Shown piece after piece: positions 1 through 64,000 of a DNA stretch of 64,000 nt. The notes below the pieces were generated by a model, which was not told the origin of the DNA, did not search any database, and worked only from the letters and a program-made list of their open reading frames with translations. Every line of letters begins with the position of its first letter. Position 1 is the first letter of the stretch. The stretch is from an uncultured cyanobacterium (GTDB lineage Bacteria; Cyanobacteriota; Cyanobacteriia; Cyanobacteriales; CAWCAG01), in NCBI GenBank assembly GCA_963793425.1, contig CAWCAG010000005.1, forward strand, positions 96,001 to 160,000, written 5' to 3'. Made by a program: the position numbers and the translations under genes.

Positions 1-379
1 TTTTTCTGGGCATATCACTAGAACCGTACAGAATTAAATCAAAGTTCTCGTGAAGCAGAAACAAATCATCAAATAAAAGCAGCGTTGACAAAAGCCCAGA
101 AAACAGTAGGAATAACACAACCCGGTGCTTACCCCTTGCCTCACCATATCGTGAAATCAGGAATGAGCAAAACAAGCAGATGGTTACGGTTGCACACCAA
201 AATAAATTACCGATTTGAGATACAATGCCGGTGTAAGGCGCTTGTTTAGCAAATCCATTTGGATCTGCAACCAGTTGCTCTGGGTGAATATTAGCAACTT
301 TGGCCACAATATAAGTTAAAATAATTAAGCAAGCACAAGGAAGATAAACCTTGACTAGGGTTTGAAAAGAGACTGACAT
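1..379 (-). CDS. Integral membrane protein, partial (runs off the left edge)
   Basis: Translated by hand from ATG at 379: MSVSFQTLVKVYLPCACLIILTYIVAKVANIHPEQLVADP...YTGIVSQIGNLFWCATVTICLF...LLFSGLLSTLLLFDDLFLLHE. Open to the window edge with several hydrophobic helices; not in the ORF track. Confidence 0.75.
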   Translation of the reverse strand, partial: MSVSFQTLVKVYLPCACLIILTYIVAKVANIHPEQLVADPNGFAKQAPYTGIVSQIGNLFWCATVTICLFCSFLISRYGEARGKHRVVLFLLFSGLLSTLLLFDDLFLLHENFDLILYGSSDMPRK

Positions 380-972
380 GACAGAGAGAAAACTTTAAAT
401 TTGATTATGTTTATTTAAAGTAATCTTAACCCAAGCATAACCTCAAGAGCTATTGCTGTAATTTTTCTTTTTTTTCTTGACAGGAATGGAATTGCCTCCT
501 CACCTACTCTTACTCCCTACCCTCACCGGTAACTTATGCTATTTAAACAGGATTTGGTATGATTTGGGCGATCGCAGCCATGATTTTGAACGTAAATATA
601 GATAAAAACGTGGTCTTTAATGATCTTTGTATAACTGCTATAAAAACCATACCCTGTTATGGTTGAGCAGCTTAGTCGTAAATAATTTTGTATAATGTGT
701 TACGATTAAACTAAAGCTAAGTTTAAAACGGAACTCACTTAAGGTCTGAAGTTCTCGCTGCAAAATCAACACCGCTTAGGCTTTGAAAGAATCAACTAGA
801 TTATAAGATTTTTATTGCATAAGATTTTTTGACAGCTTTTTTTGCGAAAGCAAATAAGGCAGAGTTTGTGCAACATTTTTGCCTAAAAAATTAAGCCTGA
901 ATTTTTAGAGAAGTTTAGTAGATGCAACAAACTTCTTGAATATTTGGGAATATATTAAAGGAAATTGTTTTA

Positions 973-2094
973 ATGGCAATCGTAAAAGAAACAGCCTTGG
1001 TTTACTGTGAAAACCAATTCGGTTTAGTGGATGGAAAGACTGCCGCAGCATTGGTTCGCCACTCCGAAATTTATACTATTGTTGGAGTAATTGATAGTTC
1101 CTTGGCTGGTAAGGATGCAGGGGAAGCATTGGGAGAAAAAAAGAGTGGTATTCCCATTTTTGCTAATTTAGATGAAGCTTTGAGTAAACTTTCACAAGTT
1201 CCAAGCTGTTACATTTATGGCAAGGCTCCCTTAGACGCTTATATATCCATAGAAGAGAGGTTTCTCATCTTAGAAGCGATGGAAAAAGGCATGGATATTA
1301 TTAATGGTCTTCATCAATTTTTCTCTGAAGATCAAGAGTTTGTTGATCTGGCTGCCCATAACCAGGTCAAGATTAAAGACATTAGAAAACCGCCGCAATT
1401 AAATGATTTGCACGTCTTTACTGGTCAAATATCTGAAGTTAATGTACCTGTAATTGCTGTGTTGGGTACTGATTGTGCTTGTGGAAAAATGACCACCGCA
1501 GTAGAACTCAACAAGGCATTAAATAATCTTGGCATCAAGTCGTTACTGGTTGCAACAGGACAAACTAGCTTGATGCAAGGAGCAATGTACGGTGTATCAA
1601 TCGATGCTCTTATTTCTCAGTTTGTGATTGGCGAGATCGAAAACGCTGTTGTTCAAAGCTTTGACAATGAAAGTCCTGACCTTATTTTAGTGGAGGGACA
1701 GAGTGCTGTTAGTCATCCTGCTTTCATGAGTTCTGTGGGCATTTTGAAAGGAAGTATGCCCGACGGTATTGTCCTGCAACATCCACCAGCAAGGAAGTTT
1801 CGCTGCGACTTTCCCCATTTGGCAATGCCAACTGTTGGGGGAGAAATCAAACTAATTGAAGCGATTTCGACCGCTAGGGTAATGGCGATCACCTTAAGCC
1901 ATGAAAATTTAGAAGAGAGAGAAATTCTCACAATTATAGAGGATTATGAGCAGCGCTTTCAATTGCCAACAACGGATGTATTGAGTTATGGCTGTCAGAA
2001 AATTGTACAAACATTAGTTAATAATTTTCCTAAATTGAAGCAAAAAATCGTGAGAAAGAAGTCAGAGAAAGTTCCTGTGTTGGCAACAAGATAG
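973..2094 (+). CDS. DUF1611 family protein (Rossmann-like N-terminus plus P-loop domain; DgcN-like)
   Basis: N-terminal GKTAAALVRHS, INGLHQF, IRKPP, VLGTDCACGKMTT P-loop, ATGQT and LVEGQSAVSHP motifs. Confidence 0.85.
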   Translation: MAIVKETALVYCENQFGLVDGKTAAALVRHSEIYTIVGVIDSSLAGKDAGEALGEKKSGIPIFANLDEALSKLSQVPSCYIYGKAPLDAYISIEERFLILEAMEKGMDIINGLHQFFSEDQEFVDLAAHNQVKIKDIRKPPQLNDLHVFTGQISEVNVPVIAVLGTDCACGKMTTAVELNKALNNLGIKSLLVATGQTSLMQGAMYGVSIDALISQFVIGEIENAVVQSFDNESPDLILVEGQSAVSHPAFMSSVGILKGSMPDGIVLQHPPARKFRCDFPHLAMPTVGGEIKLIEAISTARVMAITLSHENLEEREILTIIEDYEQRFQLPTTDVLSYGCQKIVQTLVNNFPKLKQKIVRKKSEKVPVLATR

Positions 2095-2117
2095 GTTTAA
2101 TTTTGAAAAAATAAGTA

Positions 2118-3197
2118 ATGAAATTGTTCCTGCCCAGAATAGAGATTATTCTATCTAAAATACAGGATAATGCCAGGATGCTTTGCGAACTTTATGGGCA
2201 AAAAGGGATTTCTGTCATGGGAGTTTCTAAAGCAGTTTTAGGAGAACCTGCTATTATCGAAGCTATGATTCAAGGGGGAGTTAAATTTATTGCTGACTCT
2301 CGCCTAGAAAATATTCAAAAGATGAGAAAGGCAGGAATTGCTACTCAGTTTGTTCTTTTGCGTACTCCTTTGAGTCAGGCTGAAGCTGTGGTTGAAAGTG
2401 CAGATATTAGCTTGAATACGGAGATGGAAACTCTAAAAAAGCTTGCTTATTATGCCGAAGTACATAATAAAATTCATCAGGTAATTATTATGGTGGAGTT
2501 AGGTGATCTGCGGGAAGGCATATTACCTAGGGATCTTCTTCAATTTATTAGGAAAACCCTAGCTTTACCTTATCTAAAAGTTGTGGGCATTGGCTGTAAT
2601 TTGGCTTGTTATGGTGGTGTGAAGCCAGATACTCAGAATATGAATGAATTATCTAATCTGGTTGAGCTAATTGAAAAAGAATTACAGCTTGATTTAGCAA
2701 TAATTTCAGGGGGAAATTCCGCAAATTATGAGTGGTATAAATCTGCCCAAGATATTGGTAAAATTAATAATCTTCGCTTAGGTGAATCTATTTTTTTAGG
2801 TTGCGAAACAGTTAACCGCAAAGCTATCCCCGGTTTGCACACCAGTGCATTTCAACTTGTTGCTGAAGTGATCGAATCAAAAAAAAAGCCATCTTTGCCC
2901 ATAGGAGAAATATGTCAAGACGCTTTTGGTAATGTTCCTAGTTTCCCAGATCGAGGAATTCGCCAAAGAGTAATTATTGCTTTAGGAAGACAGGATGTTT
3001 TGGTATCTGGCTTGAAGTCGAATCAGCAGCTAGAAACATTAGGATCTAGCAGTGATCAAATTATTCTCGATGGTGAGAATCATAATTTACAGGTTGGAGA
3101 CGAGGTGAATTTTAACCTAGATTACGGCGGCCTTCTCGCAGCTATGACTTCTCCTTTTATTAAAAAGCAATTTATCAAGCCGAAGTACTCCTCTTAA
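2118..3197 (+). CDS. Alanine/ornithine racemase family PLP-dependent enzyme (fold type III)
   Basis: GVSK PLP lysine, ADSRLEN, MVELGDLREG, GCNLACYGG, SGGNS, LRLGE and GSSSD. Starts 23 nt after the DUF1611 gene. Confidence 0.85.
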   Translation: MKLFLPRIEIILSKIQDNARMLCELYGQKGISVMGVSKAVLGEPAIIEAMIQGGVKFIADSRLENIQKMRKAGIATQFVLLRTPLSQAEAVVESADISLNTEMETLKKLAYYAEVHNKIHQVIIMVELGDLREGILPRDLLQFIRKTLALPYLKVVGIGCNLACYGGVKPDTQNMNELSNLVELIEKELQLDLAIISGGNSANYEWYKSAQDIGKINNLRLGESIFLGCETVNRKAIPGLHTSAFQLVAEVIESKKKPSLPIGEICQDAFGNVPSFPDRGIRQRVIIALGRQDVLVSGLKSNQQLETLGSSSDQIILDGENHNLQVGDEVNFNLDYGGLLAAMTSPFIKKQFIKPKYSS

Positions 3198-3266
3198 AAA
3201 TCCCCCGTCACCCTCTAAAAAAAGGGGATTCAGGGGACAAAGTTATTTAGCGCGATCGCACCAAAA

Positions 3267-5804
3267 TCAAGTATTAACGTTTAAGGCAGCGTTATCCTGC
3301 ACATACTCATCTAACTCAATTTTCACTGGTTTAACTTGCCAAATATCCTGGCAATATTCCCGAATTGTGCGGTCAGAAGAGAATTTGCCCATATTGGCAG
3401 AGTTGAGAATAGACATCCTTGTCCATTTTTCTTGGTCTTGATAAACTTGGCTAACCTGTTCTTGACAATCAAGGTAAGATTGGTAATCTACCATCAGCAT
3501 ATACTGGTCGTCATAGAGTAAAGAGTCCACAAGGGGCTTAAAGAGATTGGTATCTCCATGGGAGAAGTAGCCAGAGGCGATGCGGTCAATGACCGCTTTT
3601 AGTTCTAAGTTGCGTCTGTAGTAGTGCATAGGCTCATAACCTTTAGCTTTCATTGCTTGCACTTCAGCAGCCGTTAGACCAAAGAGGAAGAAGTTTTCTG
3701 CACCGGCTTCTTCACGAATCTCGATATTCGCCCCATCTAATGTACCAACGGTGAGTGCGCCGTTCATGGCAAACTTCATGTTACCTGTACCAGAAGCTTC
3801 TTTACCCGCTGTGGAAATTTGTTCGGAAAGATCCGCTGCCGGATAAATTTTCTGGCCAAGAGAGACGCTGAAGTTGGCTATAAATACCACCTTTAAGCGA
3901 CCCCGTACATCAGGATCTTTGTTAACTACTTCGGCGACAGAGTTAACTAGTTTGATGATTAGCTTAGCAGTGAAGTAACCAGGGGCCGCTTTGCCACCGA
4001 AAATAAAAGTTCGGGGTTGAATATCAATGTTGGGATTTTTCTTGATGCGGTTGTAGAGGGTGATGATGTGCAGAACATCTAGCAGTTGGCGCTTATATTC
4101 GTGGAGACGCTTAACCAATACATCAAAGATGGAATTAGGGTCTACCCGCAAACCTTTTTGTTTCCAGATATAGGTAGCTAACTTGCGCTTATTTTCGAGT
4201 TTAATTGCCTGCCAGCGATCACAAAACTCAGCATCATCAACAAAGGTTGCTAATTTTTCGAGTTTATCTAAGTTAGTTAGCCAACCATCACCAATTTTTT
4301 CGGTAATTAGAGTCGCCAGTTTGGGGTTACTTAGCAACATCCAACGACGGGGTGTGACTCCGTTAGTCATGTTGAAGAATTTTTCTGGCCATAGTTCAGC
4401 AAAATCTCTTAAGGTATCTTGCTTCAGCAATTTGGTATGGAGTGCTGCTACTCCATTAACGGCGTGACTGCCCACACAAGCTAAGTTAGCCATGCGGATA
4501 GATTTGATCGGGGATTCTTCAATAATGGAGAGTCGGTTTGCCCTTGCGTCGTCTCCAGGATACCAGGTTTGGATATCTTCCATGAAGCGATGATTAATTT
4601 CGTAAATAATTTCTAAATGCCTGGGCAACAAGCTTTCAAATAAACTAACCGGCCAACGTTCTAAAGCTTCAGGCAAAAGAGTATGGTTGGTGTAAGCAAA
4701 GGTTTGTTGGGTAATTTCCCAAGCTGTATCCCAATGCAAGTTATGTTCATCTACTAATAAGCGCATCAATTCAGCAATACTTACAGCCGGGTGAGTGTCA
4801 TTTAGTTGAACAGCAACCCTTGCATGAAGGTTATGCAAATTGTTGTTATGACGCAGATGATTACGAATAATATCTTGCAAGGAAGCAGAGACGAAGAAGA
4901 ATTGTTGTTCTAAGCGTAACTGCCGACCTTGGGGAGTATTGTCGTTAGGATAGAGGACTTTGGAGATTGTCTCTGAAGTCATCTTGTCATAAACAGCATG
5001 GTCGTAGTTACCGGCATTAAAAGCCTCAAAATCAAATTCGTCACTAGCTTCAGCTTTCCAAAGCCGTAGAGGATTAACGGTGTTGGTGTTATATCCAGGT
5101 ACAGGAGTATCATAGGGAACAGCTATAACTGTCCTTTCAGGAACCCAAGATACTCGGTATTGTCCTTTTTTGGAGCAGTAGGTTTCTGTATGACCCCCAA
5201 ATTTAATTTCTACGGTGTCTTCAGGACGAGCAATTTCCCAAGGATTGCCAAAACGCAGCCATTTATCAGGAATTTCTACTTGCCAACCATCTTGAATGAC
5301 TTGGTGGAAAATACCAAACTCATAGCGAATTCCATAGCCAATGGCAGGAATTTCTAAGGCAGCTAAGGAATCAAGGAAACAAGCGGCTAGTCTTCCCAAA
5401 CCACCATTACCCAAACCAGGATCTACTTCTTGTTCCATCAACTCTTCTAGATTCAACCCTGATTCTTCTACAACCTGCTGCATTTTTTCATAAAGGCCCA
5501 TATTAATCAGGTTGTTACCCAGATGACGACCCATGAGAAATTCTGCTGATAGGTAACAAACAGTCTTAGCATCTCGGTCAGAATAAGTTTTGGAGGTTTT
5601 TAACCAACGTTGTAACAATCTATCCCTGACAGTGTATGCCAAAGCCATATAAAAGTCTTTGAGAGTAGCTAAGGATTGGTGTTTGCCTTGAATATAAAAA
5701 AGATTATCAGCAAAAGCCCGCTTCAGGGTTTCGATACTCATCCCTGTGCGGTCGTCTTCTACTTGAATGTTGATGGGTTTTACGAGGTTGGTTTTTTGAT
5801 TCAC
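3267..5804 (-). CDS. glgP: Glycogen/alpha-glucan phosphorylase
   Basis: [29 protein letters not shown] and EASGTGNMK (PLP lysine). GTG start with an AGGAG RBS at 5811-5815. Confidence 0.97.
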
Positions 5805-6148
5805 AAGTGTCTCCTGTCTATTCTATAAAGACTATCTATATCGGTCATTAGTTGTAGCCTCCTGGTACAGCAGGCATCCTATCAGATTGCATCAGACGCA
5901 ATCAGTATTATTAACTTCACTGTAGACAACCAAATCGAAACCCTTGGTAGTTGCTCATTATTCTTTATACCCCTAGCTAAGAAAATTGTGTGTTCACTGA
6001 GATTGACAACTAATGAATGTACTCTAATTCGGCCTTTTTTAACGTTAATGGCGATCTGAGCAAATATGCTTAAACTTTTATACCATCTTTAAAGTTTTCT
6101 CTTCAGGTAATGCGATCCCACAGCAAAAGGTGATACCAAAACAATTTG

Positions 6149-6290
6149 ATACCAAATCCGCTTACAAAACCCTACTCCTTACAAGTGTAGGTTTTTTACA
6201 TTTAGCGATTTTTTTGCTAGGGAGCTAAGGAGGTGGGGAGCTAGGGGGCTAGGGAGAAAACTAATAGCTAATAGCTATTAGCAACTAGCC
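6149..6290 (+). repeat. Dispersed composite repeat (ATACCAAATCCG end, GGGAGCTA octamers, CTAATAG heptamers); copy 1
   Basis: Aligns by eye with the reverse complement of 46021-46140. Confidence 0.65.
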
Positions 6291-6299
6291 AAAACGCAA

Positions 6300-6779
6300 T
6301 TAACAACGAAGAATCGACCATTGCTCAGGCTTAGACTTATTTACTACCTTCACATCTGCATAGGTTTTTATCCATAAACTCGCTCCACAATCTTTCGGCG
6401 TTTCCGGGCAATAATCGATCCGACAATAGCCGAATATCTCTAGTTCATGACCACGAATGCTCTTTGAACCATGTTTGACAGTTAGCACATCTTTCAAGGG
6501 TACTTCGGGCCCTTGCTCAACAATGGTTTTAGCGTTGGTAGTGATGTGGTTTTTATTCACATAAATAGTTTTTGGCCCCCGTCCCTTTAAAGTACTCCAA
6601 CGAGGTTTAGGTCCTCTTCTGCCGCGAGAAACCTTGGGTTTGTCACGATATAAAGGTATGACCCAGCCTGTGCGCTTTTTATAAGCCCCTTTAATACGTT
6701 GTTGTTGAAGCAAGTAGAGAACTCTTCTTTGAGAAACTCTCAAGATTTGGGCAGCGATGGAGGTGTTGACGTATTTCAT
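6300..6779 (-). CDS. Excisionase/MerR-like HTH DNA-binding protein with a C-terminal domain of unknown function
   Basis: VNTSIAAQILRVSQRRVLYLLQQQRIKGAYK..WVIP HTH, then a basic RGRRGPKPRW linker. Confidence 0.7.
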   Translation of the reverse strand: MKYVNTSIAAQILRVSQRRVLYLLQQQRIKGAYKKRTGWVIPLYRDKPKVSRGRRGPKPRWSTLKGRGPKTIYVNKNHITTNAKTIVEQGPEVPLKDVLTVKHGSKSIRGHELEIFGYCRIDYCPETPKDCGASLWIKTYADVKVVNKSKPEQWSILRC

Positions 6780-6960
6780 GGCAGAATATGGCTGGAAAAC
6801 TATTCTAGTATTGTTTTGAGCAGGAAAAGCTATGAAAAAGACAATTCTTTTTTTAAACAGAGTTGCTATCTAGCTTAACTTTTTGTCTGTGGTTATGGAA
6901 GTATGTAGGGGCAACCCGTCTCTATTATTTTAGCTACGGGCAAATTAAACTAAATATAGT

Positions 6961-6990
6961 CAATGTTTAATGTTTAATGTTTAATGTTCA
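6961..6990. repeat. Short tandem heptamer repeat (AATGTTT) x4
   Basis: caatgtttaatgtttaatgtttaatgttca, directly at the stop codon of the 6988-7671 gene. Confidence 0.85.
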
Positions 6991-7671
6991 TTGAGCAAGT
7001 AATTCAATTAGTTCATCCTTTTTCTTGTTGCTATAACCAGACATTCCTCGCTTTTTGGCCATCTTTTTCAGGTCTTTGTTTGTCATAGTGGTTAAGATTG
7101 CTGGATCTTTAATCACGTCAGGTAGAGGTTGAGGGGTTAGTTCAAAGACTTCTTTAAGGGTATCGAGTTTTTTCCCCTTGGTGATGCCACATTTAAGTTT
7201 TGGGATTTCGTTGAAGTTTTGCCAATATTGCCGAGGGGCTTCATCAATACGGTTTGTGGCTACAGCAAGTTTCACTCCCTTAAGAGGGCTACCGGGTTTT
7301 TCAATGAGATATTGTAAGGTTGCTTGAATTTCATCTCTGGTGGCTGTAGAAAGATTGATTTTGGGGATTATTTCCCCGGCAAGAGTTTTAGCTGATTGAG
7401 CAGTTTCTTCACTATCATCGGCGATAATACACCAAACCTTTTCTAAACCGGCTTCTTCTGCCACCGCGTAAATAAATAAGTTGGCGATCGCTTCATAACT
7501 ATCTTCCCCAGTTTCTTTCACAATTAAAGGAAGCCAATTTCTTCCCCCGCAATCATTAAGGGTTTTTGCTGTAGCTTTAATTAAAAATTCTGGGGCATCT
7601 GTCCCTGTACTTGGTTCAATTTCTTCCAGGTATAAGTACATCAAATTGCCAATATCGCTTAAGTTACTCAT
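6988..7671 (-). CDS. Degenerate ParB-like N-terminus, helix-hairpin-helix and Rho-N/SAP-like C-terminal DNA-binding protein
   Basis: WLPLIVKETGEDSYEAIAN...AEEAGLEKVWCII is ParB/Srx-like, KINLSTATRDEI is ComEA-like HhH, MTNKDLKKMAKKRGMSGYSNKKKDELIELL is Rho N-terminal. ATGA overlap with the upstream gene. Confidence 0.7.
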   Translation of the reverse strand: MSNLSDIGNLMYLYLEEIEPSTGTDAPEFLIKATAKTLNDCGGRNWLPLIVKETGEDSYEAIANLFIYAVAEEAGLEKVWCIIADDSEETAQSAKTLAGEIIPKINLSTATRDEIQATLQYLIEKPGSPLKGVKLAVATNRIDEAPRQYWQNFNEIPKLKCGITKGKKLDTLKEVFELTPQPLPDVIKDPAILTTMTNKDLKKMAKKRGMSGYSNKKKDELIELLAQ

Positions 7672-9014
7672 TGTAAAAAATACTCCTTCGCTAAGCTTAA
7701 GTAATAATCCCGTGCGGTTTTATTTTTGTAGGTAGCCGGGATACGAGAAAAGGCGGCATCAGCTATATGAGCGTAGCTTGGTACGTCGAAAATGTGAAGG
7801 TCTTTTTTAGATGAAGTATAACGGGGATAAAAATAGGGAAGCAAATCAAATTTATGCTCTTTCTTTGCTTTTTGGATGATGTCTTGTATTGCTTTGTTAG
7901 CTGTATTTCTAGCCGCATCAGTAATCTTTTCACCATTGAAGAAAATCGGCAGGGCAATCGGCCCTCCATCTTTACGCTTTTCTTGCACGTCTGAAATATA
8001 TTTACTGATAGCTACAGCAGCATTTTCTAATGAAAAAATATTGTTGTGTTTGGTAGGTATAAAAACCACATCTGCTGCATAGATGGCGCTAATACTAAAA
8101 AACCTCCAATTTGGAGGCGAATCAATTAAGATATAGTCGTATTGTGATTTCAAACTACCTAGAAACTGACGCAATCGAAAACGCTTAAGATTTTGCCTTA
8201 AATCATCTTCTCCCATGTTTGAAAATTCTTCGTTAGCCGGAATAACATCAAAAATAAAGTCCTTATTGAGTTTTTTGAAATGAATTTTATAAGGACGCAC
8301 TACATCCTCAAACGGAACTTGATTCTTTTTATCTGCTAAGCAAGAGTAAAAAGTTACTTTTCCTGGTTTAATGCCTAATGAGTTAGTTAAGTCTTGTTGG
8401 TTAGGATCAAAATCAACAACTAAAACCTTTTTTCCTTTAATTGCTAAGACAGAAGCAAGATTAACTGTAGTTGTTGTTTTGCCTACTCCCCCTTTATTAT
8501 TATAAACTGCAACCGTTAATGCCCTGGGAGTATTTTTAATATTATTGGCAATCTTTTGGACATTTTCATTAACATTATCCGTGGTGATTTCTAGACATTG
8601 GGTAGCAGGATAAATAACCTTACCGTGCTTTCTAAATAACTGAATATGAGACGAGTTGGTAATAATTCCCCACTGCACGCTTTTACAATTTGGCGATAAT
8701 AAATAACGACGAATTTGTTTAACCGTAGATTTATATTGAGAAGAACCTTCAGCAAGATTAACATCTTTACCCTTAAGCTCAACTAATACAGAAGGGTTAG
8801 CTTTAGTTTGGAGAAAGATATCATCCTGAGTATTATGACGCAGGGCATAATCAACTGCATCATTCCCCCTCCCTGTAGAATATTGAGGAACCCTTTCCAT
8901 AAGATCAAAACCAAGGGCATTGAGAAAATCTGGAATAAAAATCTGGTCTACAATTGCCTCTGGTTCACGGTTAGGTAAATTTAGCAATGTTTGTTTGAGG
9001 GCTTGGTCGTTCAT
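7668..9014 (-). CDS. ParA-family ATPase fused to an N-terminal HsdR_N-like PD-(D/E)xK nuclease domain
   Basis: N-terminus: FIPDFLNALGF, AVDYAL, LVELKG, QIRRY, WGIITN. C-terminus: NNKGGVGKTT (deviant Walker A), VVDFDPNQ, YILIDSPP. Confidence 0.85.
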   Translation of the reverse strand: MNDQALKQTLLNLPNREPEAIVDQIFIPDFLNALGFDLMERVPQYSTGRGNDAVDYALRHNTQDDIFLQTKANPSVLVELKGKDVNLAEGSSQYKSTVKQIRRYLLSPNCKSVQWGIITNSSHIQLFRKHGKVIYPATQCLEITTDNVNENVQKIANNIKNTPRALTVAVYNNKGGVGKTTTTVNLASVLAIKGKKVLVVDFDPNQQDLTNSLGIKPGKVTFYSCLADKKNQVPFEDVVRPYKIHFKKLNKDFIFDVIPANEEFSNMGEDDLRQNLKRFRLRQFLGSLKSQYDYILIDSPPNWRFFSISAIYAADVVFIPTKHNNIFSLENAAVAISKYISDVQEKRKDGGPIALPIFFNGEKITDAARNTANKAIQDIIQKAKKEHKFDLLPYFYPRYTSSKKDLHIFDVPSYAHIADAAFSRIPATYKNKTARDYYLSLAKEYFLQ

Positions 9015-9406
9015 AATTTAGTTACGTTTAACGAGCCTTAATCTTCTCTTATGATAGATATTTTATCTCATTATATTCACCACAGGTATTTATAAAAAGA
9101 GTAAAATAATCAAGGAAAAACACTGAAGAATTATTTTGCTAATCCCTCATTGTTATGAAAAGGACAAATTTTGCGATTCGCCAAAAACAAGTAGTCGTAC
9201 AAAATTGTTTGTCTATTTCTTGTTCATCTCTTCCCTTTCACAATATTTTTTCTGATCACAAATACAGTAGGGGTTTTCTCTAAAAAAATAGCTTGTATCA
9301 ACTAACTGACAAAGCTTCTAGAGATTTCCCCTCCGGACAGGGACAAAATCAGGAACAATTTGACAATATCTACCAAAATTTAACAACTAGCCATCAAAAA
9401 CCCAAA

Positions 9407-10696
9407 ATGATCCAAACATCAACCAAACTCCCCTCTTCCACCCATCAATTCGCCGATGTTATTCATCGCCTAGAAGCTGGTGGCTCAATGCTACCAGATA
9501 CTCCAGAAAACCTCATGCAGATCATCGGCATCTACAAAGCCTATGCTGTACCGATGGATTTTTACTGGCGAGACTTGCTTTATATCGCAGAAAGAATATT
9601 TCTCAAACCTCTGCCCTTCTTTAAATACTTCCTGCCCCAAGAATATTTAGACTTGCATAATCATTATGCTGGTGAAGATGCTGATTTAAGAATTTGGCGA
9701 GGAGAGGCAACCGCCCATCCTGAATTACTAGAGTTTATGGAAAAAGGGGAAACCGTCAAAATGCCCAAACTCTTCCATCATCTCTGGCATGATCGCATCA
9801 ATATGGAGTTTGCAGAAGCTTGTATGCGGGCAATGCTGTGGCATGGCAGGGATATGGACTTGGGTAAGTTTGATGCTTACCTTGATACTGATGAATACAA
9901 AGCTAACGCAGATAAGGCAATCAAAGCCTACTTTAAAAAAAATCCTGCCATGTTGGGGCTATATAAACTCTTCCCTGATATGTTCCTTGAACAAGTAAGG
10001 CAGCTATCCTACTACTCTAACCTAGGTTTATTCTGGGAAGTTATGGCTCCAGTCTTTTTTGAAATGTCTGATGTTTACGATGAAGGCGGGTTTAAAGGTG
10101 TCCCTGATGCGATGAACTTTTTGGTTAATGGCATTTTCGCTGTTGCAGGCAGACCAATTTACCACCATGCTTATATTGATGGGGAATGCTACGAAATTAT
10201 CCCCAAATCAAAGGGGTTTACCTGGTTATACGAAGCTGCATTACCCTACGTCGAAGCTGTCTTTTATCGCACTGCCCCTTTCCGTGGCACAAAGTCCTAC
10301 AATGCCCAAGCAAAACAAGTTCCTGAACAGCAAAAAGATTTCCACTACGGCATCTTATACGCTGATGTTTTCCCCGTTGGTACGGCAGGTATTCCCCCAA
10401 CATTATTAATGGATGATATGTATCATTTTCTGCCTGATTATCTTCAGGAATACTATCAAAAACATTGTCGAGGGGAAGAAGATATTTTGATTCAACTCGG
10501 AGTTACTTTTCAACGTTCAATGTACAACGTTACCTCCGCAGTAATCCAAGCATTGCGTCAAGCTTTGTTATATCCTTTAGATGACCAAAACCCCAAACAT
10601 TTACGCAAAAATCGCGCCTTTTTTGAATCGCAAATAGACCGTTTTTTGCGTCCTGAAGCTCGGTTAAAAGATATTCAATCTCAAGATTATCGGTAG
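9407..10696 (+). CDS. cupA: CO2 hydration protein CupA/ChpY (high-affinity NDH-1 CO2 uptake)
   Basis: HRLEAGGSMLPDTPENLMQIIG, LWHDRINMEFAEACM and GTAGIPPTLLM. ATG at 9407 gives 429 aa, a CupA-like length. Confidence 0.93.
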   Translation: MIQTSTKLPSSTHQFADVIHRLEAGGSMLPDTPENLMQIIGIYKAYAVPMDFYWRDLLYIAERIFLKPLPFFKYFLPQEYLDLHNHYAGEDADLRIWRGEATAHPELLEFMEKGETVKMPKLFHHLWHDRINMEFAEACMRAMLWHGRDMDLGKFDAYLDTDEYKANADKAIKAYFKKNPAMLGLYKLFPDMFLEQVRQLSYYSNLGLFWEVMAPVFFEMSDVYDEGGFKGVPDAMNFLVNGIFAVAGRPIYHHAYIDGECYEIIPKSKGFTWLYEAALPYVEAVFYRTAPFRGTKSYNAQAKQVPEQQKDFHYGILYADVFPVGTAGIPPTLLMDDMYHFLPDYLQEYYQKHCRGEEDILIQLGVTFQRSMYNVTSAVIQALRQALLYPLDDQNPKHLRKNRAFFESQIDRFLRPEARLKDIQSQDYR

Positions 10697-10700
10697 CAGC

Positions 10701-10726
10701 TTAGAAGGTGCGATCGCACCTTCTAA
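10701..10726. terminator. Perfect 26-bp palindrome centred on HIP1, probable cupA terminator
   Basis: TTAGAAGGTGCGATCGCACCTTCTAA is its own reverse complement. It starts 4 nt after the cupA stop and is followed by TTT. Confidence 0.6.
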
Positions 10727-11194
10727 TTTCAAATTAGTAATGAGAGTTTCTTGTCGCTTTAAAATAGTTACTTGATTGGTGATGAAGTTGATTTTTATTA
10801 AAATATTGGTAATCTGATTAATAAGAATTAGCGAAGTTATTCTGAGGAACTGAAAGTTCTGAGAAAAGAGGTGTTGCGAAATGATGCTGCCTTAATCCGA
10901 GAGCAGTATCTTAGGAGGAAACTTATTGGCAAAGGCAATGTTGCTGTTGCTGAGATTCACCTCAAAGGTAGCATTACTTTGTATAGAAATACAAGTTTTT
11001 TGGGACTTGCCATATCCCCCCTAATCTTTTCTGAGGTAGAAGTTAATGATGAAGTTAGCATTAAGCAATTCTGCAAGCAATAATTTAGCCTTGTTTAATA
11101 ATCTACCCAGTCATTTCAAAACCAAACTAGCTGAGATATGGCAAAATTCTTATGGGGAACTTTATGAACCAGTAAGCTGTTAAGCATTTAAACT

Positions 11195-11614
11195 GTGGAC
11201 TTTGATATAAATAAGGTTGTCTCAAGTATCTCAGTAAAGACTGAAAAAAAGTTAGGAAGTTTGCAAATATTATATGAAGCTTTAGATGTTTATCTTAGTG
11301 CAGCAAAAACTCTTGATGAAAATCAGTCATTAGAGGCGTTGATGGATATTTTAGATGGCTGTTTGGAAGGTTATGCTCTATTCGGCGGTTCCGCTGGGAG
11401 GCGAGATTTATTTAACTGGTGGTTGTTAGATGTGGTTCCCGCAAGCTGGAGTTTGCAACCTCCAACTTCTTTTTGCAAAGTAAATAATTCACCAAATACA
11501 AAGATAATAGTATCTCGTCAAAAAGAAATATTAGATAGGCTTCTTAGTATTATCACTGACGAGAGTACTTTTTTGACCTTTTATTACGACAGTAGAAGAT
11601 TTGAAGCTTATTGA
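11195..11614 (+). CDS. Hypothetical protein
   Basis: 139-aa ORF with protein-like composition (LDGCLEGYALFGGSAGRRDLFNWWLLDVVPASW); no family recognised. Confidence 0.55.
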   Translation: MDFDINKVVSSISVKTEKKLGSLQILYEALDVYLSAAKTLDENQSLEALMDILDGCLEGYALFGGSAGRRDLFNWWLLDVVPASWSLQPPTSFCKVNNSPNTKIIVSRQKEILDRLLSIITDESTFLTFYYDSRRFEAY

Positions 11615-11630
11615 TTTTGGATAGTTATGA

Positions 11631-12032
11631 TCATCCCATCAAAATAACATTATCAATAACGTGAATCACGCCATTATCTGCTTCAATATCAGCAGCAATT
11701 ACTGTGGCATTTTTCACTTCAAAATTATCAGAGCAATCAATAGAAATAGGTGCGCCTTCTAAAGAAATAACTGAGTCAACTTCTGCTAAATCAGCTTTCA
11801 TTAACTTACCGGAAACAACGTGATAAGTGAGGATTCGGGCTAATTGCGGGATATTCTGTACTAAAGTTTGAATTGTTCCTGGAGGAAGCTTCGCAAAAGC
11901 AGCATCTGTGGGGGCAAATACAGTAAATGGACCAGGACTTTTTAGAGCTTCAACTAAATTAGCTGCTTTAACCGCAGTTACTAAGGTGCTAAAGCCTTCT
12001 GTATTTACAGCAATGTCAACAATATCAGCCAT
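11631..12032 (-). CDS. cupS: Fasciclin-domain protein CupS
   Basis: 133 aa with no signal peptide; [19 protein letters not shown] and [14 protein letters not shown]. Lies close to cupA. Confidence 0.88.
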
Positions 12033-12126
12033 ATTTTTAAATTAAAATGTCCAGCATTTATTTCATTAATATTAAACTATATCAAGGAAAGATTCTGCTT
12101 AGACCACTTATCATACTCAAATTGCT

Positions 12127-12155
12127 TTGACAACGAGTAACTCTTGCCCTATTAT
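12127..12155 (+). promoter_or_regulatory. Sigma70-type promoter TTGACA-N17-TATTAT for the sRNA
   Basis: TTGACA at 12127-12132, a 17-nt spacer, TATTAT at 12150-12155; predicted TSS about 12161-12162. Confidence 0.8.
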
Positions 12156-12160
12156 ATGAA

Positions 12161-12225
12161 TGTGTGAGGAGCGAACCAGTTGAGAAGACCGAGACGAAAC
12201 ACGGCCAGTCGTCGGTCTTCTTTCT
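12161..12225 (+). ncRNA. yfr2: Yfr2-family small RNA
   Basis: 5' end TGTGTGAGGAGCGAACCAG. Stem AGAAGACCGA/TCGGTCTTCT encloses a GAAACACGG loop and is followed by a T-rich tail. Consensus promoter upstream; family recognised from memory of its motifs. Confidence 0.78.
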
Positions 12226-12264
12226 GATCATAATTAAAGGGTAAAATAATACCTCCCAATCTTC

Positions 12265-14682
12265 CTACTTTAAGTAAGCAACAGTCACCCCTGCCCCCCC
12301 TTCATTTTGCGGCGCTAACTCAAAACGTTCTACTTGGGGATGTTGGCGCAAGAATTCTTGAACTCCTTGGCGTAAGCGCCCTGTGCCTTTACCATGAATA
12401 ATCCAGATAACGTTGCCAGAAACCGCAATAGAAGCGATTCCATCATCTAATTGCCTTTCTGCATCTGCTACTCTTTCCCCGCGAATATCTACAGTATTTT
12501 GGGAAGTTCTCACCGTCGGGGCGTTTTTCTTGCTAGCTGCTTGGGCAGGGACAGAAGAAGACTTTTGTTTAACCGAGACTTCTGCTTTCTTGCCATCTAA
12601 AGATTCAATTTCTCCTAAAGAAACATTCATCTTCATCAAGCCGAAGCGAACAAATAATTCTCCATCACTATCGGGAGTACTTAAAACCTCCGCTGTTTGT
12701 CCTAAGCGAGGAATGCGGACTCTTTCACCGATTTGGGGTTGATAACCTGGTTTGGGAGGTTTGGGTTTATCTTGCTGTGGTAACTTAGTTGCAGCAATTT
12801 TATTGAGTGCTGCCGTTGCTTTCTGGGCATTTTGACCAATTTTGGGCTTTTGTTGCAAATCCCTAATTACTTGGGCAACTTCTTCTTTTGCTTCAGTAAG
12901 TACCTTAGTAATTGCTTGTTCTTGGGCAAGTTTCAAATCTTTTTCCCTGGCTTCTAAAGTACGAGCTTTTGCTAAAATCTGCTCATAAAACTTTTCTGCT
13001 TCTTGAACTAATTTTTTGGCTTGTTGCGCTTTTCCTTCCTGTTCTCTTCTTTGGGCTTCTAAGCCAGCGATGACTTCATTGACATCACTATTAACTTCTC
13101 CCATCAAGCCTTGTGCTTTCTCTACAACCTCTGTAGGCAAGCCCAAACGTTGGGCAATGGTTAAAGCGTTGGAACGTCCAGGAATGCCCCAAAGAAGGCG
13201 GTAAGTGGGGGAAAGGCTTTGATCATCAAATTCTACTGAAGCATTTTCAAACCGTTCATCTTCATACTTCAGAGCCTTGAGTTCTCCATAATGAGTGGTG
13301 GCGATGGTAAGCTGAACTCGCTCTGCTAAATATTTTAATAAGGCGATCGCTAAAGCGCTTCCTTCAGCAGGATCTGTACCTGCACCCACTTCATCTAGTA
13401 AAATTAAATGAGGTTGAGGGGAAGAATGCTCATTTTGAGAGGAAATAGCTTCTATTACCCTAATGATACGGCGGATGTGACCAGAAAAAGTAGATAAACT
13501 TTGCTCCAAAGACTGTTCGTCACCAATATCGGCCAAAACCTGCTCAAACCAAGGCAATTCTACAGGTTCAGTGGCAGGGACAAAAATACCTGCTTTCGCC
13601 ATTAATGCTGTTAAACCCAAGGTTTTCAGGGTTACGGTTTTGCCCCCTGTATTTGGTCCGGTGATGGCAACAACTCTAATTTGTGGTTCAATTTGCACAT
13701 TAATCGGAACCACTTCTGTTCCCTGTTCATGCTTTTGTTGCCAAACTAGTAAGGGATGGCGTAGGTTGCGTAGGGTGATGGTTTCACCTTGTTGCCAATT
13801 AACAAAATTTGGTACATTTCCTTCTAACCACAGGCTATAACGGGCTTTGGCTGTGGTTAAATCCAAAGTTGTTGCTACAAACAATAAATGTTCTAAATCT
13901 TCTTTAATCTCCCCTATCTGCTCTGTTAACCCTCGTAAAACCACTTCTTCTTCATTTTTTTCCTGACGCTGTAATTGACGTTGTTGGTTGCCTAAATTAA
14001 CTACACTTCTTGGCTCTACAAACAAGGTTGCCCCAGTACTAGAAGTGTCGTGAACTATACCAGGAATAGCATCTTTTTTAGGGGCTTTCACTGCTAAAAC
14101 AAAGCGATCGCTCCTTTGGGTAACGACCTGTTGTTGTAAGGCGCTGCCTTGCCGCTGCATAATATTCTGAAGCTTCTGATAAATCTGCCCTCGCAAGGCT
14201 TTAAGTCGCCCCCGAATCTCCCCTAACTTAACGCTAGCGCGATCACTAACCTGCCCCCTTTCATCAATGCAACGATGAATTTCCTGCTCAAATTCTGGAT
14301 AGGTACGTAATTGGGTAACTAAAGCTTTTAAGTTAGGAATTTCTTCTGGTTGGTCATCAATTAAGCGACGCAAGCGCCTCATCGCAGCTAAGGTTGTAGC
14401 AAGAGCAAGTAATTCCTCCCCCGTAAGCACTCCTCCCAATTCTGCCCTAGCAAGGGAGTCACCAAAATCTTCAATACCTTCAAAAGATAACCCTTGTAGC
14501 AAGCGCAATTCCAACTCATAAACTTCTTGAGTTTGAGCGATTAATTTTCGGCTTTCTTCTTGACTATCACTAGGTTTTAGGTTTTCAGCAGCTACCATAC
14601 CTAGCTTAGTAGAAGCAAAAGTAGCTAAGTGTTGGCACAAACGGGGCCATTCTAATAATGCTAGTGTTTCTGATTGAATCAA
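12265..14682 (-). CDS. mutS2: Endonuclease MutS2
   Basis: ITGPNTGGKT, ADIGDEQS, LLDEVGAGTDP, TTHY, a KOW-like segment and a C-terminal Smr domain (IIHGKGTG). Confidence 0.96.
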   Translation of the reverse strand: MIQSETLALLEWPRLCQHLATFASTKLGMVAAENLKPSDSQEESRKLIAQTQEVYELELRLLQGLSFEGIEDFGDSLARAELGGVLTGEELLALATTLAAMRRLRRLIDDQPEEIPNLKALVTQLRTYPEFEQEIHRCIDERGQVSDRASVKLGEIRGRLKALRGQIYQKLQNIMQRQGSALQQQVVTQRSDRFVLAVKAPKKDAIPGIVHDTSSTGATLFVEPRSVVNLGNQQRQLQRQEKNEEEVVLRGLTEQIGEIKEDLEHLLFVATTLDLTTAKARYSLWLEGNVPNFVNWQQGETITLRNLRHPLLVWQQKHEQGTEVVPINVQIEPQIRVVAITGPNTGGKTVTLKTLGLTALMAKAGIFVPATEPVELPWFEQVLADIGDEQSLEQSLSTFSGHIRRIIRVIEAISSQNEHSSPQPHLILLDEVGAGTDPAEGSALAIALLKYLAERVQLTIATTHYGELKALKYEDERFENASVEFDDQSLSPTYRLLWGIPGRSNALTIAQRLGLPTEVVEKAQGLMGEVNSDVNEVIAGLEAQRREQEGKAQQAKKLVQEAEKFYEQILAKARTLEAREKDLKLAQEQAITKVLTEAKEEVAQVIRDLQQKPKIGQNAQKATAALNKIAATKLPQQDKPKPPKPGYQPQIGERVRIPRLGQTAEVLSTPDSDGELFVRFGLMKMNVSLGEIESLDGKKAEVSVKQKSSSVPAQAASKKNAPTVRTSQNTVDIRGERVADAERQLDDGIASIAVSGNVIWIIHGKGTGRLRQGVQEFLRQHPQVERFELAPQNEGGAGVTVAYLK

Positions 14683-14766
14683 GGCTTATACTGCTTTGCA
14701 CCAACTCAAAAGTATCTCTTTCTTTATTATTAACAATTTTCGTGGTTGATTGCTAATGGCTCATGG

Positions 14767-15156
14767 TTAATAGAGTTTTTTGTTAATGAAAAGTCCTTCT
14801 TTGGCATGGAAATAAATGGGATCAGGAGAAATGGCGATCGCTCTTTGATAGCATTCCTGGGCATTACCATAAGCACCCATTTCCTGGAATAGCTGCCCCC
14901 TATTGAACCAAGCTTGATGATATTGAGGATTGAGGGCAACAGCACGATCATAAGCAGCAAGGGCCTGGCCGTATTGCTTAAGGGCAGATAAAGCATTACC
15001 ATAATTATTCCAGGCTGGACAAAACTTAGGCTCAATGGCAATAACTTGCTTGAAAGCTGCGATCGCTTCTGTGAATTCCCCTGCGGTGCAGCATTTTAAG
15101 CCTTGGGCATATAAATCTTCTTTGCTATAGTTGCGGCTTTGAGTAGTGGAGGTCAT
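14767..15156 (-). CDS. Tetratricopeptide repeat protein
   Basis: About three TPRs (AWNNYGNAL, AWFNRGQL). Confidence 0.85.
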   Translation of the reverse strand: MTSTTQSRNYSKEDLYAQGLKCCTAGEFTEAIAAFKQVIAIEPKFCPAWNNYGNALSALKQYGQALAAYDRAVALNPQYHQAWFNRGQLFQEMGAYGNAQECYQRAIAISPDPIYFHAKEGLFINKKLY

Positions 15157-15221
15157 AGTTAAATCTTATTTTCTAAATGTTATCCTAATCTAATGACAAA
15201 CTTAAATTCAAAATTAAAACT

Positions 15222-15413
15222 ATGATTCTTCCTGGAGCTACAGTTCGTGTTAGCAATTCTGAAGATACTTACTTTCAGTTTCAAGGTATAGTACAACGAG
15301 TTAGTGATAATCAGGCTGCTGTTTTGTTTGAAGATGGTAACTGGGATAAGCTAGTTACCTTTAAGGTTGCTGAATTAGAGTCTGTAGATTTAAAGAAAGG
15401 CAAGAAAAAGTAA
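15222..15413 (+). CDS. ndhS: NDH-1 subunit NdhS
   Basis: [10 protein letters not shown]...[26 protein letters not shown]. Confidence 0.93.
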
Positions 15414-15469
15414 CTAATGAGCGTATATAGACACACAACTTAGCTAAACACTTTTAACTTGTACTTGTC

Positions 15470-16138
15470 ATGCGCCTTCCCCTACCTCAATTTGCCACTG
15501 ATAATCGTCCCGATAATTACATAGCAGAGGTAATCGAAACTACCACTACAGAATTTTTAGCTCAATGTTTAGAACCAGAAGAGTTAAGTTTTCCTGCTAT
15601 GCCTCCTTTTGGTAGCTGGGTGAAATCTAGAGATGAAGAATCTGGCAACAAAGTTTTAGCGGTTGTCACCTATGCTACCACCAGTCCTATTGATTCTGTC
15701 CATCGCGCTAGGGCTTTAGGATTATCTTTAGAAGAGTTGCGCGAACAACAACCTCAGATTTTTGCAATGCTCAAAACTGAGTTTCGTTCAGCGATTGTCG
15801 GCTTTGAAGTGCCACAATCTTCTGGTCATGCTAACAATGGTAGTAGTGGCAGAGTTTATCAATATTTGCCCCCGCGCCCCCCTCAAATTCACCAAGCAGT
15901 TTACCGCTGCGATGATGATGAAGTGATTCGTTTTAGCGAAAATCTCGATTTCCTGAGAACTTTGTTAGTTGTTCAAGGAGTACCTGTAGAGTCTTTAGCG
16001 GCTGCGGCAATACGAGAAATTTATCGTTTACGTCAAGGAGATCGTCAGTGGTTAGTTAATGCCGGGAGAACGTTAAGTTTGCTACTTAAAGATGATTATG
16101 AGCGCTTGCAGTATATTTTGAGTCAAATTCATTGGTAA
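15470..16138 (+). CDS. Stand-alone HAS-barrel domain protein
   Basis: IAEVIETTTTEFLAQC, PPFGSWV and YQYLPPRPPQIHQAV; conserved cyanobacterial family. Confidence 0.75.
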   Translation: MRLPLPQFATDNRPDNYIAEVIETTTTEFLAQCLEPEELSFPAMPPFGSWVKSRDEESGNKVLAVVTYATTSPIDSVHRARALGLSLEELREQQPQIFAMLKTEFRSAIVGFEVPQSSGHANNGSSGRVYQYLPPRPPQIHQAVYRCDDDEVIRFSENLDFLRTLLVVQGVPVESLAAAAIREIYRLRQGDRQWLVNAGRTLSLLLKDDYERLQYILSQIHW

Positions 16139-16153
16139 GAAAATTAATAGCGA

Positions 16154-18931
16154 TCAATTTTGCTTAATGGGAATAGAAATAGAAAACTCCGTCCCTTCCC
16201 CCGGATAAGAAATAAATTCTAGTTGCCCGTGATGTTTTTCAGTGATAATTTGATAACTAATAGAAAGACCTAAACCAGTCCCTTTACCAATAGGTTTGGT
16301 GGTGAAAAAAGGATCAAAAAGATGACTTTGAATCTGATCAGGAATACCAACACCACTATCTTTTATCCTGATTCTTACTAAATTTTTATCTCTGTTACTT
16401 ACTTCGCTACGAATGCGAATAGTACCGGGGTTTTGCTTAACTCCTTCCTCACTAAGACCCTGATTACGCTCTTCCACCGCATCGATGGCATTACTAATTA
16501 GGTTCATAAAAACTTGATTCATCTGTCCTAAATAACAATCCACTAAAGGGATATCTCCGTATTCTTTAATTACTTTAATAGGTGGATATTTAGATGTTGC
16601 CTTGAAGCGATGTTGCAAGATCATTAGAGTACTGTCGATGCCTTCGTGAACATTAACATTTTTCATTTCTGTACCATCTTGGCGGGAGAAATTCCGTAAA
16701 GATGAGACAATTTGTTGAATACGCTCTGAACCTACCCTCATAGAATTGAGCAATTTAGGTAAATCACTCAGGAGAAAATCTAGATCAATTTCAGCAATTT
16801 TCTTTTCAACTTCTGGAGTTGTGGCAAACTTTTGTCGATATAACAGCACCAACTCAGCTAAATCCTGAGCATAATCATTAACATAGGTAAGGTTGCCATA
16901 AATAAAGTTGACAGGATTATTAATTTCGTGGGCAACTCCAGCAACCAAATGTCCTAAGCTAGACATTTTCTCGGTTTGAACTAGTTTTCCTTGGGTATGG
17001 CGTAATTCCCGCAAAGTTTGTTCTAAATTCTGTGCTTGTTTTCTTAATTGTTTTTCTGAGTTACGTAAAGCTTCTTCTGCTGCTTTGCGATGGCGAATAT
17101 CCCTAGCCACAGCAGAAGTATATTCAACTTCACCGTTTTCTGCTTGATGAGCCATAGCTACTTGAGATACAGGTATTCTTGTACCGTCGCGGTGTTGCAA
17201 GATATTTTCCCCCACCCAAACACCATCTTCAACAAGAGTAGGAATGAGGGTATTTTCTAACCAATCAATTTGATACTCTGGCACAATATTCCTCATTGTG
17301 AGTTGAGTAATATCTTCATTTATACCAATGCCTAACATTTTGCGGCCAGCTTGATTGAGATAAGTAAGGTTGCCTTGTATATCAGCCGTCGCGACTAAAT
17401 CTGTGGTGGCTTCTAATATAGCTAAGAGTTTGGCTTTTTCCTGCTCTGCTAATTTACGTTCAGTTATATCACGGGTAATAGTTGCTAAGGCTATGGGTTG
17501 CTTGGTTTGGGGGTTATTAATCGTGAAGAAGTGGAAATCCACAGGAATGGGGTTGTAGCTTTGGAAGTGCTGGAAACGAAATTCTCCTTGCCAATAACCT
17601 TGTTTCAAAACCTGGGGGATTAGTTCTTGTTTTACATAAGTGCGGTCTTCTGGTAAAAAGAAATTAATAATTGGCTGGGTTTTAGCTATTTCTAAAGATT
17701 GTAGCCCGACCAACTCTAAACCAGCAGGATTAAGGTAAAGAGGCTCTCCTTGTAAAGAAACAATACCAATAAAATCAAAGCTTTTTTCTATAAGGGCAAC
17801 TAATTTTTGTACCTCTTCTTCAGCCCGTTTGCGTTCTGTAACATCTGTAGCAGAAATTAGCACGTAGGGAAAAGAATTTCCTGGTAAAAATAGAGGTCTT
17901 TTCACTGTTTGTACCCAGCGAGTTTCACCTTCTGCATTAGTGAGAGGCTCTTCCGGAATAAACTTTTCTGCTAAAGTAGTCATAACCTTGCGGTCATCTT
18001 GAAGAAACTGCTCTACTTCTTCTGGGTTGCTAACAAAATCTGCCTCACTTTTACCAACAAGATTTTCAGGGGTTGTCCCCAAAGCATTAGCGAAGGTGCG
18101 ATTGGCAAGGACAAATTTACCATCCCAGTCTTTAACCAAAAGCCAATGGGGTGTTGTGTCAATTACCTTTTGTAATAGTCCTTGTTGAGCTTGTAGAGCC
18201 TCTTCCGCCTCTTTTCTATCAGTTATATCACGAGCTATAGCATAAATCTTCTGCTGTTCCAGCATTGGTGTGGCAGTCCATTGTAACCATTTGTAAGACC
18301 CATCTCTACAGCGATAGCGATTTTCAAAGGAGATATAAGCGCCTCCTTGAGTTATTCTCTTGGCTGCTGTGGCAGTTGTTTGTTGATCTTCAGGATGAAC
18401 AAATTCTAAAAAGGGTTTTGCCATTAATTCTGCTAGAGAAAACCCTAAAGTATGTTCCCAAACAGAATTAAGTTTCTCGAAGTAGCCATCAAAACTTGCC
18501 AAACACATCAAATCTGGTGAAAGCCGAAAAATATCATCCCAAATAATTTCTTGCTGTTTGCGGGTTGTCACTATTTCACTGGTAACTATCAAACCCTCAA
18601 TGTTGTTACTGTGATTGCGCCAAGGTTTGATTTTCCACTTCACCCATTCTTGGAACCCATTAGGAAGTTGTAGTATTTCTCCTTCAGATTTATAGGATTC
18701 TCCGGCTAAACAATTTTGATGAATTTTCTGCCAATAGTGAGAGGTATTGGGGAAAACTTCATAGTAAGATTTGCCAATAATTTTTTGATTAAGACCGTAA
18801 TCATCAAGCCAATGCTGGCTGGCTAAAAGATAGTGTAAGTTGGTATCAAAAATGGCGATCGCCACTGGAGATTGTTCAACTAAGACTTGCAATAGGTCAC
18901 ATGAAGATTGACAAGAGGTTGAAGCAGTCAT
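16154..18931 (-). CDS. Multi-PAS cytoplasmic sensor histidine kinase
   Basis: About five PAS/PAC units ending in DITxRK, H-box AHEINNP, QVFMNLISNA, DSGVGI and FFTTKPIGKGTGLGL. Confidence 0.93.
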   Translation of the reverse strand: MTASTSCQSSCDLLQVLVEQSPVAIAIFDTNLHYLLASQHWLDDYGLNQKIIGKSYYEVFPNTSHYWQKIHQNCLAGESYKSEGEILQLPNGFQEWVKWKIKPWRNHSNNIEGLIVTSEIVTTRKQQEIIWDDIFRLSPDLMCLASFDGYFEKLNSVWEHTLGFSLAELMAKPFLEFVHPEDQQTTATAAKRITQGGAYISFENRYRCRDGSYKWLQWTATPMLEQQKIYAIARDITDRKEAEEALQAQQGLLQKVIDTTPHWLLVKDWDGKFVLANRTFANALGTTPENLVGKSEADFVSNPEEVEQFLQDDRKVMTTLAEKFIPEEPLTNAEGETRWVQTVKRPLFLPGNSFPYVLISATDVTERKRAEEEVQKLVALIEKSFDFIGIVSLQGEPLYLNPAGLELVGLQSLEIAKTQPIINFFLPEDRTYVKQELIPQVLKQGYWQGEFRFQHFQSYNPIPVDFHFFTINNPQTKQPIALATITRDITERKLAEQEKAKLLAILEATTDLVATADIQGNLTYLNQAGRKMLGIGINEDITQLTMRNIVPEYQIDWLENTLIPTLVEDGVWVGENILQHRDGTRIPVSQVAMAHQAENGEVEYTSAVARDIRHRKAAEEALRNSEKQLRKQAQNLEQTLRELRHTQGKLVQTEKMSSLGHLVAGVAHEINNPVNFIYGNLTYVNDYAQDLAELVLLYRQKFATTPEVEKKIAEIDLDFLLSDLPKLLNSMRVGSERIQQIVSSLRNFSRQDGTEMKNVNVHEGIDSTLMILQHRFKATSKYPPIKVIKEYGDIPLVDCYLGQMNQVFMNLISNAIDAVEERNQGLSEEGVKQNPGTIRIRSEVSNRDKNLVRIRIKDSGVGIPDQIQSHLFDPFFTTKPIGKGTGLGLSISYQIITEKHHGQLEFISYPGEGTEFSISIPIKQN

Positions 18932-19362
18932 AAAAACTGGGTGTTGAGAGTGGCGTGAAAACCTTGAAAAATCAGTTTAAGGAAGCTTGATTAAAGCTAG
19001 AGTACCCTGACTTAGTATAAATAGGAACAAGCTTTGATGGTAAAGTGATTGCCGCTGCTTATTTTCATGCTCTCAGTTTCAATTAGACTCTGAGCTAACA
19101 ACTTTAAGAAAATTAACACTTTATTTCTTTGACAAGCAAACTGAATGACATTAGCCTAATAGCGAGTTAATCTGAGGGAACTGGGGAATTTCAAAATTGA
19201 ATTAGTTGCAATAGCCATGACTTTTTCTTTTTAAAAGAGAGTAAAGTTGCTATTTTTTACTGTTTTTCTCATCTTTTTGCGAAATTATAGTCTATAGACA
19301 CAATTCTTTCATCTCAAACATGAGCGATCAGTTAACCACATTATGCAGAATAAGTATGAATC

Positions 19363-19716
19363 ATGGATACCCACAAACGTATCAGCCTTGCCATTGCAGG
19401 AGATGTTAACCAAAAGAAACTAGGCAACTTGAGAATTGCTAGTTCCCAACAAGATAAAAACCACCTCCAGCGTCGCAAACAGCAAAGGGCGATTGATGAA
19501 GCAATGATCAAGGTTGCTTTGCTCTACGGGCGCAAACATTTCCACAAAGGAGCGACGGTTTTTACCCTCAATGACCGTAGTTTAAGATATACTCCTTACT
19601 CACGATTTACTGATGCCTTAAGAGGCTTGCGAGTAGTTTGTTTTGGTGGTTTACCCAACCCCAGAATTCTCACTACTTACTGGCATCTAGATACAAAAAA
19701 GCGGGTGAGAAGATGA
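19363..19716 (+). CDS. DUF4258-like small basic protein
   Basis: HLQRRKQQRAI helix and C-terminal LRVV...ILTTYW, as in DUF4258-type proteins. Confidence 0.5.
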   Translation: MDTHKRISLAIAGDVNQKKLGNLRIASSQQDKNHLQRRKQQRAIDEAMIKVALLYGRKHFHKGATVFTLNDRSLRYTPYSRFTDALRGLRVVCFGGLPNPRILTTYWHLDTKKRVRR

Positions 19717-19721
19717 AGAAT

Positions 19722-21395
19722 TTAAGCTTTCCACCAGCGATCGCCCTGCACCAAAGTATGAACTTGCCATTCTGGTAATGTTTTTGGGTAGTCGCCCCGG
19801 TAATGCCCACCCCGACTTTCAGTACGGAAGGCAGCACTTTTTAAAATTAAATAGGCAACATCTAATAAATTGAAGGTTTCGCCGTAGAGTTTTAGTTGCA
19901 CTTCTGCTTCTTGAGATGGTAGGTTCACCGTTTGATTTGCTGGTAAATCAAGCAAATAATAACTCATGGAGAATTTAGTAAGTTCTTTTCGCCAGGAATT
20001 AATTTGGGCGATCCCAACTTCCATAACCTCCTTGGTACGGCAGATACCAGCACTTTGCCACACCAAAATAGGTAATTGCTGTCGGATTGTAGCTATTTTT
20101 TCTGCTTCAATACTCCAATTATCTTTGAGTTTTAAAGGGGGTAAATCTTCAGTCAAAGATAAATCCTGCTCTCCTTTCATTTTGCTCAATTGAGCAGCAA
20201 AAACCAAACATTCTAATAAAGAATTACTTGCTAAACGATTAGCACCGTGAACCCCTGTACTAGCAGTCTCTCCCACGGTATACAATCCAGGAATAGAGGT
20301 TTGGTTGTTGGTATCTGCGGCAATACCTCCCATCCAATAATGGGCAGCCGGGGCAACGGGAATTGGTTGAGAAAATACATCTATACCCCACCGTTGACAA
20401 ACTTTAATAATATTGGGGAAGCGATACCCAATTCTTTCTGATTCAATAGGTCGCAAATCCAAGTATACACAAGCATCAGCAGGATTAGCAGCATTTTCTA
20501 GTAGGTGATTGAAAATAGCGCGGCTAACCACATCTCTGGGGGCTAATTCCCCTGCTGAATGGTAACTAAAGGTAAAACGATTACCAGCCTCATCTACCAA
20601 ATGCGCCCCTTCACCTCGTACTGCTTCGCTAATCAAAAAACGAGGGGCCCCTCGTTTAGTTAAGGCGGTGGGATGAAACTGGACAAATTCTAAATCCCTA
20701 ACTATAGCCCCAGCCCGCCAAGCTAAGGCGACCCCATCCCCTGTACTCACAGTAGGATTAGTAGTCTGGGCAAAAACTTGACCTCCTCCCCCTGTAGCTA
20801 AAATCACTTTAGGCGATCCTAACCAAATAATTTGCTTTTGGTATAAAAGGCTAATGCCTTGACAACGTTTGGTTTGAGGCTCCAACCATAAACTGAGGGC
20901 AAAGGCTTGAGAAATTACTTTAATGTTCGGACGGCTCAACACTCGGTTAGTTAAGGTACTAACAATCGCCCTACCTGTAGTATCAGCAGCATGGAGGACA
21001 CGGGGCTGAGAATGTGCTGCTTCTAAGGTCATAGCAAGTTTACCTTGCTTTCGGTCAAAAGCAACCCCCAAATCAACCAAGGACTCAATACATTGGGAAG
21101 CATTTTCTACCAAAAAATTAACGGCTGCTTCATCACATAACCCGGCCCCAGCTTTAAGAGTATCGGCCAAATGAGACTCCGCCGAATCCGTCGGGGCGAT
21201 CGCCGCTGCTATACCTCCTTGGGCCCATTCGCTAGCACCAGTTTGTAAGGCATCTTTGGTAATTAAGCCCACTCGAAGATTATCTGGTAAACAAAGAGCC
21301 GCATAAAGCCCCGCAGCACCAGCACCGATAACTAAAACATCAAATTGAGTAGGGAACAATTCCTGCTGCCCTAAATTAGCTTCTGACCCTGACAA
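19722..21395 (-). CDS. nadB: L-aspartate oxidase
   Basis: GAGAAG FAD motif, WAQGGIAA, QFHPT, LISEAVRGEG, HGANRLASNSL and ESRGGHYR. Confidence 0.96.
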   Translation of the reverse strand: MSGSEANLGQQELFPTQFDVLVIGAGAAGLYAALCLPDNLRVGLITKDALQTGASEWAQGGIAAAIAPTDSAESHLADTLKAGAGLCDEAAVNFLVENASQCIESLVDLGVAFDRKQGKLAMTLEAAHSQPRVLHAADTTGRAIVSTLTNRVLSRPNIKVISQAFALSLWLEPQTKRCQGISLLYQKQIIWLGSPKVILATGGGGQVFAQTTNPTVSTGDGVALAWRAGAIVRDLEFVQFHPTALTKRGAPRFLISEAVRGEGAHLVDEAGNRFTFSYHSAGELAPRDVVSRAIFNHLLENAANPADACVYLDLRPIESERIGYRFPNIIKVCQRWGIDVFSQPIPVAPAAHYWMGGIAADTNNQTSIPGLYTVGETASTGVHGANRLASNSLLECLVFAAQLSKMKGEQDLSLTEDLPPLKLKDNWSIEAEKIATIRQQLPILVWQSAGICRTKEVMEVGIAQINSWRKELTKFSMSYYLLDLPANQTVNLPSQEAEVQLKLYGETFNLLDVAYLILKSAAFRTESRGGHYRGDYPKTLPEWQVHTLVQGDRWWKA

Positions 21396-21610
21396 AAATG
21401 ACTTCCTCCTGGGGGATTAGCAGAGTATAGGATATTCCTTGCTGAACTTTCAACCTACGGCTGATTGGCAACACCAAAAACTCCAAGGCTGACCTTTGTT
21501 ACAGGCTTAAATAATTATTCGTGTTTTTTGCGAACTAGCTTGAGGATTCGTTATAATAAACTTCACAAAACTTCAATAATAACGTAAATCAATTATTTAT
21601 ATTTGCATCC

Positions 21611-22708
21611 ATGCAGTCCAACCCTAATTTTAACCAAATTTCCAGCTTATCTAATACCTTCACGAAAGCTAGTTACCAAGCTTTTCAACAAAGCAAAAGC
21701 TATTTTAGCTTAATTCACAAAACCATAAATAACCGTTTAACCAGTTTCTTTGTTCCTCGCCAGAACGAAAATACCATTCCTCTCTCACCAAAAATCCTGT
21801 GGCAAATTCAGCAAAGAATGGCTGAGTTGTTAGAAGTTGATTGGCAAGATGCCCAAAAAGGTGTTTATCCCCATAGTTTACTTTTTGACAATCCTTGGTC
21901 AGATTTCTTTCGCTATTATCCTCTGGTTTGGTTAGATATGCCTGCAATTTGGCAAAGGCTGCAACAGAAGCAATATCAAACCTTTGCCCCAGAAATAGAC
22001 AAAGAGGGTTATCCTAGCTACTATTTACAGAACTTCCATCACCAAACCGATGGTTACTTGAGTGATGAATCAGCTAATCTTTATGATTTGCAGGTAGAAT
22101 TACTTTTCAATGGTGCAGCAGATGCGATGCGGCGACGCATTCTTGAGCCTTTGCAAGCAGGATTAGCCAAGTTCGGGGAAGTGCCACCCCAGCAAATCCG
22201 CGTTTTAAATTTAGCCTGTGGTACAGGTCGAACTTTGAAACAAATTCGTGGCACTTTGCCCAAAGCATCTTTATTCGGTATTGACTTGTCTCCTGCTTAT
22301 TTGCGTAAAGCCAATCAATTACTCTCAGAAAATCCTGGGGAATTGCCTCAATTATTGCAAGCAAAGGCAGAAGAATTGCCTTACTTAGATAATTATTTCC
22401 ACGGACTAAGTTGTGTCTTCACCTTCCATGAATTACCACCAGAAGTACGTCAGGGAGCCATAGAAGAAGCATTTCGAGTTGTCAAACCCGGAGGCATCTT
22501 TGTAATTTGTGACTCTATACAGGCTTTGGATTTTCCGGAATTAACACCTATGATGGAAAATTTCCCGGCTATTTTCCACGAACCCTATTATAGAAATTAT
22601 ATTACAGATAATTTGACGGAACGTTTAGAAAAAGTTGGTTTTGAAAATGTTGTCACAGCAAATCATTTTGTTAGTAAGTACTGGGTAGCTTATAAACCAG
22701 AGGTATAA
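21611..22708 (+). CDS. Class I SAM-dependent methyltransferase (UbiE-like cyanobacterial family)
   Basis: YYLQNFHHQTDG, VLNLACGTG and FHELP. Confidence 0.85.
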   Translation: MQSNPNFNQISSLSNTFTKASYQAFQQSKSYFSLIHKTINNRLTSFFVPRQNENTIPLSPKILWQIQQRMAELLEVDWQDAQKGVYPHSLLFDNPWSDFFRYYPLVWLDMPAIWQRLQQKQYQTFAPEIDKEGYPSYYLQNFHHQTDGYLSDESANLYDLQVELLFNGAADAMRRRILEPLQAGLAKFGEVPPQQIRVLNLACGTGRTLKQIRGTLPKASLFGIDLSPAYLRKANQLLSENPGELPQLLQAKAEELPYLDNYFHGLSCVFTFHELPPEVRQGAIEEAFRVVKPGGIFVICDSIQALDFPELTPMMENFPAIFHEPYYRNYITDNLTERLEKVGFENVVTANHFVSKYWVAYKPEV

Positions 22709-22844
22709 TTAATATTTCTGGTAAAAGCATAGCTTTATAGTTCATTTTTGGGTCTAATGGCTGGAATTGATAACAATTTTCAGCTAAATGACCGATGTGA
22801 CGGGCAGAACTTTTGGCAGAACTTTTTATAATGGCAAAAGAACT

Positions 22845-23162
22845 ATGAATTTAGTTTATTTCAACGATCTTCTGAGACAATTTGTTCATAGTCACCCAGG
22901 TGTAGAAGATGCAGTTATTGTTTCTTCTGACGCAGAATTAGATCGTTTAGCCCAAAAAATTCAGACTGAAATTAGCTATGCTGAAACCTCAATTCTCTCC
23001 CCCCCAGAATATCTTAATTTTACTGGAAGTATTTTCCCTCAAATAGATGGAGATATTCTCCCTAAGAAAACTACTATTGCGAATGAGCAAAAGTTAAGAA
23101 CAAGTAGATTTTTTGAACCGCTACAGCGAAATTTCCTTGAGAAGCGTCCGCTACTTTTTTAA
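22845..23162 (+). pseudogene. Probable internally deleted Roadblock/LC7 (MglB-like) gene
   Basis: LLRQFVHSHPGVEDAVIVSSD resembles a Roadblock N-terminus, then jumps to a last-helix-like LDRLAQKIQTE with the core missing. Confidence 0.45.
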
Positions 23163-23202
23163 AAAAATAAATGAGTCTAAAGTACCGTGATCAAATAAAA
23201 AT

Positions 23203-24891
23203 CTAAAGCTGTTGCAGAACTTCTTCTCGCTTCTTAATTGCAGCTTGATAATCTGCTTTAATGTCAATAGCTTGTTCAAGAGCAGCTAGAGCTTTTTGAG
23301 GCTGTGCTAAATCTAGTAAAGTAAGAGCTTTGCCATACCAAGCTTCATAATATTTTTCATCAATGGCGATCGCCTTTTCATAATCTTGCAATGCTTTCTC
23401 ATGGCGTTGCAAAGCTTGTCTAGCGTTACCACGACCATTCCAAGCATACTGATAATTAGGCTCTAACTCAATGGCTTTGCTGTAAGAGGCGATCGCTTCG
23501 GGATATCGTTCTAATAGGAAAAGCGCATTGCCACGATTGTTCCAAGCGAAGAGGTAATCATCTTTATATAAAATAGCTTCATCAATTGCTTCTAAGGCTT
23601 CTTCGGGGCGCTGCAACTTTATTAGAGTTTCTCCCATATTGTCCCAAGCTATGTAATCATCTGATCTTAGTTCCAGGGCTTTTTCATAGGCAACCAGGGC
23701 TTCTTCATATTGTTGAGAATCAGTTAAAGCCAAACCTTGACAAATTAAAGCATCTACATATTCTGGATCGATTTCTAAGGCTTGTTCACAAGAATTACTC
23801 ATCTCTTCAGTCCTTTTCAATTGGCTCAAGACGTAGCCCCTTTCTAACCAAAGTTCCTTAGCTTGGGGATGAGTTTCTAACAACTCTTCATAGAGTGCCA
23901 ATGCTTCTGTATATTCCTCTGCTTCGACTAAGCCATGGGCTTTGTTAGCCAGAAAAACTGTTCTAGCGCGGGGGAAAAAGACAATTCCTCCCACAATAAC
24001 CAACCCAACTAAACCTAAAGGAACCCAGACGCGCCAATTAGGAGCAAGTCTAGAACTACTACTCCAGGGCTTTCTTACCCCGGTAATAGTTTCTAAATCA
24101 TTAATTACTTCCCTAGCAGATTGATAGCGTTTATGAGGATCGCTAAGCACCATATGATCTAATATCTTGCCTAACTTATTACCAACCTCTGCATCAGGCT
24201 TCCAAAGCAGTCCGCCAGTGTTGGGGTCTTCAGGTAACTGTTCTGGTAATATTCCTGTTAAAGCTTGAATGGCAATAGTCCCTAAAGCATAAATATCGCT
24301 ATTATTGCGAGGTCTACCTTTGAGTTGTTCCGGTGGCATATAACCGACAGTACCAACAGCAACAGTGGGGTCAACTCCTCCTTGGCTATTCATCACCATA
24401 GTTTGAATTTGTTTGACAGCACCAAAATCAATTAAAATCAACTTGCCGTCGGAGTTTCGCCTCATTATGTTGGCTGGTTTGAGATCGCGGTGAATTACTT
24501 TTTGGCTATGGATAAATTCTAAGATAGGCAGAACATCAAGTAAGATAGCAATGACTTCAGCTTCAGTTAGTTGCTTACCGAGAACAACTTCTTTACTAAG
24601 ATCGTGTCCGTCTACAAATTCTTGAACTAGGGAAAATTCTTCAGGATAATGGGCTAAAAGTCGGGGAACTTGGGGATGAAATAATTTAGCAAGTACCTCC
24701 GCTTCAATGTTGAAAAGGCGTTTAGCTTCCTGGATAGTAAACTCATCTTGAGCGGCTGGCATTAATTGTTTGACTACACACTGAGGACGGCTAGGTAATT
24801 GTGTATCCTCAGCTAAATAGGTTCGGCCAAAAGCACCTCTTCCCAAAGTGGTAGTGACTTGGTAACGTCCGCCAATCATGTTTTCAACCAT
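23203..24891 (-). CDS. Membrane Ser/Thr protein kinase with C-terminal TPRs
   Basis: LGRGAFG, VVKQL, HRDLKPAN, DFG and GYMPPE; one TM (VWVPLGLVGLVIVGGIVFF); about seven TPRs. Confidence 0.93.
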   Translation of the reverse strand: MVENMIGGRYQVTTTLGRGAFGRTYLAEDTQLPSRPQCVVKQLMPAAQDEFTIQEAKRLFNIEAEVLAKLFHPQVPRLLAHYPEEFSLVQEFVDGHDLSKEVVLGKQLTEAEVIAILLDVLPILEFIHSQKVIHRDLKPANIMRRNSDGKLILIDFGAVKQIQTMVMNSQGGVDPTVAVGTVGYMPPEQLKGRPRNNSDIYALGTIAIQALTGILPEQLPEDPNTGGLLWKPDAEVGNKLGKILDHMVLSDPHKRYQSAREVINDLETITGVRKPWSSSSRLAPNWRVWVPLGLVGLVIVGGIVFFPRARTVFLANKAHGLVEAEEYTEALALYEELLETHPQAKELWLERGYVLSQLKRTEEMSNSCEQALEIDPEYVDALICQGLALTDSQQYEEALVAYEKALELRSDDYIAWDNMGETLIKLQRPEEALEAIDEAILYKDDYLFAWNNRGNALFLLERYPEAIASYSKAIELEPNYQYAWNGRGNARQALQRHEKALQDYEKAIAIDEKYYEAWYGKALTLLDLAQPQKALAALEQAIDIKADYQAAIKKREEVLQQL

Positions 24892-24952
24892 AGGATTTAG
24901 TTGTGCTTCTACAGCCTGCTGAGAGATTTTCTAGGATTAAAAACCTATTTAA

Positions 24953-25438
24953 TTACCACCAAAAGAAACGGACACGAGTGCGACGAAAAGCACCTTGAAG
25001 TTCATCAACAATCTTGCCATCGTCAGTTATTTCTGCTTCTTCTGGCAAGATTGCCCCTAAAACGTTAGCGCTAGCTAATTCAAATAAGTGAGAATTTCCT
25101 GGACAGGCTTCTGAGGTGGTTTGTAGACAAACTAAGTTTTTACCTTTTTGCCAATCAGTTGTAATTGCTAAACCATCAGCCATATGGCCGTTTTGATAAT
25201 GAGTTTTGAGTTTTCTAGCTACAGAGTTACAAAGGTAGTCAGCTTGGTTAGCAGAAAAGAACTCTTCTTTCCACAAAAAGACAGGAATAGTTGTTCCGCT
25301 TTTGACAAGTTTGGTTATTGGGACAACATCACTTGTATCACAAACAAAGTCAACTTCTTCAGGCTCAGAAGCAATAGCTACATTGCTTAGGCTGAGGGAA
25401 AGAAGCGCTAAAATACTTGCATATAGTTTTCTTCGCAT
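24953..25438 (-). CDS. Secreted COP23-domain protein
   Basis: Signal peptide and the Cys pattern FVC..VPIT...W....F...C..VA.K....Y...VC. Confidence 0.7.
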   Translation of the reverse strand: MRRKLYASILALLSLSLSNVAIASEPEEVDFVCDTSDVVPITKLVKSGTTIPVFLWKEEFFSANQADYLCNSVARKLKTHYQNGHMADGLAITTDWQKGKNLVCLQTTSEACPGNSHLFELASANVLGAILPEEAEITDDGKIVDELQGAFRRTRVRFFWW

Positions 25439-25510
25439 AGCTCTAAAGAAGGATTTTAGGAGGATAATTCTTTTTATCTTAGCAGCTTGGTCTTAATCAA
25501 GGAAATTACT

Positions 25511-26728
25511 TCAATTACTTTCTAATTTTCTGATTTTTCTCTGAATAAAATTATATGGTTCTGAATTGCCCTGTTGTTTGTGTAATTTTGCGGCTTCTCT
25601 GTAGTTTATTAAGGCTTGCTCTTGATTATTCAGAGCTTCATAAGCTAACGCTAGCTTAAGGTAAGCATAACCATCGTTGGGGTTAAGTTCTATAGCACGG
25701 CTAAAATCAGGTATAGCTTCGTCATAATCACCTAATTCTGATTTCTCTACACCCCTGCCATAATAAGCCTCAGCAAAGTCTGGGTTAAGTTCAATGGCAC
25801 GATTAAAATCAGCGATCGCCTCTTCGTGGTTGCCTAATTTTCCTTGGGTAGCACCCCGGTTGTTGTAAGCATTAGCATAGTTAGGAGCAATTTCAATAGC
25901 ACGGGTAAAATCGGAGATCGCTTCATCATAATTCCCTAAAACTTCCTGTCTATAACCTTTGTTCAACAAAGCAACAGCATCCCTAGGGACATCTCCAATG
26001 GGACTATTTTTTGGCTCTTCCGGGGGTAGCTGAGGAGTTCCTCCGATTGAACTTAAACCCTGATAAATATCAATAGGAATTGCCTTGTTGACCTGCACTA
26101 AAATCTGACCTTTCCTAACTCCAATACCATGAATTCCTACTAACTCGCCTTGTTGGTCAAACACTCCACCCCCGCTCATTCCAGCTAAGGTAGGGTTGGA
26201 ATATTGCCAAGCATAGCCTTCATCATCTAGAGGATTGGTATTAATCGTATTAATCGTGCCATCGACAAAGCGATAAGAGATTTTATTACCAGTGTATCGA
26301 GCATCAGGAAAGCCAGAAACAAAAACAGTGCTACCTTCTATCAATTGTCGGGAATTACCAAATTCAGCAACAGGATAATTTCTCGAACTAGTAAACTGAA
26401 TTACCGCTAAATCTACACCTGAGATTATCTGTGTGCTACTGGGGTCAAAAGGGTAGCCATCTTCAGGGTTTTTGGCAGTGAATAAATATCCTTCCAAAGC
26501 ATCTTCAACCACATGACGGGCGGTAAGAACAGAATAAGTATTCCCTTCCTTTTGGATGATAACCCCAGAACCAATAGCAGAACCTAATTGATTACGAATT
26601 GAAAGACGAACCGTAACCGGCTTAGCTCTTTGCCCTACTGCAACTGAATCAAGAGCTTGGGCTTGGGCTGTTTCGATTGTAACTACTAAAGCCGCAGGCA
26701 TAGCCAAAAGAGCAAGGAAGTGTCTCAT
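25511..26728 (-). CDS. Secreted trypsin-like serine protease with TPRs
   Basis: Signal peptide, GSGVII, triad motifs LTARHVV / VDLAV / GMSGG, LVGIHG and about four TPRs. Confidence 0.9.
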   Translation of the reverse strand: MRHFLALLAMPAALVVTIETAQAQALDSVAVGQRAKPVTVRLSIRNQLGSAIGSGVIIQKEGNTYSVLTARHVVEDALEGYLFTAKNPEDGYPFDPSSTQIISGVDLAVIQFTSSRNYPVAEFGNSRQLIEGSTVFVSGFPDARYTGNKISYRFVDGTINTINTNPLDDEGYAWQYSNPTLAGMSGGGVFDQQGELVGIHGIGVRKGQILVQVNKAIPIDIYQGLSSIGGTPQLPPEEPKNSPIGDVPRDAVALLNKGYRQEVLGNYDEAISDFTRAIEIAPNYANAYNNRGATQGKLGNHEEAIADFNRAIELNPDFAEAYYGRGVEKSELGDYDEAIPDFSRAIELNPNDGYAYLKLALAYEALNNQEQALINYREAAKLHKQQGNSEPYNFIQRKIRKLESN

Positions 26729-26862
26729 AAGTTCATTCTCAGGAATAATTAACTCCGTATTTTACCGTAACTAACTCGAATTTATTAGTAAAGCAGTTGG
26801 GGGATTTGCAGAGTAATGGTTGCTGTTGAGATAGGGTTTTAGTAGGCTGGATAAAACTATGT

Positions 26863-27498
26863 TTAATTCTCTTCTAATCTTCTAATTTCTGCCTGCGCTC
26901 TATTGTAAGAATTTGTATTCCCTTCTTGGTCAAACACCCCACCACCACTCATACCTTCCAATGTAGGGTTAGAATATTGCCAAGCATAGCCGTCATTATC
27001 TAAGGGGTAAGAGTTAACGGTATTAATCTCCCCTCCCACAAAGCGATAAACTATCTCATTGTCGGTGTATGTAGCATCAGGAAACCCGGTGACAAAAACG
27101 GAGTTACCTTCTGAGAGTTTTTCAGAATCACCTAACTTTGCAACAGGATAATTTTTAGAACTAGTAAATTGAACAACTGCTAAATCTACCCCTGCAATTA
27201 TTTGTGTAGCGCGAGGGTTAAATTCATAACCATCTTCAGGATTTTCTGGGGTGAATAAATATCCTTCCAAGGCATCTTCTACTACATGACGAGCGGTGAG
27301 GACATGATAAGTATTATCTTCTTTTTTGATGATAACTCCAGAGCCAATTCCAGACCCCGACTCAGTACGTACCGAAAGACGTACAGTAACAGGTTTAGCT
27401 ATTTGACTAATTTCAGATGGATCAAGGGCTTGGGCAGTTTCGGCATAAATAATTAAAGCAGCAGGCAGAGCCAAAAGAGGAAATAAGTGTCTCATCAT
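26863..27498 (-). pseudogene. Tandem paralogue of the trypsin-TPR gene with an in-frame internal deletion
   Basis: Close paralogue of 25511-26728 up to GMSGGGVFDQEG, then jumps to the C-terminal NTNSYNRAQAEIRRLEEN. Confidence 0.8.
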
Positions 27499-27573
27499 CT
27501 ATCTAAGGGACTATTTATTATCAGTATTTTACCTTAGATGCTTGAGATTTAGATATTTTCTAGCTAAAAGCCT

Positions 27574-27727
27574 TGTAGGGTGGGCAAGTTGCCATCAATT
27601 CTCGGTTGCGATCATATTGTCTATCTTACTTGCCCACCATATAAACTGGGCCGAGATGATTTTGGTGGGCAAAAGGTAAAAGTTTTCTGCGGCAAGGTTA
27701 TTGATGATCTTTTTTGCCCACCCTACA
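27574..27727. repeat. REP/REPIN-like element (GTAG class)
   Basis: 14-bp terminal inverted repeats TGTAGGGTGGGCAA / TTGCCCACCCTACA, with internal TTGCCCACCA and TGGTGGGCAA. Confidence 0.8.
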
Positions 27728-27900
27728 GTTAACTTAATTCTGGAAAATGCCGACTACTCATGACGCTGCAAAGCCTGTTGAGCATTACTACACTCATTCC
27801 AAGCATACTAACTAATAACGGATTGGAAGGATTTTAGGTAATGAACAACAATCACGAATAAAAGATTTAAACTCGGCGATCGCTCTTTGAATAGCCACCA

Positions 27901-28512
27901 TTAGCGGATAAAACCAATTCTTTTTAAAGGCCAAAAACGGAACACTGCCCGACCAATAATTTGTTGTTTTGGTAAAAAGCCCCAAACATGGGAATCATTG
28001 CTGTTATTACGATTGTCTCCCATCATAAACAAACTCTTCTCTGGTACTTGTTGTTTAAATAACTGATAATGAGGAGGTTCAGCAATATAATTTTCTTTTA
28101 AAGGTACATCGTTTAAATAAACAGTATTATTTTCCACTGCCACAGTATCTCCTGCTGTACCTACTACTCTTTTAATAAAAGCTTGGTTAGCATCATAACC
28201 TTGCATTTGCAATTGTAGGGGGGGTTGAAAAACAACTATGTTTCCTTTCTGGGGAGAGGTGAACAAAGAAGAAACTTTCTCGACTACAATGCGATCGCCT
28301 ACTTCTAAGGTAGGAAACATCGAATCAGAGGGAATATAGCGAGGTTCAGCAATAAAAAAGCGAATGAAAAGAGAAATTGCTAATGCTAGGACAAGAATTT
28401 GTAGGTTTTCTTTAATACTCTTACCAATTAAACCACCAAGAGATTTTTCTTGATGAGAATCAGAAGAAGATTCTTTTTCTTTAGTTGTTAAATTTTCTTG
28501 TTCAGATGTCAT
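27901..28512 (-). CDS. lepB: Signal peptidase I
   Basis: IPSDSMFPTL (Ser), FIKRV (Lys) and GDNRNNSNDSH. Confidence 0.95.
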   Translation of the reverse strand: MTSEQENLTTKEKESSSDSHQEKSLGGLIGKSIKENLQILVLALAISLFIRFFIAEPRYIPSDSMFPTLEVGDRIVVEKVSSLFTSPQKGNIVVFQPPLQLQMQGYDANQAFIKRVVGTAGDTVAVENNTVYLNDVPLKENYIAEPPHYQLFKQQVPEKSLFMMGDNRNNSNDSHVWGFLPKQQIIGRAVFRFWPLKRIGFIR

Positions 28513-28546
28513 ACTGAGTTCTGTTTAGTTGCAGAGGTTATTGATT

Positions 28547-28605
28547 AGGGCAGGGAGTAGGGAGTAGGGAATAGGAAATAGGGAATAGGAAATAGGGAAT
28601 AGGGA
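28547..28605. repeat. Short tandem heptamer repeat (AGGGAGT/AGGGAAT/AGGAAAT) x about 7
   Basis: Directly visible upstream of lepB. Confidence 0.85.
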
Positions 28606-28761
28606 TTAAAAGAAAATTACTTACTCTGTTCCCACAGTGTATGACGTAATATGATGTAAATAGAAAACAAGTCGCTTGTACCAATGAATGATTGTCCACT
28701 ATTAATTATTGAAATTGTACGGCTTGCCGTCACCTCAAGCTAAATTGATAACTGATAACTG

Positions 28762-30000
28762 ATGAGTTGGCAAAAACGTCTTACTAATACTTGGAACAAT
28801 GCTACAGGGAGTTTAAGCAAACTTCTTCCTGTGGAGCAAGTAACTCGCACTGCGGTAGGCTGGTTTAGCATCAGCGATACTAGAGTAGCAGAGATTTTAG
28901 CTACTGTACGGGCGGAATTGCCTACCACAGAGGCTGTTTTGATTGGTAAACCTCAAGCTGGTAAAAGTTCCATTGTACGAGGGCTAACGGGGGTTTCAGC
29001 AGAAATTATTGGGCAAGGTTTTCGGCCCCATACTCAACATACAGAACGTTACGCTTATCCTTCTGGGGATCTGCCTTTGCTGATTTTTACTGATACCGTC
29101 GGCTTGGGGGATATCAACCAAAATACCGAAGCGGTGGTAGAGGAGTTAGTAGGGGAATTAGAAAAAGATAGTGACTGCGCCAGAATTTTGATTCTCACGG
29201 TTAAAATTAACGACTTCGCCACGGATACATTAAGACAAGTTGCCGAACAACTACACCAACGCTATACCAACATTCCTTGTTTATTAGTCGTAACTTGTTT
29301 GCATGAAATCTATCCCCCCAATACAGAAGATCATCCTGCTTATCCCCCTAACTGGGAAGAAATTAACCGTGCTTTTGTTGCTATTCAAGAAGACTTTGCT
29401 GAATTTAGTGATCGTGCTATCTTAATTGACTTTACCTTAGAAGAAGATGGCTATAACCCTGTTTTTTATGGTTTAGAAGCTTTCCGAGATGCCCTGACAG
29501 AGTTACTTCCTGAAGCAGAGGCAAAAGCGATTTATCAGTTGTTAGATGACAAAGACGCTGGTAAACAAATTGGCAATCTTTACCGAGATGTAGCCAGACG
29601 CTATATCCTCGCCTTTTCAATCATGGCTGCCACCCTTGCTGCTGTGCCTTTACCCTTCGCCACCATGCCTGTACTCACCAGCATTCAAGTATCCTTAGTG
29701 GGGCTTCTCGGCAAGTTATACGGGCAAACTCTCAGCCCTTCCCAAGCAGGAGGAGTTGTTAGTGCGATCGCAGGAGGATTTTTAGCCCAAGCAGTGGGGC
29801 GAGAATTAGTTAAATTCATCCCCGGATTAGGTAGTGCGATCGCCGCTTCCTGGGCAGCCGCTTATACTTGGGCATTAGGAGAAGGGGCTTGCGTTTATTT
29901 CGGTGATTTAATGGGAGGCAAGAAACCAGATCCCCAAGAGATTCAGTTAGTAATGAAAGAAGCTTTTAAAGCAGCACAAAAAAGGTTTAATAATCAATAA
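28762..30000 (+). CDS. GTPase with a C-terminal DUF697/YcjF-like membrane domain
   Basis: GKPQAGKSS and DTVG; hydrophobic AAVPLPFA and LVKFIPGLG segments. Confidence 0.85.
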   Translation: MSWQKRLTNTWNNATGSLSKLLPVEQVTRTAVGWFSISDTRVAEILATVRAELPTTEAVLIGKPQAGKSSIVRGLTGVSAEIIGQGFRPHTQHTERYAYPSGDLPLLIFTDTVGLGDINQNTEAVVEELVGELEKDSDCARILILTVKINDFATDTLRQVAEQLHQRYTNIPCLLVVTCLHEIYPPNTEDHPAYPPNWEEINRAFVAIQEDFAEFSDRAILIDFTLEEDGYNPVFYGLEAFRDALTELLPEAEAKAIYQLLDDKDAGKQIGNLYRDVARRYILAFSIMAATLAAVPLPFATMPVLTSIQVSLVGLLGKLYGQTLSPSQAGGVVSAIAGGFLAQAVGRELVKFIPGLGSAIAASWAAAYTWALGEGACVYFGDLMGGKKPDPQEIQLVMKEAFKAAQKRFNNQ

Positions 30001-30256
30001 TCAACCCTTCATCATTTTCCGGTTCATTCATTTCTTCAAGAGTCTTCCATCCTGCTTCCCAGACAGCAGGATCTTTTAATTGCTTGGCGTTAACCCAAAA
30101 ACGGACTGTGGGATCACAAGAAGACAACATTTCTGCAAAAACCCATTTACCTTGGTTTTTGCGATTAGCCACCTCAAAGTGTCGCCAACCGAAAGTTTTT
30201 TGACAAGCTGTCCATTTTGAACCAAGCAGATGAGGAAACTTTTGTTTTTTTGCCAT
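29987..30256 (-). CDS. TIGR02450-family tryptophan-rich protein
   Basis: LLGSKWTA...GWRHFEV...FWVNAKQLKD..WEAGW. Confidence 0.85.
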   Translation of the reverse strand: MAKKQKFPHLLGSKWTACQKTFGWRHFEVANRKNQGKWVFAEMLSSCDPTVRFWVNAKQLKDPAVWEAGWKTLEEMNEPENDEGLIIDY

Positions 30257-30264
30257 AGTTATTA

Positions 30265-30852
30265 CTAAATTTTCTTCTTGCCAATCAAATAAGCAGAGAC
30301 AACACCGCCTATAAAACCAAACAAATGTCCTTCCCAGGAAACGCGAGGATCAGTGGGCAATACTCCCCAAATCAAACCACCGTAGAGAACACCAACTGCG
30401 ATAGAAAGGACAATAGAAGGCAGATTCCGTTGAAAAAAGCCTCGTAGTAGCAGAAAACCTAAATAACCAAAAATTAAGCCACTAGCCCCCACATGAACCG
30501 AATCAGGAGAGCCAAACAACCAAGTCCCCAAACCACTAACTACCATCGTAATTAAAGTAACGAGGTGAAAATCGCTAGTTTCTTGTAACATCACCAACCA
30601 ACCTAAAGTAATGAAGGGTAATGTGTTAGCGATTAAATGTCCAAAGCCTCCGTGGAGAAACGGTGCGAATAAAATGCCCCGCAATCCAATCAGATTATGG
30701 GGAACGATGCCATATTGATCTAGTCCCATTCTTCGGTGGAAGAAAACAAAGTCAACAATTTCTAAAACCCAAAAAATCCCAACAAATACTCCCAAGATAA
30801 TTCCTTGGTTCGTTAATTCTTGGGCAATTCCTTTTTTCTCTTGCTTATTCAT
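30265..30852 (-). CDS. Rhomboid-family intramembrane serine protease
   Basis: PFLHGGFGHLIAN, GASG (Ser) and SWEGHLFG (His). Confidence 0.92.
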   Translation of the reverse strand: MNKQEKKGIAQELTNQGIILGVFVGIFWVLEIVDFVFFHRRMGLDQYGIVPHNLIGLRGILFAPFLHGGFGHLIANTLPFITLGWLVMLQETSDFHLVTLITMVVSGLGTWLFGSPDSVHVGASGLIFGYLGFLLLRGFFQRNLPSIVLSIAVGVLYGGLIWGVLPTDPRVSWEGHLFGFIGGVVSAYLIGKKKI

Positions 30853-31067
30853 GGTTAGTCTGATGGGGGAAACTGCATTTTGGCCCTACTTATCTAAGGT
30901 AGCAAAAACATGGGGTTTGCTAATTGCTAACTGCTAACTGCTAATGGTATGGAGTTTAGTCTTTCCCCCACACTTCTCTATCTCCCTAACTCCCCTTCTC
31001 TCCGTACAAACCTTGTTAAGCTAGAAGTTGCGCGATTGAGTACTTTGGTATAAAAGGAGCAAAAACA

Positions 31068-31814
31068 ATAAGTATAATAGCTTTGTGGCTAACGATAGCA
31101 AGTTTTGTGGGCTGGTTTGTTAGCACTTTAGCCGGGGGCGGTAGTTCCTTAATTTTACTACCCTTAATCAGTATTTTTCTGGGGACGGCTGCGGTTGCGC
31201 CAGTCATAACTACCGGAATGCTTTTCGGGAATGGTCAAAGAGTCATTTTGTATTGGCAAAATATTTGTTGGGAAATTACCAGATGGTATTTACCTGGTGC
31301 TATTTTTGGTGCTACTTTAGGGGCTTTTATTTTTACAAGAACAGAAATTACTTGGCTCAATCTTCTTCTCGCTATTTTTATCTTAGCTTCAGTTGTTGGT
31401 TATGGTTTCGGAGACAAAAATAAATCATTTACTGTTCGTACTTGGTATTTTCTACCGGGGGGATTTTTTTATGCTTTTCTTTCTGGTTTAATTGGCAGTG
31501 CAGGGCCTTTGTTAACCAGTTTTTATCTTAATTACGGCTTAAAAAAAGAAGAATTAATTGCTACAAAAGCAACTAATATTTTATTCGTACATATAATTAA
31601 AATCATTGCCTATTCTATGTTTGGAACTTGGCATTCATCTTATTTAATTTACGGTCTAGTAATTGGCATAGCGGCATTTCCAGGTAACTGGTTAGGGCGA
31701 ATCGCTTTGCAAAAAGTTAGCGAAAATCGCTTCAAGCAACTCGTTATTGTTTTTATCGCTTTCAGTGGAATGTTGATGTTGTGGCAACAGCGGCAGTTTT
31801 TGCTACTTTGGTAG
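31068..31814 (+). CDS. TauE/SafE family membrane exporter
   Basis: About eight TM helices with LAGGGSS and LSGLIGSAGP. Start uncertain: ATA at 31068 (with RBS) or TTG at 31083. Confidence 0.85.
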   Translation: MSIIALWLTIASFVGWFVSTLAGGGSSLILLPLISIFLGTAAVAPVITTGMLFGNGQRVILYWQNICWEITRWYLPGAIFGATLGAFIFTRTEITWLNLLLAIFILASVVGYGFGDKNKSFTVRTWYFLPGGFFYAFLSGLIGSAGPLLTSFYLNYGLKKEELIATKATNILFVHIIKIIAYSMFGTWHSSYLIYGLVIGIAAFPGNWLGRIALQKVSENRFKQLVIVFIAFSGMLMLWQQRQFLLLW

Positions 31815-31825
31815 TCTGACACTCC

Positions 31826-34800
31826 CTACCAAGGATTACCAACCATGGTGAAACTACTCCAATAGTAGGGATGAGTTAAATCTATATTGCCGTATTTACT
31901 CAACTCTCTAGGTAGTTCTATAACCGAACCGTTAGGAAAGATTAGTTGGTCATTTTCTACGCGAACTTTTCCTTCTAACATAGCTAGTTGAGCAGAACGT
32001 AGGGCCTCAACTTTAGCAGATTTTTGTTTCAAATCTTTGTAGAAAGCACCCATCAATCCTAAAGTACCTCGATCATCAACAGACCACAAACTTCCTAAGA
32101 CTGACTTAGCTCCAGATAATACTGCTAAACCAGCGAAACCTAATTCTGCTTCCCTACTACCCAAAGCGGTTTGACAAGCACTCAAAACCAATAATTCGAT
32201 TTGGGGGTCACTCCATCCGAGAGTTGGTAATTTGTCTAAGGTTAATTTATCATTCCATAAGTAAATGTAGGAATTAGCAGGTTTACCAGCTCTAAAGTTC
32301 GCATGGGTAGCTAGATGCAAAATCCCCGGCTTTTCCTGTTTACGAGTAGTTTTGAGATTGCTTAAGGTAAATTCTTCATTAAGGAAAGCCTTGCCTTTCC
32401 ATAATTTGTTGGTGATGGTAGATAGTTCGATTGGTACAGCGGGTAAGGGAGCTTGATTGGGGAATTCTTCTGCACCCATGGCTAGTATAGAAGTCTTTCT
32501 TATGTCTCTGTAGTTTGTTTCTGTGAGGGAGAAACTCGGCATGAGACTGACACTATATTTTTTGATAATAAAATCATTGCCATCATGGAGAGCTGCCATT
32601 GGTACAGAGCGTAAACCAGAGTCCATAATAAAAGCAAGATGATTGACCCCTTGTGCTTGCAATTTTTCTTCCACAGGAGCCAACAATATATCGTAAAGTT
32701 GTTGGGATGCTCCTATGTAAGCACTAGGTTTGCTCATATGGAGAATTTTGCGACGTAGTTTTTCAACTGTGTATAAAATATTCCGGCGAGTTAAGTCTGG
32801 CACTTGATGGCGAATTACTTCTCCATTTGGGGCGATCGCAACTATTTCCAGATAATCATCAGGGCTATGGTGTTCCTCGTTTGGTAATGATTCTTGGCTG
32901 AAAGGGTTCGCTTCTAAGGTGTCTAATTCCCAAATGCCTTCTGATCTTGAACCTTGATTAGTTTGTTCACCACTATTTTGGGGTTTAAAGAAAGCATATA
33001 TAATAGCAGTCCTAACCCCTGTCGCTTTTTCCATTTTCTCCAAGGTAGCTTGGGTTTCTTGGAGAGTGACAGTGCGAGTTGCACTTAAACCTAAGTGATC
33101 AGCAAATTCGTTGCTAAAGTTAGTTTCGACATTCTTGATTTCTTGGGTGGCTAGTTCTAAGGTTTTGGGGTTGTTGGTAGTAATGCTATAGTTGGTTGAG
33201 CTTTGTTCGGCTTCTTCTTCGTCTTCTGCAACTGGGGTTTCTTGTTCCTCTTCTTGGTCAATAAAAGTAATTGGCTCAGGACTAGTGAAACTAATTCGCC
33301 CTCCTACACCATTTCCTGATGAGTCAGCATTGATGTCTCCTGTGGTGATGGGGCCAGCAGCCTTGAGGGTGACATTGCCACCATTACCAGGGGAACTCGT
33401 ATCAATAGTCCCGGCTGCGGTATTGATGCTGCCGTTACTAATAAGATTGATGGCACGACCAGGATTAATAATATTCCCAGTGATTAAGTTTTGACCAGCT
33501 TCTAGGGTGATGGTGGCGTTGTCTTCTCCTCGTAATGTTGCTCTAGTGGTGTCAATGGAGCCTAGGGGCGATCGCCAAGTTACCGGATCAAGGAAACTGA
33601 CATCACTGGAGAGAGTAATGCTACCACTGCTGTTGTCTCTACCAATGGTGATGGAGTTGAAACCGTTTTCTAAGGCATTGACTTCTGAAAGGAGGAGATC
33701 CAGGCTGCCTGTACCATCATCGCCATAACCCCCAAGAGTGATGTTTTGGCTAGGGGTATAGGGCTGCAAAAGTAAGTTTCCTGTACCAGAAACAGCATTG
33801 CTAAAGTTAAGTTCATCTCCTGTTAAGGCAACATCCCCTAAAATAATCAGGTTGTTACCATAACTTTGCCCTGCAATCCCTGTGGTGGTAACATCCCCCC
33901 CAACTTGGGTTGTGCCACCACCGTTACTGGTTAAGCTGGAAGCATTAAACAAACTCACTAAGTTGGTTGTTCCCCCACTACTCAGGAAAACATCTCCTAA
34001 TGGGGCTGTGTTTCCTACTGTACCCGTAAAGGTGATATTCCCTGTACCCGTAGTGATGGTAAAGGTGTTAGCACTTCCGCCGCTATTTGTAGTTTGGTTA
34101 AAAGTAACATTCCCCCCGCCAGTACCCCCTGTTGTGAGGATTGTTAAAGCGGGGTTGACAACAATGGCATCTCCAGAAAAGCTGACTTCGCCAGCATTCT
34201 GAGCATTACTAGAAGTGTTGATATTACCTGATAGTTGGGATTGACCTTGAGAAGCACTAATATTAACGTTACCACCGCTGCTATTAGGTGCTTGGCTAGA
34301 AGTATTAAGAGAAGCGACATTAACGTTGCCATTGGTGGCGGTGATGTTGATTTTTCCACCATTACTTAAGCTACTACTAGTATTGAGATTACCCACTGTC
34401 GCCTCTGCACCAGAAATAGTAATATCTCTACCTGGGGCCGTGATTCCTTGGTTGAGATCCATAATAAAAGAGCCAACTTGGTTCCCATCAGCATCAGCAG
34501 TAAAGGTGATGCTGCCTTCATTACCTGAAAAGTTTAAGGATAAACCGGGATCAATAATAATATCTCTGCTTGCTTCAAGAATTAAATTACCTCTTAATCC
34601 TTGTAAGGTATCTTCAGTCGTGGTGTAACCAGGGGCAAGGGCATTGTTAGAAAGGAGAGAAGCATCAAAGGGCGTTCCAGCCCCAGCACTAATTTGAAAG
34701 TCTTCTGGATCTAAAAGAATTGTACCTATTTCCCCATTGGTAGCATTGGTATCAATATCACCCAGAAAAAAGAGATTCTGTTTTCCAGAAACTTCGACAA

Positions 34801-36046
34801 AGCCCCCGCTACCCCCATTGTTCCCTGCTAGAGTGTTGACGGTTCCAGAGAAAGTGGTAGTATCTGTGGCCCAAAAGATGATTTTACCACCGTTACCTAT
34901 TCCTCCTGTACCAGAGAGGGTATTGGCTTGGAAAAGAGAGTCGCCACTAACATAAATGCGTTTAGCTTGCGGTAAGTTGCCTTGTCCTCTAGTATCTCCC
35001 CCAACTAAAATTTGACCTCCACCTCCATCCCCAGAGGCGTTAAGGTTGCTATGGAAAATACCTATTTGATCTCCTAAAATAGTAATGTTTCCCGCTGCTG
35101 TACCGGAAGCATTAAGATCGCCGGAGATGATGGTTGTACCGGGATCTGTAGGTATGGTTGTACCGGAAAAAGTTAACTCAACTACGCTGCCATTAGCTGT
35201 TAATCCTGTATCCACCCCTCCTGCCCCCGTTAACAAAGCGGGTATATCTAGAGGCGTAATTGGTAAAACCTGACCATGATTATTTCTAGGGGGTTGAATT
35301 TCTAGACTAAGTATTTGCCCTGGTTGAGAAATTGTAATTGTGCTGCTGTTAGGGACAGAGGTGATTAAAATCTCTCCTCCTGGAGTGTTGATATTGCCTG
35401 TGTTAATAACACTAGAGCCTAAGAGAATTAAGTCTTTCCCCGGTGCTAAACTTAAGTTTCCGGCATTGATAATTGCCCCTGAATTAGCAAAATCAAAGGC
35501 AAATTGAGTAGGATTGCCCGCTAAATCACCATAAGTATTATTACCAAAAGCTTCAAACCACTTATCGCCACTAAAGCCTATACCTGTGGCAGTAGTAGCG
35601 GTAAAATCTCCACCAACATTTAATTGCGAACCGGCTCCAAAAACAATGCCTGCCGGATTCATCAAGAATAAATTCGCATTACTACCACTTACTTGGATTA
35701 ACCCATTAATAATGGAAGCATCGCCCCCCACAATTCGGCTTAAAATGTTGCTAATACTAGGATCAGCAAGAAAGTTAGCAATTTGACTAGAGCTTAAACC
35801 AAATTGTTGAAAACTGTGAAATAAGTTACTTCCATCTAGAGAACGAGAGCCACCAACTATCTGGAATTCATTGCCCGCAGGGATAACTATTGTCCCTGTC
35901 CCATCAATTGCTGGTGTGACTGATTGCCCCCAACTAGGGCTGTGACTACCTAAAGCTAAACTAATTAGAATTGCTTTAGTACAAAACCCTATTTTTATTA
36001 AGTGATTTTTGATTTTTAGGGGGCCTTTCATGGATAGATCGCCCAA
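31826..36046 (-). CDS. Filamentous-haemagglutinin N-terminal/beta-helix protein with a C-terminal CHAT domain
   Basis: NLFHSFQQFGL and FLMNPAGIVFG (TPS-like domain), Gly/Asn/Thr-rich repeats and an acidic linker. CHAT dyad motifs LHLATHA and LVLSACQTA, ending HPYYWSSF. Confidence 0.9.
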   Translation of the reverse strand: MGDLSMKGPLKIKNHLIKIGFCTKAILISLALGSHSPSWGQSVTPAIDGTGTIVIPAGNEFQIVGGSRSLDGSNLFHSFQQFGLSSSQIANFLADPSISNILSRIVGGDASIINGLIQVSGSNANLFLMNPAGIVFGAGSQLNVGGDFTATTATGIGFSGDKWFEAFGNNTYGDLAGNPTQFAFDFANSGAIINAGNLSLAPGKDLILLGSSVINTGNINTPGGEILITSVPNSSTITISQPGQILSLEIQPPRNNHGQVLPITPLDIPALLTGAGGVDTGLTANGSVVELTFSGTTIPTDPGTTIISGDLNASGTAAGNITILGDQIGIFHSNLNASGDGGGGQILVGGDTRGQGNLPQAKRIYVSGDSLFQANTLSGTGGIGNGGKIIFWATDTTTFSGTVNTLAGNNGGSGGFVEVSGKQNLFFLGDIDTNATNGEIGTILLDPEDFQISAGAGTPFDASLLSNNALAPGYTTTEDTLQGLRGNLILEASRDIIIDPGLSLNFSGNEGSITFTADADGNQVGSFIMDLNQGITAPGRDITISGAEATVGNLNTSSSLSNGGKINITATNGNVNVASLNTSSQAPNSSGGNVNISASQGQSQLSGNINTSSNAQNAGEVSFSGDAIVVNPALTILTTGGTGGGNVTFNQTTNSGGSANTFTITTGTGNITFTGTVGNTAPLGDVFLSSGGTTNLVSLFNASSLTSNGGGTTQVGGDVTTTGIAGQSYGNNLIILGDVALTGDELNFSNAVSGTGNLLLQPYTPSQNITLGGYGDDGTGSLDLLLSEVNALENGFNSITIGRDNSSGSITLSSDVSFLDPVTWRSPLGSIDTTRATLRGEDNATITLEAGQNLITGNIINPGRAINLISNGSINTAAGTIDTSSPGNGGNVTLKAAGPITTGDINADSSGNGVGGRISFTSPEPITFIDQEEEQETPVAEDEEEAEQSSTNYSITTNNPKTLELATQEIKNVETNFSNEFADHLGLSATRTVTLQETQATLEKMEKATGVRTAIIYAFFKPQNSGEQTNQGSRSEGIWELDTLEANPFSQESLPNEEHHSPDDYLEIVAIAPNGEVIRHQVPDLTRRNILYTVEKLRRKILHMSKPSAYIGASQQLYDILLAPVEEKLQAQGVNHLAFIMDSGLRSVPMAALHDGNDFIIKKYSVSLMPSFSLTETNYRDIRKTSILAMGAEEFPNQAPLPAVPIELSTITNKLWKGKAFLNEEFTLSNLKTTRKQEKPGILHLATHANFRAGKPANSYIYLWNDKLTLDKLPTLGWSDPQIELLVLSACQTALGSREAELGFAGLAVLSGAKSVLGSLWSVDDRGTLGLMGAFYKDLKQKSAKVEALRSAQLAMLEGKVRVENDQLIFPNGSVIELPRELSKYGNIDLTHPYYWSSFTMVGNPW

Positions 36047-36356
36047 TTTTCTTTAAGGGGTTAATTGTGACAGAATTACGCTAACTCAAGCTTAATTGAT
36101 TGACATACCAAAGAAGGAATATATTTTCTACTTAAGAAAATATATAAGTACATACAAAGGTAGACTTTCTTGTACTTAAGTAATTTTGCTCATTCAAAGT
36201 TTTGTCTCATCTATTTTGAAGAATTGCAATTCCACCATCTCATATTCTACAAGGAGAAATAAATTAAACCAGGGCGATATTGCTAAACATTCAGCTTTAA
36301 GCTTTCTTTATTTTAAGTGCTTTAAACTAATTTGGTAGTAAAAATATTATTTTTTT

Positions 36357-36400
36357 TGTATCTGGATATACATAAACTGTAGAGATATTACTTATAACAT
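36357..36400 (+). promoter_or_regulatory. Candidate NtcA-activated promoter
   Basis: TGTA-TCTGGATA-TACA at 36357-36372, then TAACAT (TAN3T) at 36395-36400, 23 nt after the TAC. Confidence 0.45.
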
Positions 36401-36620
36401 CTATGGAAAGGCAAAACTTCCTAGCTACTTTCCCGTTAGGCAGCACTTAATAAGTAGAACTTGGCAATCTGATAAGAATTTCTGCTCTAGAAGTTACTTT
36501 CTTAACATTGAATTCAGTGTTAACATTTATTCATAGACTTAAATGAATAAAAAAACTTTTTACATAGATTTGAGTCAATAACAACTGCATCACTATATAT
36601 TTAGATTGTCATCTACTTTT

Positions 36621-36827
36621 ATGAACTACCTCATTTTCTATACCATCGGCATCAGTTCGATTTTGACAGGTGTTAGAACAAATGACGAAATTCACCGTTT
36701 AGCCTTAGTCTCAGCGGGTTTAATTGGCTTAAGTTGGGGATATTTTTCTAGCCCTGTACTACTTCAAGGGTTGGGTACAGTTTTGCTACTCGGTTTGTAT
36801 AAGCTTTATTTTGCCCATAAGGGTTAG
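36621..36827 (+). CDS. Small membrane protein
   Basis: 68 aa from ATG at 36621, two to three hydrophobic segments around DEIHRLA. Confidence 0.6.
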   Translation: MNYLIFYTIGISSILTGVRTNDEIHRLALVSAGLIGLSWGYFSSPVLLQGLGTVLLLGLYKLYFAHKG

Positions 36828-36886
36828 CCTTCTACATCAATCCATCTGTAAACCTTTTAATAAATTAGCCAAAAGAAATTATTACC

Positions 36887-38290
36887 ATGTTTCCTTACCT
36901 AAACAATATCGATATTTGGGGGCTAACCTCAAATGCTCCTCTGCTAGCAACAGCAAATCCAGAACAAGGATCTTTTGTCCTCGCTGGGGTTTTACTCAGC
37001 TTAGTTGTGGTTTATGTAGCGAGTAAATTAGGAGGAGAGCTATCTAAGTCTGTGGACTTACCCCCTGTTTTAGGTGAATTAGTTGGGGGTGTTGTGGTTG
37101 GGGTTTCGGCTTTGCATTTGTTGGTTTTTCCGGAAGGAGGAGCGCAAGCTGCTGATTCCTTATTAATGACAATTTTACAGTTTATCGGTAACTTAAGCCC
37201 CGAAGCAGCACAGGAAGTTTTTGCGACCCAAAGTGAAGTTATTTCTGTTTTAGCAGAATTAGGGGTAATAATCCTCTTATTTGAAATTGGTTTAGAGTCC
37301 GACTTAAGGGAGTTACAAAAAGTTGGCTACCAAGCGGCTGTGGTGGCTGTGGTAGGTGTGGCGGCTCCTTTTTTAGCTGGTACAGCAGGATTAATGTTCT
37401 TTTTTGGTACACCTGTAATTCCGGCAATTTTTGCTGGGGCGGCTTTGACGGCTACTAGTATTGGTATTACTTCTAAAGTACTTTCAGAAATAGGACATCT
37501 TAAATCTAAAGAAGGGCAAATCATTGTTGGTGCAGCGGTTATTGATGATGTCTTAGGTATTATTGTTTTGGCGGTTGTAGCAAGTTTAGCTAAAACAGGA
37601 GAAGTAGATATTACTAATGTTATCTATTTAATCATCAGTGCCACAGCTTTCCTCCTGGGTGCTATTTTCTTAGGTAAGTTCTTCAACAGCAGTTTTGTTG
37701 CTATAGGTGAAAAGCTACAAACGAGGGGCAACCTAGTTATTCCGGCTATCACCTTTGCTTTCTTGATGGCTTTTCTCGCTAATGCAATTCACCTAGAAGC
37801 AATCCTGGGTGCTTTTGCCGCAGGTTTAGTTCTTGATGAAACTGACAAGCGTAAAGAGTTAGATCAACAAATAATGCCTATTGCCGATATTTTAGTACCG
37901 ATTTTCTTTGTAACCGTGGGTGCTAAAGCAGATTTAGGGGTTCTCAATCCTGCTGTCCCTGCAAACCGAGAAGGGCTAGTTATTGCCGCATTTTTAATTG
38001 TGGTAGCCATTTTTGGCAAAATTATCACCGGTTGGACAGTATTTGGTAAGGAGAAACTCAACCGCTTAGCCATTGGAGTAGGCATGATTCCCCGTGGAGA
38101 AGTGGGGCTAGTATTTGCCGGAATTGGTTCAGCTAGTGGTGTTTTGAGCAAACCTTTAGAAGCGGCGATTATTACTATGGTAATTTTAACAACTTTTATC
38201 GCCCCACCTTTTTTAAGGTTAGCATTTGGTGATCAAGAAGTAGATGATGTAGAAGAATCAGCAACTGAAGCGGCTGATGTTAAAGCCTAA
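36887..38290 (+). CDS. nhaS3: Na+/H+ antiporter (CPA2 family, NhaS3-like)
   Basis: PPVLGELVGG, LFEIGLES, ATSIGIT, GAAVIDDVLG and GMIPRGEVG. Confidence 0.88.
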   Translation: MFPYLNNIDIWGLTSNAPLLATANPEQGSFVLAGVLLSLVVVYVASKLGGELSKSVDLPPVLGELVGGVVVGVSALHLLVFPEGGAQAADSLLMTILQFIGNLSPEAAQEVFATQSEVISVLAELGVIILLFEIGLESDLRELQKVGYQAAVVAVVGVAAPFLAGTAGLMFFFGTPVIPAIFAGAALTATSIGITSKVLSEIGHLKSKEGQIIVGAAVIDDVLGIIVLAVVASLAKTGEVDITNVIYLIISATAFLLGAIFLGKFFNSSFVAIGEKLQTRGNLVIPAITFAFLMAFLANAIHLEAILGAFAAGLVLDETDKRKELDQQIMPIADILVPIFFVTVGAKADLGVLNPAVPANREGLVIAAFLIVVAIFGKIITGWTVFGKEKLNRLAIGVGMIPRGEVGLVFAGIGSASGVLSKPLEAAIITMVILTTFIAPPFLRLAFGDQEVDDVEESATEAADVKA

Positions 38291-38358
38291 AGAGATTGAT
38301 AATTACTGGTAACACTTAGGTGATACTAGAACTAATTGAATCGTATCTCAAAATGCTG

Positions 38359-38392
38359 ATGGGTGGAAAGTTTGATGCTTCCACCCATTTTG
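38359..38392 (+). terminator. Intrinsic terminator after nhaS3
   Basis: 10-bp stem ATGGGTGGAA / TTCCACCCAT followed by TTT. Confidence 0.6.
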
Positions 38393-38565
38393 CTATATTG
38401 CTCACGACTTGGAAGCCTACAGAATGAGAAGTTGAGCTATTTTCCTTCAACATAAAGTAGACGCAGCACTAGTCTCAATTTTCATATGAGTTTAGTCATA
38501 ATTGCCCCAAGAGAGTTATAGATGAATAATGAATGCAATAGATTACTATTCATTTTTGAATTGCC

Positions 38566-38620
38566 ATGTTAAAAACCCAGCATCAGTTCCCCCCAGGGCC
38601 ACAGGGATACTTGCTATGGC
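38566..38620 (+). pseudogene. Probable 5' stub of a cytochrome P450 gene
   Basis: ATG at 38566 gives MLKTQHQFPPGPQGYLL; PPGPxG is typical of P450 N-termini. P450 3' fragments resume at about 43292 on the same strand. Confidence 0.5.
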
Positions 38621-38717
38621 TCAGAATATTGATTCATGGGGTTTTTGATTGGATACACTCAATTCTGATGAAACCCCATCTTGCTCTTCTTTTCAACCCT
38701 TTTGTCCTGTACTTAGG
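38621..38717 (+). mobile_element. Degenerate IS4-family 3' end remnant
   Basis: CTTTTGTCCTGTACTTAGG (38699-38717) is a perfect 19-bp inverted match to 43027-43045. It is preceded by a GVFDWIHSIL segment resembling the transposase tail. Confidence 0.7.
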
Positions 38718-38956
38718 TCAACAAGTGGTACTTTAGGACTATTAATTTTGGGAAAATAGTACCATGCTACTCCTTAGCAAAATCGCTTAATCTGTAAACA
38801 GGCAATCTTCAGGGACACAAATGTAAGCAATACTTAGACTATTTGTAGCAACTTTTGCTCTCGTCTTAAAGCTTGATTTAGCAACGATATAGATTTTGCG
38901 ACAAGACAAGGGAAAAATATTTAAACGAAGTGATTTGAGGGTTGAGTCAATAGGTT

Positions 38957-40888
38957 ATGGCAAATACTGTTTGTAAAAGTTGGTATCAAACTAATTTAGA
39001 AATCATTCAACAAGAAGTTGAGCGAATTCAGCAGCTTTTGGCAGCTTTTGTAAAAGGTGAAAAAACCGCAACTATCCCACCTCTTGCTATTCCAGAAACT
39101 TCAGCCCTGGGGCAACTCAGCTTCAAGCTGAACCTTTCTTCCTTTGAGCAGACCATTCTCTTACTCTGTGTGGGTATGGAAATTGACCCTTACTTCGCTA
39201 CCTTATGTGCCAAAGCTCAGGGCAACAGTCAACAAAACTTTCCCACATTTGGTTTAGCTCTATCTGTATTTCCTGATGCCAACTGGTCAGTCCTTTCTAC
39301 TCGAAGCTCTCTGCAACACTGGCAACTAGTCGAATTTGCCCCCGGTTTTTCCCTGACTCAAACAGCACTAAGAATAGACAAGCGCATCCTCTGTTATATA
39401 TTGGGAGAAACTTCTCAAGACGAAGCACTAGAAGGGATCGTTACCTTTCCCGATCAACAAATTCCTCTTACTCCTCTACCTCCCTCCCAACAAAACCTCA
39501 CCTCGCAACTAATTGCCACTTGGTCACAAGCTCAAGGTCGATTACCTTTATTGCAATTATGCGGTGCAGATTGGACAAGTAAAGTGCAGATTGCTGAGCA
39601 ACTTTGTCAACGTCTCAACCTCAATTTAGGCATCATCTCCCCTACTGTTCTTCCTAACAACCCCAAAGCAATACATCAACTGCAACGCCGATGGGAAAGA
39701 GAAGCCATCTTAAGTAATCTCGTACTATTGCTGCACTGCGACCAGATCTCATCAAGCGATCCCCTTGTCAATAAATCTATTTCTCTCTTTGTCGAAAACT
39801 TACATACCCCAATAATTGTTAGTACTTCTGAGCGCTTACAAACCCAGCAACGTCCTGTAGCCACCTTTGATGTTACTCCCCCTAGTTTTAGTGAACGAAA
39901 ACAAATTTGGCAGAGTCATCTCGGTACATTAGGTGAAGAGCTTAATGGCTCGGTAGACAAATTAGTTACCCAATTCAATCTTTCTCCCCAGCAGATTCGC
40001 TCTGCTTGTTTGCAAATCAACACCCCAGAACAAGGGAAAGCGACTCTAGAAAGCCATTTATGGGAGTTATGCCGTACCCAAGCCAGACCACGCCTCCAAG
40101 AGTTAGCCCAGCATATTGACACCAAAGCTAGTTGGGACGATTTAGTCTTAGCAGATAAACAGAAAGAAATCTTACAGGAGATACAGAGCCATCTGCGGCA
40201 ACGCAGTAAAGTGTATGAACAGTGGGGTTTTGCAGATAAGGAAAAAAGAGGATTAGGGCTGTGCGCCTTGTTTGCTGGAGAAAGCGGTACAGGTAAAACC
40301 ATGGCTGCCGGGGTCTTGGCTAAAACCTTAAACCTAGACTTATTCCGCATTGATTTGAGTGCTGTAGTTAGTAAGTATATTGGCGAAACGGAGAAAAACC
40401 TACGGCAGATTTTTGATGCGGCTGAGACAGGAGGAGCAATATTGCTTTTTGATGAGGCAGATGCCATTTTTGGCAAGCGCACTGAAGTCAAAAGTAGTCA
40501 TGATCGTCATGCTAATGTGGAGGTAAGTTATTTACTACAACGTCTTGAAGCTTACCAAGGGTTAGCTATTTTAACCTCTAATTTACCTGACTCCCTTGAT
40601 CAGGCTTTTCTAAGACGAATACGCTTCATTATCTCTTTCCCTTTCCCTAACCGCGATGCCAGAACAGAAATTTGGCGAAGAGTATTTCCCCCCCAAACTC
40701 CTACAGAAGGACTCGATTTTCTTAAATTAAGCCAATTAAGTATCACTGGGGGCTATATTCGTACTATCGCTCTTAATGCTGCTATGTTAGCGGCAGATGC
40801 AGATAAACCAGTGAAAATGGAACATATTATCCACGCTACCAAGAATGAGTATGCCAAGATGGGTCGCCCCTTAACAGCAGATTTCTAG
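38957..40888 (+). CDS. AAA+ ATPase of the contractile injection system type (Afp15/Pvc15-like)
   Basis: N-terminal LSSFEQTILLLC...PTFGLAL domain and a degenerate first AAA module. Second module has GESGTGKT, VVSKYIGETEKNL, LLFDEADAIFGKR, DRHAN and AFLRR. Confidence 0.88.
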   Translation: MANTVCKSWYQTNLEIIQQEVERIQQLLAAFVKGEKTATIPPLAIPETSALGQLSFKLNLSSFEQTILLLCVGMEIDPYFATLCAKAQGNSQQNFPTFGLALSVFPDANWSVLSTRSSLQHWQLVEFAPGFSLTQTALRIDKRILCYILGETSQDEALEGIVTFPDQQIPLTPLPPSQQNLTSQLIATWSQAQGRLPLLQLCGADWTSKVQIAEQLCQRLNLNLGIISPTVLPNNPKAIHQLQRRWEREAILSNLVLLLHCDQISSSDPLVNKSISLFVENLHTPIIVSTSERLQTQQRPVATFDVTPPSFSERKQIWQSHLGTLGEELNGSVDKLVTQFNLSPQQIRSACLQINTPEQGKATLESHLWELCRTQARPRLQELAQHIDTKASWDDLVLADKQKEILQEIQSHLRQRSKVYEQWGFADKEKRGLGLCALFAGESGTGKTMAAGVLAKTLNLDLFRIDLSAVVSKYIGETEKNLRQIFDAAETGGAILLFDEADAIFGKRTEVKSSHDRHANVEVSYLLQRLEAYQGLAILTSNLPDSLDQAFLRRIRFIISFPFPNRDARTEIWRRVFPPQTPTEGLDFLKLSQLSITGGYIRTIALNAAMLAADADKPVKMEHIIHATKNEYAKMGRPLTADF

Positions 40889-40948
40889 CTTCAATAGCGG
40901 CTCATACTAAGGTTACTAAATTATAAAATAAAAAAAGGTCTTTCAATC

Positions 40949-42970
40949 ATGTCTCAAAGTAGTGCTAAAGCTAAAGCTTCCTCCTGGCAACCGACTACTC
41001 ACGTCGCAGATAAAAATAGTTTTACTAGCCAACCTTTTCCTGTTAAAGCTAAAAATGACCAAGAAACAAAAGCTGACCATAACATGGAGGGCTACAAAGA
41101 GCCTCAACCAGGTGCGATAGTAAACAATATCAACCATTCACTCAAGTCAGGCTCTGCTCCTAGCGGTGAACCTTCACCTTCAACAGGTAGAGGAAGTATT
41201 CAAGCAAAACTGACTATAGGGGAACCAGGAGATAAATATGAACAGGAAGCAGATAGCGTTGCCGCAGAGGTAGTACAAAGACTAAGCAACCCAGCTTCTC
41301 ATGCTCCTAGTTTTGAGGGAGGGAGTAGCCAGATACAAAGGCAATCAGCAATACCGATACTTCCACAAAAGCGAGAATCTACAGCACCAATGCCGTTGGA
41401 CATGGCTGAAACTATCGGGCAAAGTAATAGTGAGTTTCAACAACCACTTAGGCGCAAAGGGGAAGCAAATGTAGTAGAGCCTCAAGAAGATTTGGAATCT
41501 TCGTTAAATCAAGCTAAAGGGGGAGGAAAAGCTTTAGATGACAGCTTTCGTGCCAAGGTTGAACCCATCATGGGAGCCGATTTTAGCGGAGTAAACATTC
41601 ACACTGATAGTCGCTCAGACCAACTGAATCGCTCGATCCAAGCCAAGGCATTTGCCACAGGTCAAGATGTATTCTTTCGGCAGGGAGAATATCAGCCTGG
41701 GACTAAGAGTGGACAGGAGTTGATTGCTCATGAGTTGACTCATGTGGTACAGCAGTCAACGTCTGCTCCTACTGCTATCCAAAGAAAACCTGAAGATGCG
41801 GTCAAGAAAGCAAATACAATTGGACAGGACAAAGTTAACCAAATTAAGAAAGAATGGGAAACGTATCGAAGTAAATTAACAAGCTATAAAGATAATGAAA
41901 AAAACAAACAAGAGTATGACGAGGCTGTCAAAGAGTGGCGCAAAGATCAGACTAAACAAAGACCCAAAGCTAAAGAATACGAGTACAGTTCGCTCCTCAA
42001 AAAACCTAAGAAGCCAAAAGGTTTAAAACTTAAGGAGTTTGCAAAATATGAAGCTTATGAAGAGTTTCAGAAAGATAAAACATCAAGGAGAGGACTATAC
42101 ACCAAAGAAGATCAAGTCTTGATTGACCGTTTGGCAGAATTAGATACAGACTATATTAATGAAGGAAAAAATGAGCCAATTTTTACATTTCCAGAGGTAG
42201 GGCTTATTGAGACAGAAAACGGAGAGAAAATTGAGCCGAAAGAATTATTATTAAATATAGAGAAAGTTGGGAAAATACAAATACTACTTTTTGAAACAGT
42301 AAATAAAGAGAGTGAAGATAACGTCTTAGCCTGGATGTCTCACGGAATTTGGCTTAGGGACAAGCCCAAGGTTGATTTGAATAAACAAGAAGAAGATCCA
42401 AACGATAAGATGGGACTTAGTTTTGCTGTCAAAGGTGGGGAAAATCTCTCATTTGTGGATCCAGATAAGGTAGCAGAAAATGCTGGTAAATCATTTGGGA
42501 AGTTCAAAGATAAAGTAAATGAAGACAAAGAAACCGACAAAGAAAATCCCTACAAAACCCCTCAAGTACCTAACATGGTATTAGGCGCTCATGAGGAATG
42601 GCTTGGCAAAGAATATGAACAAAGAGCTAGCAAAATAGTTAAAAAAGTAATTGATATTGGCTCTGTCGCTGTTCTAGCTAGCTTCGAAGCATCAGAAGAC
42701 TACAAGAGTACTGTTTCTGAGGCAACTAGTGGCGTATTTAAAAACTACATACTGATAGATGATCTTCTCGAAATTCTTAAAGGGGATGACAAACTAAAGC
42801 AATACAAAAATCTCTATATGTTGACCTGTAGAACGGATATAATAGGCAAAAAACAAAGTAAAGACAATTCAGACCCAGAGAAAATTACCGCACGAGAATC
42901 TCCAGGTTATCCAGAGCCTATTAGCCCAAACCAGCTAGACTATACACATGATAATGATAATAAAAACTAA
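40949..42970 (+). CDS. DUF4157 (eCIS core domain) protein with a variable C-terminal extension
   Basis: IQAKLTIGEPGDKYEQEADSVA, GADFSGVNIHTD, AKAFATGQDVFF, LIAHELTHVVQQ (HExxH) and IQR, followed by about 390 aa of Lys/Glu-rich sequence. Confidence 0.9.
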   Translation: MSQSSAKAKASSWQPTTHVADKNSFTSQPFPVKAKNDQETKADHNMEGYKEPQPGAIVNNINHSLKSGSAPSGEPSPSTGRGSIQAKLTIGEPGDKYEQEADSVAAEVVQRLSNPASHAPSFEGGSSQIQRQSAIPILPQKRESTAPMPLDMAETIGQSNSEFQQPLRRKGEANVVEPQEDLESSLNQAKGGGKALDDSFRAKVEPIMGADFSGVNIHTDSRSDQLNRSIQAKAFATGQDVFFRQGEYQPGTKSGQELIAHELTHVVQQSTSAPTAIQRKPEDAVKKANTIGQDKVNQIKKEWETYRSKLTSYKDNEKNKQEYDEAVKEWRKDQTKQRPKAKEYEYSSLLKKPKKPKGLKLKEFAKYEAYEEFQKDKTSRRGLYTKEDQVLIDRLAELDTDYINEGKNEPIFTFPEVGLIETENGEKIEPKELLLNIEKVGKIQILLFETVNKESEDNVLAWMSHGIWLRDKPKVDLNKQEEDPNDKMGLSFAVKGGENLSFVDPDKVAENAGKSFGKFKDKVNEDKETDKENPYKTPQVPNMVLGAHEEWLGKEYEQRASKIVKKVIDIGSVAVLASFEASEDYKSTVSEATSGVFKNYILIDDLLEILKGDDKLKQYKNLYMLTCRTDIIGKKQSKDNSDPEKITARESPGYPEPISPNQLDYTHDNDNKN

Positions 42971-43026
42971 AGAACTTACTTCAACAATATGAGAAATAGT
43001 CATCATTTTGTGTCACGTAGCTATAT

Positions 43027-43292
43027 CCTAAGTACAGGACAAAAGTTGTAAAGAGCGGCGAAACTCAGGGTAGTTTGCAGAACAAGGATTGAGAATAAGA
43101 TGGGCATTGCGTGGTCTAAACCAAGGCGAAAAATACTCTTGGCACGACGACCACGTTTTTTGAGGAGAATGGGATGAAATCGATGAAGCAACAGACCAGT
43201 TTTAAAAGACCAGCACAAAGCTAAAGTCACGCACAGCAAAGAGCTTGTGTAACCGTTCAGGGTCAAGAAGGTGGGTAGATTCAAGACGAAAC
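43027..43292 (-). mobile_element. IS4-family transposase 3' fragment with terminal repeat (frameshifted)
   Basis: Across a frameshift: FRLESTHLLDPERLHKLF / VTLALCWSFKTG...KKRGRRAKSIFRLGLDH. Ends in TTGTCCTGTACTTAG (LSCT-stop). Confidence 0.85.
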
Positions 43293-43486
43293 TTTCTGCG
43301 GGTCATGAAACCGTTGCGACTACGCTAGCTTGGACTTGGTATCTTTTAGGACCTCATCCTGAAGTCGGGGCAGGACAACATCTTTGTATTGGTAAAAGCT
43401 TTGCTGTGACCGAAGCAACAATTATTCTCGCTGCGATCGCTCAACGTTTTCAAATAGAGTTAGTTCCTCAACCAAGAGTTGAAGCC
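43292..43486 (+). pseudogene. Cytochrome P450 fragments joined by an internal deletion
   Basis: I-helix AGHETVATTLAWTWYLL..HPEV is fused directly to the heme-ligand motif GAGQHLCIGKSFA; ExxR and PERF are missing. Confidence 0.85.
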
Positions 43487-43888
43487 TATGCCCAACAGCA
43501 TTTAGCGGCTACTGAGCTAATTTTAAATTCATCAAAGTCTGCCAGGGACAAACTTAAGGACTATCTAATCAACCGCTTCCGGGCTGTACAAGAAGAACGA
43601 CTAGGAGGACTTCATGCTGCTGAATTAGCTAGGACTGTGATGTAGCTTAAACCACAGCTACAGCAAGAACAAGGCAAGTTGGTCAGAAACAATGTGTTAG
43701 GAATTTTACAAGAAGGTATACAAAAAAATGTCTTCCAGATTAATAATTTAGAGCAGGATCTCGAAGTGTTTTTATACTCAATCGGTTACTTTTTCCCCTT
43801 AGCTACGACGGAAAAGTACTACGAACCAGAAGAGGAAAAGCTTTGTTTAGTTATTGATTGGTTTATTCAGCAGTGGTGTTGCGAATAA
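43481..43888 (+). pseudogene. TetR-family regulator C-terminal domain remnant
   Basis: SARDKLKDYLINRF...ELARTVM*LKP...LGILQEGIQKNVFQI read in one frame with an internal TAG at 43643-43645; no HTH. Confidence 0.6.
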
Positions 43889-43978
43889 TGATCTTTGCTG
43901 CTGTCGCTAAGTTTCAAAACAGCTACAGAGCAATTAAGGTAAAATTTTAAATTAGATTTGCCAAGGAAGAATTAAGTA

Positions 43979-44950
43979 ATGACAACTGAAAGTAGTAGCG
44001 ATCGCAGTGCCAAAGCCCGCCAAATGTTAGGGATGAAAGGTGCTGCACCAGGAGAAAGTTCTATATGGAAAATTCGCTTGCAGTTGATGAAACCGATTAC
44101 CTGGATTCCTCTAATTTGGGGGGTGGTTTGTGGTGCGGCTTCTTCTGGGGGCTATAGCTGGACATTAGAAGATATTCTTAAAGCCGCTGCTTGTATGTTG
44201 CTTTCTGGACCATTAATGACAGGTTATACCCAAACCTTAAACGACTTCTACGACCGAGAAATTGATGCTATTAACGAGCCTTATCGCCCCATTCCTTCCG
44301 GGGTGATTTCTGTACCTCAAGTCATCAGCCAAATAATCATTCTCTTAGTTGCTGGCTTAGCTTTAGCCTATGGTTTAGATCGTTGGGCAAATCATGATTT
44401 TCCTATGGTTACTTGTTTAACCATTGGGGGAGCATTCCTTGCTTATATTTACTCTGCCCCACCATTAAAGTTGAAAAAAAATGGTTGGTTAGGTAACTAC
44501 GCTTTAGGGGCAAGTTATATCGCCTTACCTTGGTGGGCAGGTCATGCTTTATTTGGAGAGCTTAACTGGAAAATTGCCATCCTCACCCTCATTTATAGCC
44601 TAGCAGGATTGGGTATTGCCGTGGTTAATGATTTCAAGAGTGTGGAAGGGGACGAAGAGTTAGGTTTAAAATCTTTACCAGTCATGTTTGGCATCGGCAC
44701 AGCAGCCTGGATTTGCGTTTTAATGATTGATTTGTTCCAAGCAGGCATTGCTGGGTACTTAATCGCCATACACCAAAATCTCTATGCAGTGTTGCTAATA
44801 CTATTAATCATTCCCCAAATCACTTTCCAGGATATGTACTTCCTGCGCGATCCCCTCAAAAATGATGTTAAATACCAAGCCAGCGCTCAACCTTTCTTAG
44901 TTCTGGGAATGTTAGTAACAGGTTTAGCACTAGGTCACACCATTATTTAA
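43979..44950 (+). CDS. chlG: Chlorophyll synthase
   Basis: WKIRLQLMKPITWIP, NDFYDREIDAINEPYRPIPSG, NDFKSVEGD and NDVKYQASAQPF. Confidence 0.97.
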   Translation: MTTESSSDRSAKARQMLGMKGAAPGESSIWKIRLQLMKPITWIPLIWGVVCGAASSGGYSWTLEDILKAAACMLLSGPLMTGYTQTLNDFYDREIDAINEPYRPIPSGVISVPQVISQIIILLVAGLALAYGLDRWANHDFPMVTCLTIGGAFLAYIYSAPPLKLKKNGWLGNYALGASYIALPWWAGHALFGELNWKIAILTLIYSLAGLGIAVVNDFKSVEGDEELGLKSLPVMFGIGTAAWICVLMIDLFQAGIAGYLIAIHQNLYAVLLILLIIPQITFQDMYFLRDPLKNDVKYQASAQPFLVLGMLVTGLALGHTII

Positions 44951-45063
44951 GTCAAAAGTTAAAACCAATCCCTGATAGCAAGGGATAAGCTGTAAATCAA
45001 TAACTGATGCCTAACGGCAACGGCAAGCCGTACATTGATCATTGATAACTAATAATTGAATAT

Positions 45064-46008
45064 ATGTCTGGTAGCGAAGTTAAAGCGGATTTGTGGATTA
45101 AAGAATACATCACTCCTTGGGATGTTTATGAACATGGTGTTACGAAAATTCTGGCTTATCAGAAAACGGCCTATCAAGAAATGTATATTGTAGAAACTGG
45201 AGCTTATGGTAAAGCTTTAGTCTTAGATGGTAAATGGCAATCTTGTACTGGGGATGAATTTCTTTATCATGAAGCCTTAGTGCAGCCAGCAGCGATCGCC
45301 CACCAATCACCGAAAAAAGTTCTTGTCCTTGGTGGTGGAGAAGGGGCCACAGTAAGGGAGGTGTTGCGTTGGCAAAGTATTGAACGGGTATTAATGATTG
45401 ATATTGATGCTGAGGTGGTGTCAGCTTGTCAAGAACATTTACCGGAGATGCACCAAAATGCTTTAGATGATCCTAGAGTGGAATTACTCATTGCTGATGC
45501 CTTAGAAGTACTGGACAACACCGCAGAAAAATGGGATATCATCATCTCTGATCTTTCTGATCCCATTGAAGAAGGGCCTTCTTTCCAGCTATTCACCAAA
45601 GAATACTTCAGCAAAATTCAGCGAGTTTTGGCTCCCGGAGGTTACGCAGTCATTCAAGCAGGGCCAGTAGCCCCAGCAGAAATAACCCTCCATGCCCGCT
45701 TAGTACGTACCTTACAAGCCGTATTCCCCCACGTCCATTCCTACGCTTCCCACGTCCCCACCTATGCCTCTCCTTGGGGTTTTGCCCTCTGTTCAGAAAC
45801 GGAAATAGCAACTCGCCCTGATCCCGAAGCAGTCGATCAACTATTGCAAGAAAAAACTAAGGGAGGATTGCGCTTAATTGATGGCATAACCCTATTGGGA
45901 ATGCTCCAAACCCCAACTTATATTCGCCAGGCGATCGCCCAACAAACCCAAATTTATACCCTCAAAGAACCCCCTAAGTTTTTCGGTAAAGGAACTTTAC
46001 AAAGCTAA
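45064..46008 (+). CDS. speE: Spermidine synthase / polyamine aminopropyltransferase
   Basis: LVLDG, DEFLYHEALV, LVLGGGEG, IDID and IISDLSDP. Confidence 0.9.
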   Translation: MSGSEVKADLWIKEYITPWDVYEHGVTKILAYQKTAYQEMYIVETGAYGKALVLDGKWQSCTGDEFLYHEALVQPAAIAHQSPKKVLVLGGGEGATVREVLRWQSIERVLMIDIDAEVVSACQEHLPEMHQNALDDPRVELLIADALEVLDNTAEKWDIIISDLSDPIEEGPSFQLFTKEYFSKIQRVLAPGGYAVIQAGPVAPAEITLHARLVRTLQAVFPHVHSYASHVPTYASPWGFALCSETEIATRPDPEAVDQLLQEKTKGGLRLIDGITLLGMLQTPTYIRQAIAQQTQIYTLKEPPKFFGKGTLQS

Positions 46009-46020
46009 TTGGCGACAACT

Positions 46021-46140
46021 AACTAATAGTTGCTAATGGCTAAATACTCTATCTCCCCAGCTCCCTAGCTCCCCATTCCCCCAGCTCCCCAAGCAAAAAA
46101 GCACTCAAAGTAAAAAGTCTATACTTATAAAGGGAGTAAG
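46021..46140 (-). repeat. Dispersed composite repeat, copy 2 (inverted relative to 6149-6290)
   Basis: Reverse complement reads ttactccctttataagtatagactttttac...ttttttgcttggggagc...ccattagcaacta, matching copy 1. Confidence 0.65.
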
Positions 46141-46300
46141 CCCCCTACTGTTTTGCTGACGGGGGGTATAGAATTAAACACAATTATTGGTTTAGTAGTT
46201 ATATAGTGAAAGCTGCATCCCCAAAAATTGGATTTAGCTGATTTGGTCTGAAATTTATTTTGTCTACTACTTTTAACGCTCATTTTTGCCCTGGAAAAGC

Positions 46301-47494
46301 ATGAATATGTCCTTCAAGCAGCTATTTATTTATCTAGGTTTATTAGCCCTCGGCAGTGGTACAGGTTTCTTAGGTAGTTTCTATTTAATTTCTCAGGATT
46401 GGGAAAATAAGCAGTCTCCTGCTGTTATACCGGCCTCTTTACAATCTACATCTCTTCCTTCTGTTCCAACTTCTCAAGGTAACGTCAATTTTATTGCCGA
46501 TGCTGTCAAAAAAGTTGGCCCTGCGGTGGTTCGTATTGATTCTGCCCGCAGCTTTTCCTCGGAAAACATGAAACCCTTTGAACATCCTTTTTTCAAACGC
46601 TTCTTTGGTGAAGAAGGAGTTCCTGAATCCCGCCCCAGAGTGGAAAGGGGTACAGGTTCAGGATTTATTCTTAGTGATAATGGTCAGATTATTACCAATG
46701 CCCATGTGGTGGAAGGTTCGGATTTAGTTAAAGTGACTTTAAAGAATGGCCAAACCTATGAGGGTAAGGTGGTTGGTAGTGATCCTATGACTGATGTGGC
46801 TGTGGTTAAAATTAACCAAAAAAACTTACCCACAGTTAAAATAGGTCAAACCAAAGATTTAACTCCCGGAGAATGGGCGATCGCAATCGGTAATCCTTTG
46901 GGGCTGGATAATACCGTAACCGTAGGCATTGTTAGCGCTTTAGGTCGTTCTAGCGCCCAAGTGGGAGTTCCCCATAAAAGAGTTAGTTTTATTCAAACTG
47001 ATGCTGCTATTAACCCCGGCAACTCTGGTGGTCCTCTTGTCAATGCAGAAGGAGAAGTGATTGGTATTAATACAGCTATTCGGGCAGAAGCCCAGGGTTT
47101 AGGTTTCGCCATTCCCATCGAAACTGCCCAACGTATTGCCGAAGAGTTGTTTAGTAAAGGAGAAATTGCCCATCCTTACTTAGGCATTCAAATGGTCACT
47201 TTAGATCCAGAGGTTAAGGCAGAAATTAACCAAGATAGCGAACTTGGTTTACAAGTAGAAGAAGAACAAGGAGTTCTCATTGTTCGGGTTATTCCCGAAT
47301 CTCCGGCAGCCCAAGCTGGTTTCCAAGAAGGAGATGTTATTCGAGAGGTAGGACAAGAATCTGTGGCTACCGCAGCAGATGTTCAAACCCAGGTGGAAGC
47401 AAGCAAAATTGGTGAACTGTTGGAAGTTAAGGTAAAACGCCAAGGGGCTGTCAAGGCGATTAAGGTACGTCCGGGAGAGTTTCCTGTTGAGTAA
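46301..47494 (+). CDS. HhoA/HhoB/HtrA-family serine protease with a PDZ domain
   Basis: TNAHVV, DVAVV, INPGNSGGPL, one PDZ domain and an N-terminal anchor. 3' end overlaps ispD by 35 bp. Confidence 0.93.
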   Translation: MNMSFKQLFIYLGLLALGSGTGFLGSFYLISQDWENKQSPAVIPASLQSTSLPSVPTSQGNVNFIADAVKKVGPAVVRIDSARSFSSENMKPFEHPFFKRFFGEEGVPESRPRVERGTGSGFILSDNGQIITNAHVVEGSDLVKVTLKNGQTYEGKVVGSDPMTDVAVVKINQKNLPTVKIGQTKDLTPGEWAIAIGNPLGLDNTVTVGIVSALGRSSAQVGVPHKRVSFIQTDAAINPGNSGGPLVNAEGEVIGINTAIRAEAQGLGFAIPIETAQRIAEELFSKGEIAHPYLGIQMVTLDPEVKAEINQDSELGLQVEEEQGVLIVRVIPESPAAQAGFQEGDVIREVGQESVATAADVQTQVEASKIGELLEVKVKRQGAVKAIKVRPGEFPVE

Positions 47495-48170
47495 TGAGCC
47501 TTTGACGTAAAATAAATTCGGCGATCGCTAAATCTACAGGGGTAGTTACTTTAAGATTGGTTTCTTCCCCCTTGACAATTTGCACTGGTTTTTGACACTT
47601 TTCTAACAAAGCGGCATCATCGGTTACTTGCCAAGCTAATTTTCTGCCTCGTTGGTGGCATTCTTTCAATAGTTGTACTTCAAACCCTTGAGGTGTTTGG
47701 GCTGCCCAAAGCTTGCTCCGATCTGGAGTGCTTTGAATAAGTTGGTCAGCAACCACTTTGATTGTATCTTTAACAGGAACAGCCGCAATTAACCCCTGGC
47801 AACTAAGCAAAGCAGCGGCGCAACGGTTAAACAATTGTGGGGTTACTAAACATCTTGCCCCATCGTGAATCAAAACCCGTTTAGCTTCATCAGGTAGCTT
47901 TTGCAAACCATTGTAAACAGATTCTTGGCGAGTATTTCCCCCCGGAATCAGCATTACAGGTTTGGTTACATTAACCTCAGCAACAATAGCCTTAAAATCA
48001 GGAAAATCTTGGGGTTGACCAATAATACCAAGCCAACTAATTTCCTGGGCTTTTTCTGCTGCTAGCAACGTCCAGGCCAGTAAGGGTTTACCCAATAAAG
48101 TTAATAATAGTTTGTTGCGATCGCTGCCCATTCTACGACCCATTCCTGCGGCGGGAATTAATAAATACAT
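47460..48170 (-). CDS. ispD: 2-C-methyl-D-erythritol 4-phosphate cytidylyltransferase
   Basis: PAAGMGRRM, RQESV, IHDGARC, QTPQ, TDD and NLKVTTPVDL. Confidence 0.96.
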   Translation of the reverse strand: MYLLIPAAGMGRRMGSDRNKLLLTLLGKPLLAWTLLAAEKAQEISWLGIIGQPQDFPDFKAIVAEVNVTKPVMLIPGGNTRQESVYNGLQKLPDEAKRVLIHDGARCLVTPQLFNRCAAALLSCQGLIAAVPVKDTIKVVADQLIQSTPDRSKLWAAQTPQGFEVQLLKECHQRGRKLAWQVTDDAALLEKCQKPVQIVKGEETNLKVTTPVDLAIAEFILRQRLITQQETLPDVP

Positions 48171-48452
48171 AGTGAAAGTAGTAGCTTGTTGTTGCCTAAC
48201 AGCTTATCCCGCCTCGTCAACCTCAACAAGTTATATTAAACCCCAGGTACATTTGGTCTATTTGCATATTTCTACTAGTGGTCTGTCATTTTTGCTTTTG
48301 TGCGTTAACAATCTCTAAAACTCTTTTAGGACAAGGTATAAAAAAGCGAGTAACCCATATTATCGAGATTGACAGACTACTAGCCACTAGCCACTAGCGA
48401 TTAGCAAAAACCAAAATTTAGGCTGTACCTTATTAGACTAGGAATTACTGTT

Positions 48453-48785
48453 TTAACATGGTGCATAGTCAGCAATAAATTGTCTTTTAAAAGGGGACTT
48501 AAATGCCAAAACTATATCCTGTTTAGGAACTCCTGCTTCTACTAATTCGTTGGCTACTCCGATTTCTGTGCCATCACTCTGAATCCAAATTTTGTTATCT
48601 TTGATGTCAATGTGGATTAAGCTGCCATATTCTCTTTCTTGGTCGTACCAGCCTACCAACATTACTAAGTAATGATTGTGTTCAGAATCAAAGATTAGTT
48701 GCACTTCTGCTGCATCATCTTGTAGGTGAGTAGTACGTCTTTTTAATATTTCTTGGACTACTTTTTTATAGTTCAAAGTTTCCAT
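48453..48785 (-). CDS. xisI: XisI family protein
   Basis: HYLVMLVGW, LIHIDIKDNKIWIQSDGTEIGVANELVEAGVPKQDIVLAF. Confidence 0.92.
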   Translation of the reverse strand: METLNYKKVVQEILKRRTTHLQDDAAEVQLIFDSEHNHYLVMLVGWYDQEREYGSLIHIDIKDNKIWIQSDGTEIGVANELVEAGVPKQDIVLAFKSPFKRQFIADYAPC

Positions 48786-48990
48786 GAATATGTCTCCTGT
48801 TGCTACGCAGTTTTTTTCCTATTTCATCTATTATGTCTCGGTCTTTTTGTTAATGAGTAATGAGCAATAACTCATGAGTTCATGACTGTTATCAATCATG
48901 TTTTTATAAATTAACTTATTTCGTCTCTAAAGCAATTTAAAGTAATGTTCAAAGTTATTGTTTCAAGGGATCTACAATTAAAAAACAAAT

Positions 48991-49299
48991 ATGTATTCAA
49001 TTGAATATACTGAAGAAGCGTTGACAGATTTGGAGTATTTTCGTAAATCAGAACGTCAACTGATTCTCGATCAAGTAGATGGTCAACTTACTTATGAACC
49101 AAATGTTGAAACCAATAATCGTAAACGTCTCCGCCCTAATCAGGTTGCAGAATGGGAATTACGTATTGGTAAGTATAGGGTGTTTTATGATGTTACTACT
49201 CAAGTAAATACAGAAGTTGTCAAAATTGTTAAGGTTGAGGCTGTAGGATTTAAGGAACACAATCAATTATTTATTAGGGGAAAGGAGTTTAAGTTGTGA
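48991..49299 (+). CDS. RelE/ParE-family toxin
   Basis: YSIEYTEEALTDL...RKRLRP...WELRIGKYRVFYDV. Confidence 0.88.
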   Translation: MYSIEYTEEALTDLEYFRKSERQLILDQVDGQLTYEPNVETNNRKRLRPNQVAEWELRIGKYRVFYDVTTQVNTEVVKIVKVEAVGFKEHNQLFIRGKEFKL

Positions 49300-49541
49300 A
49301 AGTGATTAATATTTCCATTGATTCAACTTTCCTTAGCAACCTTCTTAAGGAAGCGATGAAGGAGAATATTATTTTGCGGACTGCTGAGGGTAGAGAATTT
49401 ATTCTGGCGGAGATTAATGATTTTGATAGGGAGATTGAATTAAGTCGGCAAAATCAAGATTTGATGGCGTTTTTAGAGCAACGGGGGCGAGAAACAAAGA
49501 CTGTTTCAGCCCAGGAAGCGAGACGGAGGTTAGGTTTGTAG
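49296..49541 (+). CDS. Putative cognate antitoxin (Phd-like, no HTH)
   Basis: GTGA overlap with the toxin stop; LSNLLKEAMKENIILRT..GREFIL...DFDREI...VSAQEARRRLGL. Confidence 0.75.
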   Translation: MKVINISIDSTFLSNLLKEAMKENIILRTAEGREFILAEINDFDREIELSRQNQDLMAFLEQRGRETKTVSAQEARRRLGL

Positions 49542-49696
49542 AGGAATTAGACGGAAGTTTCTTTTTCTAGGTACAGTGTTGTTAGAAAATGAATAAGTAA
49601 TTTCTCTTACGTGTATATGCTATTTTAAATGAGGAATAGCAATAATATTTTTCGTGGGTGCGTTGTGGTTAGGAGTAAATTTATTTGTTTTAACCT

Positions 49697-52600
49697 ATGG
49701 ATGAACAGCGTACCGAAGCTTATTTAAACCTGATTGATGAGATTCTCAACTGTCCTCATGAGGAAGCATTTGAGAGGTTAAATGCCCATCCTGATTTGCT
49801 GGATGCTGGGTTGTTGCAGGTGATGTTTCAAGTTGCTGATATCTTAATCATCAGGGAAATGAGAATACGGCAAATGTTTTACTTAATTTTGCTCAACAGT
49901 TAATAAAAGCTTTAAGAAGCACTTCTCCTGTTGTTGTTTCAGAAAAGGAAAGACAGGCAAGATTAAATTTTCTCATAAAGGTACTTCAAGCAACAGATGA
50001 TAGCCAAGGCAATCCTCAAATAGTTTATCCTCTCCTGCAAGCTAATCAAGATAAACTTGATGATACCTTTGCGGAGATTTTGCGACTTTGGGCAGAAGCT
50101 AACTTTGCTGAAGTAGAGGAAGTACAAGCACTAGATATTGCTGCTGTTATTGTTCATTTTAGTAACTTGATTCAGCAATTTCCTTTAGGTAGCAGAGCAA
50201 GTAACCTAGAAATTGCCATTAAGGTTATCAAATAGTCCAAACAGTTTATACTCGCGAGGCTTTTCCACAAAATTGGGCAGAAGCTAAAAACAACTTAGGT
50301 AATACTTATATAAACAGAATCAGAGGAGAAAAAGCTGACAATATCGAAATTGCTATTTCTGCTCTATCAAGCTGCTTTAGAGGTACGTACCTCGTAGAGC
50401 TTTTCCACAATACTGGGCAGATAACCCAAAACAACCTGGGTATTGCTTACGTAGATAGAATCAGAGGGGAGAAAGGCAGAAAATCTTGAAGCAGCATATT
50501 GCTGCTTATCAAGCTGCTTTATCCGTACGTACCCGTGAAGCTTTTCCACAAGATTGGGAAAATGAATCCTTGGCTGGCATGGATGGAGAGTAGGAAGTGA
50601 GCTAATGCTTTCTAACTGTTATTCAGGAGAAAAACTATACTGCGGGATTTGAAACTTTTACAAAAATGGTAGATCTGTTTAGAACAATTTAGGAAAGAAC
50701 AAAGATGGCAAAGTATGAAGACAAGCAGTAATTTCTCAAGGTAGTTCATACTTTATTGCAAGATGAAGATAAGCTAGACGATATTTTTGTGGCTGATGTT
50801 TTGGAAACGGAGCAAAAGTAGATTAGCTGAAGCGGAAGGAAGAAGTGCGTATCGAAGCTTATTTGAACCTGATTAATAGCGCTTCGGTCAAGAGTTTCCG
50901 GTAGAGGGAAAGTAAAAGAAATGATTACCGGTTACAAAGCAGTCATATATCCGTGAAAATGCTAGATTTTGGATAGCCACACAGAATGTACTAGGTTTAG
51001 CGTATCAAAAAAGAATTAGAGGGACAAGAGAAGAAAATCTTGAAGCTTCTATCTCAGCTTGCCAAGCTGCTTTGTCGGTTTGCACTCGTGAAGCTCTTCC
51101 TCAAGATTGGGCAATGAGCCAAAGCACCCTAGGTATTGCATATGAAGGAAGAATCAGGGGGGAGATGGCGAAAAATATCGAATCAGCTATTTCTGCTTAT
51201 CAAGCTGCTTTATCTGTTCGTACTCGTGAAGCTTTTCCTACAAGATTGGGCAATGACCCAAAGTACTCTAGGTAATGCTTATAGAGAAAGAATTAGAGGA
51301 GAGAAGGCAGAAAATATCGAATCAGCTATTTCTGCTTATCAAGCTACTTTATCTGTTTATACTCGTGAAGCTTTTCCTCAAGATTGGGCAGTGACCCAAA
51401 TCCGCCTGGGCAATATCTACGCTAAAAGAATCAGGGGAGAAAAAGAGAAGAATATTGAAGTTGCCATATTAGCTTGTCAGGCTGCATCCGAGGTACGTAC
51501 CCGTGAAGCTTTTCCTCAAGATTGGGCAATGATGCAACACAGCCTGGGGAATGCATACAGAGAAAGAATCAGAGGAGATAAGGCAGAAAATATTGAAGCA
51601 GCTATTTCTGCTTTTCAAGCTGCTTTATCTGTTCATACTCGTAAAGCTTTTCCTCAAGATTGGGCAATGATCCAACAGAACCTGGGTAATGCTTACAGAG
51701 AAAGAATTAGAGGAGAAAAAGCGGAAAATATCGAAGCAGCTATTTCTGCTTGTCAAGCTGCTTTATCTGTTCATACTCGCGAAGCTTTTCCTAAAGGATG
51801 GGCAATGACCAAAAATACCTTGGGTAGTGCATACAGAGTAAAATTAAGAGGGGAGATAGCCAAAAATCTTGAAATGGCTATCTCTACTTTCCAAGGTGCT
51901 TTATCTGTTTGTACCCATGAAGCTTTTCCTGAAGAGTGGGCAATGATACAAAACAACTTGGGAAACGCATACAGAGACAGAATCAAAGGAGATAGGGAAG
52001 ACAATCTCGAAACGGCAATTTCTGCTTTTCAAGCTGCTTTAGATGTACGCACCCAAGAAGCTTATCCTACAGGCTGGGCAGATGACTCAAAACAACTTAT
52101 GCACTACATACATAGAGAGAATCAGAGGAAAGAGAAAGGAGAATATAGAAGCTGCTATCTCTGCTTGTCAATCAGCCTTATCAGATCTATACCCATGAGG
52201 CTTTCCCTCAAAAATGGGCGTGGAGCAAAGGTAATCTGGGTACTGCATATATAAAGAGAATCAAAGGAAGGAGGGAAGACAATCTCGAAACGGCTATCTC
52301 TGCTTGTCAATCAGCCTTATCAGTTCATACCCACCAAGCTTTTCCTGAAGTCTATGTGAACAACTTCCTTCAATTTAGGCTTAGCTTATCGAAATGTAAC
52401 CAAAGGCTCATAGAGGCTTATGATAAGTTGAAAAAGGCTATTGAAGCTGCGGAGTCCTTGCGTGAGGAAATAGTTTCTGACAGTGAAGCTAAGCAGAAAC
52501 AAGCAGAAAAATCAAGCCAGTCTCTATCAAGTTATGGTGCTAACTTGCCTAGATTTAAATAAGCTCGATGAAGCCTTTGAATATGTAGAACGTAGCAAAA

Positions 52601-54021
52601 ACCGTAACTTAGTAGAACAAATTTTAGAGCGCGATCGCAACACAATTTTCCCACCAGAAGTAGCCAAGCAACTAGAAAAATTCCGCGATGAAATAGCTAG
52701 CGGGCAGCAACAAATTCAGTCAGGAAAAGCAGAAAATCATCAAGAATTAGCTGAATATCTCCAGCAATTGCGACAGCAGCGTAATCAATTGCAGGATAAA
52801 TATCTGTCTGTGGGTTCTGGTTTCAAATTTGAGCAACTCCAGGCAAATTTAGCTGAAAATACAGCAATTATTGAGTGGTATCTTACTTCTGAAGAAATAG
52901 TTGCTTTTGTATTGGCACCAGAGATTCTCAAGCTTGCTGTTTGGCGATCTACAAAAGAAGATCATAAGGCTTTAGATAATTGGTCGGAGCTAATGAGTAT
53001 CTAAACGAATATTACACTAACAAAACCAACTGGCGCAACAAACTCCCTTCCCGCCTCAACAAATCTTGCAGAAATTCTACACTTAGAAGAAATCCTCAAG
53101 TTAATTCCTAAAACCTACTCTCGCCTCATTCTCATTCCCCATAGATATCTCCATCTCTTTCCCCTCCACGCATTACAAAGCAAAAGACAAACAACCAAAG
53201 GCGAAATTACAGGCACATTAATGGAACTATTCCCCGATGGTGTCAGCTACGCCCCCAGTTGCCAACTCCTGCAACAACTGCAAACCAGACAACGCCCCAA
53301 CTTCCAATCCCTCTTCGCTATCCAAAACCCCACAGAAGACTTAACCTACACCGACTTAGAAGTAGAAAAAATCTCCTCTCTCTTTTCCTCCCAAATCTTA
53401 CCCGGCAAACAAGCCACTAAAACCGCCTTAACAGAAGCCAAAAACCAACTACAAACGGCTAACTATCTCCACTTCTCCTGTCACGGTACTTTTAACTTGC
53501 AATCACCCCAAGACTCATTTTTACTCCTAGCGGATACTGAAGATTCAGAAGGGAAAATAGATTTAAACAAATGCCTCACTTTGGGCAACCTGTTTGAGAG
53601 AGATTTCAATCTCCCTAACTGTCGTCTCGTTGTTCTTTCTGCTTGTGAAACAGGCTTAGTTGACTTCAATAACACCAGCGATGAATATATCGGTTTACCT
53701 AGCGGTTTTCTTTATGCCGGAAGTTCTAATGTTGTCAGTAGTTTGTGGACGGTAAGTGACTTATCTACTGCTTTCTTGATGCTCAAGTTTATCCAAAATC
53801 TCCAAGCCAAAGAAAATATTTCTGTTCCCCTTGCCCTTAACCAAGCACAATTATGGTTGCGGGATGCGACGAAAGAAGAGTTACAAGTTTGGACTGAGGG
53901 GTTAAATTTAGATAGTACTTGGAGTGAGGAAGTAGATGATTTACTTGCAGGAATGAAACCCCAAGAAAAGCATTTTCAATCTCCTTTTTATTGGGCTGCG
54001 TTTACGGCTGTTGGTATTTAG
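49697..54021 (+). pseudogene. TPR-CHAT (caspase-like) protease gene broken by many frameshifts
   Basis: N-terminal RTEAYLNLI...HPDLLDAGL and FLIKVLQAT..SQGNPQIVYPLL domains, then many 46-aa TPRs (AFPQDWAM.Q..LGNAYRERIRGEKAENIE.AI) in shifting frames. CHAT dyad motifs HFSCHG and VVLSACETG are intact in 53221-54021. Confidence 0.85.
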
Positions 54022-54031
54022 GAAAATAATC

Positions 54032-54376
54032 ATGTCAATATACGAAGAAAAAGTTAACAACTTTGTTCATTTATTGAAAACTCAACCCAGTTTATTTGCA
54101 GAGGTAAACAGGGATGAATTAGAGAAGATAATTTCATCTCAACAAGAAGATATTAGAGCAATTTCTAATACTATTACTGATTTTTGCCAAGGGTATCCCC
54201 AAGTAGAAGATGCTTTGAGAGAGCTTAAACCAATAAGTAGAAGTTCTAAAGGGCCAGGAAAGACAAAAGCTAATCCTAATATTCCTGACTACGAACACGA
54301 TAAAAAATCAATAATCAACGCGATTCAACAAAGTTCTAGCGGTGAAAACAAAAAAGAAAAGCCAGACAAAAAATAA
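54032..54376 (+). CDS. Small protein directly downstream of TPR-CHAT (candidate substrate or adaptor)
   Basis: ATG 10 nt after the CHAT stop. Helical N-terminal half, flexible SRSSKGPGKTKANP linker, short helix, charged tail. Confidence 0.7.
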   Translation: MSIYEEKVNNFVHLLKTQPSLFAEVNRDELEKIISSQQEDIRAISNTITDFCQGYPQVEDALRELKPISRSSKGPGKTKANPNIPDYEHDKKSIINAIQQSSSGENKKEKPDKK

Positions 54377-54393
54377 CGCGCTATAAAAAATCA

Positions 54394-54929
54394 TGTCTTT
54401 GGTGCGTTACGGCGCAATATGTTTATATTTAAGTAATAGCTGAGATTATTTTAATGTGCCTAACACACCCTACTCAACTGATTAAATGGAAACCGTCATT
54501 CTTTTCAAAAAAGTCCGTTTAAACGGACTTAAAATATGAGACGGAGAATTAATTCTCCGGCTCCGGCTATGAAGTTTGTCTTTGGTGCGTTACGGCGCAA
54601 TATGTTTATATTTAAGTAATAGCTGAGATTATTTTAATGTGCCTAACACACCCTACTCAACTGATTAAATGGAAACCGTCATTCTTTTCAAAAAAGTCCG
54701 TTTAAACGGACTTAAAATATGAGACGGAGAATTAATTCTCCGGCTCCGGCTATGAAGTTTGTCTTTGGTGCGTTACGGCGCAATATGTTTATATTTAAGT
54801 AATAGCTGAGATTATTTTAATGCGCCTAACACACCCTACTCAACTGATTAAATGAAAACCATCATTCTTTTCAAAAAAGTCCGTTTAAACGGACTTAAAA
54901 TATGAGACGGAGAATTAATTCTCCGGCTC
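54394..54929. repeat. Tandem array of a 183-bp hairpin-rich unit (about 2.9 copies)
   Basis: Units start at 54394, 54577 and 54760. Each holds a REP-like GGTGCGTTACGGCGCA...TGYGCCTAACACACCCTAC and the perfect palindromes AAGTCCGTTTAAACGGACTT and CGGAGAATTAATTCTCCG. Confidence 0.95.
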
Positions 54930-54955
54930 TCTCTATCACCAGCGATAAATGATCA

Positions 54956-56320
54956 ATGACAAAAGTTGCTTACCCAAAACTAACTCTCTACGCTTTTCAT
55001 CTTCGCCATAACTTAGCCCAAGGTGAAATAAATCCTGTCAGTAATGCTAATGGTTTGTGGTTGAAATGCCAGGAATTAGGACAAAAACTGGGCATTCCTA
55101 AACTAGAAGCATTACCAAGTTTAATACCAGCAGCAGACTCGCAAGTTACAGGAAATCTGTTACCCGCGAATACTACTTTTACTGCTATTGAACACAACAC
55201 GAATCTACATTTAAGGGGAGAAGTTACCCCTCTATTAATTCACGATACTTATGCCCTGGATTTAACCCTACGTTACCCACAACCAGAAGTAGGAATTGCC
55301 AACTTAAAAGGATTAAACCCCGATAATTGTTTACTACCGAGTTACATTAATGCTTCCCTCGGACAAACCTTGGTTTTATTTGTTCAACCTGTAGGCAAAG
55401 TTACCAAAGAAGCAGATTTTGCTTTAAATTGTGTGGAAGCTTTATTAACTCCAAAAACCTATCAGGAATTACAACTTACTTGCCAAGCAAAAGGGAATTT
55501 ATTAGGTGGTTCTCTCTTTGAATTTAATAACGACGCAACTTCTCCTCAACAACAATGTCATCTTCTGGTATGGTTAAATAGTTCTGAACAAACCAACAAG
55601 TTAGAAGAATCCGGAGAATATTATTACCCTTTAATTGACCTCTTGCTTTGTCGCAGTAAAATAATTTATGCTAACTCCCAAGCTACTTGGTGTTATCAAC
55701 AAGCTAGGCAAGATTACCAACGCTTAGAAGCTAATGTTAATGAGTTTAATCAGCTTAAAGAACGCTCCGTTAAAGATATTTATCCTCAACTGCAACAACA
55801 ACTTAGAGATTTACCAGAAATTGCTTTTAGTTATGGACGTAGTTTACGAGATTTAGAAATACAAAAAACCACCATAAAAACTAATAGCAAAAACTATAAA
55901 TTAAATCTTGATAAATTAAACAAGCTTTGCTTGAAAGAAGACAACTTAGAATTATTTCACAACTTCCTCAATTTAGCCGAAACCACTTCCATTGAACAAA
56001 TCGAAACCAATTTAGCCTATCTTGCCCCCGCCCAAACCTTATTTAACCAGATGATCGAAACCATACGAGGCAGCGTAGAAATTGAACAAGCAAAGCGTGA
56101 ACGCAGCTTAGAAATAACTATCCAAGTTTTTGGGGTGGGGCTGGCAACGGCAGGAATAGTCTCGGCTGCTGTTGGAGAATATAAAGACACACCTATTGTT
56201 ATCGCACCTCAAAAACCAACTCATCCCGCTGTTAACAACCTTTTATTGAGTCTTGTAGCAGGTGCGATCGCCGCATCCATTACTCGGTTATTTGTGGGAC
56301 TTCGTTATAAAAATAAGTAA
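54956..56320 (+). CDS. CorA-like protein (alpha/beta N-domain, long helices, two C-terminal TM segments)
   Basis: Long amphipathic helices, then IETIRGSVEIEQAKRERSLE and two TMs (IQVFGVGLATAGIVSAAV; LLLSLVAGAIAASITRLFV). No GMN motif. Confidence 0.7.
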   Translation: MTKVAYPKLTLYAFHLRHNLAQGEINPVSNANGLWLKCQELGQKLGIPKLEALPSLIPAADSQVTGNLLPANTTFTAIEHNTNLHLRGEVTPLLIHDTYALDLTLRYPQPEVGIANLKGLNPDNCLLPSYINASLGQTLVLFVQPVGKVTKEADFALNCVEALLTPKTYQELQLTCQAKGNLLGGSLFEFNNDATSPQQQCHLLVWLNSSEQTNKLEESGEYYYPLIDLLLCRSKIIYANSQATWCYQQARQDYQRLEANVNEFNQLKERSVKDIYPQLQQQLRDLPEIAFSYGRSLRDLEIQKTTIKTNSKNYKLNLDKLNKLCLKEDNLELFHNFLNLAETTSIEQIETNLAYLAPAQTLFNQMIETIRGSVEIEQAKRERSLEITIQVFGVGLATAGIVSAAVGEYKDTPIVIAPQKPTHPAVNNLLLSLVAGAIAASITRLFVGLRYKNK

Positions 56321-56476
56321 CAAGTAATAGATAATATCAATTATCCTTATTGCCTATTGTCTATGGTTTTTTGCTATTACTTTCATTCTTATCTATCGTA
56401 AGGGTACTTATTACGTAACACAAAGCGGTATAAGATTTATTTAATAGTTGCGAATATATCAAAAGGATCTGACAAT

Positions 56477-58675
56477 ATGACTGTTGCTACAGGGATTCCT
56501 AGCTTTTGTCAAGGCATTCAACACTTTAGTGAAGAACTACCTGAATTTAATAAATATGGACAAAAACCCGCTATTGGGCAAGGAAAGACAGCTATCTCTT
56601 CCCCTAGTGATAGTAATGCTGTTTACCAAACCCTCCTTGGGGCAGATGCGCTACGTTACTTAACCCTGCAAATAACTTCTTCTAAATCTTCCGGACATCC
56701 TGGTGGCTTTGCTAGTATTGCTGATTGTATTGCGGCATTAGTCATGTTGGGCTACAAAAACATCCTCACAGAAGTAGGACACCATGCCCCAGGATTTTAT
56801 AGCAATGTGTTCCTAGATCGTTCCTTAGAAGCAATGGGCATTGAAACAGTCCAACAAATGCGCGATCGCTACCGAGAAACCCATGGACTTTTAGGCCACC
56901 TCTCAGGGCAAATTCCAGGACTTCTTAGCCCGGCGGGGCCTTTGGGACAGGGACAGCATTTTGCTATGGCAGGGGCAAAGCTTCATCCTGACCTACTTTT
57001 CCCTGTTACCATTGGTGATGGAGGTATTGGGGAACCTTATGTGATGAGTAGCTTTGGGCATTTTAATACTGCTTATCCTCAAGTTACCAACTTCTTGCCC
57101 ATCTTAGTTTGGAATGGTTACTCTCAAGAACATCACAGCATGGTTTCCACCAAAACTAATCAGGAGATGATTGACTACTGGGCAGGGAATGGTTTTAAGA
57201 ATATATTCCTTCTGGATGCTAAGGAATACGACGATGCTAACCAAAAGGGTGATTATGTAGATAGCACTATGTTTTCTTGGGAAAATCGCCTCAAGTTTAC
57301 TCAAGCAATGTTAGAAACCGCCGACAAAGCAGCTAAGTCTGCCCTGGGCGGCACATTGACAGTACTGATTGTGAAACAGCTTAAAGGGGCAGGAGTTCAC
57401 AAAAGAGGCGCACAGTCCCATAACCTCTATCCTGGAGATACCACTGATAAAGATTATATCGTCAGTGCCTTAAAGGCCAGGGCTTTGACCCCAGAAGGCT
57501 GGCAATTGGTACGCAACAATTGGGAACAAGCAGGAGGCGGCCCCGCCTCTCAAGTTGCTGTAACTGAGAAGGTTTTGCCCTTGCCGGAATTAGGAGACTT
57601 ACCTTTAAAAGAATTTCCTGTCGGTGGAGACAAGCAAATTGCTACTACTGCTATGGGTGCGATCGCCGCTTATGTGGGTAAGCAAGACTCTAATTTCATC
57701 GTTGCCAATGCAGATGGTAATGCGGCATCGGGAATTAACAACATTAACATTGCCCTGAAAATCATCCACCCCACCACCGATGAAACCTACTATCAACAGC
57801 CTCAAGGTCAAGTATACGAACCCTTAAGCGAAGATGCTTGTGCAGGTTTGGCAGCCGGTTTAGCTTTATTCGGCTCTCGTAGTCTTTGGTGTTCCTATGA
57901 ATCTTTTGCTATCAACGGTTTACCTATTTGGCAAACCGTTACCCAAGCCATGGCAGAGTTACGCCGCCCCACTCCTTCCACCATCACCCTTTTTACCGCC
58001 GGGGCATTGGAACAAGGGCGCAATGGTTGGACACATCAAAGGCCAGAAATTGAAAACTACTTTGCAGGAATGATGCGTAATGGTAATATTTTCCCTTTAT
58101 TCCCCTGCGATGCTAATAGTATTCAAGCTTGTTATGAATGGGCATTAGGTACTAAAAACAAAGGAGTTACCATCACTGCAAGTAAGTCACCCTTGCCGAT
58201 TCGTACTAGCTTGGCACAAACTCGTCAGGCATTACAACAAGGTGCGGTGGTATTACAAGAAAGCGAAGGTAGTAAGAAAGTTGTTTTTGCTGTGATTGGG
58301 GATATGACTTTGCTGCCAGTTTATGAAGCAGCAGCACAATTAAAGGCTGAAGGCATTGGTACAAAGATTGTGACGGTAATTAGTCCCCGTCGCTTGTATC
58401 GTCCCAGCGATACAGCTTCTGACACTTGCAGCGAAGCAGATAATAGTTTTATTGATGATGCAAAGTTTGAGGAGTTGTTTGCTGGGGATGCTTTACTAGG
58501 TATCACCGGGGGTAGCAGTGCGATGTTGGAACCCATCATGCTACGTAGCAATAGCAAGCGAGACACCTTTGCTTGGAAGCGAGGGGAAACTGCTTCTAGT
58601 GCAACCAAGGTGATGGAAATTAATGGTTTGACGGCTGAAGCTTTTGTGAAGCGGGCGAAAGAGTTGATTAGTTAG
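56477..58675 (+). CDS. Phosphoketolase/transketolase-family ThDP enzyme
   Basis: SGHPGG, EVGHHAPG, GPLGQG, GDG...N ThDP motif, EPLSE, SYESF and NGWTHQRP. Confidence 0.88.
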   Translation: MTVATGIPSFCQGIQHFSEELPEFNKYGQKPAIGQGKTAISSPSDSNAVYQTLLGADALRYLTLQITSSKSSGHPGGFASIADCIAALVMLGYKNILTEVGHHAPGFYSNVFLDRSLEAMGIETVQQMRDRYRETHGLLGHLSGQIPGLLSPAGPLGQGQHFAMAGAKLHPDLLFPVTIGDGGIGEPYVMSSFGHFNTAYPQVTNFLPILVWNGYSQEHHSMVSTKTNQEMIDYWAGNGFKNIFLLDAKEYDDANQKGDYVDSTMFSWENRLKFTQAMLETADKAAKSALGGTLTVLIVKQLKGAGVHKRGAQSHNLYPGDTTDKDYIVSALKARALTPEGWQLVRNNWEQAGGGPASQVAVTEKVLPLPELGDLPLKEFPVGGDKQIATTAMGAIAAYVGKQDSNFIVANADGNAASGINNINIALKIIHPTTDETYYQQPQGQVYEPLSEDACAGLAAGLALFGSRSLWCSYESFAINGLPIWQTVTQAMAELRRPTPSTITLFTAGALEQGRNGWTHQRPEIENYFAGMMRNGNIFPLFPCDANSIQACYEWALGTKNKGVTITASKSPLPIRTSLAQTRQALQQGAVVLQESEGSKKVVFAVIGDMTLLPVYEAAAQLKAEGIGTKIVTVISPRRLYRPSDTASDTCSEADNSFIDDAKFEELFAGDALLGITGGSSAMLEPIMLRSNSKRDTFAWKRGETASSATKVMEINGLTAEAFVKRAKELIS

Positions 58676-58698
58676 GTTAATATCATTATCCCTATTTT

Positions 58699-58789
58699 GG
58701 CGTTGCTGAATCAAGAATGTTAATCAACAAATCACGCTACTTATTCCGTAGACAGTTGCACTAAAAACGTTTACGCATTCAGCAACGCC
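58699..58789. mobile_element. 91-bp MITE-like element with 13-bp terminal inverted repeats
   Basis: GGCGTTGCTGAAT (58699-58711) and ATTCAGCAACGCC (58777-58789). Confidence 0.7.
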
Positions 58790-58791
58790 TC

Positions 58792-58998
58792 CTAGCGTTT
58801 ATCTCGTTTGACAATTAGCCAAGTTACCCAACTAGTAATTCCGCCAAGAATTAGACTTGCGATCGCAATTATGGCAAAATGATAGGTTGATTTTAGATAA
58901 TCAGGTTTTTGTTCGATTATGATTACATCTCCGACTGGGTTTTGCAAAGCTGCGGAGGTGATTGAAGCTACACCTAAGCCTACTCCTGCTAAGGCTTC
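58792..58998 (-). pseudogene. 3' remnant (two TM helices) of a CorA-like paralogue
   Basis: Hand translation: EALAGVGLGVASITSAALQNPVGDVIIIEQKPDYLKSTYHFAIIAIASLILGGITSWVTWLIVKRDKR*. No start codon; in-frame stop immediately upstream. Confidence 0.6.
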
Positions 58999-59152
58999 CT
59001 ATAGACCAAATGTACCTCATAAGTCTGATAAATGTTTCAAGAAAAACGCGATAAATAACTTTCCCTTGTTTCTTACCGAAAGTTAGATATCGCGTTCTGC
59101 ACCAGGAGCAAAATTGATAACGTCTTGTAGAGATTGACGTTATATAAAAAGC

Positions 59153-59581
59153 TTATTTATCCATGTGGAGTAACTTGTAATAAAAAGATTGCGGAAAATC
59201 TGTATCACCGTTTTTTTGATGGCTAAAGATAATATCAATTAAATAATTAACAAATTCTGAATTAAGAATCAAAACTTTATAACTCAACTCGGCACTACCA
59301 TCAAACTGAACAATGCAATAAGTAAATTGGGAAGGAATAAAGTTAACATCCGTAGACCAACTAGCTACAAAAGAAATGTTTTTTCCCCCAGCTATTTTCC
59401 TTTCCCCTTCTAAATGCCCTTTCTGATAGAGATTGAGGGCAAGAGGTAAAAAACTGCGTCGGCTACTCTTACAGTAAGGATTAAAAATAGCGACAGTTTT
59501 AGATTGAATTGGTTTAAGTTTATCAAGAGAAGGAGACAATTGCTGATAACCCTCAACAGAATTTAATACAGTACTAACCAT
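59153..59581 (-). CDS. ebsA: EbsA-family type IV pilus/secretion accessory protein (divergent)
   Basis: LPLALNLYQKGHLEGERKIAGG..ISFVASW...QFDGSAELSY...EFVNYLID...DFPQSFYYKLL. Confidence 0.75.
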   Translation of the reverse strand: MVSTVLNSVEGYQQLSPSLDKLKPIQSKTVAIFNPYCKSSRRSFLPLALNLYQKGHLEGERKIAGGKNISFVASWSTDVNFIPSQFTYCIVQFDGSAELSYKVLILNSEFVNYLIDIIFSHQKNGDTDFPQSFYYKLLHMDK

Positions 59582-59656
59582 TTTTGCTACCCCGATTATT
59601 TAAGATGTACAAATTACTGAAGGAAAAACAGGAATAAAAGCGGAGAAAACTCTCTT

Positions 59657-60055
59657 TTAGTTGAGCGCAAGTTTAGCTTTGATTTGAGCAACAAAATCTT
59701 GATGATCTATTACTGGTTTAGGAATGTAGCCATCTGCCCCGCTGGTTTCTAAAAAGTACTCGCGATCGCAACTCTCACCATTGGCTGTGACTAAGATAAC
59801 TGGTACTTGGGCAGTATGGGGATGGGCTTTAAGCATTTGGGTAATGGCAATACCATCAACAGGTTTACCTTGGTAGTAGCTATTATTTAAAGAAACATCC
59901 ATGAGAATAATGTCTGCTTCTTTTTGTTGGACAATTTGCATTACTTCTTCGACATTTTCCGTATGCTTAGCTGCTAAGCCACCTTGTTTAGTAAGTATTT
60001 TTTGAAAAACTTTCCAATTAATAGGATCGTCTTCCACAACTAAAACAGTTTTCAT
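59657..60055 (-). CDS. Single-domain response regulator (DivK-like)
   Basis: VLVVEDD, ILMDVSL (phospho-Asp), LVTA and YIPKPV. Confidence 0.9.
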   Translation of the reverse strand: MKTVLVVEDDPINWKVFQKILTKQGGLAAKHTENVEEVMQIVQQKEADIILMDVSLNNSYYQGKPVDGIAITQMLKAHPHTAQVPVILVTANGESCDREYFLETSGADGYIPKPVIDHQDFVAQIKAKLALN

Positions 60056-60143
60056 TCCTGACAAAATATTGGTGAGTGTATTGTTAAGGTAGATGCAGAT
60101 TTGGTGGAAGATTGCCCCCTTAGTCGAGCAATCCTGGCGAAAA

Positions 60144-60305
60144 TTAGCTTTCCGCTTTTTTACTATCTTTCAAAAGATATTTAGCTAAAGCATCAGCTAA
60201 TTGTTCTTCTGGTTCTTTTTTCTTGGGCTTTTCCTCTTCTTTAGCGAGAAGTTGGCTGCAAAGCAAACTAACACTTAAAAAAGTTAAAACTGGTAGAAGC
60301 ATCAT
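60144..60305 (-). CDS. 53-aa small protein with a hydrophobic N-terminus
   Basis: MMLLPVLTFLSVSLLCSQLLAKEEEKPKKKEPEEQLADALAKYLLKDSKKAES*, with a GAAGAGGA RBS upstream; below the ORF-track cut-off. Confidence 0.6.
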   Translation of the reverse strand: MMLLPVLTFLSVSLLCSQLLAKEEEKPKKKEPEEQLADALAKYLLKDSKKAES

Positions 60306-60614
60306 GATAATTCCTCTTCATAAATATTTAGTTTTTAGTAAGACCTTGTGATTAGTTGAACGTCCCTTGGTTGAGTGACTATATTTAGTTTGCTGAATAA
60401 CTGAGGAAAAGTCGATACAGTAAAGTTCAGGAATGGGACTTGGCGACAAGGCGAAGGTTAAGAGGTGGTTGGGTAAAAGTAAGTCTGGGTAGTTAATGTA
60501 GCCGATGGCAAGCTGACAACAATCTCTGCTTTTCCCTCCCTGGACTTAAAAGTTACAGAAAAAGTCAAGAAAGTTCAGGTAGACTGTAAAAAAATCAGGA
60601 TGTATAGCTCAATT

Positions 60615-63600
60615 ATGAACTCTGAGGAGGCTTTCAAAGTTGCAGACGCAGTTGCCTTAGCGAAGACAGGGAAACATTTAACAGAGACTCAAACCGCTGT
60701 TTTTAAAGGAACTTGGGACAACAAAACCTATGAAGAAATAGCTGAAGAATATAGGTTTAGTTCAGGATACTTGAAAAGAGATGTCGGACCCAAGTTATGG
60801 CAACTGCTTTCCCATGAACAGGAAAACAAGGTTACTAAGAAGAATTTGCGGGCGGCGATCGCTTGGCTAAAAGACTATCAAGTTACTACCCCACCTCCTC
60901 AACCTGAGTCCATTGTTTCAGAATCAAAAACTCTCCCTCAAACCAACCAAGATTGGGGAGAAGCCCCGGATATTGAAACCTTTTACGGCCGCACAGAGGA
61001 ACTTACTCAACTGAAACAAAGGATTGTTGTTGACAAAGTTCGTCTCGTCGCTATTTTAGGCATGGGAGGCATTGGCAAAACCTCCATATCTGTACAATTG
61101 GCACAACAAATCCGAGCAGAATTTGATTATACTATTTGGCGATCGCTCCATAATGCCCCCCCGGTAAAAGAGATTATTAGCGAAATTTGCCAATTTCTTT
61201 CCCCCCAACAAGAGATTGATCTGCCCCAAAACGTAAATCAGCAAATTAACCAGCTAATGACATATTTGCGTTCTTCGGCTTGCTTGTTGGTATTAGATAA
61301 TGCTGAATCTCTTCTCCAAGCTAGCAAGGTGGGGCATTATCAACCTGGTTATGACGATTATGGGGAATTATTTAAACGCATCGGTAACTCCTCTCACCAA
61401 AGTTGCCTAATCTTAACCAGCCGGGAAAAACCCAAAGAAGTTGCCCTCTTAGAAGGACAAACCCCTAAAGTCTGTTCCTGGGCTTTAAGGGGGTTAGAAG
61501 AGAGGGAAGGTCAAAAAATTCTCCAAGATAAAGGTTGTTCTGGTTCCCAGACCCAGGAAGAACAACTCCTGACCTATTATGCCGGTCATCCTTTAGCCCT
61601 AAAACTTGTTGCTACTAACATCAGGGATTTTTATGGGGGACAAATAGGAGAATTATTAACTCAAATTCAACAGGGGGCCGCCCAATTTGCTGATATTAGC
61701 GACTTACTAGAACAACAACTTAGCCGCCTTTCTGGGGCAGAACAAGAAGTTATGTATTGGTTGGCGATTAACCGTGAACCTACTTCTCTGGCAACCCTAC
61801 AAGAAGATATTGTCACCACCGAAGCGAAAAGACAACTCCAAAACTCCCTGATTTCTTTAACGAGGCGATCTCTGGTAGAAAAGGAACGGCAAACTAATGA
61901 TTTCACTCAACAGCCGGCGGTGAGGGAATATATCCTAGAAAGATTTATGCAGCAGATCACCGCAGAAATAGAAACTGAGAAAATCTGCTTATTTATGAGT
62001 CATGCTTTAATTAAAGCCCAAGCGAAAGATTACATTAGGGAAAGCCAACAAAGAATTATTCTCCAACCCGTAGCAGAAAGTTTAGTTGAGAAATATAAAC
62101 AGCCCCAGGAAATTGCTGCCAAACTACAACAAATCCTGGGCATAATTAAAAGCAAATATCACAACTTACCGGGTTACGGCGGTGGTAACATCATCAACCT
62201 TTGCCAGGAATTAAAACTTAACTTAGCTGCCTATGACTTTTCCCAATTAACCATTTGGCAAGCTTATCTCCAAGATGCCCACTTGCAAAACGTTAACTTT
62301 GCTGGGGCTGACTTGGCCAAATCTGTCTTTGCCAAAACTTTAGGCAGTTCTTTAGTTGTAGCTTTGGGTAAAAGAGGCATCCTCGCCACAGGAGATGCCG
62401 CCGGTCAAATTTTGCTTTGGCAAGTAGCTAATGGGCAACAACTTCTCAGTTGCCAAGGACAAACCGGACGAGTAAAGACATTAGCTTTTAATCCCCCAGG
62501 TGATCTCCTCGCCAGTGGTGGGGAAGATTGTCGCTTACGACTTTGGCAAGTGGCAACGGGTCAATGTTTACAAATTTGGTCAGGACACGAAAACCCCATT
62601 AACTGCCTAAGTTTTAGTGAGGATAATTCCTTCCTCGCCAGCGGCAGTGATGACCAAACCATCAAGATTTGGGACATTAAAACTGGGGAATGTTTGCAGA
62701 CCCTTTGTGGCCATAACAAGAGAATTCATAGCCTCTGTTTCAGCCCCAACAACCAGATCCTTGCTAGTAGCAGCGATGACCAAACTGTGAGGATTTGGGA
62801 CATTAAAACTGGGGAATGCTTACAACCTTTTTTTGGTGATAGCAGTTGGCTTGGAGCTGTCACCTTAGCGGTACAACCTTACCCTTTAGGAGAATATCAC
62901 CCAGGAGATCGCCCAGAAGCTTGTTTCGTTGCTGCCACTAGTGATGACCAGATCATTCAACTTTGGGATATCAATCAAGGCCGCTGTTTTCGTACTCTCC
63001 AAGGTCATGAAGATAACCTTTCTGCTTTTGCTTTCAACCCTGATAGTCAAATCTTAGCCAGTAGCAGCGATGATGGCAAAGTTAAACTTTGGGACATTCC
63101 TAGCCGAACCTGTCGAAGAACTCTCAACATTGGCGAAAATGTTTATTCTTTAACCTTCAGCCCTGACCAACCAATTTTAGCCATTGGCAGCGAAGATCAA
63201 ACCGTTCAGCTTTGGGATCTTAATCTTGGTAAATGTCTTAGAACCTTACGAGGGCAACGTAACAAGATTATCTCCTTCGCCCTTAACCCAGACCAACAAA
63301 TCTTAGCTACGGGCAGCGAAGACAAAACTGTGCAGCTATGGGATCTTAACACGGGTAGCTGCGCTAAAATACTTGCTGGCCACCTTGATTGGGTTTGTTC
63401 TCTGGCCTTTTCCCCTAATCAGCAGGTTTTAGCAACAGGTAGCTATGACCACACCATCAAATTATGGCCCATCACCCCAGCAGAGGGCAATGAGAACACA
63501 ACTCTCCGGGGCCATACCGACAAAATTAAGGTAGTAGTTTTTAGTCACGATGGTAAAATCCTGGCTACGGGTAGCGATGATTGCACTATCAAACTCTGGG

Positions 63601-64000
63601 ATACTACCACAGGACAATGCCTCCATACCTTTTCAGGTCATAATCGCTGGATTAGTAGCATCGCCTTTAATCACAACGGTAGTATTTTAGCTAGTAGTAG
63701 CTATGACCGCACCATTAAACTCTGGGATGTTACCACAGGACAATGCCTCCATACTCTTTGTGGTCATAGCGATCGCATTCATACCCTCAGTTTCAATCCC
63801 ACCCAACTTACCTTAGCCAGTGGTAGTCATGACCAAAGCATCAAACTCTGGGACTTAAATAATGGTGAATGTTGGCAAACTTGGCCCAGCCGCAGCCAAA
63901 TAATTCAAGCAGTAACTTTTAATCCCCAAGGACAATTATTTGTTGCAGGAAGTTGTGATCATCAGATCCAGTGGTGGCAACCAGATCACGAAGAAGTTAC
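60615..64000 (+). CDS. HTH + NB-ARC (STAND) NTPase + WD40-repeat protein, partial (runs off the right edge)
   Basis: MNSEEAF...TYEEIAEE...GPKLWQLLS HTH, DWGEAP..FYGRTEEL, ILGMGGIGKT, LLVLDNAE, ILTSREKP and GHPLAL, then more than 12 WD40 repeats (GH...LASGSDDQTIKIWD). First and last codons are in the same frame. Confidence 0.92.
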   Translation, partial: MNSEEAFKVADAVALAKTGKHLTETQTAVFKGTWDNKTYEEIAEEYRFSSGYLKRDVGPKLWQLLSHEQENKVTKKNLRAAIAWLKDYQVTTPPPQPESIVSESKTLPQTNQDWGEAPDIETFYGRTEELTQLKQRIVVDKVRLVAILGMGGIGKTSISVQLAQQIRAEFDYTIWRSLHNAPPVKEIISEICQFLSPQQEIDLPQNVNQQINQLMTYLRSSACLLVLDNAESLLQASKVGHYQPGYDDYGELFKRIGNSSHQSCLILTSREKPKEVALLEGQTPKVCSWALRGLEEREGQKILQDKGCSGSQTQEEQLLTYYAGHPLALKLVATNIRDFYGGQIGELLTQIQQGAAQFADISDLLEQQLSRLSGAEQEVMYWLAINREPTSLATLQEDIVTTEAKRQLQNSLISLTRRSLVEKERQTNDFTQQPAVREYILERFMQQITAEIETEKICLFMSHALIKAQAKDYIRESQQRIILQPVAESLVEKYKQPQEIAAKLQQILGIIKSKYHNLPGYGGGNIINLCQELKLNLAAYDFSQLTIWQAYLQDAHLQNVNFAGADLAKSVFAKTLGSSLVVALGKRGILATGDAAGQILLWQVANGQQLLSCQGQTGRVKTLAFNPPGDLLASGGEDCRLRLWQVATGQCLQIWSGHENPINCLSFSEDNSFLASGSDDQTIKIWDIKTGECLQTLCGHNKRIHSLCFSPNNQILASSSDDQTVRIWDIKTGECLQPFFGDSSWLGAVTLAVQPYPLGEYHPGDRPEACFVAATSDDQIIQLWDINQGRCFRTLQGHEDNLSAFAFNPDSQILASSSDDGKVKLWDIPSRTCRRTLNIGENVYSLTFSPDQPILAIGSEDQTVQLWDLNLGKCLRTLRGQRNKIISFALNPDQQILATGSEDKTVQLWDLNTGSCAKILAGHLDWVCSLAFSPNQQVLATGSYDHTIKLWPITPAEGNENTTLRGHTDKIKVVVFSHDGKILATGSDDCTIKLWDTTTGQCLHTFSGHNRWISSIAFNHNGSILASSSYDRTIKLWDVTTGQCLHTLCGHSDRIHTLSFNPTQLTLASGSHDQSIKLWDLNNGECWQTWPSRSQIIQAVTFNPQGQLFVAGSCDHQIQWWQPDHEEV

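Follow-up and report, generated by a model that had tools for sequence, protein, structure and literature searches.

A cyanobacterial gene pair encoding a predicted nuclease-ParA fusion and a degenerate ParB-like partner has the features of effector-ParAB systems

Effector-ParAB systems (ConB1 clade of ParA) were defined in a preprint by Li, Burroughs and Aravind (bioRxiv 10.64898/2026.10.19.760177, 22 Oct 2026). According to the accessible part of that text, ParA and ParB are coupled in an operon, an effector, most often of the restriction-endonuclease fold, is placed N-terminally to ParA, and the ParB component is judged enzymatically inactive and carries C-terminal HhH and/or Rho-N-type HeH domains that replace the HTH; a conserved valine in Walker A is the ConB1 signature. 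Immunity was predicted for these systems purely by computation, and they are described there as over-represented in multicellular groups, cyanobacteria among them. In the model proposed, static coating of the invader DNA comes first and the effector forms the second line. A similar logic is found in Menshen (NsnABC; PMC12065111), which, as far as the available portion of the article goes, has a DNA-binding sensor of the ParB superfamily, a P-loop ATPase that acts as transducer and a nuclease as effector, and whose authors themselves draw the ParB-ParA analogy. In classical type I ParABS (Soj/Spo0J; type Ia ParA), ParB binds CTP through an arginine box and parS through an HTH, and centromere repeats lie beside the operon. 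The N-terminal extension of type Ia ParA has a DNA-binding or regulatory role, and the D...ExK and QxxxY motif set characterises HsdR, the subunit of type I restriction-modification (R-M) that bears an SF2 helicase/translocase motor and is accompanied by HsdM and HsdS.

The gene pair described here is located on the minus strand of a 64,000-nucleotide stretch of contig CAWCAG010000005.1 from an uncultured cyanobacterium (the window, along which all coordinates are given). Gene 1 (7668..9014, 448 aa), delineated by its ORF, translation, Pfam matches and structural model, codes for a predicted HsdR_N-type PD-(D/E)xK domain followed by a ParA/Soj-type ATPase, and gene 2 (6988..7671, 227 aa; ORF, translation and model) for a degenerate ParB-like partner. 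An ATGA at 7668..7671, read as tcat on the plus strand, is common to the start of gene 2 and the stop of gene 1, as had been noted when the locus was first described. This overlap recurs in 48 of 76 related loci, with overlaps of 1-13 nt in 13 and gaps of 2-53 nt in 15. In 78 of 80 loci gene 2 comes immediately after gene 1, and the remaining two are truncated at a contig edge; linkage, on which the original prediction depended, thus held at all 78 testable cyanobacterial loci. The two-gene cassette is real and intact.

The N-terminal region of gene 1 (residues 1-145; 8580..9014, minus strand) is predicted, from Pfam matches and motif conservation, to adopt a nuclease fold. HSDR_N scored 24.7 bits against the whole protein (cut-off 25.1) and 26.6 bits, above the cut-off, against the isolated domain, and HSDR_N_2 matched all 27 N-domains scanned at E<=0.01 (best 2.1e-9); a PDB sequence search with the N-domain returned nothing at E<=10. 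The motifs were located at D55, E79-L-K81, Q100xxxY104 and W115GIITN120, with E19, D55, E79 and K81 as putative catalytic residues. Among 75 sequences D55, E79, K81, Q100 and N120 are conserved without exception and Y104 and E19 in 73; within the sequences with invariant D55, E79, K81 and Q100, tblastn identity to gene 1 of the window drops to 43%. Such strict conservation would point to selection on catalysis, and the catalytic residues are indeed retained in homologues, as the original prediction presupposed. Among 48 N-domain representatives of at least 380 aa, 42 retain D55, 43 retain E79 and 44 retain K81. Representatives without the full triad include proteins with other effectors, such as P0298 (MkoA-like SF1 helicase) and P0315 (DUF559 plus that helicase), and a divergent plasmid subfamily in which the nuclease triad is degenerate. 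One relative, P0318, carries an extra HEPN_Swt1 RNase domain, a typical effector of conflict systems; no relative of this fusion was found in a metagenome scan.

The rest of gene 1 (residues 166-448; 7671..8519, minus strand) is a ParA ATPase domain with a deviant Walker A motif, KGGVGKT, and signature lysine K174. AAA_31/ParA matched residues 167-346 with 123 bits; Walker A, A' (DFD) and B are invariant or almost so among 38 sequences, and V177 within Walker A is present in all 38. When the whole model (pLDDT 90.6, pTM 0.91) was compared with known structures by Foldseek, only ParA/MinD-type matches were found, with H. pylori Soj 6iub (E 3.5e-14), ParA 8ray and McdA 6non at the top. Full-length relatives share 56-92% identity. 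The fusion of an HsdR_N-like motif set to a ParA ATPase, as claimed at the outset, was thus confirmed by profiles and motifs. Gene 1 resembles HsdR in its Pfam matches (HSDR_N/HSDR_N_2) and in the motif set, whereas a ParA ATPase takes the place of the SF2 motor; compared with type Ia ParA, the N-terminal extension is here a predicted nuclease-fold domain with intact catalytic residues. PADLOC-DB 2.0.0 contained no full-length match for gene 1 and no match for gene 2. The PADLOC candidate PDC-M28B matched gene 1 in the P-loop only (38.5 bits): of its 438-position profile, positions 109-166 alone align, and this region also matches distant relatives of gene 1. No mention of PDC-M28 was found in the literature searched.

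Gene 2 comprises three parts, all on the minus strand. By structure, its N-terminal domain (residues 1-103; 7363..7671) is of the ParB/Srx fold: in the model (pLDDT 88.9), residues 9-102 superimpose on M. xanthus ParB-CDP (7bnk) with a VIA Z of 11.8 and an rmsd of 2.3 A over 90 residues, and Foldseek retrieved the ParB N-domain fold at E 8.2e-7. By sequence ParB_N reached only 16.6 bits (cut-off 26.3), and a PDB search with the gene 2 profile gave nothing significant (best E 0.1). The stretch from R44 to R112 contains no further arginine. Where ParB has its arginine box, gene 2 reads A-N-L-F, N64 and F66 being the same in all of 37 sequences, and this ParB component is predicted to be enzymatically inactive. 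The middle domain (residues 104-180; 7132..7362) aligns to (HhH)2 proteins and not to the ParB HTH domain. Its match to the ComEA (HhH)2 (8dss_B) is moderate (residues 103-179, VIA Z 6.5, rmsd 2.1 A, 61 residues), and weaker VIA matches are to UvrC-C and XPF. A linker and a Rho_N/HeH (SAP-like) tail complete the protein (residues 181-227; 6991..7131), with Rho_N at 25.6 bits over residues 193-223 (cut-off 24.9) and a weak structural resemblance to the SAP region of DEK (Z 3.6). Both expectations for this protein, namely a ParB/Srx-like N-domain devoid of the GxxR motif and HhH plus Rho-N/SAP modules in place of the HTH, agree with these results. Relatives of gene 2 are about 70% identical across orders. 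Prediction of a complex between the two gene products gave a score of 0.23 against a mark of 0.32, which speaks neither for nor against their association. In every part that could be tested, the anatomy originally proposed for the pair was correct.

The pair is a typical effector-ParAB member, sharing all six of the testable features stated in the accessible part of the preprint. ParA and ParB genes are operonically coupled; a predicted restriction-type nuclease domain precedes ParA; the ParB component, from the missing arginine box, is predicted to be inactive; both HhH and the Rho-N-type HeH follow in place of the HTH; the Walker A valine is V177; and 74 of the 80 genome loci are cyanobacterial by name. 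We saw no difference in architecture from what is described there. The system had been presented as undescribed, which no longer holds; since effector-ParAB is already in print, the window adds an instance and not a discovery. In the rest of the literature searched, no description of a nuclease-ParA fusion was found. The proposal of a defence function coincides with the independent computational prediction of that preprint. No association with known defence genes was detected (see below). The order of events differs: coating comes first in the preprint, direct cleavage in the original prediction. From Menshen, as described in the part of PMC12065111 available, the pair differs in having two genes instead of three, and its components are unrelated to the ParB-DUF262, the ABC/SMC-like ATPase and the separate effector gene of that system.

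The family has a patchy distribution: of 394 good genomes of the phylum, 50 have the pair, as do 11 of 19 within one genus. The six loci not cyanobacterial by name come from four uncultured MAGs (L010, L064, L075 and L082), Tatlockia (L060) and Ignavibacteria (L051), the last two probably mis-binned; Atlas clusters of gene 2 are mostly from Cyanobacteriota. The gene tree (FastTree) is at odds with taxonomy, with Nostocales split over at least two distinct clades and a single MAG contributing two copies to different clades. There is no conserved third gene, the next largest flank cluster being present in 9 of 80 loci. Given the strict linkage, the missing third gene, the patchiness and the mixing in the tree, the pair is a self-contained accessory cassette. 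Conservation is strong and even over all domains (mean pairwise identity 52-70%), the (HhH)2 module being the most conserved at 70%; no fast-evolving domain and no arms-race signature were found in the pair. Matches to gene 2 were present in none of the 50,697 GenBank phage records.

Neighbours of the pair are mostly housekeeping genes, such as those for CP47, DnaB, UvrA, DnaK, NdhJ, GlyS and TrmD. Core components of named defence systems were found in 0 of 145 immediate neighbours, so the defence-island association anticipated for homologues did not appear. PADLOC matches at 1e-10 in 11 of the 145 were all generic (UvrA/ABC, TPR, desaturase, TnpB fragment, Uma2), and manual sorting of Pfam hits placed toxin-antitoxin (TA) or mobile genes in 25 of the 145 cases. 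Positions 1-21.4 kb of the window encode neither a methyltransferase nor HsdS nor a replication protein, and no repeat arrays adjoin the pair, in agreement with what had been reported about the surroundings, including the lack of a parS-like array; in contrast to type I R-M, neither HsdM nor HsdS accompanies the nuclease domain in that interval. The gene at 6300-6779, with its HTH-like N-terminus, was considered as a component and rejected: it is missing at this site in a same-genus genome, is a multi-copy repeat in the source genome and was found beside the pair in none of 80 loci. Shared 8- and 10-mers, considered as operator or centromere, proved to be HIP1-like GCGATCGC or were confined to about ten closely related Nostoc loci.

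What the pair does can be read in several ways. With its parA-then-parB order, translational coupling, ParA fold with deviant Walker A and signature lysine, and ParB N-domain fold, all as in classical ParABS, and with a ParA domain nearest to Soj/ParA structures, it might be a maintenance or partition module, a divergent type I ParAB that belongs to plasmids and integrative elements of cyanobacteria and whose chromosomal copies are integration leftovers; the nuclease-fold domain would then serve DNA binding or regulation, in the manner of a type Ia extension. The pair is indeed present on eight plasmids, adjoining a small site-specific integrase on two from Nostoc, and on one mobile-element-like contig of 58 kb. 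On a 12.6-kb Pseudanabaena CyRepA1 plasmid the divergent pair, with its degenerate triad, is the only ParA/ParB-like match among 18 proteins, so that a maintenance role remains a live rival. Yet the triad is invariant in the main family and degenerate only in that plasmid subfamily, the opposite of what is expected of a purely structural domain, and the arginine box and HTH of a working ParB are both absent. Several host plasmids have other partition systems: the Nostoc plasmids with the pair also encode ParM/StbA, and one of them a small ParA as well, and pREB8 carries a second, small ParA pair. In the source genome canonical ParB is encoded on two small contigs. Where this can be judged, the pair is not the partition system of its replicon. 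Most homologues are chromosomal, in line with the original prediction, and sit amid housekeeping genes with no plasmid backbone close by. Centromere-like repeats, which classical operons have beside them, were not in evidence either: 9-mers repeated at least three times occurred in 7 of 72 upstream and 11 of 77 downstream regions, no excess over 28 of 303 control windows, by a method that a single or intragenic site would escape. We regard this explanation as unlikely. It is quite improbable, in our estimate, that the family forms a working continuum from plasmid partition to immunity, in which versions with a dead nuclease and a short partner may go on segregating small plasmids of cyanobacteria and the intact pair of the window may reuse ParA on DNA and its ParB-like loader as a weapon, cutting replicons onto which it loads but which are not its own. 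The window pair would in that case determine incompatibility or exclusion by means of its nuclease, and would not be an antiphage system of the usual kind.

Selfish addiction would likewise fit a tightly overlapping, strictly linked pair that is patchy, found on plasmids and chromosomes alike, variable in position and flanked in some cases by the TA and mobile genes counted above: the nuclease-ParA would be a latent toxin restrained by the ParB-like protein, and cells that lost the cassette, or just the partner, would die. We find this very unlikely, as the proteins are far bigger than those of classical type II pairs, the putative toxin precedes its partner, sequence conservation across orders is unusually high, and simple neutralisation leaves an intact ATPase and three DNA-binding modules unaccounted for. 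High conservation, chiefly housekeeping neighbours, an (HhH)2 module resembling that of ComEA and, in a same-genus genome, an unchanged location next to the gene for glycogen phosphorylase could instead speak for a role in host DNA housekeeping in large, often polyploid cyanobacteria, such as chromosome-copy processing, repair or the handling of transforming DNA; but searches of 344 of the 394 good genomes of the phylum, and of 8 of the 19 of one genus, did not turn up the pair, its tree conflicts with taxonomy and plasmid-borne copies exist, and there is very little chance that this is its function.

The explanation that we prefer, and hold to be evenly balanced between right and wrong, is that the pair is a two-gene effector-ParAB module, derived from ParA and ParB, whose predicted targets are phages, plasmids and other invading DNA. 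Its ParB-like protein, with the fold kept and arginine box and HTH absent, would have lost the CTP-driven, parS-specific clamp function; it would bind DNA without sequence specificity through (HhH)2 and HeH, and would recruit or regulate its ParA partner. Gene 1 ParA, whose ATPase motifs are intact, would in its ATP-bound form dimerise on DNA like other ParA proteins and so place both HsdR-type nuclease domains on that DNA, which would then be cut, the target being the invader or, if all else fails, the host chromosome. The chain from sensing of foreign DNA through ParA dimerisation to a double-strand cut by paired nuclease domains is conjecture. No modification enzyme is linked to the pair.

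Beyond the accessible part of the preprint, the present analysis contributes the strict two-gene linkage and the invariance of the nuclease residues, and also the lack of a defence-island or arms-race signal and a plasmid subfamily with a degenerate catalytic triad, owing to which partition stays under consideration. The family is common among filamentous cyanobacteria, a group in which tests of immune systems are few. If the prediction holds, it would raise the question of how a non-specific DNA binder separates invader from host, and it would mean that a defence or exclusion system has been made from the partition machinery itself, with the ParA dimer as a scaffold, gated by ATP, on which two restriction-type nuclease domains are paired, self being unmarked by a modification enzyme.

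The earlier observation of the gene pair is confirmed. Both genes are read from the minus strand, gene 1 (7668..9014, 448-aa ORF) encoding a nuclease–ParA fusion and gene 2 (6988..7671, 227-aa ORF) a ParB-like partner, and the coupling claimed for them is borne out by an ATGA start/stop overlap at 7668-7671. Residues 167-346 of gene 1 form a ParA-type ATPase (Pfam AAA_31, 123 bits) with a deviant Walker A motif, KGGVGKT. In an alignment of 38 sequences (that of the window and 37 chosen among 120 matches listed of 3921), the Walker A, A' and B positions vary little or not at all, V177 of Walker A being present in 38/38. Over its first ~145 residues the protein matches the HsdR nuclease domain of type I restriction enzymes: HSDR_N reaches 26.6 bits on this domain alone and 24.7 bits, below the cut-off of 25.1, on the whole protein, and HSDR_N_2 is matched at E<=0.01 by all 27 N-domains scanned (best 2.1e-9). 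The fusion of an HsdR_N-like domain to a ParA ATPase is found, as are its D..ELK..QxxxY..WGIITN motifs, located at D55, E79-L-K81, Q100xxxY104 and W115GIITN120, which we take to be the HsdR motif set. The AlphaFold model is confident (pLDDT 90.6, pTM 0.91) and its ATPase part is nearest to Soj/ParA/McdA structures (6iub, E 3.5e-14, then 8ray and 6non). The G+C content of gene 1 (window 7668-9014) is 36.1%, against 39.9% for gene 2 and 40.4% for the window.

Only the Rho_N tail of gene 2 passes Pfam (25.6 bits, cut-off 24.9); ParB_N reaches 16.6 bits, below its cut-off of 26.3, and a gene 2 profile found no match among PDB sequences. The structure model is clear (pLDDT 88.9). CDP-bound M. xanthus ParB (7bnk; Z 11.8, rmsd 2.3 Å, 90 residues) is the first structural match for residues 9-102, ahead of Noc, KorB, PadC and sulfiredoxin; residues 103-179 fit, at a moderate level, the (HhH)2 domain of ComEA (8dss_B; Z 6.5, rmsd 2.1 Å, 61 residues), UvrC-C and XPF being weaker; residues 181-227 gave weak structural matches only (DEK SAP region, Z 3.6). 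Two hairpin-like stretches, INLSTATRDEI and LKCGITKGKKL, presumably correspond to HhH signatures. The protein has no arginine between R44 and R112, and A-N-L-F stands where canonical ParB has its arginine-rich box; N64 and F66 of this stretch are invariant in 37 sequences. All structural statements of the original prediction thus hold, namely a ParB/Srx-like N-domain, a missing CTP-binding motif and HhH plus Rho-N/SAP modules. In the 306-aa partner on Acaryochloris pREB8 (L091, 6001-6921) the second HhH-like stretch (LTKLKCGLT...) is present twice, so this DNA-binding module is duplicated there. About four tandem copies of the heptamer AATGTTT (window 6962-6989) reach into the gene 2 stop codon; a similar stretch was found elsewhere in G401, a genome of the same genus.

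Many cyanobacteria have full-length relatives of gene 1 with 56-92% identity, and several of these lie on contigs of megabase size (among the matches listed); relatives of gene 2 share about 70% identity across orders. Far from being rarely linked, the two genes are directly adjacent, gene 2 after gene 1, in 78/80 genome loci, the other two (L051, L081) ending inside gene 1. Spacing, with gene starts extrapolated from alignments, was counted in 76 of the 78 linked loci: the identical ATGA overlap is present in 48, an overlap of 1-13 nt in 13 and a gap of 2-53 nt in 15. The two loci left out, L065 (6001-7471) and L069 (6001-7330), from Fischerella muscicola and one Nostoc MAG, have gene 1 matches that stop near residue 365 and are followed by gene 2; these copies are probably frameshifted or interrupted. 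No third conserved gene emerged from clustering of 876 flanking ORFs, the largest further cluster covering 9/80 loci. Pfam-identified genes in window 1-21.4 kb are housekeeping only: a DUF1611 protein, an alanine-racemase-like protein, glycogen phosphorylase, the ChpXY CO2-hydration protein, a fasciclin protein, MutS2, a TPR protein, a HAS-barrel protein, a PAS histidine kinase and L-aspartate oxidase. Neither a methylase nor a specificity subunit nor a replication gene was found by Pfam in this region, in agreement with the claimed absence of methyltransferase, HsdS and replicon nearby.

Just downstream of the pair lies a 159-aa ORF (6300-6779, minus strand) with an HTH-like N-terminus and without Pfam match. 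It was rejected as a system component, since it is absent at this site in G401, repeated in the genome and beside the pair in 0/80 loci. In G401 the pair (89% DNA identity) is ~140 bp from the phosphorylase gene, and the whole stretch of about 6082-6997 is missing at this site. The DNA of the ORF (about window 6230-6850) has many further copies, 67-84% identical, in the genome of the window and resembles a small repeated gene that may be mobile. On the other side, about 60 nt before gene 1, a leader of the form TTGTCC ... GGGAACACTAGA ... CTGGAAG ... ATG is conserved in one Nostoc clade (L015, L022, L025, L026, L054, L055, L057, L069 and L083), and part of it is retained in a Leptolyngbya locus (L030). 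Such a leader could represent a promoter with 5' UTR or a regulatory site.

The pair had been proposed as an undescribed system; it is a member of a class for which a computational description exists, the 'effector-ParAB system' (Li, Burroughs, Aravind, bioRxiv 10.64898/2026.10.19.760177, 22 Oct 2026). According to that preprint, the class is enriched in multicellular taxa, cyanobacteria included, retains ParA and ParB as an operonically coupled pair, bears an effector, most often of the restriction-endonuclease fold, directly in front of ParA, has a ParB likely without enzymatic activity and, in place of the HTH, HhH and Rho-N-type HeH domains C-terminal to ParB, and uses a ParA of the ConB1 clade, marked by a conserved Walker A valine. 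The window pair shows each of these features, V177 of gene 1 matching the ConB1 valine. No other description of this nuclease–ParA fusion came up in the literature searched, and the accessible portion of a survey of the ParB-CTPase fold (Kaljevic et al., 10.1101/2025.10.10.680097) mentions neither hairpin, Rho, HsdR nor SAP.

The nuclease domain appears to be under selection in its catalytic residues. In 75 gene 1 sequences, with tblastn identity to the window down to 43%, D55, E79, K81, Q100 and N120 are each present in 75/75 and E19 and Y104 in 73/75, so the non-conservation that would speak against a nuclease was not seen. A profile of the N-domain retrieved just 133 proteins at E<=0.001 from 1.84 billion representatives; the family is therefore narrow. 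Among the 48 of at least 380 aa, 42 retain D55, 43 retain E79 and 44 retain K81. A Pfam scan of 30 of the 133, selected by odd length or weak score, revealed composite proteins: an MkoA-like SF1 helicase is combined with N-domain and ParA in P0298, as is DUF559 plus that helicase in P0315, both with a degenerate D55/E79/K81 triad, and HEPN_Swt1 is joined to N-domain-ParA in P0318, where the triad is kept. The triad is also degenerate in a divergent plasmid subfamily of the pair, provisionally, because the profile alignments behind this are of low significance (E 1e-8 to 1e-11). Its carriers are a Pseudanabaena 12.6-kb plasmid, Nostoc UHCC 0870 plasmid 10 and L. boryana pLBA (pairs at L105 10781-12574, L106 7494-9456 and L107 5472-7453), and its partners are short (134-180 aa) and without Rho_N tail. 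Invariance of the triad in the main family, and its loss alongside another effector or on divergent plasmid forms, argue for catalysis being important in gene 1 proteins like that of the window. A further protein, P0366, combines N-domain-ParA with a zinc ribbon and has lost the triad.

Gene 2 was detected (E<=1e-10) in 50 of 401 genomes sampled across the phylum (50/394 of good quality) and in 32/152 genera, with 11/19, 2/9 and 5/6 genomes in single genera and 0/33 in one family; in complete genomes, many matches sit on the main contig. In the gene 1 tree (75 sequences; 5/79 cluster members outside 420-520 aa were left out), Nostocales are split between two or more separate clades, and two copies from one MAG do not share a clade. 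This is consistent with a mobile accessory cassette. Gene 2 is on 8/72,556 PLSDB plasmids, all cyanobacterial, and had no match in GenBank phage records; one 58 kb IMG/VR contig carries the pair together with XRE/ImmA-type regulators, a Rad52-like recombinase and a HigB-like gene. Pairs from two contigs assigned to Tatlockia (Legionellales) and Ignavibacteria bins (L060, L051) nest among cyanobacterial sequences, and the contigs are probably mis-binned cyanobacterial ones.

Could the pair maintain mobile DNA? Of 18 proteins on the Pseudanabaena CyRepA1 plasmid of 12.6 kb, only the divergent pair gave a ParA/ParB-like match, yet we regard this role as unlikely. Gene 2 has neither arginine box nor HTH, no operator shared by the related loci was found near the pair, and 9-mers repeated at least three times, several of them HIP1-like, show no excess beside it (upstream 7/72 loci, downstream 11/77, control windows 28/303). 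Other partition genes exist on several of the carriers: pair-bearing Nostoc plasmids also carry ParM/StbA and one a small ParA, a canonical ParA-ParB pair accompanies the divergent pair on plasmid 10, and pREB8 carries a further small ParA pair. In the genome of the window, all clear ParB_N matches, the canonical genes, are on two small contigs (62 and 44.6 kb) which are likely plasmids; the large contigs gave a single match, weak at 26 bits and located on C7 in a frame of 129 aa, and the ParB_N model detected no canonical chromosomal ParB.

The gene neighbourhoods give no support for a classical defence island, a check the original prediction had proposed: PADLOC matched 11/145 immediate neighbours at 1e-10, all generic (UvrA or ABC ATPases matching mad3/mad8, TPR, desaturase-like, a TnpB fragment, Uma2). 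By our own sorting of Pfam matches, 25/145 neighbours are toxin–antitoxin, mobile or conflict-flavoured, a raw count, and the remainder are mostly housekeeping. We consider it improbable that the pair is an addiction cassette, and still more so that it serves host DNA housekeeping. No domain of the pair is fast-evolving by mean pairwise identity (nuclease 57%, ParA 58%, ParB-N 64%, (HhH)2 70%, tail 52%). In the model proposed for effector-ParAB systems, the variable domain of ParB would recognise invader DNA, ParB would clamp there and recruit ParA into a static coat blocking replication or transcription, and the effector would act as force multiplier or suicide back-up (10.64898/2026.10.19.760177). 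The original prediction has another hypothetical model, in which DNA binding by the partner would trigger ParA dimerisation and so pair two nuclease domains for double-strand cutting. For the pair in this cyanobacterium, we judge an anti-invader role to be the most probable reading, at about even odds.
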